Notes under the pieces: model-generated
What the model was told of the DNA's origin: nothing
The model's database searches: none
Seen by the model: the letters and a program-made list of their open reading frames with translations, nothing else
Source of the DNA: Thermoplasmatota archaeon
GTDB taxonomy: Archaea > Thermoplasmatota > E2 > JACPAO01 > JAHFTW01
Direction: 5' to 3'
Assembly (NCBI GenBank): GCA_035292455.1
Contig: DATDQC010000208.1
Location: forward strand, 1-27,583
Length of the DNA: 27,583 nucleotides
Made by a program: the position numbers and the translations under genes
Part shown: positions 1 through 27,583 of the stretch, piece by piece
How positions within the stretch are numbered: position 1 is the first letter of the stretch
Layout of the letters: each line of letters starts with the position of its first letter

Positions 1-1
1 G

Positions 2-124
2 ACCCTCGTCCTCGACGCCCCGTGCTACCGGCGTCGGCTGGTGGTGGGGAAGGCGCGCGTCGAGCGGACGGCGAGCCGGAGCACCTGGCGCGTCGAGGCG
101 TGGCGGACGGAGGCTAAGAATTGA
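2..124 (+). CDS. C-terminal fragment of a hypothetical protein (gene begins before the window)
   Basis: Open frame from base 2 (TLVLDAPCYRRRLVVGKARVERTASRSTWRVEAWRTEAKN) to TGA at 122-124, with GC3-rich codons; function not recognised. Confidence 0.5.
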   Translation, partial: TLVLDAPCYRRRLVVGKARVERTASRSTWRVEAWRTEAKN

Positions 125-183
125 AACATGCCATGCCTCCCGGTTCCGCGAACCTTAAGCGGTGTCGCGTCCGTGCGCCGTCC

Positions 184-432
184 GTGCCCCGCCCGACCCC
201 CATCATCCTCTACGAGTTCGCGGCCTGCCACGACTCCGGCCAGGTACGGCGCCTGCTTCGCCAGCTCGACCTCGCCTACGAGCCACGCACACTCGTGCAG
301 GGCGACAAGTCGGTGGTGCGGCGCGAGTTCGCGAGCGAGTCGGTGCCGGTCCTGGTGGACGGCGAGTTCGTCTCCCACGACGTCCGGGAAATCTGCTGGC
401 ACCTCGAGGCGACCTACGGGGCGCCGGCCTAA
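184..432 (+). CDS. Stand-alone glutathione S-transferase N-terminal / glutaredoxin-like domain protein
   Basis: IILYEFAACHDSGQVRRLL...SVPVLVDGE...DVREICWHLEATYG matches the GST-N thioredoxin fold (CxxS, VPVL-DG). GTG at 184 chosen because AACCTTAAG (151-159) lies 24 nt upstream. Confidence 0.75.
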   Translation: MPRPTPIILYEFAACHDSGQVRRLLRQLDLAYEPRTLVQGDKSVVRREFASESVPVLVDGEFVSHDVREICWHLEATYGAPA

Positions 433-1340
433 CCCTGCAACGGCGCGAGGCCGAGCGTCAGGTCGGCCATCAGGGCCAGCAGAAGGAGGCCGAGGTACTG
501 GATGGAGAAGAAGAAGAACGAGCGGTAGCGCGGCGGCGACGGGCTCCGCAGCAGGCTCGCGGCGCGGCCCACCAGGACCAGTCCGAGGACCGCGGCCACG
601 GCGAGGTAGAGCCACCCCGCGGCGTCGAAGACCACGAGGACGAGGGAGGACGCGAGGGTGAGCCCGCTGTAGGCCAGGATGGCCCGGAGTGCCGCCCCCT
701 CGCCGCGGACGTTGGGGAGCATCGGCACCCCGGCGGCGGCGTAGTCGTCCTTGTAGAGGAGCGCCAGGGCCCAGAAGTGGGCGGGGGTCCAGACGAAGAC
801 CAGGAGGGCCAGGAGGAAGGCGGGCCACGCGGCGGGCCACGCCAGGCTGTGCGTCACCGCGGCCCAGCCGATGACCGCGGGGAAGCTCCCCGCGAGCCCA
901 CCGATGACGATGCTCTGCGGCGTCGTCGGCTTGAGGAGGACGGTGTAGACCACGACGTAGTAGGCGATAGCGCCCAGGGTGAGCATGGCGGCGAGGAGGT
1001 GCCCAGGGACGGCGAGGGCGGCGAAGCTCGCGGCGGCCATCACGGAGGCGTAGGCGAGGCCGGCCCCCACCGAGATGCGCCCCGCCGGGATGGGGCGGTT
1101 GGCGGTCCTCCCCATCAGGCCGTCGCGCTTGCGCTCGATGACGCTGTTGAAGGCGCCCGCCGAGGCGGTGCTCGCGAAGCCCGCCAGGGTGACCTCGGCG
1201 AACGCCGCCCCGTCCGGGGTGCCTTCGGCGGCGAGGAACATGGCGGCCCACGCCACCACGACGAGGAGGAGGAAGACGCGCGGCTTGGAGATGGCGAGGT
1301 AGTCCAGCACCACGGACCGCACGCCGCGGCGCTCAGCCAT
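429..1340 (-). CDS. cyoE: Protoheme IX farnesyltransferase (heme O synthase), UbiA superfamily
   Basis: YLAISKPR, FNSVIERKRDGLMGRTANRPIPAG, VVYTVLLK, FVWTPAHFWALAL..KDDYAAAGVPMLP motifs; multiple TM helices. Confidence 0.95.
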   Translation of the reverse strand: MAERRGVRSVVLDYLAISKPRVFLLLVVVAWAAMFLAAEGTPDGAAFAEVTLAGFASTASAGAFNSVIERKRDGLMGRTANRPIPAGRISVGAGLAYASVMAAASFAALAVPGHLLAAMLTLGAIAYYVVVYTVLLKPTTPQSIVIGGLAGSFPAVIGWAAVTHSLAWPAAWPAFLLALLVFVWTPAHFWALALLYKDDYAAAGVPMLPNVRGEGAALRAILAYSGLTLASSLVLVVFDAAGWLYLAVAAVLGLVLVGRAASLLRSPSPPRYRSFFFFSIQYLGLLLLALMADLTLGLAPLQG

Positions 1341-1857
1341 GGGTGGCCTCCCCGACCGGTCGGGGGCGAAGGAAGGCGAAGCAGGCCGCCACGGTGAGCA
1401 GGGTGAGCCACGACGCCGCCGTGACGAGGTGGGCGGTCGTCGCCCACGCCGGGTTGCCGGTCTTCACCGTCACGGCTCCGAGGAACGCCTGGAAGAAGTA
1501 GACCCCGAGCGCTCCGGCGGGGAGGAACCGGAGGGCGGGGTGGAGTTCCCTGCCCTTCACGCCGAGCCAGGCGTAGGCGGCGAGGGGGACGAGGATGAGG
1601 GCGACCACGGCGCGGTGGGCCCATTCGTAGAGCACCTGCGACTCCGTGTAGGCCACCGGCTCGCCCTGCCAGGTCCCGCCGTTCTGGGAGGACGGGAAGG
1701 GCGGGAACCAGTCGCCGTAGCACTGCGGCCAGTCTGGGCAGGCGAGCCCCGCGCCGTTGGCCTTGACCCACGCGCCGAGCGCCATGAGGAGGAGCGTCAT
1801 GCCCACCGTGGTGAGGGCGAGGCGGCGCATCCAAAGGAGGCGGTCGGCGGTCTCCAT
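1333..1857 (-). CDS. ctaA: Heme A synthase, COX15/CtaA family, short (about 4-TM) form
   Basis: GAGLACPDWPQC Cys pair, EWAHR, QAFLG and TAHL motifs; only 174 aa; overlaps the cyoE start by 8 nt. Confidence 0.88.
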   Translation of the reverse strand: METADRLLWMRRLALTTVGMTLLLMALGAWVKANGAGLACPDWPQCYGDWFPPFPSSQNGGTWQGEPVAYTESQVLYEWAHRAVVALILVPLAAYAWLGVKGRELHPALRFLPAGALGVYFFQAFLGAVTVKTGNPAWATTAHLVTAASWLTLLTVAACFAFLRPRPVGEATHG

Positions 1858-1908
1858 GAGGTCGAATCTGGAGGCAGGTGGGGCGCGATAAGAAGGTTGG
1901 GGGCCCGT

Positions 1909-3048
1909 TCAGGCGGTGCTGGGGTTGACCGCAGGAACCCGGGCAAGGCCCCGTGCCACCAGCACGGCCGACGCCGCGGCGAGGGTGGCGAGGATCCCGA
2001 GGGCCACCGCAGGGTGGGCGACGAGCCGGCCCGCGATCGGCCCGGCGGCGAAGGTCCCGAGGTAGCCCACCACGTTCTGGATGCCGTGGCCCCGCCCGCC
2101 CGAGCGGCCCGCCAGGCGGCTCACCTGGCTGGGGAGGACCGCGGAGAGGACGCCGTGGGTGGCGAAGAAGAGGATGCCGCCGAGCCAGAGCCAGGGCGGG
2201 GTGCCGTCCACGAAGAGGCCGGCGGCCCCCGCCAGCACCACCATCCCGGCGATGACCGGCTGCCACGTCGCGCGGCTGCGGTCGATGCCTTGGCTGGCGA
2301 CGGCGAGGAGGACGAGGGAGGCAAGAATGAGCAGCACGAAAGTCCCGCTGCCCACATCCGGGAGGAAGAAGACCACCGTGGTGAGGGCGTAGTTGACGGT
2401 AAAGCCGCAGGCGGCGAGGCTCAGCACCGGAAGGCCGAGGCTCCGGCGGTCCCCGGGCGGGGCGGAAATGTTCGTTGGGGACTTGCCATGGAACGCCAGG
2501 ATGGGGATCCCCGCCGCGAGCCCCATGGCGGCGGTGACCCAGAACAGGCCGGGGATGCCCCCGACGTGCGGGGCAAGGAGCGGGTTGGCGATGAAGCCGA
2601 GGAGGAAGCCGAGTCCGGCGGGGATGCCGATGAGGGCCATCGCGACGGTGCGGCGCTCCTCGGGGATGCGCTCCCCGACGGCGGCCATGGCGACACTGGC
2701 GACGGTCCCCATCCCCTGCAGCAGCCGGGCAGCGATGAGGGTCCCGATGCTGTCGGCGAGGGCGGCCCACACCGAGCCCGCGACGAAGAGGACGGTCCCC
2801 AAGATGAGGACCGGGCGCCGTCCGATGCGGTCGGAGAGGATGCCGAGCGGCAGCTGCATCAGGGCGAACGTCAGGCCGTAGGCGGAGAGGGCGGTCCCCA
2901 CCAGGACCGCGTTGCCGGTGAGGGTCTCGCCGTAGGCGCGGAAGCCGGGGAGGACGAGGCTGAGCCCAAAGACGCGCGAGAAGACCAGGAACGCCGCGGC
3001 GGCGACGATTCCGAGTTCGGGGCGGGTGAAGCCGGGCCTCCTCGGCAC
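1909..3048 (-). CDS. MFS transporter
   Basis: About 12 hydrophobic segments, MFS motif A (GILSDRIGRRPV), ARLLQGMG. GTG at 3048 preferred over the ORF-track start 3144 because AAAACCCTGAAG (3083-3072) lies 23 nt upstream. Confidence 0.9.
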   Translation of the reverse strand: MPRRPGFTRPELGIVAAAAFLVFSRVFGLSLVLPGFRAYGETLTGNAVLVGTALSAYGLTFALMQLPLGILSDRIGRRPVLILGTVLFVAGSVWAALADSIGTLIAARLLQGMGTVASVAMAAVGERIPEERRTVAMALIGIPAGLGFLLGFIANPLLAPHVGGIPGLFWVTAAMGLAAGIPILAFHGKSPTNISAPPGDRRSLGLPVLSLAACGFTVNYALTTVVFFLPDVGSGTFVLLILASLVLLAVASQGIDRSRATWQPVIAGMVVLAGAAGLFVDGTPPWLWLGGILFFATHGVLSAVLPSQVSRLAGRSGGRGHGIQNVVGYLGTFAAGPIAGRLVAHPAVALGILATLAAASAVLVARGLARVPAVNPSTA

Positions 3049-3175
3049 GGCCTGGGCTTCGCGTGCCCGCACTTCAGGGTTTTGGCGGCGGGACCTTCGT
3101 CCCGGCTTCGCCGGGCCGAAGGATTCCTCGCGGCCTTCGGCCATTTGGTCTCCCGCATTGAGTAGAGTCCGTCGG

Positions 3176-3277
3176 GGGAGATACCGGATTCGGAACCGGA
3201 GCGCAGCAGCGCTCCGGTTTAGCGAGCGAAGCGAGCGGAGAATCCGGCATCGACCGCGAGGAGCGGAGCGACGAAGC
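3176..3277 (-). repeat. tRNA-Lys 3'-end-derived structured element: direct repeat, inverted copy and hairpins
   Basis: 3176-3199 gggagataccggattcggaaccgg repeats 3278-3300 (tRNA T-arm/acceptor) with one extra g. 3240-3251 gaatccggcatc is an 11/12 inverted copy. Perfect 11-bp hairpin at 3194-3219; gcgagcgaagcgagc motif at about 3222-3236. Confidence 0.85.
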
Positions 3278-3352
3278 GGGAGATACCGGATTCGAACCGG
3301 TGAATGGCGGATTAAGAGTCCGCTGCCTTGGACCTGTCTCGGCTAATCTCCC
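3277..3352 (-). tRNA. tRNA-Lys(CTT)
   Basis: GGGAGAT/ATCTCCC acceptor stem, anticodon arm GCGGA-CTCTTAA-TCCGC, T-arm ACCGG-TTCGAAT-CCGGT, discriminator G; no encoded CCA, no intron. Confidence 0.96.
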
Positions 3353-3381
3353 AGGGGGCAAATCCGCGCGACTCGGAGGCC

Positions 3382-3392
3382 GTTGATAAGGG
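3382..3392 (-). promoter_or_regulatory. Putative TATA-like promoter for tRNA-Lys
   Basis: CCCTTATCAAC on the minus strand, 29 nt upstream of the tRNA 5' end. Confidence 0.5.
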
Positions 3393-3606
3393 CAACGGTG
3401 CGTCCAATCGATGGTGTCTTGGGCACCCGAGCATCAAGCAACCCGTTTCCCTGGAATGAATCAAGTTCCTGGTCATCCGACCACCCTTCGCGCGCGGCCG
3501 TTCTTGCCAACATCTGGCTAAGATGTCTGGCGCCGCTCGGACCAAGACAAGGATTAGAACCGCAATTCCAATCCATTTCCAGGCGCTATCTTCCATATAT
3601 TTTCTC

Positions 3607-4428
3607 TCAGTCGTCCTCGTCGCCGGCCTTGGCCTTGCCCTCGGCCGGCCCTTCGGCGTCCTTCCCGCCGTCGGCTCCGCCGTCGCCGCCCTCGGCCCGG
3701 CGGGCGGCGTCCGCCGCCTCGTCCGCGGCCTTCTTCTCGGCGTCGCTGGCGCTGGTGCCGAACTCCTCCCGGAGTTTGGCCATGGTCTCCTCGTCGGTGA
3801 ACTTGCTGAGGAACTTGGCGTCCACCGACTCGGTGACGTAGACCGACTTGCCGGCGCGGAAGATGAAGTTCCCCGCCCCGGTGGCGGCCTTGACGTCCAC
3901 CTCGAGGAGGATGGGGTCGCTGATGTGGACCCGGCCGGCGGAGTACGCCTTGTCGGGGCTCGCCGAGAGGTGGATCATGTTGCGGTCCGAGGGCCTGAGG
4001 CCGTTCTCCAGGACGAGGTCAAGCTCCTCCTCCACGACGGGGAAGTAGAGCTTGTCCACGTTGGCCTCCGGGAGGTCATCCAGGTTGACGGGGATGGAGT
4101 GCGCGTAGGTGGCGCGGATCATCCCGCCGTCGATCTGGTAGCGCCCCTTCTCGTCGGTCTCCACGAGGGCCTCGATGTGCTCGCGGTGGAGCCAGCGCGC
4201 CATGTTGGGGCGGGAGTTGCGGATGGCCTCCACGAAGGCGTCGAGGTCCACCCAGCCGCGGCCGTCCATGGTGAGGTTGAACCTCTCCGGGAAGTGGCGG
4301 AGGATGCCGGCCATCATGCGGCCGACGCGGTCGATCTCGTGGTCCTTCATCACGAAGCGGCCGCGCTCGTCGCACAGGGGGCAGAGTTCGCCGCGGTAGA
4401 ATCCATGGGTCCTGCATTGGGCAAGCAT
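3607..4428 (-). CDS. kptA: RNA 2'-phosphotransferase KptA/Tpt1
   Basis: N-terminal CRTHG...CPLC knuckle, GILRHFP, MDGRGWV, RYQ...IRATYAHS, IHLS motifs; acidic Ala/Gly-rich C-terminal tail. Confidence 0.93.
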   Translation of the reverse strand: MLAQCRTHGFYRGELCPLCDERGRFVMKDHEIDRVGRMMAGILRHFPERFNLTMDGRGWVDLDAFVEAIRNSRPNMARWLHREHIEALVETDEKGRYQIDGGMIRATYAHSIPVNLDDLPEANVDKLYFPVVEEELDLVLENGLRPSDRNMIHLSASPDKAYSAGRVHISDPILLEVDVKAATGAGNFIFRAGKSVYVTESVDAKFLSKFTDEETMAKLREEFGTSASDAEKKAADEAADAARRAEGGDGGADGGKDAEGPAEGKAKAGDEDD

Positions 4429-4432
4429 GGTA

Positions 4433-4503
4433 AGGGGAGAGAGGGAATCGAACCCCCGTGACAGGCTCTGCAGGCCCGTGCATAGCCACTTTGCTATCTC
4501 CCC
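4433..4503 (-). tRNA. tRNA-Cys(GCA)
   Basis: GGGGAGA/TCTCCCC acceptor stem, anticodon arm CGGGC-CTGCAGA-GCCTG, T-arm GGGGG-TTCGATT-CCCTC, discriminator U typical of Cys. Confidence 0.95.
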
Positions 4504-4570
4504 GCCACGGGGGCTCCCGATTTGCGCGACACCAGGGAGGTATATGAAGCGTGGGGAAGGAAGGGTCGGC

Positions 4571-5503
4571 TCAGGCGAGCACGGCGTAGGTGTTGATGTC
4601 CACGGTGGGCTCTCCGATGAAGATGCTCTGGATGATCTTGCCGCGGATGCCGGCGTCCACGCCGACGCCGCTGCAGCCGTCCACGCAGATGAGGTCGGTG
4701 TTCTCGTTGATCTCGGTGTAGAACTCGCCGTGCGGGAAGACCGTCGTGAAGAAGTTGTCGATGGCGGGCTCCCACGGGATGTTGCGGCCGGCGTTGGTCT
4801 CGTTGTTGACCTCGCCGTTCAGGTTCACCGTGCGGACGTAGTCGGTGTCGAGGACCTCGGCCTCCGCCCAGTAGCGGTCGAGGATCTGGTCGCCGTCGTC
4901 GTCGATGGCGATGACGAAGCCGTAGTCGCCGACCTGGTTGAACTTCGCCTCGGTGACCATGTAGGTGACGTCGGCGGCGATGTCCGTGATGTTGCTGTTG
5001 AACCCGGTGCGCTCGCTCTCCCCAGAGAAATCGAAGAAACAGTTGAGGCCATTGCCGGCCACGATGACCACTTCGGCGGTGCAGGTCATGAAGATGCTGT
5101 ACTCGTTGGTGATGATGCGGCCCGACTCGCTGGAGATGCGGCGCGCCACCAGGTTGAGCTCGGCGTACTCGCCCTCGCGGACCTCGATGGGCTGCGGTGC
5201 GGCTTCGTGGTCCGCTACGTCGGCACGCGCCACGTAGCTGCCCGGGTCGAGGTCGGTGAACGAGAAGACCCCCTCCGCGTCCGACGTCGTGGTGAGCCCC
5301 ACGGGCCCCAGCAGGACGAGTCCGCCCGGGAGAGGGCGGAAGGCGTCGTCGATGAGGAGACCGGTGATGGCCCCCTTGCCCGCCTCGATGGGCGGAAGGG
5401 TGGTGGTCTCGCCGCCTCCCCCGCCGCCTCCGCCGTCGGAGCAGCCGGCGAACGCCAGGCTGAGCATCGGCAGCAGGGTCAGGATGAACGTGCGGGGCTT
5501 CAT
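4571..5503 (-). CDS. Lipoprotein with carboxypeptidase-regulatory-like (prealbumin-fold) domain
   Basis: MKPRTFILTLLPMLSLAFAG-C lipobox, Gly linker, GAITGLLIDDAFRPLPG...TTSDAEGVFSFTDLDPGSYV domain; DDDGD Ca-binding-like motif. ATG overlaps the upstream stop (ATGA). Confidence 0.8.
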   Translation of the reverse strand: MKPRTFILTLLPMLSLAFAGCSDGGGGGGGGETTTLPPIEAGKGAITGLLIDDAFRPLPGGLVLLGPVGLTTTSDAEGVFSFTDLDPGSYVARADVADHEAAPQPIEVREGEYAELNLVARRISSESGRIITNEYSIFMTCTAEVVIVAGNGLNCFFDFSGESERTGFNSNITDIAADVTYMVTEAKFNQVGDYGFVIAIDDDGDQILDRYWAEAEVLDTDYVRTVNLNGEVNNETNAGRNIPWEPAIDNFFTTVFPHGEFYTEINENTDLICVDGCSGVGVDAGIRGKIIQSIFIGEPTVDINTYAVLA

Positions 5504-6816
5504 GCCGATCGCCTCCGCAGCATGGCGACGGCAGCCAAGGCGCCGAGCACCAGGACCGGCGCCAGGCCGGGCGAGCCCTTGCCGCCCTCCTTGGTCGTCT
5601 CCACGACCTCGCCCGACTCGTCCACGCCGAAGGCGCGCTTGCCCTCGACGGTGAAGAGGCCGTCGCCGGTGGCGGTCGCGGTGTGGGCCAGGTTGGGGAC
5701 CGCGATGCGGATGGTGTAGTCGCCGTTGGGGGCGTCCTCGTCGCGGAACTCCCAGAGGTAGGTGACCTCGGCCGCCTTGTCGTGGAGGCCGTGCACGTGG
5801 GCGTTCTGGGTCACGACCTGCCGCAGCTCCTGCGGCTGCGCCGGGCCCTCGATGCTCACGGTGATGTTGGCGACGTCCACGTCGTAGGTGCCCCACGGGG
5901 AGTTCACCGCGGTGTGGATGAGGAGGGTGCCGGCCGCCACCTGGGGGTGGATGTACTCGATGTAGACCGGGTTCAGGATGGCCAGGTCGAGGCGGGGAAG
6001 GTGGTCCTGGTCGAGGGCGAGGCGCATGTAGCCCTCCGCCGGCTCCTCCTCGCCGAAGGCGCCCTGCGGGTTCTGGAACCAGTCGAGGCGGATGTTGTAG
6101 GCGTCCGCCTTCGGGATGGTGGTTTCGGAGAGGTCCATCGGGATGGCGAACTCCACGATGCCGGCCTCGTCGGGGACGAGGATGGGGACGCCGTCGGGCC
6201 CTTCCTGGCTGGGGATGGCGCCGTTGAGCCCGAGCGTCTGGGTGTCGAGGACGTGGGCGGTGAGCGAGCCCTGCATGATCAGCTTCCCGGCGTCGAGGTT
6301 GCTGTCGGGGCCTACCTCGTTCCCGGTCCGCATGGTGGCGCGCATCGTGAAGGCGGGGAGGGCGTTGGGGAGGCCGGTCCAGCCCACGGCCTGCAGCTCC
6401 GAGAGGCTCTCCGTGCTGAAGAAGTCCCGCACCTCGACGTAGAGGTGGACGACGGGGGTGACGCCGTCGTCGATTTTGACCTCCTGGGCGATGCCGCGTT
6501 CGGGGTGGAACCGGGGCCGCCCGTTCTCGATGAAGTCGTACTCCACGGGGCCCGAGGTGGCGAACCCGTAGATGGTGTTGAAGTCGAAGGTCCCGAGCGG
6601 GGTCGCGGGCAGGGTCGGGAAACTCGTGCCGCCGACCTCGAAGAACGCGACGTCCATCGGCTGCGTGTTGATGGGGAAGGCGTTGAAGGTGTCGAAGATG
6701 TGGAAGTAGAGCGTCGTGGGCGTCGACCGTTCAGGATTCTGAAGCTCGGCCGACGAGGATGGCACCCAGGCAAGCAGGAGGGCCAGCATGGTGGCCCCAA
6801 GCACTCGCACCCGCAT
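5500..6816 (-). CDS. Secreted surface protein with PGF-CTERM-like C-terminal sorting signal
   Basis: Signal peptide MRVRVLGATMLALLLAWVPSSSA; C-terminus KGSPGLAPVLVLGALAAVAMLRRRSA (PG-hydrophobic, TM, basic tail). ATG 6816 is 24 nt after AAGGTTGAAG (6850-6841). Confidence 0.8.
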   Translation of the reverse strand: MRVRVLGATMLALLLAWVPSSSAELQNPERSTPTTLYFHIFDTFNAFPINTQPMDVAFFEVGGTSFPTLPATPLGTFDFNTIYGFATSGPVEYDFIENGRPRFHPERGIAQEVKIDDGVTPVVHLYVEVRDFFSTESLSELQAVGWTGLPNALPAFTMRATMRTGNEVGPDSNLDAGKLIMQGSLTAHVLDTQTLGLNGAIPSQEGPDGVPILVPDEAGIVEFAIPMDLSETTIPKADAYNIRLDWFQNPQGAFGEEEPAEGYMRLALDQDHLPRLDLAILNPVYIEYIHPQVAAGTLLIHTAVNSPWGTYDVDVANITVSIEGPAQPQELRQVVTQNAHVHGLHDKAAEVTYLWEFRDEDAPNGDYTIRIAVPNLAHTATATGDGLFTVEGKRAFGVDESGEVVETTKEGGKGSPGLAPVLVLGALAAVAMLRRRSA

Positions 6817-6897
6817 AGGGCATGGGTCGTCGCCGTCCGACTTCAACCTTGTGGTCATGGCGGCCAAACGCCCAACCGGAGGATCCGGGCGGTCCGG

Positions 6898-9111
6898 CTA
6901 GCCCGACCAGCCGCCGGAGGCCGCAGGCCCTGTCGCCGCCGTCGGCCTCCCACCAGCGGCGGACGGGGTCCAGTCGAGGTGGTCGGCGACGATCTCGGCG
7001 AGGTCGCGGGCCTCCATTTTGCCCTCCTGCCCGGTGAGGTTGAGGCCGTCGGTCATCATGGTGAGGCAGAAGGGGCAGGCGGTGGCCACGGTGCCCGCCC
7101 CGGTCGCGGCGGCCTGCTTGGCGCGGATGACGTTGATGCGTTCTTTCTCGTCCTTGACCTCGAACCACATGTTCGCCCCCCCGGCGCCGCAGCACAGCCC
7201 TTCCTTCCGGTTCTGCGCCATCTCCAGGACGGGGAGGCCGTTGGCCTTGCGGAGGACCGCGCGGGGGGCGTCGCCGATGCCGTTGTGCCTCATGAGGTAG
7301 CAGGAGTCGTGGTAGGTGACCTTGACCTCCCGGCCTGCCTTGAGCGGAAGCCGCCCCTCGGCGAGCAGGCGTTCGAGGAGGACGGTGTGGTGGACGACCT
7401 CGAAGCGGCCGCCGAAATCGGGGTACTCGTTGGCGAGCGTGTTGAAGCAGTGCGGGCACTGCGCGATGATCTTCTGGACTCCGTGGCGCCCCAGAGTCTC
7501 CAGGTTCTCCATCACCGACTGTTGGAAGCGCCCCTCCTCGCCAAGGCGCCGGGCGGGGTCGCCGTTGCAGCGCTCCTCGTTCCCCAGGATGGCGAAGTCC
7601 ACGCCCGCGGCGTTGAGGAGGGTGGCGATGGCCACCGTCACCTGCTGGTTGCGGGGGTCGTAGGAGCCGGAGCACCCCACCCACCAGAGCCACTCGTAGG
7701 GTTCGCCGCGCGTTGCCTTCTCCGCCACCGTGGGTGCCGCCACGCCGGGGGGGAGCCGGTTGCGCCAGGCGTCGCGGTCGCTCGCCGGGAAGCCGTAGGG
7801 GTTTCCGGTGTTGGTGAGGTTCACAAGGAGGCGCTGCTTGTTCCCGTCGAGGCGGCTCTCCATGACGAGGCCGCGCCGCATCTCGACGATGAGGTCCACG
7901 TGCTCGATGTCCACCGGGCAGGCGGTGACGCAGGCGCGGCAGGTGGTGCACGACCACAGCGTCGCCTCCTGCAGTGCGGCGTCCACGCCGTCGGCCTGGA
8001 TGAGAGGCCGCGACTCGCCCTTGCCGGCTCCGGCGTCGCACCACATCTCCGCTTTGAGGTCTTGGATGAGCTTGCGGGGCGAAAGCGGGCGGCCGGCCGC
8101 GGTGGCGGGGCACTGCGCCTCGCAGCGTCCGCAGTTGGTGCAGGCGTCGAGGCTCAGGCGGTCCTTCCAGGTGAAGTCGCGGATGGTCTTCACCCCCACG
8201 ACCGGGATGTCGGCGGCGCCGGACGCCATGACCTCCTGGAGCTTGAACGGGGTGGGCAGGGCGGAGCGGCTCTGCCGGGCGGGGTCGTGGAAGAAGAGGT
8301 TGAGGCTCGAGGTCACGATGTGCTTGAACTTGGTCCATGGGAGGACCGCGAGCACCGAGGTCCAGAGCGCGAAGTGGGTCCACCACAGGACGCGGTAGAG
8401 CGCCTCGATGCGCCCGGGGCGCCACGACTGGAACGGCCCGGACAGGATGTTGCCGACGAACGACCAGCGGGCGTAGGTGATGTGGTCGGTCGAGACCTGG
8501 TGGGCGAGCCGCAGCGCCTCGAGGAGGAATCCGGTCACGCCGATGCCGAGGAGGAAAAGGAGGGCGTAGAGGTCGCCCCCGAGCCGGGTCCGCCGGAGTG
8601 CTGCCGGCTGCTCCACCATGTCGGTCGGATGGAGCTGCGGCGGCCGCTCGACGTAGCGCCGCCACATCGCGTAGAGGACGCCGAGGACGAAGAGGACGCC
8701 GAAGGCGTCGAGGGCGAGTTCGAAGAAGAGGTACTTCCCGCCCGCGAGGAGCTTGGCGTCGAGGACGAGCTCGAAGAGGTCGGCGTCGATGGCGACGATG
8801 GTGGTGCCGATGAAGAGGACGAGGAAGCCGAAGAAGATCCAGGCGTGCATGGTGCCCGGCCGCTTGTCCTGCATGAACTTGCGGTGCGACGCCACCCCTG
8901 CCACCAGGCGCTTGAGGCCGGTCCGCCAGTCCCCGGGCTTCCAGGCTCGGCCCATGCGCCAGACGTGGGCCATGCGCCAGAACCCGTAGGCGAAGACCAG
9001 CAGCCCCACCGCCGTGAGGGCGTACATCCAGAGGGCCGTCCCGTCCGGCATCAGGTCGAGGTTGACCCGGCACGGCGTGTCGGGGTAGGTGGGGCATTCG
9101 CCTCCGGCCAC
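6898..9111 (-). CDS. Membrane-bound Fe-S oxidoreductase, FadF/EtfD/HdrF-like (cytochrome-b-like TM domain, 2x[4Fe-4S], two CCG domains)
   Basis: TM region with His residues (TMHAW, WTHF, FKHIV); CTNCGRCEAQC and CTTCRACVTAC; GCSGSYD, CPHC, YHDSC, LCCGAGG, ACPFC. Confidence 0.9.
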   Translation of the reverse strand: MAGGECPTYPDTPCRVNLDLMPDGTALWMYALTAVGLLVFAYGFWRMAHVWRMGRAWKPGDWRTGLKRLVAGVASHRKFMQDKRPGTMHAWIFFGFLVLFIGTTIVAIDADLFELVLDAKLLAGGKYLFFELALDAFGVLFVLGVLYAMWRRYVERPPQLHPTDMVEQPAALRRTRLGGDLYALLFLLGIGVTGFLLEALRLAHQVSTDHITYARWSFVGNILSGPFQSWRPGRIEALYRVLWWTHFALWTSVLAVLPWTKFKHIVTSSLNLFFHDPARQSRSALPTPFKLQEVMASGAADIPVVGVKTIRDFTWKDRLSLDACTNCGRCEAQCPATAAGRPLSPRKLIQDLKAEMWCDAGAGKGESRPLIQADGVDAALQEATLWSCTTCRACVTACPVDIEHVDLIVEMRRGLVMESRLDGNKQRLLVNLTNTGNPYGFPASDRDAWRNRLPPGVAAPTVAEKATRGEPYEWLWWVGCSGSYDPRNQQVTVAIATLLNAAGVDFAILGNEERCNGDPARRLGEEGRFQQSVMENLETLGRHGVQKIIAQCPHCFNTLANEYPDFGGRFEVVHHTVLLERLLAEGRLPLKAGREVKVTYHDSCYLMRHNGIGDAPRAVLRKANGLPVLEMAQNRKEGLCCGAGGANMWFEVKDEKERINVIRAKQAAATGAGTVATACPFCLTMMTDGLNLTGQEGKMEARDLAEIVADHLDWTPSAAGGRPTAATGPAASGGWSG

Positions 9112-9144
9112 GGCGAACCCAGGGGCGGCCAGTCCTTGAGGGTT

Positions 9145-9870
9145 TCACTTGCCGCCGGCTTCCCTCAGATCCGCTCGGTCGTTGGCGTCGAACTGCGTCG
9201 GGAGGCCGCCGCTCAGGCGCTGCAGCACGTCCGCGGTCTCGACGGCCCAGTACATCACGGAATCGGGGCTGTCGGAGTGGCCGGGATGCCCCTCGTCCTC
9301 GTGGTCGGTCTGCATGGGGACACCGTTGTTCACGAGTCCAAGGACGTGGCCGAACTCGTGCACCACGACGGCCCGCAGGATGTCCTCGGCGGTGTAGAGG
9401 CAAGGGGGGACCGCCAAGGCCGGGCAGACCTCGCGGACCCGTTCCGAGAAGATGGCCACCAGGCCGTGGCCGAGGGTGACGCCGAGGGCGTCCTCGTCGG
9501 TGTAGCTGCCGTCGAGGAACAGGACGTGGGTCGCCACCGTCGAGCCGCCGGTGTCCACCGTGCGGTGGTCCCTCGAAAGCTCCCGTAGGCTTTCGGCGGT
9601 CCAGACGTCGCCGGTAGCGTCGAGTTCATCGCCCCGTTCCACGGCCACGCCGTCGGGCTTGTGGGCCAAGGCCGCCATCCGTTGCTGAAGCAGGTTGAGA
9701 ACGTCGTCCGAGGGGCGCTCCCCCTCCACGTAGTCCATCTCGATGACCCAGCGGGTGTAGGTGGAGTCCCGGAGGTAGTCCCGCGGCCCGACAGACTCCT
9801 CGCCAAGAAACCCGTCCAGGCAGCCGGGGAGGGCCAGCATGGCCAGGAGGAGCCCGCAAGCGGCGCGCAT
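9145..9870 (-). CDS. Putative zinc metalloprotease lipoprotein (metzincin-like)
   Basis: LALPG-C lipobox-like signal; HEFGHVLGL zinc motif, a later HPGH and an SVMYW Met-turn-like segment. Confidence 0.8.
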   Translation of the reverse strand: MRAACGLLLAMLALPGCLDGFLGEESVGPRDYLRDSTYTRWVIEMDYVEGERPSDDVLNLLQQRMAALAHKPDGVAVERGDELDATGDVWTAESLRELSRDHRTVDTGGSTVATHVLFLDGSYTDEDALGVTLGHGLVAIFSERVREVCPALAVPPCLYTAEDILRAVVVHEFGHVLGLVNNGVPMQTDHEDEGHPGHSDSPDSVMYWAVETADVLQRLSGGLPTQFDANDRADLREAGGK

Positions 9871-9911
9871 CACACCCTGCGATGCGGCGCCCGGCGAGAT
9901 GACCCTTTCGT

Positions 9912-10319
9912 TCAGAGGAAGAAGGTTTGGCTGCTCTGGAGTTCCTGCCCGGTGCGGTGCCACAGGGTGAGGGTCTCCTGCGAGGTGTTGATCCAGACGA
10001 GAGAGTAGACGCCGTCGTGGGGGACCACCAGGGTGTCCTTGTGGTCGGTGGCCTCGAGGTCCTCGAAGTCGGTGACGCCGGCGTCATCGTGGGTGTGCGC
10101 GTTGAAGTGGACCTCCTGGCGCTCGTCGATGAACCAGTCCCAGGCGAGTTCCGCTCCTTCCTCCCGGAGGAAATCGAGTTCGAGCCCCATGCGGGGCTCC
10201 AGTCCCAGGCTTTGCCAGGCCGGATCCGTCTCGTCAAGGTCGCGGCCGTGCCAGGGGCCGGCGGGGGAGCCGCAGCCGGCCAGCAGCAAGAGGACCACGG
10301 CGAGGGCCATCCGGTGCAC
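9912..10319 (-). CDS. Small hypothetical lipoprotein, beta-rich (GOLD-like by eye)
   Basis: LLLLAG-C lipobox; ELAWDWF...VHFNAHTH...DGVYSLVWIN pattern; GTTCAAAT about 25 nt upstream. Confidence 0.7.
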   Translation of the reverse strand: MHRMALAVVLLLLAGCGSPAGPWHGRDLDETDPAWQSLGLEPRMGLELDFLREEGAELAWDWFIDERQEVHFNAHTHDDAGVTDFEDLEATDHKDTLVVPHDGVYSLVWINTSQETLTLWHRTGQELQSSQTFFL

Positions 10320-10394
10320 GGCCCCCCGTGGCTTGGTCGGGATTTGAACTTCGTGGCGTCCGCCCCGCCCTGCCCCGCTCCGTTCGGCTCCGTC

Positions 10395-11246
10395 TCACTT
10401 CTTGAGGAGCGCCGTGAGCTTGGGGAGGACCTGGTAGAGGTCCCCCACGACGCCGTAGTCGGCGACCTGGAAGATGGGGGCGTCCTTGTTGGTGTTGATG
10501 GCGACGATGAGCTTGGCGCCGCGGATGCCGGCGATGTGCTGGATCTGCCCCGAGACGCCGCAGGCGATGTACGCCTTCGGTTTGATGGCGTGTCCCGAGA
10601 GGCCGATCCAGTGCTCCTCGCCGAGCCACTTGAGGTCGGCGGCGATGGGGCGGCTGCAGCCCACGGCGCCGCCGGGGAAGCACTTCGCCAGTTCCTCGGC
10701 GAGCTTGATGTCCCCCTGCTGCTTGAAGCCGCGGCCGACGCCCACGACGACGGCGGCAGAGGAGAGGTCGAAGTCGGAGTGCGCTTTGCCCTTCGTGCCC
10801 GTGACCTTGACCTTGCTTGGGGGAACCTGGACCGCCCCGACCGGGGTCCCCTTGCCTTTCCCCTCGAAGGCCTTGGGGGTCGCGGTGACGACCGCCTTGG
10901 CACCCATCGTGTAGGTGGCCTTGGAGTTCCCGGACAGGACCATGCGTTCGACGGTCCAGCCGGAGCCGCCCGCGATGGCCTGCGCTTCGGCGGCGAAGGG
11001 CCAGTCGAGGAAGCCGGCGAGGCGCGGGCCGATGTCCTTGCCCTTCTTGGTCGCCCCCACCAGGACCAGTGTTGCCCCCACCTTCTCCGCCGCGGCCTTG
11101 AGGCCGAGGGCGATGGTGTCGGAGTTGGCGTCGGGGAGGGCAAGCGAGGCCAAGGTCGCCTCGTGGGCGGAGCCGAGGGTCGCCGCCTTGGCGGAGAGTT
11201 CGCCGCGCAGCGCGTCGTCCTCGGAGAAGACCAGCACGGCGGGCAT
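10395..11246 (-). CDS. etfA: Electron transfer flavoprotein alpha subunit
   Basis: VVVGVGRG, GCSRP, IGLSG, YIACGVSGQIQHIAGI, IVAINTNKDAPIFQVADYGVVGDLYQVLP. Confidence 0.95.
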   Translation of the reverse strand: MPAVLVFSEDDALRGELSAKAATLGSAHEATLASLALPDANSDTIALGLKAAAEKVGATLVLVGATKKGKDIGPRLAGFLDWPFAAEAQAIAGGSGWTVERMVLSGNSKATYTMGAKAVVTATPKAFEGKGKGTPVGAVQVPPSKVKVTGTKGKAHSDFDLSSAAVVVGVGRGFKQQGDIKLAEELAKCFPGGAVGCSRPIAADLKWLGEEHWIGLSGHAIKPKAYIACGVSGQIQHIAGIRGAKLIVAINTNKDAPIFQVADYGVVGDLYQVLPKLTALLKK

Positions 11247-12013
11247 CAGGCCACCCCCTCCCTGCGAAGTGCAGCGGCCAACTGCTCGGCGGCGTCGGGG
11301 CCGGCGAAGACGACGTTCTTGCGGTCCTGCTTGGGGGCGACGTTCTGGGTCATCCGCATCTGGCGGGCGAGGTCGGCGTCGGGGATGCCGAGGTCGGAGC
11401 TCTTGACCTGGCGGATGGGCTTCTTGCCGGCCTGCAGGATGGCCATGAGGGCGGGGAGGCGGGGGCGGTTGGCCTCGTCGTTGAAGGTGGCGGCGCAGGG
11501 GAGCGGGACGGCGACCTCCTCGCTGGGGTCGCCGTCGCGCACCGCCTTGAGGAGGCCCCCCTCGACGCCGAGGACCTCCTGGCAGTTCGCCAGGCTCGGC
11601 ATGCCAAGCAGCGCCGCGACACGGGGGCCGGTCTCACCCTGGACACGGTCGATGGAGACCTCGCCGGCGAAGACCAGGTCGGCGCCGCCGTCCTTCCGGA
11701 TGGCCGCGGCGAGGACCTTGGCGGTGCCGCGCCCGTCGGTGTCGGGGCCGGTGAGGACGACCGCCTCATCGCAGCCCATGGCGAGCGGCTCCTTCACCAG
11801 GTTCGCGGCGTTCGGGCCGCCGTTCAAGGTGTAGCATACCACCTTCTGCGCCTGCCCCTTCTCCTTCAGTTTGACGGCAGCCTCGATGGCGTTCTTGTCG
11901 AAGTCGGAGACCTTCCAGGGCAGGCCGTCCATGCGGGGGGCGCGTGTGGCAGGGTCGATCTTGAGCTGGGTGACGTCCGGCGCCATCTTGACGAGGACCG
12001 CGATCTTCACCAT
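11246..12013 (-). CDS. etfB: Electron transfer flavoprotein beta subunit
   Basis: KIAVLVKMAPD, FDKNAIEAAVKLKE, LAMGCDEAV, DLVFAG..SID..GETGPRVAALLG, NRPRLP. ATG 12013 is 25 nt after GTTTTCAAC; TGATG overlap with etfA. Confidence 0.95.
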   Translation of the reverse strand: MVKIAVLVKMAPDVTQLKIDPATRAPRMDGLPWKVSDFDKNAIEAAVKLKEKGQAQKVVCYTLNGGPNAANLVKEPLAMGCDEAVVLTGPDTDGRGTAKVLAAAIRKDGGADLVFAGEVSIDRVQGETGPRVAALLGMPSLANCQEVLGVEGGLLKAVRDGDPSEEVAVPLPCAATFNDEANRPRLPALMAILQAGKKPIRQVKSSDLGIPDADLARQMRMTQNVAPKQDRKNVVFAGPDAAEQLAAALRREGVA

Positions 12014-12106
12014 GGTCTTGGTGCGCGACGGGGCGGGGGTTGAAAACGGTGCGGTCGGCAAGGTCGGCTTGCGCGGGCCGCCAACCTGCGCGTGCGGTCT
12101 ACGCGT

Positions 12107-13819
12107 TCATGCGTCCGCAGCGAGGCGAAGCGTCTTCGCCCATCCCTGCTCGAGCCAGGAGGTGACCTTCAGCGCCACCAACCCTCCGCCGGCGCTGGGC
12201 GGCGCGGAGTCGTCGGGGACGCCCGCCTCGCCCGCCGTGAGCGACACGGCGTAGGTGACCGTCTCCAGGACACCCGGGTCGGGGGTGTAGATGAGGTGCC
12301 AGTCCCCCTCAGCCTCGGCGGCGACGAGGCCCGGCGATTCCCAGGAGAGGAAGGCGACACCGTCTTGCAGCGCGGCGGTGCGCTCCTCGCCGCTTGGCGC
12401 GAACAGCCGCAGCGTGCCGCCAAGATGAACCGGGACGGGTCCTCCAGGGGTGGCCTGCGCGGTGAGGCTCGCAACACCGGGACGCACGGGAAGGTCCCAG
12501 CCCTCGCAGGCGCCAAGGTCGGCGGCCACCAGCTCGTCGCACGTCGCGGCGAGTTCGGCCATCCAACCTACGGGGTACTCGAGGGACCCCGTCGCGATGA
12601 GGGTCTCCTCCTCGTCGAAGGCGAAGGCTTCGATTCGGAAGAGGCCGGGTTCGTTGAACGTGTGCTCAAGCGTGTCCTCGCCCATGGCTACCCGCGAACC
12701 CAGGGCGTCGAAGAGGAACATCTCCACCGACGCGGGCTGCCGCCCGTCGTCCGGGAGGGCCAAGAAGCTCACGAGGGTTGCCTCCGCGGCGTTGGGGGCT
12801 TCGGTGTCGGCCACCACGGTGAGGGTCCCGAGGTCCGGAGCATTTTCGGGCGGGGCGTCGGGCCTGGATCCCCCGCTGCCCCCCTGGAAGCCGCCCCCGG
12901 CGTCGGGCAGGCCTCCCTCCTCGAGGAGTTCGGTGACCTCCACGGCGTCCAGGTCGGCCTCCTCCTCGAACTGGGCCTCGGTGAGCCGGATGGCCGCGCG
13001 CACCGTCATCTCCATCTCGACCTCGCTTCGTTGCCCGAAGTCGCGAGAGGACCCGTGGAAGGCCATCGAGACCTCCGTGTCATCGAGCACGACGTTGTGC
13101 AGGGAGGGAGCGTAGTAGACGAGGTCGGTCGCTTCACCGGAGAAGTCCACCTCGACGTCCTGGGACCCCGAAGCCTCCATCGTTTCGCGCATCTGGGTCT
13201 CAACGGCTTCGGTGTCGATGTCGATGTCGTGGCGGATGCGCACCGCCTCCACCGGGCCGGACGGTCCGTCCACGGTCTCCAGCCCCTCGACGCGGGACTC
13301 GACCCGGAATGTGATGTTGGAGCCGAACAGGGTCTCCGTGACGAACTCACCGGACCATTCGTCTCCCGGTTCCAGGGGGAACCGCACCCAGGGGTAGGTC
13401 TCGGGGGGCGCCTCGAAACGGAACGAGCCGTCAACGACCTCGATGACCTCCACGGGCTGGAGGTCCCTCTGTCGGAATCCCATGAGGAACGGTTCGTCGA
13501 AGAACAGGTCCCGGCCGAGGGCGACGTACATGGGCTCCGCGCCGTTGGTGATGGTCGTGCTCACGACGGTGTAGTCGGCCACGGGCTCGGGCCCGAAGGA
13601 CTCGTGCTCGTCGAGATGGTCGGTCTCGCCGCCCGCCGTGAAGGAACCCTCCATCCGGACGTCGCCCTCCACGGAGTGGACGAAATGGAACCCGGCCTTC
13701 CAGCCGGCGCTCTCGATGGGCTCAAAACCATCCGTTCCGGCCAGGGAGGCTCCGCCCCCTTGCGCCGAGCAACCCGCAAACGCCGCGCCGAGGAGCACGG
13801 CGACCCACCAGCCTCGCAT
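12107..13819 (-). CDS. Large acidic hypothetical lipoprotein (beta-rich N-domain, PKD-like module)
   Basis: MRGWWVAVLLGAAFAG-C lipobox; HTFNEPGLFRIEAFAFD resembles a PKD-type strand; GC3-biased acidic ORF. Confidence 0.75.
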   Translation of the reverse strand: MRGWWVAVLLGAAFAGCSAQGGGASLAGTDGFEPIESAGWKAGFHFVHSVEGDVRMEGSFTAGGETDHLDEHESFGPEPVADYTVVSTTITNGAEPMYVALGRDLFFDEPFLMGFRQRDLQPVEVIEVVDGSFRFEAPPETYPWVRFPLEPGDEWSGEFVTETLFGSNITFRVESRVEGLETVDGPSGPVEAVRIRHDIDIDTEAVETQMRETMEASGSQDVEVDFSGEATDLVYYAPSLHNVVLDDTEVSMAFHGSSRDFGQRSEVEMEMTVRAAIRLTEAQFEEEADLDAVEVTELLEEGGLPDAGGGFQGGSGGSRPDAPPENAPDLGTLTVVADTEAPNAAEATLVSFLALPDDGRQPASVEMFLFDALGSRVAMGEDTLEHTFNEPGLFRIEAFAFDEEETLIATGSLEYPVGWMAELAATCDELVAADLGACEGWDLPVRPGVASLTAQATPGGPVPVHLGGTLRLFAPSGEERTAALQDGVAFLSWESPGLVAAEAEGDWHLIYTPDPGVLETVTYAVSLTAGEAGVPDDSAPPSAGGGLVALKVTSWLEQGWAKTLRLAADA

Positions 13820-13902
13820 ACGGTCGGACCACCCTTTCCCCTGGATAACCTTGTGGTCCATAGGACGGCGTCCTTCATGACGCCTCCCGGCTTCGCCCCC
13901 CC

Positions 13903-14364
13903 ATGTCCCAGGTCGAAGCCCGCCTCAAGGCCGCTGGCCACAACCTCCCGTCCGCCCCCAAGGCGGCCGCCGCCTACATCCAGTGGACCCGGGCCGGCAA
14001 CCTGGTCTTCGCGGCTGGGCAGATCCCCACCCGCGACGGCAAGCCGGTCATGACCGGCCACGTCGGCAAGGAGGTGAGCCTTGCCCAGGCGCAGGAGATG
14101 GCGCGGGTGTGCGCCCTCAACGCCATCGCGGTGCTCAAGGAGGCCTCGGGCGGCAACCTCGACAAGGTCCGCATCCTCAAGACCGTCAACTTCTGCAACT
14201 CGGCCCCCGGCTTCACCGACATCCACCTCGCCGCCAACGGCGCCTCGGAGCTCTTCGCGCTGGCGTTCGGGGAGAAAGGGAAGCACGCCCGCAGCAGCAT
14301 CGGGATGGCGGAGCTGCCCCTCAACGTGCCGTTCGAGGTCGAGGTCACCGCAGTCCTGGAGTAG
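13903..14364 (+). CDS. RidA/YjgF/YER057c/UK114 family protein
   Basis: LPSAPKAAAAYIQWTRAGNLVFAAGQIP, KTVNFCNSAPGFTDIHLAANGASELF, HARSSIGMAELPLNVPFEVE. Confidence 0.93.
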   Translation: MSQVEARLKAAGHNLPSAPKAAAAYIQWTRAGNLVFAAGQIPTRDGKPVMTGHVGKEVSLAQAQEMARVCALNAIAVLKEASGGNLDKVRILKTVNFCNSAPGFTDIHLAANGASELFALAFGEKGKHARSSIGMAELPLNVPFEVEVTAVLE

Positions 14365-14367
14365 GAT

Positions 14368-14775
14368 TCACTTCGCCTTGCCGTCGAAGGCGAGGCTCGC
14401 GCTGTTGATGCAGTAGCGCTCCCCGCTCGGCTGCGGGCCGTCGTCGAAGAGGTGCCCGAGGTGGGCGTCGCAGGCGGCGCAGCGCACCTCGACGCGCTCC
14501 ATCCCGTAGGCGCGGTCCACGACCTCCTTGACCTTGGAGCGGTCCACCGCTTCCCAGAACGAGGGCCACCCAGTGCCGGAGTCGAACTTGGTGTCCGACT
14601 TGAACAGCCCGGCGCCGCAGCACACGCACTTGTACATCCCCACCCCTTTGTGGTTCCAGTACTTCCCCGTGAAGGGCGGCTCGGTGGCGCTGCAGCGCGC
14701 CACCATGTACGCCATCGGGTCGAGCTTCGCCTTCCACTCGGCGTCGCGGCTCTTGTCCGGGGTGTCGTGGGCCAC
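14368..14775 (-). CDS. msrB: Peptide-methionine (R)-S-oxide reductase MsrB
   Basis: TEPPFTG, CVCC, FKSDTKFDSGTGWPSF, EVRCAACDAHLGHLFDDGPQPSGERYCINSASL. Confidence 0.97.
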   Translation of the reverse strand: MAHDTPDKSRDAEWKAKLDPMAYMVARCSATEPPFTGKYWNHKGVGMYKCVCCGAGLFKSDTKFDSGTGWPSFWEAVDRSKVKEVVDRAYGMERVEVRCAACDAHLGHLFDDGPQPSGERYCINSASLAFDGKAK

Positions 14776-14897
14776 GCCTCGCGATGGCCGCCGTGCGCCT
14801 AACCCTTCGCCCTCGTGCAGGTTCGGGCCACGGCGACCCGCCCGGGGCGCAGCCCTTATCGGCCCACCCTTGATATGTTCAAAGGCGGAGTGAACAG

Positions 14898-16031
14898 GTG
14901 CCCTACACGCTCTCCGACGACGAACTCCTCATCCAGAAGACGGTGCGGGAGTTCGCGCAGTCGGGCATCGGGCTCGAGAAGGCGGCGGAGTCGGACCGGT
15001 TCGACCGCTTCCCCGCCGGACCGCTCGCCGAGGCGGCGGCACTTGGGCTCACCGCGCTCGCCGCCCCGCCCGAACTGGGTGGTGCTGGTGGAACCGCCCT
15101 GGCGCTCGCCCTCGACGAGGTGGCGCAGGTCTGCCCCAACACCGCGGCGGTCCTTGCCGTCCACAACACCGCCCTCCGGCTCGCAGCCGACGCAGGCCGC
15201 GCCGACCTCGCCAAGCGCCTTGCCGCCGGCGAGCTCGCGGCACTCCTTGCCACCGAGGAGGCCTCCGGCTCCGACACGGCCTCCTTGGGCACCGTCGCGA
15301 AGCCCGATGCCGCGTCCGGTGGCTTCCGTGTGACGGGGCAGAAGGTGTGGGGTATTGCCGCCTCCGACGCCAAGCATCTCTTGGCCCTCGCCCAAGTCCC
15401 GGGTCGCGGTGCCGCGCTTCTCCACGTCCCGGCGGAGGAGAAGGGAATCACCCTGGGCCGCAACGAGCCGCTCCTTGGGCTGCGTGCCGCCGGAATCCGG
15501 AGCGTCTATCTCTCCAACGCCGCCGCCCCCAAGGGCGCCCTCATCGGCGAGCCCGGCAAGGCCCAGGCGTTGCTCGCAGGGTCCCGGCCGTGGCTCCAGG
15601 TCGCAGCCGCCGCCTGCCTCACCGGCTGTGTCGCGGGGGCCGCGGAGGCGGCGATGCGGTTCGCCGAGACCCGGGTGCAGTTCGGGCAGCCCATCGGGAC
15701 CTACCAGGCGGTCTCCGACGGTGTGGCGCAGATGGACGTCCAGCTCGCCGCGGCCCGAAGCCTCACGCTGGCGGCGGCCGCCCGGCTGGGGACGCCGGAG
15801 GCGGCGGTGTGGGCCTCGCGCGCCAAGGCGTTCGCGGCCGAGATGGCCATTCCGATGACGCGGCTTGCCATCCGCATCCAGGGGGGCACCGGCTTCATGC
15901 GGGAGGGGGGCACCGAGCGCTTCGCCCGCGACGCCCGCGCCCTGCAGTTCCTCGGGGAGACGGTGCACATGCAGCGCGACCTCCTCAAGCGCCACCTCCT
16001 CCCCGGCATCCAGTTCCCGGCGACGCCGTAG
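14898..16031 (+). CDS. Acyl-CoA dehydrogenase family protein, divergent (canonical catalytic Glu absent)
   Basis: ATEEASGSD, GQKVW, RVQFGQPIGTYQAV, IQGGTG...ERFARDAR motifs; canonical IYEGT reads FLGET. Confidence 0.88.
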   Translation: MPYTLSDDELLIQKTVREFAQSGIGLEKAAESDRFDRFPAGPLAEAAALGLTALAAPPELGGAGGTALALALDEVAQVCPNTAAVLAVHNTALRLAADAGRADLAKRLAAGELAALLATEEASGSDTASLGTVAKPDAASGGFRVTGQKVWGIAASDAKHLLALAQVPGRGAALLHVPAEEKGITLGRNEPLLGLRAAGIRSVYLSNAAAPKGALIGEPGKAQALLAGSRPWLQVAAAACLTGCVAGAAEAAMRFAETRVQFGQPIGTYQAVSDGVAQMDVQLAAARSLTLAAAARLGTPEAAVWASRAKAFAAEMAIPMTRLAIRIQGGTGFMREGGTERFARDARALQFLGETVHMQRDLLKRHLLPGIQFPATP

Positions 16032-16054
16032 CGGCTGGCCCCCACGGCCAAGGT

Positions 16055-16070
16055 TTTAGGTAGCCCGAAG
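16055..16070 (+). promoter_or_regulatory. Putative DtxR-family operator overlapping the regulator's own TATA
   Basis: TTTAGGTAGCCCGAAG matches 11/16 of the palindrome TTTAGGTTAACCTAAA and resembles the site at 16532-16547. Confidence 0.55.
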
Positions 16071-16083
16071 GAGGTCGCCCGGC

Positions 16084-16524
16084 GTGGCCCACCATCCCGG
16101 CGACGAGGTCTCCGAGCCGATGGAGGAGTACCTGGAGACCATCTACCGCCTCGAGCAGGACGGGCAGCCGGCCCGGACGGGGGAGATCGCCAAGCACCTC
16201 CACGTCGCGCCGCCGTCGGTCACGGACATGCTGCAGCGCCTCGAGAAGGCCGCCCTCATCACCTACGAGCCGTACAAGGGAGCGGTCCTCACCCCCGCAG
16301 GCCGCGACGTGGGCCGGGGCATCCTGGCGCGCCACCGCATCATGCAGGCGTTCCTGCAGGAGGTGTGCGGCATGCCCCACCGCGAGGCGCACGAGGCGGC
16401 GTGCGACATGGAGCACACCATCCCGCCGCCCCTGGAGAAGTGGATGGCGCGCTACCTCAAGGAGCTCCTCGGGAAGCCGTTCGACACCGACCGCAAGGTG
16501 AAGGAGCAGATCCGCAGCCGGTAA
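16084..16524 (+). CDS. Metal-dependent transcriptional regulator, DtxR/MntR family
   Basis: EEYLETIYRL, ARTGEIAKHLHVAPPSVTDMLQRL, YEPYKG..LT..G, RHR...FL, EAACDMEH. Confidence 0.93.
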   Translation: MAHHPGDEVSEPMEEYLETIYRLEQDGQPARTGEIAKHLHVAPPSVTDMLQRLEKAALITYEPYKGAVLTPAGRDVGRGILARHRIMQAFLQEVCGMPHREAHEAACDMEHTIPPPLEKWMARYLKELLGKPFDTDRKVKEQIRSR

Positions 16525-16531
16525 GAGTCGT

Positions 16532-16547
16532 TTTCGCCTCACCTAAA
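16532..16547 (-). promoter_or_regulatory. Putative DtxR-family operator upstream of the FTR1 permease
   Basis: Reverse strand reads TTTAGGTGAGGCGAAA (12/16 to TTTAGGTTAACCTAAA), directly before the TATA-like TTTTTGTAAG (16550-16559). Confidence 0.6.
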
Positions 16548-16582
16548 TCTTTTTGTAAGCCCCCCGTGTCGCCGGCCCTGCC

Positions 16583-17443
16583 ATGTCCGCCGCCGGCGTT
16601 GCCATCGTCGCCCTCCGGGAATCCCTGGAAGCCCTCCTCGTCGTCGGCATCCTGGTCGGCATCGTCACCAAGCTCGGCCACCCTGAGGCGCGCCGCCCCA
16701 TCTGGCTCGGCGGCCTCGCGGGCGCCGCCCTCTCCGTCGCCGTCGGGGTCGCGACCTACCGGGCCGCCGGGGGGCTCTCGGAGCGCTTCGGCGCCTCCTT
16801 CGAGGCCGCGGCAAGCCTGGTGGCGGTCGCCATCCTGACCTACATGGTGGTCTGGATGTACCGCCACACCATGCAGGCGATGGGCACGCTCCACGACAAG
16901 GCCAAGGACGCCGTGCTCTCGAACCGCTCCGCCGTGCTTTGGGGCCTCGCCTTCGTCGTGGTCCTCCGGGAAGGGCTCGAGACCGTCCTCTTCATCGCCG
17001 CCCAGGCGGCCCAGACCACGCCCACCGAGGTCCTCCTCGGCCTCGCCATCGGTGTCGCGGTCAGCGTGGCGCTGGCCGTGCTCCTCTTCCGCGGTGTCGT
17101 TCGCCTCAGCCTCCAGGGCTTCTTTGCCATCACCGGCCTCATCCTCATCCTGGTGGGTGGCGGCCTCTTGGGGTACGCGGCGCACGAGGCGGAGGAGGCG
17201 GGCTGGGCCCCCGAGACCCCGCAGGCCTGGGACTGGTCCTCCACCCTCCCCCACAAGTGCGGCGACGAGGTCACCGCGAACTGTGTCGTCGGCGGCTTCC
17301 TCTACGGCCTCATCGGCTACCGCTCCACCCCCGCCGTCCTCGACCTCGCGGTGTGGGCCCTCTACGTCGGGGCCATGGCGGCGTGGTACCTCCGGCCCAT
17401 CCTGCGCCACCGTCGGCAAGCACGGGCGGGACAGGCGGGTTGA
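16583..17443 (+). CDS. FTR1/EfeU family iron permease
   Basis: Two REXXE motifs (LRESLEA, LREGLET); about 7 TM helices; adjacent to the DtxR-family regulator. Confidence 0.92.
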   Translation: MSAAGVAIVALRESLEALLVVGILVGIVTKLGHPEARRPIWLGGLAGAALSVAVGVATYRAAGGLSERFGASFEAAASLVAVAILTYMVVWMYRHTMQAMGTLHDKAKDAVLSNRSAVLWGLAFVVVLREGLETVLFIAAQAAQTTPTEVLLGLAIGVAVSVALAVLLFRGVVRLSLQGFFAITGLILILVGGGLLGYAAHEAEEAGWAPETPQAWDWSSTLPHKCGDEVTANCVVGGFLYGLIGYRSTPAVLDLAVWALYVGAMAAWYLRPILRHRRQARAGQAG

Positions 17444-17514
17444 GGCGGTTCGGCCCCAGGCTGCATCCACTCAAGCTGGGCGTCCCAGAGAATAGCGGGA
17501 CGGGATGGCCAGCA

Positions 17515-17671
17515 TTGGAGAAGAAGCCCTTGGCCTACGTCATCGCCATCATGAACATGGTTCTGCACGGCATCGAGGCGCCCAACGTCATTCACACGAA
17601 CACTTTGTGGGAGAACCTGGCGGACATCCGAAGCGGAGACGCACGCCGAACTCATCGACCCCGCCATCTGA
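17515..17671 (+). pseudogene. Type I restriction-modification scar: internal hsdM fragment joined to the first codons of hsdR
   Basis: 17515-17629 encodes LEKKPLAYVIAIMNMVLHGIEAPNVIHTNTLWENLADI (HsdM segment that normally precedes NPPF). 17630-17671, in another frame, encodes EAETHAELIDPAI* (HsdR N-terminus NEAETRAELIDPAL-like). Confidence 0.75.
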
Positions 17672-17708
17672 GTCAAACGCGGGACGGGCGGCAGTCAACC
17701 CGGGAAAA

Positions 17709-17960
17709 TTAGCCATAGACGACACTGCGGTGCTGGACGCGTTTGACCGTCAGCAACCTGGCCGTGGCGTCGGCTTGGGCCACGACGCGCCAATCGCCAA
17801 CGCGGAGCCGCCAATCCTTGCTCCCCTTCAGGCGCTTCATGCTTCGGAGCGGGTCCTTCCGGATGCTGTCCAGCTTCCTCAAGACCTGCTGAGCGACCGC
17901 GTGGTCCAATGCCCGCAGGTCGCGCCGAGCCGAGTCGCTGTAGTCCAGCCGCCACGTCAT
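17709..17960 (-). CDS. relE: RelE/ParE family toxin (TA module 1)
   Basis: WRLDYSDSARRDLRAL...KRLKG...WRLRVGDWRVV...VQHRSVVY; ATGA overlap with the antitoxin. Confidence 0.9.
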   Translation of the reverse strand: MTWRLDYSDSARRDLRALDHAVAQQVLRKLDSIRKDPLRSMKRLKGSKDWRLRVGDWRVVAQADATARLLTVKRVQHRSVVYG

Positions 17961-18193
17961 GCCAGACCGAACTCGCGCATCATGTCCGCGTGGCTGTGGG
18001 TCCGCCCGTGGTGGATGTCGAGTTGGGCTTCCAGGAGCATGAAACGGAACTCCGGGCTGAACTTGCCTTCATCGTCGCCTTCCGGCACGAGGCGCATTAG
18101 ACGCGTCAAGAGGTCGTCGTAGGTATGTTTGCCCTTCATGGCCTGCAGAGCGTCGCGCGTCTTGGGATCGAGCTTGATGGTCGTCTGGCCCAT
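17957..18193 (-). CDS. Putative antitoxin (TA module 1), RHH-like N-terminus
   Basis: MGQTTIKLDPKTRDALQAMK...TYDDLLTRL; small gene directly upstream of and coupled to a relE-like gene. Confidence 0.82.
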   Translation of the reverse strand: MGQTTIKLDPKTRDALQAMKGKHTYDDLLTRLMRLVPEGDDEGKFSPEFRFMLLEAQLDIHHGRTHSHADMMREFGLA

Positions 18194-18196
18194 GGC

Positions 18197-18214
18197 TATC
18201 CCATTGGTATCCCA
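18197..18214. promoter_or_regulatory. Putative operator of TA module 1
   Basis: TATCCCA direct repeat at 18197-18203 and 18208-18214 (11-bp period), between the TATA-like TCATATTC and the ATG. Confidence 0.55.
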
Positions 18215-18481
18215 AGAATATGACTCTTGCGGCTTGAGCCTTATAAGCCAGCTCTTGGGCCCCTGCGCGCCACGCCTTCACGGGAAGTGGAGAGGGGCAT
18301 TGAGGTAAGCTTCCGCGAAGGGGCAACAAGACTGGCGAGCGCAACTTGGGTGCCACGTGAGAGGTTGCGTGGGCTCAACGCTCGCAACAGGGCCAGACAT
18401 TCCGGCGTCTTTGGCGCCCCATTTTCTCCAAGAATTGTGCAACGCTCGATAAGCGGCGATACTGTTCAGCCGGAGCCAAAC

Positions 18482-19078
18482 TCACGAGGATGGGGTCAGG
18501 ATGATGGAGGAAATGCGTTGGATGGAACCACCAAAGAAGTGGTCGTCGTCCACGTTTGTCACGGTCCCCGGGCCATCCCAACGCGGAGCCGTGTCGTCGC
18601 GTAGGCCAGAGATGACGGCCGGCGGACAGGCGCCAAGGCGCGACTGAAGGGCGGCTCCTTCAAGGAAACCCTGAACGGCTTCGGCTTCGAGAGGCGCGAT
18701 GCGCGCGACCACATGGGGTCGCCGCCTGCGTGCCTGTTCGGTTCGACCCGTTACTTCAAGGACCGGGGCAATGAGCACCAACCTTCCAATCCGGGCTGGG
18801 CTGGCGACGGCTACTCGCGCGGCGGCCAAGGCACCGAGGCTGTAGCCCACAAGGACCGGCGGGCCAGCCATGTTTCCAACCAAATGCCGGGCGGCGCCGA
18901 TGACGTGGGTCCACCGGCTCCCGAATGGTCGGGCTCCAGCCTCGTTGAGGTCCGGCGTCTGCTCGACCCGACAACCATCCGCCTCAAGCACCTGGCGGAG
19001 ACTACGCATCAGCGGTGACTGCCCCTCGAACGTGGGCACGAGGACGACGCCGACCACGTGGCCCGACGGGCTCGCCAC
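18482..19078 (-). CDS. Alpha/beta hydrolase fold protein
   Basis: VVLVPTFEG first strand, GYSLG nucleophile elbow, RLVLIAP, SGLRDD acid and DDDHFFGG histidine: a complete Ser-Asp-His arrangement. Confidence 0.78.
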   Translation of the reverse strand: MASPSGHVVGVVLVPTFEGQSPLMRSLRQVLEADGCRVEQTPDLNEAGARPFGSRWTHVIGAARHLVGNMAGPPVLVGYSLGALAAARVAVASPARIGRLVLIAPVLEVTGRTEQARRRRPHVVARIAPLEAEAVQGFLEGAALQSRLGACPPAVISGLRDDTAPRWDGPGTVTNVDDDHFFGGSIQRISSIILTPSS

Positions 19079-19176
19079 GACTTTGACCTATTGGGATGCA
19101 CCGGCCTGGACAGCCCTGCCCGACAAAGGGAGGGTTCCGCCCGGCAACGCATGTTCAGGGGGGTTTGCCGGTTGCC

Positions 19177-19734
19177 CCCTTCGCCCAGGGAGCTTTACAG
19201 AACCCCCGCCGCGCCTCCGGTCGGGGGGTGGCGCCTGACAGAACCCAAGGCCGACTTTTACAGAAGCGGGGTGGGCGATAAGGAGCGCCGAGCAAGGGAC
19301 GCGGACGAAGAGGGGTGGCCTGGCGGCGATAAGCCGTCTCCATGACAATCCGCCCCTTTCTCCGTCGGCTTGGGTGGCCCTTCAGGACTTGGCGCCGGTC
19401 CTAAACTCGATGAACCCGCTTTGGCGTGTCGTTCACAGATGGCCTTGAAGCACGATTCAAAGTTCCAGGGCTGGTCAACCGTCACGAACTCCGAATCTCG
19501 TGGTCCTGGAATTGGCGGAAACAGTGCGCATCCAGTTCCACCGGCAAGCTCCGCCTCGCATCCAAGAGGCTCCGCCCCCCGCGTCGGGCCGCCACCCAAT
19601 GCAGCCTGTGGTTGCTGGGACTCAACCGTGCCCCCTTCCGCCCTCAGGGGGTGGTTTGGCCCCCTGACGTGGACCCATCAAGCCCAGACGCGGAACGCAG
19701 CCCTTCGCCCAGTCGCATCTAAATAGAACCCCCC
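19177..19734. repeat. Degenerate dispersed repeats in a long intergenic tract
   Basis: cccttcgcccag at 19177-19188 and 19701-19712, each followed by (t/a)a(c/t)agaaccccc; ACAGAA motif at about 19197, 19238 and 19260; related tgcccccttccgccctcag at about 19629-19647. Confidence 0.55.
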
Positions 19735-19742
19735 TGTCGGCC

Positions 19743-19807
19743 GCTTGCTCCCGAAGCCACATGGTGAACTGAGGCGCCCCCGGCGCCTCGGAATACCGGG
19801 AGCGAGT
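19743..19807 (+). ncRNA. Candidate structured 5' leader of the rps6e operon
   Basis: 11-bp helix 19743-19753/19797-19807 (2 G-U) enclosing an 8-10 bp hairpin (19769-19791); TAAATA at 19720-19725 upstream. Confidence 0.45.
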
Positions 19808-19815
19808 TGACCCCC

Positions 19816-20253
19816 ATGGCAGCCACGTTCAAGATCGTCATCAACGACACCGACGGCAAGTCGTACAACTTCGAGGTCACCGGCCACCACGCCCAGAACC
19901 TCGTCGGAAAGAAGATCGGCGACCCGGTGGACGGCATCAACGTCAACCTGCCCGGCTACAAGCTCGAGATCACCGGCGGCACCGACAAGGCCGGCTTCGC
20001 GATGCGCGGCGACGTCGAGGGGCCGCAGCGCCGCCGCCTCCTCCTCACCGTCGGCACGGGCTTCCGCCCCACCGACTACCCCGGCAAGCGCAAGAAGGTC
20101 TCGGTGCGCGGCAACCGTGTCAGCCCCGACATCACCCAGGTCAACATGAAGGTCGCCAAGGCCGGCACCAAGCCGGTCGCGGAACACTTCGCGGGGCTCT
20201 CCAAGCAGGAGAAACCCGAGGCGAAGGCCGAGACCAAGCCTGGCAAGAAGTGA
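19816..20253 (+). CDS. rps6e: 30S ribosomal protein S6e
   Basis: FKIVIND, LVGKKIGD, GYKLEITGGTDKAGFAM, KRKKVSVRGN, QVNMKV. Confidence 0.96.
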   Translation: MAATFKIVINDTDGKSYNFEVTGHHAQNLVGKKIGDPVDGINVNLPGYKLEITGGTDKAGFAMRGDVEGPQRRRLLLTVGTGFRPTDYPGKRKKVSVRGNRVSPDITQVNMKVAKAGTKPVAEHFAGLSKQEKPEAKAETKPGKK

Positions 20254-20301
20254 GGTAGGCCCGGCGGCCCCTTTTTGAACCCCCCACCTCTGGCCGCCCC
20301 C

Positions 20302-21576
20302 GTGGCAACCAAGAAGGCCGCCGCCCAGACCCTGGAGGCGCCCGCCTCCGCCGGCGACCAGCCCGAGGTCAACATCGGCCTCATCGGCCACGTCGACCAC
20401 GGCAAGACCACGCTCACCAAGGCGCTCTCCGGGAAGTGGACCGACGAGCACTCCGAGGAGATCAAGCGCGGCATCAGCATCAAGCTCGGCTACGCCGACA
20501 CCACGTTCTACAAGGGGGCCGGCAAGGACGGCAAGGCGGTCTACACCACGAAGAGGGACGACCCGCGCCTCGCCGGGGAGCCCGAGCGCCTGCGGAAGGT
20601 CTCCTTCGTGGACGCCCCTGGCCACGAGACCCTGATGGCCACCATGCTGTCGGGGGCCGCGCTGATGGACGGCGCGCTGCTGCTGGTCGCGGCGAACGAG
20701 AAGTGCCCGCAGCCGCAGACCAAGGAGCACCTCATGGCGCTGCAGATCGGCGGCACCAAGAACATCGTCATCGTCCAGAACAAGATCGACCTGGTGGACG
20801 AGAGACGGGCGCTCGAGAACTACAAGGAGATCCAGGCGTTCGTCAAGGGCACCGTCGCCGCCGACGCGCCGGTCATCCCCATCTCGGCCCACCACGACGT
20901 CAACATCGGCTCCCTCATCGAGGCCATCGAGCGCATCGTCCCAACACCCCGGCACGACCCTGCCGCCGACCCCGTGATGCTGGTGGCCCGCAGCTTCGAC
21001 ATCAACAAGCCCGGCATCCACCCCGACAAGATCCGCGGCGGCATCCTCGGGGGAAGCCTGGTCCGAGGCACCCTCCGCGTGGGCGACAAGGTCGAGATCG
21101 CCCCCGGCCTCCGCATCGAGGAGGGGGAGAAGGCGCACTACGAGCAGCTCACCACCACGGTCGTCAGCCTCTACACCGGCACCCAGGAGGTGCAGGTGGC
21201 CGGGCCCGGCGGCCTCATCGCGCTCGGCACCGAGCTCGACCCCTCCGTCACCAAGGCGGACAACCTGGTGGGCCGCGTCGTCGGCCGCCCCGGGAGACTC
21301 GTCCCGGTCCTCGACCGCCTGACCATGGAGGTGAGCCTCCTCGAGCGCGTCGTCGGCCAGGAGGAGGACACCGCCGTCGAGCCCATCAAGGTCAAGGAGC
21401 CGCTGATGCTCAACTGCGGCACCGCCACCACGGTCGGCCTCGTCCTCAAGTCCGCCAACAACCTGGTCGAGGCGGCCCTCAAGCTCCCGGTCGCCGCGGA
21501 GAAGGGCGCTCGCGTCGCGGTGAGCCGCCGCGTCGGGGGCCGCTGGCGCCTCATCGGCTACGGCGTCCTCAAGTGA
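20302..21576 (+). CDS. eif2g: Translation initiation factor 2 gamma subunit (aIF2-gamma)
   Basis: QPEVNIGLIGHVDHGKTT, HSEEIKRGISIKLGYAD, FVDAPGHETLMATMLSGAA, QNKID, RRVGGRWRLIGYG. GTG 20302 follows CTTTTTGAAC by 21 nt. Confidence 0.97.
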   Translation: MATKKAAAQTLEAPASAGDQPEVNIGLIGHVDHGKTTLTKALSGKWTDEHSEEIKRGISIKLGYADTTFYKGAGKDGKAVYTTKRDDPRLAGEPERLRKVSFVDAPGHETLMATMLSGAALMDGALLLVAANEKCPQPQTKEHLMALQIGGTKNIVIVQNKIDLVDERRALENYKEIQAFVKGTVAADAPVIPISAHHDVNIGSLIEAIERIVPTPRHDPAADPVMLVARSFDINKPGIHPDKIRGGILGGSLVRGTLRVGDKVEIAPGLRIEEGEKAHYEQLTTTVVSLYTGTQEVQVAGPGGLIALGTELDPSVTKADNLVGRVVGRPGRLVPVLDRLTMEVSLLERVVGQEEDTAVEPIKVKEPLMLNCGTATTVGLVLKSANNLVEAALKLPVAAEKGARVAVSRRVGGRWRLIGYGVLK

Positions 21577-21581
21577 AGGCG

Positions 21582-21971
21582 ATGCCGACCGTCGTCGTCC
21601 TCGACACCAACGCGCTCCTCCTGCCGTTCACGGCGGGCACCGACCTTGAGAGAGAGATCGAGCGCCTCGTCGGCCCCGCCCGCATCGTCGTCCCGGCCGC
21701 CATGGTGCAGGAGATCGACTCCCTCACCACCCACGGCGGGGCGGAGGGGCGCGCCGCCAAGGCGGCCCGCAAGCTGATGACCAGGTTCGACTCGGAGGCC
21801 ACGCCGTACGGCGGCGACGACGGGCTCCTCGATGTGGCGCGCCGCCTCAAGGCGGTCGTGGTCACCAACGACCGCAAACTGCAGGAGGAGTGCAGCCGGT
21901 CGGGGCTGCAGGTGCTGCATTCGCGCGAGACGGGTCGCCTCGCCTTCCGGAAATCCGGCTCGGGCGCCTAG
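21582..21971 (+). CDS. PIN-domain protein (Fcf1/Utp23-like; conserved neighbour of aIF2-gamma)
   Basis: VVLDTNALL, VPAAMVQEI, GDDGLLDVA, VVTNDRKLQ; 5 nt after the eif2g stop. Confidence 0.88.
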   Translation: MPTVVVLDTNALLLPFTAGTDLEREIERLVGPARIVVPAAMVQEIDSLTTHGGAEGRAAKAARKLMTRFDSEATPYGGDDGLLDVARRLKAVVVTNDRKLQEECSRSGLQVLHSRETGRLAFRKSGSGA

Positions 21972-21992
21972 CGGCTCGGGCGAATAGGTCGC

Positions 21993-22313
21993 CTACGGCC
22001 GCTTGGCGGGAGGCCCCGAGGGCTTGGGGGGTGGCCGTGGCCCCACTCCAAGGAGGCGCTTGGCCGCGCTGCGCCGCAGGGTGGCGTCCACCAGGAGCGG
22101 GAGCACCGTGACGAGGGTGAAGAAGGAGACCGCGCGGAACGCCTCGCTGGTGAGGTCGAGCCAGAAGACCCCGAAGCCGATGGCGAGGATGATTTCGAGG
22201 ATGGCGACACGCGCCTCGTTGCGGGCCGATTCGAGGAGGATCTCCGCCTGCACGGCGGGGTCCAGTTCCGACTCGCCGTAGCGGAAGACTCCCGAGAGCA
22301 GGCCGCCGGCCAC
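21993..22313 (-). CDS. Small hypothetical membrane protein (2 TM)
   Basis: Two hydrophobic segments (AILEIILAIGFGVFWL; VSFFTLVTVLPLLV); CTTTATG about 25 nt upstream of the GTG. Confidence 0.65.
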   Translation of the reverse strand: MAGGLLSGVFRYGESELDPAVQAEILLESARNEARVAILEIILAIGFGVFWLDLTSEAFRAVSFFTLVTVLPLLVDATLRRSAAKRLLGVGPRPPPKPSGPPAKRP

Positions 22314-22352
22314 GAGGGCCCGATGGGGGCTCCCAGCATAAAGTCGGCGGAC

Positions 22353-22646
22353 TCAGTCGCCGACGCCGCGCATGGCACGGTAGACGTTTCGTCGGTGGCC
22401 AATGCGCGAGACATGGATCTCCTTGAGGGGAGGGTGAATCTGGAACACCACTCGGTAGTCTCCGATGCGAAGTCGCAGCAAGGGCGGCCGTTCATCGATG
22501 CCTTTTAGGGCCTTGACATCGAAGCGTTTGGACCGCGGTTCCTGCGCGAAGGCGCGGAGGACCAACCGGATGCCGTCGGCGATTCCGTTTGGCAAACCGT
22601 CCAGTTCGCGCTGCGCGACGCTGCTTGCCAGGATGGCGTAGGCCAC
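22353..22646 (-). CDS. relE: RelE/ParE family toxin (TA module 2)
   Basis: AQRELDGL, DVKALKG, LRLRIGDYRVVF, IGHRRNVY. Confidence 0.92.
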   Translation of the reverse strand: MAYAILASSVAQRELDGLPNGIADGIRLVLRAFAQEPRSKRFDVKALKGIDERPPLLRLRIGDYRVVFQIHPPLKEIHVSRIGHRRNVYRAMRGVGD

Positions 22647-22649
22647 GCC

Positions 22650-22844
22650 TCACCGGAGGGGTTTCAGGGCCTTGCGGTCCGCGATGAGCGCGTAGGCCTC
22701 TTCCAGGAAGGCGCGCTCCTCTTCCGCTGCGGCCTCCGCTAGTTTCCGGCGCAAGACCGTGTCGAACGTCTCGCCGGGCAGCCGGGCCTCCTCCAGGAGT
22801 TTCTTGGTGCCCTTGCGGACCTGAATGGTGGCGTATTCTACCAT
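22650..22844 (-). CDS. Putative antitoxin (TA module 2), RHH-like N-terminus
   Basis: MVEYATIQVRKGTKKLLEEARLPGETFDTVLRR...; this is the 3' end of ORF-track entry 22650..23729; ends 3 nt before the toxin GTG. Confidence 0.82.
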   Translation of the reverse strand: MVEYATIQVRKGTKKLLEEARLPGETFDTVLRRKLAEAAAEEERAFLEEAYALIADRKALKPLR

Positions 22845-22854
22845 GATTACTAAC

Positions 22855-22871
22855 ATAGTAGAATCTACTAT
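22855..22871. promoter_or_regulatory. Putative operator of TA module 2
   Basis: Perfect inverted repeat ATAGTAGA-A-TCTACTAT between the TATA-like GGTTTCAAA and the antitoxin ATG. Confidence 0.65.
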
Positions 22872-22931
22872 TTGAAACCAGTAGCACGGGCCAGGGCCTG
22901 TGTTCATCAGCATCCCCCCCGTCCGCCGCCC

Positions 22932-23567
22932 GTGGACCCCACCCGCCTCTGGTTCCTCCGGCACGGCGAGATCGAGGAACGCTTCGTCGGCACCATCCTC
23001 GGCAGCACCGACGTCGGCCTCAGTCCCCTCGGCCGCCACCAGGCGGAGGCGGTGAAGGAGTACCTCAAGGAGGCTCCCCTCGACGCCATCGTGGCAAGCC
23101 CGCTGCGGCGCGCCCGCGACACCGTCGCCCCGCTGGCCGCCGCCCGCGGCATCCCCGTCGAGGTCCGCAAGGGGTTCGCTGAGATGGACTTCGGCCAGTG
23201 GGACGGCCTGACGTGGGAGGCGGTCAAGGCCAAGGACGGCGAGAAGGCCATTGCGTGGGAGCGCGACCCCGCCACCGTGGCGCCGCCGGGAGGCGAGTCG
23301 GCCGACATGTTCTTCGCGCGCATCGAGGGGGAGCTGACGAGGCTCCTGCAGGAGTTCAAGGGCCGCAGCGTGGTGCTGGGCGGCCACTCCGGCGTCAACC
23401 GCGCCATCCTCGCCCACATCCTCAAGCGCCCCTACATGGACTGCTTCGCCTTCGCCCAGGACTACGGCTGCCTCAACGCCGCCGGCTGGTCGGCCGAGAC
23501 CGGCTTCGGGCAGGTGGCGCTGGTGAACTTCGTGCCGGGGCCGCGGGCGAAGGCGCAGGGGGATTAG
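22932..23567 (+). CDS. Histidine phosphatase family protein (CobC/GpmB-like)
   Basis: WFLRHGE, LSPLGRHQA, SPLRRARDT, EMDFGQWDGL, PPGGES, GHSGVNRA. Confidence 0.92.
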   Translation: MDPTRLWFLRHGEIEERFVGTILGSTDVGLSPLGRHQAEAVKEYLKEAPLDAIVASPLRRARDTVAPLAAARGIPVEVRKGFAEMDFGQWDGLTWEAVKAKDGEKAIAWERDPATVAPPGGESADMFFARIEGELTRLLQEFKGRSVVLGGHSGVNRAILAHILKRPYMDCFAFAQDYGCLNAAGWSAETGFGQVALVNFVPGPRAKAQGD

Positions 23568-23920
23568 CGGCGCCCACCCCCAAGATTCCGAAGGCGTGCC
23601 AGCGCAGTGGCGAGAATCCGGTCGTATCTTTGCGAGCGGCGCTCCACCGTCAGGACCAGGACGCGTCGTTCGGCCTTCTCGACGACAAAGCAGGCCCGCA
23701 GGTCGCCGACGCGCAGCCGGCCGAGCCAAGCACCAGAGCCTGCGTCGGCCAACTTCTGGATGTCAACTCCAGGCCGGCGCCGGAACGGGTCGGCTTGGAG
23801 GCCGTCGAAGGCGCGCTCGAACCGCTTGTCGCCAGGCGCGGAGAGATGAAGAAGCTCGTCCCTTGCCGAGGGGTGGAAGACCAGCTCGAACCCGCCGCCC
23901 CCGAGCGTGGGGGCGGTCAC
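23564..23920 (-). CDS. relE: RelE/ParE family toxin (TA module 3) with C-terminal extension
   Basis: FELVFHPSARDEL, DIQKL, GRLRVGDLRACF, VERRSQRY; follows a small antitoxin-like gene. Confidence 0.85.
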   Translation of the reverse strand: MTAPTLGGGGFELVFHPSARDELLHLSAPGDKRFERAFDGLQADPFRRRPGVDIQKLADAGSGAWLGRLRVGDLRACFVVEKAERRVLVLTVERRSQRYDRILATALARLRNLGGGRR

Positions 23921-23923
23921 GGG

Positions 23924-24142
23924 TCACCTTCGGCGCAGGCCCTTCTTGATTTCGCTCCAAGGCACGCCGCGCACCTTGCCCGAGCGAAGGTCGCGCAGGC
24001 GACTCTCGAGTTCCTGGATGGCGTCCTCCACGGGGTAGTGCCGAAGCACGTCGTCCATGAACTCGCCCCAGGAGCGGCCGCCCTTGACCAGCGCAAGGCG
24101 CGCCTTGGTCTCCTCGGGGAGGGTGATGGTCGAATAGCCCAT
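23924..24142 (-). CDS. Putative antitoxin (TA module 3), RHH-like N-terminus
   Basis: MGYSTITLPEETKARLALVKGGRSWGEFMDDVLR...VPWSEIKKGL (C-terminal W-x-E-I-K pattern common in addiction-module antitoxins). Confidence 0.82.
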   Translation of the reverse strand: MGYSTITLPEETKARLALVKGGRSWGEFMDDVLRHYPVEDAIQELESRLRDLRSGKVRGVPWSEIKKGLRRR

Positions 24143-24151
24143 GTCCAGGGA

Positions 24152-24167
24152 GACAATTGGACAATTG
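24152..24167. promoter_or_regulatory. Putative operator of TA module 3
   Basis: Tandem GACAATTG x2 (each containing the palindrome CAATTG) between the TATA-like CCTTAAC and the ATG. Confidence 0.6.
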
Positions 24168-24488
24168 AATAGTTAAGGATTTCTGGAGGGATGGGGCGAT
24201 GCAGAATGCGGACGATTTGAGGGGAGGCGGACGGGCCGGGGAGTGTGCGTTTTCACTCACCTCTGCCCCCTGGGCTTAGTCTCTCAGACGCATTCGGATC
24301 CCATGAAACGTCGGGTCGTCCATGGAGTTGAACTGAAGCCAACGGAGCCGCACGGGTACGAATTCGTCGTTGGCCCCTACGACTACCACGTCAGGCAGGA
24401 GGGACGATCCTGGTCAAGCATGCCGAGAATGTTGAAATTCTCGACACAGACGATTACATGGCTCGTGCCAATCGGGGCAAGCTTTGAG

Positions 24489-24572
24489 CGCCGACGCCAC
24501 GATTTGAACGTGGATGGGCTTGCGCCCGGCGGTTTTCAAGACCGCTGCCCTACCGGGTTAGGCGACGTCGGC
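24489..24572 (-). tRNA. tRNA-Ser(TGA)
   Basis: GCCGACG/CGTCGGC acceptor stem, anticodon arm GCGGT-CTTGAAA-ACCGC, long variable arm GGGC-GCAA-GCCC, T-arm CCACG-TTCAAAT-CGTGG, discriminator G. Confidence 0.96.
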
Positions 24573-24625
24573 CTACCCCCTCGACCCCCTGGAAGTTCTT
24601 AACGACCTTGTCCGGTGCCCGGGCC

Positions 24626-26404
24626 GTGCAGAAGGAGGCCGTCTCCGTCCAGGAACTCATCGCCCAGGCCCACCTCGTGGACCACCCGCATCTTCTGGGC
24701 GAGGTCCTGCCGCGCTTCGACCTCGGCGTGGACGGCATCGGCGACCTCCTGGAGCGGCGAGCCGCCGAGGACGCCGACGCCCCCTTCCTCGCCTTCTACG
24801 ACGACGACGCGCGGACCCGCAGCGACTGGACCCGCGGCGAGTGGGCGGAGGAGGTGCGCTGGGCGGTCGAGGCGCTCAAGGGACTCGGGCTGCGGCCCGG
24901 CGACCGCATCGCCACCGCGGATGAGTTCAACCACAGCGACACCCTCCTCACCCTCTACGCGGCGTGGGCGCACGGCGTCACGGTGGCTCCCCTCAACCTC
25001 AAGGAGGACGACGAGCGGCTGGGGTACATCCTCCGGCACGCCGGAGTCAAGTGCCTCTTCGTGCGCGACGCCGCCGTGGCCCGCCTCGCCCCCGCCGCCC
25101 GCAAGGCCGGGGTGGCGACCCTCGTCGCCTACGGGGAGCCCAAGCCGGACGACGACGTGGAGGCCGCGTGGGAGGAGCTGATGGCGGGGGCGGACGACGG
25201 CCAGCACCTTCCCCCGCAGCGACTGGGGACCGAGGCGCTCATCGTCTACACCTCCGGGACGACGGGTCCTCCCAAGGGCGTGGTGCTGACCCACGAGATG
25301 CTCTACGACGCCCACGGCATCGCGGAGCACCACGGCTTCGGCAAGACGGACGTCTTCATGACGGCGATGCCGCTCTTCCACGTCAACGCCATCGTCACCA
25401 CCTTCCTCACGGCGCTATGGTGCGGGGCGCGCGTCGTCCTCAACCGGAAATGGAAGCCGCAGCTCTTCTGGGAACGCATCGCCGCCGAGGAGGTCACCGC
25501 GACGAGCGTCGTCCCGGCGATGCTCAAGGCGCTCACCGACGTCGGCGAGGACATCTCGCGCCACCCCCGCCTCAAGGGACACTTCAGGACCATCATCTGC
25601 GGCGCCGGGCAGCTCTACGTGGACGTTGCCGAGGCGTTCACAAGGAAGTTCGGGCTCCGCATCGCACACGGCTGGGGGATGTCGGAGACCACTTGCTACT
25701 CCTGCTTCCTCCCACCGAACCTCACCGACGGGGAGTACCGCACCGCCATCGCCGCGCATGGTTTCCCCTCCATCGGCGTCCCCATCCTCCACAACCAGAT
25801 GGGCATCATCGACTCCGCCACCGGCAAACCCCTTGCCCCCGGCGACATGGCGAAGCCGGTGCCGCAGGAGAACTGGGGCGAGATTGTGGTGTCGGGGCGC
25901 AACGTCATGCAGGGCTACTTCCACAACGAGGAGGCGAACCGCAAGACCTTCCAGTACGGCTTTCTGCAGACCGGCGACCAGGGCTTCTCGGCCAAGGACG
26001 CCAAGGGGCGCCCCTTCTTCTTCATCACCGGGCGCATCAAGGAGCTCATCGAGCGCGGCGGCGAGAAGTACTCCACGTTCGAGATCGACACGCTGCTGCG
26101 GCAGGTGCCCGGCGTCGAGAACGCCCTCGCCTACGGCTTCAAGTCCCAGAAGCTCGGGCAGGAGGTGGGGGCCGTCATCGAGCGCCGCAAGGGGACCAAG
26201 GACGCCGAACTCTCGGAGGCCACGGTGCAGGAGTGGTTCCGCGCCCGCAACGTGCCGTGGGAGAAGACCCCCAAGGTCGTGAAGTTCGTGGAGCAGATCC
26301 CCAAGACCGCCACCGGAAAGGACCAGCGCCTCAAGTTCGCGCCTCTCTTCGAGGGGTACTACGAGACGCAGTTCAGGCCTGGGGAGGCGTGGAAGCGAAG
26401 ATGA
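24626..26404 (+). CDS. Class I adenylate-forming enzyme (long-chain acyl-CoA synthetase-like)
   Basis: YTSGTTGPPKG, PLFHVNA, GWGMSET, TGD, GRIKELIERGGE, IPKTATGK. GTG 24626 lies 22 nt after AAGTTCTTAAC. Confidence 0.92.
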   Translation: MQKEAVSVQELIAQAHLVDHPHLLGEVLPRFDLGVDGIGDLLERRAAEDADAPFLAFYDDDARTRSDWTRGEWAEEVRWAVEALKGLGLRPGDRIATADEFNHSDTLLTLYAAWAHGVTVAPLNLKEDDERLGYILRHAGVKCLFVRDAAVARLAPAARKAGVATLVAYGEPKPDDDVEAAWEELMAGADDGQHLPPQRLGTEALIVYTSGTTGPPKGVVLTHEMLYDAHGIAEHHGFGKTDVFMTAMPLFHVNAIVTTFLTALWCGARVVLNRKWKPQLFWERIAAEEVTATSVVPAMLKALTDVGEDISRHPRLKGHFRTIICGAGQLYVDVAEAFTRKFGLRIAHGWGMSETTCYSCFLPPNLTDGEYRTAIAAHGFPSIGVPILHNQMGIIDSATGKPLAPGDMAKPVPQENWGEIVVSGRNVMQGYFHNEEANRKTFQYGFLQTGDQGFSAKDAKGRPFFFITGRIKELIERGGEKYSTFEIDTLLRQVPGVENALAYGFKSQKLGQEVGAVIERRKGTKDAELSEATVQEWFRARNVPWEKTPKVVKFVEQIPKTATGKDQRLKFAPLFEGYYETQFRPGEAWKRR

Positions 26405-27024
26405 CGCTCGAATCCCTCCAGCCCGCCGCCGAACGCCGCTGGGCCAGGTCCGACAAGGTCCTCCACCGCCTCAGCCGGGCCAACCCCATCCCCGCCGAAC
26501 CCCCCCTCGCGGGAGCCGACGGATTCGCCGCCCTCGTGCAGTCCATCACCCACCAGCAGGTCTCGCTCGCCGCAGGGCAGACCATCCACGGCCGCGTCGT
26601 CCGCCTGCTTGGCGGGAAGGTGACGCCGCGCCGCGTCCTCAACCGCAGCCCCGAGGAGTTCCGCGCGGCCGGCCTGTCGCGCGGCAAGTCGGCCTACGTC
26701 CTCGACCTCGCCGACAAGACCCTCCGCGGCGACGTCGGGTTCGCCCGCTTCCCCGCCATGCCGGACGAGGCCATCGTCGAGGAGCTCACCGCGGTGAAGG
26801 GCATCGGGACGTGGACCTCCAAGATGTTCCTCCTCTTCCACCTCCACCGCCCCGACGTCTGGTGCCCCGAGGACCTCGGGCTCCGCATCGCCGTCGCCAA
26901 CGCCTACAAGGTCCCGGAGGCCAGGGCGGCCAAGGTGATGGAGGAGCGGCGCGCCGCCTGGTCCCCCTACAACTCGGTAGCGGCCCGCGTTCTCTGGCAG
27001 AGCCGGCGCAGCGACAAACCCTGA
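26401..27024 (+). CDS. alkA: DNA-3-methyladenine glycosylase II-like (HhH-GPD)
   Basis: LVQSITHQQVS, GLSRGKSAY, LTAVKGIGTWTSKMFL, RPDV...DLGLR, WSPYNSVA; ATGA overlap with the upstream gene. Confidence 0.88.
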   Translation: MTLESLQPAAERRWARSDKVLHRLSRANPIPAEPPLAGADGFAALVQSITHQQVSLAAGQTIHGRVVRLLGGKVTPRRVLNRSPEEFRAAGLSRGKSAYVLDLADKTLRGDVGFARFPAMPDEAIVEELTAVKGIGTWTSKMFLLFHLHRPDVWCPEDLGLRIAVANAYKVPEARAAKVMEERRAAWSPYNSVAARVLWQSRRSDKP

Positions 27025-27028
27025 CGCT

Positions 27029-27583
27029 TCACTCCTCGATGGCGCCGCCGCGCTTCCTGAGGTGCTCGCGGAAGGTGAGCTTGGGGTCCTTCCGCCTCGC
27101 CTCAAGATAGCCGGCGAGGTCGAGCTGCTTCGAGAGCGGCGTCCCCCTCTCCGCCCGCTCCGCCTGCCTGCGCTCCGTCGCGGCGACCTCGCGCGCCTTG
27201 GCCTCGACGCGCTCCCGGTCGGCGGCGGCCACGAACAGGAGGCCGTCGTCGTCGGCGTAGACCCAGTCCCTCGTCGTCACGGCGTGAGGCCCGAACCGCG
27301 CCGTGGCGAGGGCGTCGGCTGGCCGCGCGTCGAGCCGCTGCGGACCGCTCGGAAGAGCGCCAAGGCTCCATACCGGGAACCCCATGCGGACCAGGTCGAG
27401 CGTGTCGCGGTGGAGACCCCAGACCGCCATCCCGACTAGGCCGGAGCCCCGGGCCGCCCACGCCGTGAGGTCCCCCACGCACGCCTCGTCGAGCCGCCCG
27501 CCGTTGTCCACGACGAGGAGGCCCCCTTTCGGCGCCCCCTCCATCGCCTCCAGGAAGACGTCCACGCTGCCGACGTGGCGGGC
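27029..27583 (-). CDS. RraA/HMG-aldolase family protein (5' end beyond the window)
   Basis: Frame is open to the window edge (ARHVGSVDVFLEAM...); LLVVDNGG...ACVGDL, G..RD, FPVWS, GDWVYADDDG-like motif (RDWVYADDDG). Confidence 0.88.
   Translation of the reverse strand, partial: ARHVGSVDVFLEAMEGAPKGGLLVVDNGGRLDEACVGDLTAWAARGSGLVGMAVWGLHRDTLDLVRMGFPVWSLGALPSGPQRLDARPADALATARFGPHAVTTRDWVYADDDGLLFVAAADRERVEAKAREVAATERRQAERAERGTPLSKQLDLAGYLEARRKDPKLTFREHLRKRGGAIEE

Follow-up and report, generated by a model that had tools for sequence, protein, structure and literature searches.

What has been added to the 3' end of a tRNA-Lys gene in a GC-rich archaeon is the question raised by this locus. The window, that is, the whole stretch of 27,583 nucleotides analysed here, is contig C208 of a 1.31-Mb MAG (69% G+C; labelled G000 below) of an uncultured soil or groundwater archaeon of the Thermoplasmatota, an origin to which soil runs and an archaeal RNase P RNA point, and in this contig the tRNA-Lys gene is followed by about 100 bp in which the end of that same gene recurs, once inverted and once directly. 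The original prediction took this stretch for a non-autonomous, tRNA-targeting mini-element or a tRNA-mimic trailer rather than a simple relic of deletion. The parts of the locus are listed here with the evidence for each; T denotes the copied segment of the gene, T' its inverted copy, and T2 its direct copy.

3276-3352, minus strand: tRNA-Lys(CTT) gene, with no encoded CCA (ARAGORN; Rfam RF00005, 62.7 bits)
3278-3300, minus strand: T, the copied segment, consisting of the tRNA T-arm and acceptor 3' strand (direct and inverted repeats; 16-mer statistics)
3258-3275, minus strand: x, a spacer starting at the base after tRNA-Lys (sequence; fold)
3240-3257, minus strand: T', an inverted copy of the last 18 nt of tRNA-Lys (inverted repeats; 16-mer statistics; fold)
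3220-3239, minus strand: block A, a conserved single-stranded TCCG-CTCGCTTCGCTCG-CTA with the R motif (motif counts; recurrence)
3194-3219, minus strand: hairpin B, a perfect 11 bp with the core GAGCGC-TGCT-GCGCTC (inverted repeat; motif counts; compensated stem changes)
3176-3199, minus strand: T2, a direct copy of the last 23 nt of tRNA-Lys (direct repeats; 16-mer statistics)
1909-3144, minus strand: MFS transporter gene, starting 31 nt past T2 (NCBIfam MFS matches)

The direct repeat that had been reported 102 bp downstream of the tRNA-Lys end is present: T and T2 share 17 nt exactly (3176-3192 and 3278-3294) and, with one extra C in the copy of the T-loop, 23 of 24 nt (3176-3199 and 3278-3300). 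T2 ends where the acceptor ends, and has C in place of the discriminator G. The inverted copy, initially recognised at 3240-3251 as an 11-of-12 match, in which there is one G-T, extends to 3257, over which 15 of 18 nt (83%) are complementary to the tRNA end. Spacer x forms the loop of the T:T' hairpin and bears a degenerate copy, CGCTCCGCTCCTCG, of the 13-nt R motif, whose exact form, CTCGCTTCGCTCG, lies at 3223-3235 within block A. The arms of hairpin B occupy 3194-3204 and 3209-3219, the 3' arm continuing into T2, and the entire interval between T and T2, only about 80 bp, holds no ORF. With up to three mismatches allowed, the 16-mer GAATCCGGTATCTCCC has three matches in the window, exactly the sites of T, T', and T2; shuffled sequences gave a mean of 0.29 matches, and none of 100 reached three. 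The repeats and hairpin of this trailer are unexplained by chance.

Folded in isolation, the trailer (3172-3275, minus strand) is predicted to reach -48.4 kcal/mol, a value equalled by none of 200 shuffles (z = -5.0). The predicted fold is the one drawn originally, a 12-bp T':T2 stem that closes off hairpin B and an internal loop containing GCTCGCTTCGCTCGC; the supposed imperfect hairpin GCTCGC-TTC-GCTCGC is actually a direct repeat. When the 3' part of the tRNA is added to the fold, T' pairs with the tRNA T-arm and acceptor strand instead of with T2, an alternative that had also been foreseen. Pairing between T' and T2, both in the window and in the E. coli units described below, covers just the 5' part of T2 and leaves its 3' tail unpaired, so the helix is not a full mimic of an acceptor stem. 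Folds of the module on the two strands differ little (sense -65.3 versus antisense -66.8 kcal/mol, with 42 versus 36 G-U pairs), and this lack of strand asymmetry gives no support for selection at the RNA level.

The trailer is one member of a recurrent family. Reading of all tRNA trailers in G000 revealed modules behind five further genes, tRNA-Ser(GGA), Ser(CGA), Arg(CCG), Arg(TCG), and Ala(CGC); by strict criteria a module with T2 is present at five of the 37 tRNAs, tRNA-Arg(TCG) being additional to this count. The order of parts is T, x, T', TCCG-R-CT, hairpin B (tip GAGCGC-TGCT-GCGCTC), and T2, with a further hairpin, CAGGGGGC...GCCCCCTG-GACCCCC, sometimes following the module. The distance from the tRNA gene is 21-31 nt for T' and 76-100 nt for T2, and the regions upstream of the same tRNAs, used as controls, contain nothing comparable. 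A seventh copy adjoins the RNase P RNA gene at its 3' end and duplicates that end in both orientations; the core of this copy is 88% identical to that of the tRNA-Lys module, so the proposed restriction to tRNAs does not hold. Every module in G000 copies the 3' end of its own gene, directly and inverted; the view that this is no simple deletion relic, and the suggestion that other tRNAs would prove to carry duplications of their own ends, were both borne out here and in relatives. What the locus contains is a cassette without genes, some 100 bp long and joined to a stable-RNA gene at its 3' end; elsewhere the cassette recurs with the end of whichever gene it adjoins.

The interior of the module is shared where the arms are not. 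Block A recurs on contigs C51 and C7 of G000 and in G004, a genome of another genus, and near-identical cores of A plus B are joined to different arms at tRNA-Lys, tRNA-Ser, and the RNase P RNA gene in G000 and at tRNA-Arg in G004; that exact core is present in two of 197 genomes of the class. The R motif occurs 10 times in G000 against 0.26 expected, and the core of hairpin B four times against 0.006. At other loci the loop of the x hairpin is often CTCGCTKCGCTCG, that is, motif R, or its complement, and R is found in both orientations at equivalent positions in the module. When eight modules were aligned, both bases had changed with pairing kept at 12 of the 18 consensus pairs; the closing stem and the hairpin thus remain paired through two-sided changes, the covariation that had been proposed as a check, and T' tracks T where genomes differ in it. 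At none of the loci examined is T2 followed by CCA, and no T/T'/T2 module was seen at the SRP RNA and 5S rRNA loci examined.

Two other kinds of hairpin were observed in G000. One is a family of about 90 bp with a conserved stem, CGGACAAACGGG...CCCGTTTGTCCG, a loop often containing the R motif, and GCAGGGGGCTCCGCCCCCTGC-ACCCCC 12-20 nt after the stem; it adjoins six or seven tRNA genes (contigs C23, C41, C75, C211, C250, C267, and C62) and also lies behind the stop codons of protein genes (contigs C25, C47, and C269). The other comprises R-loop hairpins directly behind protein genes (C123:53, C183:2806, and C254:196), in which the 5' arm consists of the stop codon with the last codons and the 3' arm is an inverted copy of these, with no direct copy. 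From their sequences, these look like the T-x-T' half of the module placed on coding genes.

Modules are common in some relatives and absent from others. By the strict criteria, T2 modules follow 12 of 44 tRNAs in G004 (94% complete), several of them in tandem, and eight of 18 sampled tRNAs in G026, a member of a sister family, and none of 15 in G025, from a third family. T' is detectable in 16 of 25 strict modules, and about a third are without one; in G004, for example, the Phe, Gln, and Leu-CAA modules have direct repeats of 26-28 nt with little or no T'. The distance of T2 behind the gene clusters at 46-120 nt, its length varies from 9 to about 33 nt, and its terminus falls exactly at the gene end in dozens of loci. 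Some 35 distant Thermoplasmata with a conserved Tpt1-tRNA-Lys neighbourhood have no module at tRNA-Lys.

Turnover is evident even among close relatives. Within the family, the tRNA-Lys locus may carry other units, two units, or none, and the empty site that had been sought exists (L087), with the MFS gene beginning 37 nt behind the tRNA. The RNase P RNA locus was compared in 22 genomes of the family: 10 have a module and 10 are empty, presence differs within one genus, and homology is plain to see between the modules of three genera. Units often stand in tandem arrays of two or three, which can be of mixed type; two module types, for example, follow a single tRNA-Ala, both with arms for that tRNA. 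The arrays are polarised (L034, L051, L019, and L035), the gene-proximal unit having the best-matched arms and the distal copies of T being decayed. G010 has an extra gene-proximal unit that is absent from its relative G020, and the interior of a module has been swapped between G018 and G023. Contigs from four independent soil runs, compared with positions 2700-3700, come from related strains with other trailers behind tRNA-Lys; within their fragmentary cover of this region, neither an empty-site bridge nor an excision joint was seen.

The neighbourhood of the tRNA-Lys gene deserves a remark of its own. The tRNA-Cys gene of the window ends at 4433 and a gene for Tpt1/KptA, an RNA 2'-phosphotransferase, starts at 4428, 4 nt behind it (window 3607-4503), which suggests that the 5' end of the Tpt1 mRNA is made by tRNA processing. 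The order tRNA-Cys, Tpt1, tRNA-Lys is kept in close relatives, and the pairing of Tpt1 with tRNA-Lys extends across many Thermoplasmata. In G004, hairpins of a "short-arm" module type, GGACCGGCCGGCCG...CGGCCGGGCGG, follow the SRP RNA gene (C4, approximately 5700-5810; L184) and occur behind tRNA-Gly, Glu, and Pro as well; nothing like them follows the SRP RNA gene in four other genomes.

A counterpart to this layout is known in E. coli, the tRNA-linked repeats (TLRs): ten loci with tRNA or rRNA genes have between one and five TLRs each, 22 in total, and the last 18-19 nt of every TLR are the same as the 3' terminus of the RNA encoded upstream (PMC8144298). The same source traces them to Egan & Landy 1978 and Rudd 1999, making them known since 1978, and names as members the 178-bp tyrT/tyrV repeats with RttR (the RtT RNA, Rfam RF00391), the lys and arg repeats, and rrA, rrB, and rrF behind 5S rRNA (PMC8144298). 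Their function is not known, except that three units behind 5S rRNA give rise to sRNAs that bind Hfq and CsrA, and the authors propose that the terminal repeat is a signal for 3' processing (PMC8144298). We read the tyrV, lys, and arg units and found in each an inverted copy matched to its own tRNA (Tyr, GGGGAAGGAT; Lys, GTGAAGGAT; Arg, CCAGGGAGGAT) and a common core, AACGTTGC..GCAACG-GCCCGAAGGGC-GAGCGAAGCGAG, directly before T2. In the Rfam consensus structure of RtT the inverted copy pairs with T2, forming the same closing helix as in the window, and the notion of a tRNA-mimic trailer fits this family, the closest that we found. The E. coli unit behind 5S rRNA has T2 and no T'.

Resemblance extends to short stretches of sequence. 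The archaeal R motif is present, without change, within the E. coli TLR core, and motifs of 13-14 nt shared by the two sets include CGAGCGAAGCGAG and GCCCGAAGGGCGAG. In all, 13-14-mers common to E. coli units (1.1 kb) and archaeal interiors (1.5 kb) occur 14 times, versus 0.005 in shuffles, a figure whose real significance is lower because the E. coli units are paralogous and the motif is of low complexity. The RF00391 model gave no match in the window at E<=1 and none over the cut-off in five archaeal genomes (best 19.4 bits, cut-off 45). A search of phage and plasmid collections with the E. coli TLR core matched only chromosomal records filed there. The TLRs behind lysQ and lysV of E. coli K-12 (NC_000913, 781653-781800 and 2521329-2521470; L224 and L221) were also seen to carry a 15-nt inverted copy, GATTCGAACCTGCAG, of the 5' side of the T-arm, not of the 3' strand, together with a variant of R, GAGCGCAGCGA. 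Judged by its layout and closing helix, the tRNA-Lys trailer would be a module of TLR/RtT type. That archaeal and E. coli modules form a single family across the domains seems doubtful to us; it would imply a widespread machinery or function that writes backward and forward copies of the 3' end of a stable RNA into its trailer (a self-addressing, gene-less insertion cassette) or reads them (a universal processing signal).

Genuine mobile elements do occur at the tRNA-Lys locus of relatives. In G023 (C4:105195-117696; L069) a 12.5-kb island occupies the tRNA-Lys gene, flanked by a 17-nt repeat of T and carrying a tyrosine integrase (PF00589, 1e-23) adjoining the tRNA and a serine recombinase. 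The island sits in front of a complete TLR-like module, which it does not replace, and has no T' at its ends; it therefore does not make the module the mere deletion remnant that such an island had been expected to imply. In G018 (C4:85082-108040; L067 and L068) a 23-kb insert separates T from x, within a few bases of the end of tRNA-Lys; its own terminal inverted repeats, CAGAYAWTCGGC, are accompanied by a repeated subterminal GGGTTAGAA, a short target duplication of 5-6 bp (GCTCAA), and a weak match to a DDE transposase, and it was therefore assigned to the DDE-type transposons, as unrelated to the module, and rejected as an autonomous form of it. The same insert encodes a 2078-aa PKD-domain protein. 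In G000, tRNA-Met(CAT) is closely followed by a gene for a tyrosine recombinase (C58:255-1430), which probably belongs to a conventional integrated element.

Several known kinds of sequence were considered as origins of the module and set aside. Copying from mature tRNA is ruled out by the absence of CCA after T2; a degenerate second tRNA gene or minihelix, by the complementarity of T', which takes in the discriminator and part of the T-loop as well; and a C/D or H/ACA guide RNA, by the absence of the corresponding boxes. Y1 (HUH, IS200-type) transposases (PF01797) were found in none of five genomes and TnpB (PF07282) in none of 25, which speaks against an IS200/IS605-type PATE or a REP (RAYT) element. 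Reverse transcriptase (PF00078) was found in only one of 25 genomes, which, with the lack of CCA, argues against a retroelement-derived repeat. Nor is the module an integron cassette or attC site, since the repeated core differs from locus to locus, being the end of the gene itself, and no integron integrase is adjacent. Tyrosine recombinases are present in every genome checked. The only intact one in G004 lies near the tRNA-Arg module; it is divergent and distinct from XerA, G000 lacks a counterpart of it, and apart from this case no recombinase adjoins the arrays.

The explanation that we favour, and of which we are about half persuaded, is that the tRNA-Lys trailer is one unit of TLR/RtT type, co-transcribed and processed with its gene and maintained by recombination and conversion. 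The unit would be transcribed together with the tRNA; once the tRNA had folded, T' would pair with T2, rebuilding a helix that resembles T-stem and acceptor up to the copied 3' terminus. Enzymes that trim tRNA 3' ends might then cut a second time, behind T2, releasing a hairpin RNA of about 100 nt and leaving the MFS-ctaA-cyoE genes with a junction like that at an empty site. This RNA-level part (read-through, T':T2 pairing, and the second cut) we consider somewhat less than evenly probable. In the DNA, units could be gained and lost through recombination between copies of T (unequal exchange or precise deletion), and gene conversion or template switching within the palindromes could keep T' and T2 matched to the gene. 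The rapid turnover, with interiors swapped and presence varying within a genus, suggests a process that is mutational or selfish rather than a function under conservation. We count against the model the third or so of modules without detectable T' and the failure of the RF00391 model to match, and it leaves out how a new locus first acquires arms from its own gene while sharing its core with other loci.

Active insertion would address the same observations differently, and although we think it unlikely, it is the strongest of the rivals. Here a gene-less mini-cassette would be inserted at the 3' ends of stable-RNA genes by a recombinase acting in trans; the folded T':T hairpin, as a cruciform or single-stranded mimic of the target duplex (compare attC and CTX attP), would act as the attachment site of the cassette, and exchange of a single strand inside T would yield T-x-T'-y-T with the gene end rebuilt. 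The observed order, T-x-T'-y-T2, is the exact product of such an exchange. Mixed arrays with the best-matched arms next to the gene and decayed distal copies of T agree with repeated insertion at the gene, as do the extra gene-proximal unit of G010 relative to G020 and the two module types behind one tRNA-Ala. The joining of near-identical A+B cores to different arms, with that core in so few genomes of the class, the lineage-specific expansion (12/44 versus 8/18 versus 0/15), the absence of strand bias, with R in both orientations, and the tyrosine recombinases in each genome checked also point this way. The mobility supposed in the original prediction has nonetheless found no enzyme: none is linked to the module, the sole intact tyrosine recombinase of G004 is not matched in G000, and the searches for Y1 transposases, TnpB, and reverse transcriptase were negative (the last but for one genome in 25). 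Neither an excised nor an empty form was seen in the four soil data sets, whose cover is fragmentary, and no movement is known of E. coli TLRs, whose core was not found on phages or plasmids in the collections searched. Moreover, a donor must already bear the arms of its target, which leaves spread to new genes unexplained.

Less probable again is that the modules are functionless errors of replication, in which template switching at small, GC-rich, REP-like hairpins behind highly transcribed RNA genes copies the gene end backwards and then forwards (a micro "inverted triplication") and conversion homogenises the result. Template switching is described in three reports as able to create a perfect stem in a single step and, at short palindromes, to give direct-inverted-direct arrangements (PMC8794818, PMC4689423, PMC10766183), and the searches above found no dedicated enzyme. 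The stems are almost purely Watson-Crick and symmetric between strands; the same R-loop hairpins are seen after protein genes, where the stop codon forms part of the stem and T2 is lacking; and the spread in T2 length is as expected of conversion tracts. In the A+B modules, however, T2 directly follows B, whereas simple outward extension of B would copy block A too, and T2 ends precisely at the gene end in dozens of loci. A grammar and a 13-nt motif common to two archaeal families and E. coli are also unlikely to be independent accidents. A last reading, that the copies are attL and attR of a deleted integrase-bearing island, is very improbable: integrated elements in archaea are usually marked by directly repeated 3' ends of tRNAs (PMC9897764), an island does use the same 17 nt of T in G023, and the G004 Phe, Gln, and Leu-CAA modules resemble such remnants in their long repeats, but the G023 island is separate from the complete module that it precedes and lacks T' at its own ends, no integrase lies between T and T2, and neither the tight unit size with T2 46-120 nt behind the gene nor the motifs, inverted copies, use of RNase P RNA, and E. 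coli parallel would be expected of random deletions. These last two readings explain less than do co-transcribed TLR-type units or active insertion.

In the literature searched, we found no description of such modules in archaea. The kind itself is already known from the TLRs of E. coli; new, as far as that literature goes, are its abundance in an order of Thermoplasmatota, its use of RNase P RNA, its rapid turnover, and the motifs in common with E. coli. Among the tRNA genes examined in three genomes, up to a quarter to nearly half carry modules, as does the RNase P RNA gene of many relatives. With tandem arrays, gains, losses, and interiors swapped between close relatives, this archaeal lineage offers a much richer natural experiment on TLRs, in which the acquisition of arms, the role of the inverted copy as an address, a processing helix, or a by-product of replication, and the 13-nt motif as a site for a protein or enzyme become testable by comparison. 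The modules also yield partial copies of tRNAs and look-alike att sites, which may mislead tRNA annotation and the prediction of genomic islands.

Four known systems bear comparison with the modules. REP/BIME and MITE-type repeats likewise form short GC-rich hairpin mosaics behind genes and undergo lineage-specific expansion; the stems of the modules, in contrast, are copied from the flanking gene rather than conserved, and the RAYT/Y1 transposase was not found in the five genomes searched. Integron attC and CTX phage attP are sites folded from a single strand as a hairpin, with the order core, insert, inverse core, hairpin, core, the integron core being a fixed sequence of the GTTRRRY type. 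The modules share this order of parts, the polarised arrays, and a site that can be folded from a single strand, but their "core" is the end of the target gene itself, with no integron integrase adjacent and no cassette ORF. Elements integrated in tRNA genes, which have gene-less derivatives with att repeats (cis-mobilizable elements), also regenerate the gene by leaving its 3' end directly repeated, and they too accumulate in tandem; in G023, T itself serves a true integrase island. The module differs from these in being only 100 bp long and gene-less, with an inverted copy of the target, and in having one core that serves different targets; no matching integrase was found.

The E. coli TLRs are the closest of the four. 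Archaeal modules, too, lie directly behind a stable-RNA gene in the same orientation and end in a copy of the last nucleotides of the RNA upstream; in both, a locus has a single unit or several, each about 80-180 nt long, the closing helix is made by the terminal repeat and an inverted copy inside the unit, and the core is common across tRNAs while the arms are specific to each tRNA. The differences begin with the host, an archaeon and not an enterobacterium. The archaeal modules do not match the Rfam RF00391 model, their T2 has no CCA because these tRNA genes do not encode it, and T2 varies in length from 9 to 28 nt, compared with 18-19 nt in E. coli. They use RNase P RNA, with none seen at 5S rRNA, and they occupy a far larger share of the tRNAs and turn over rapidly between relatives.
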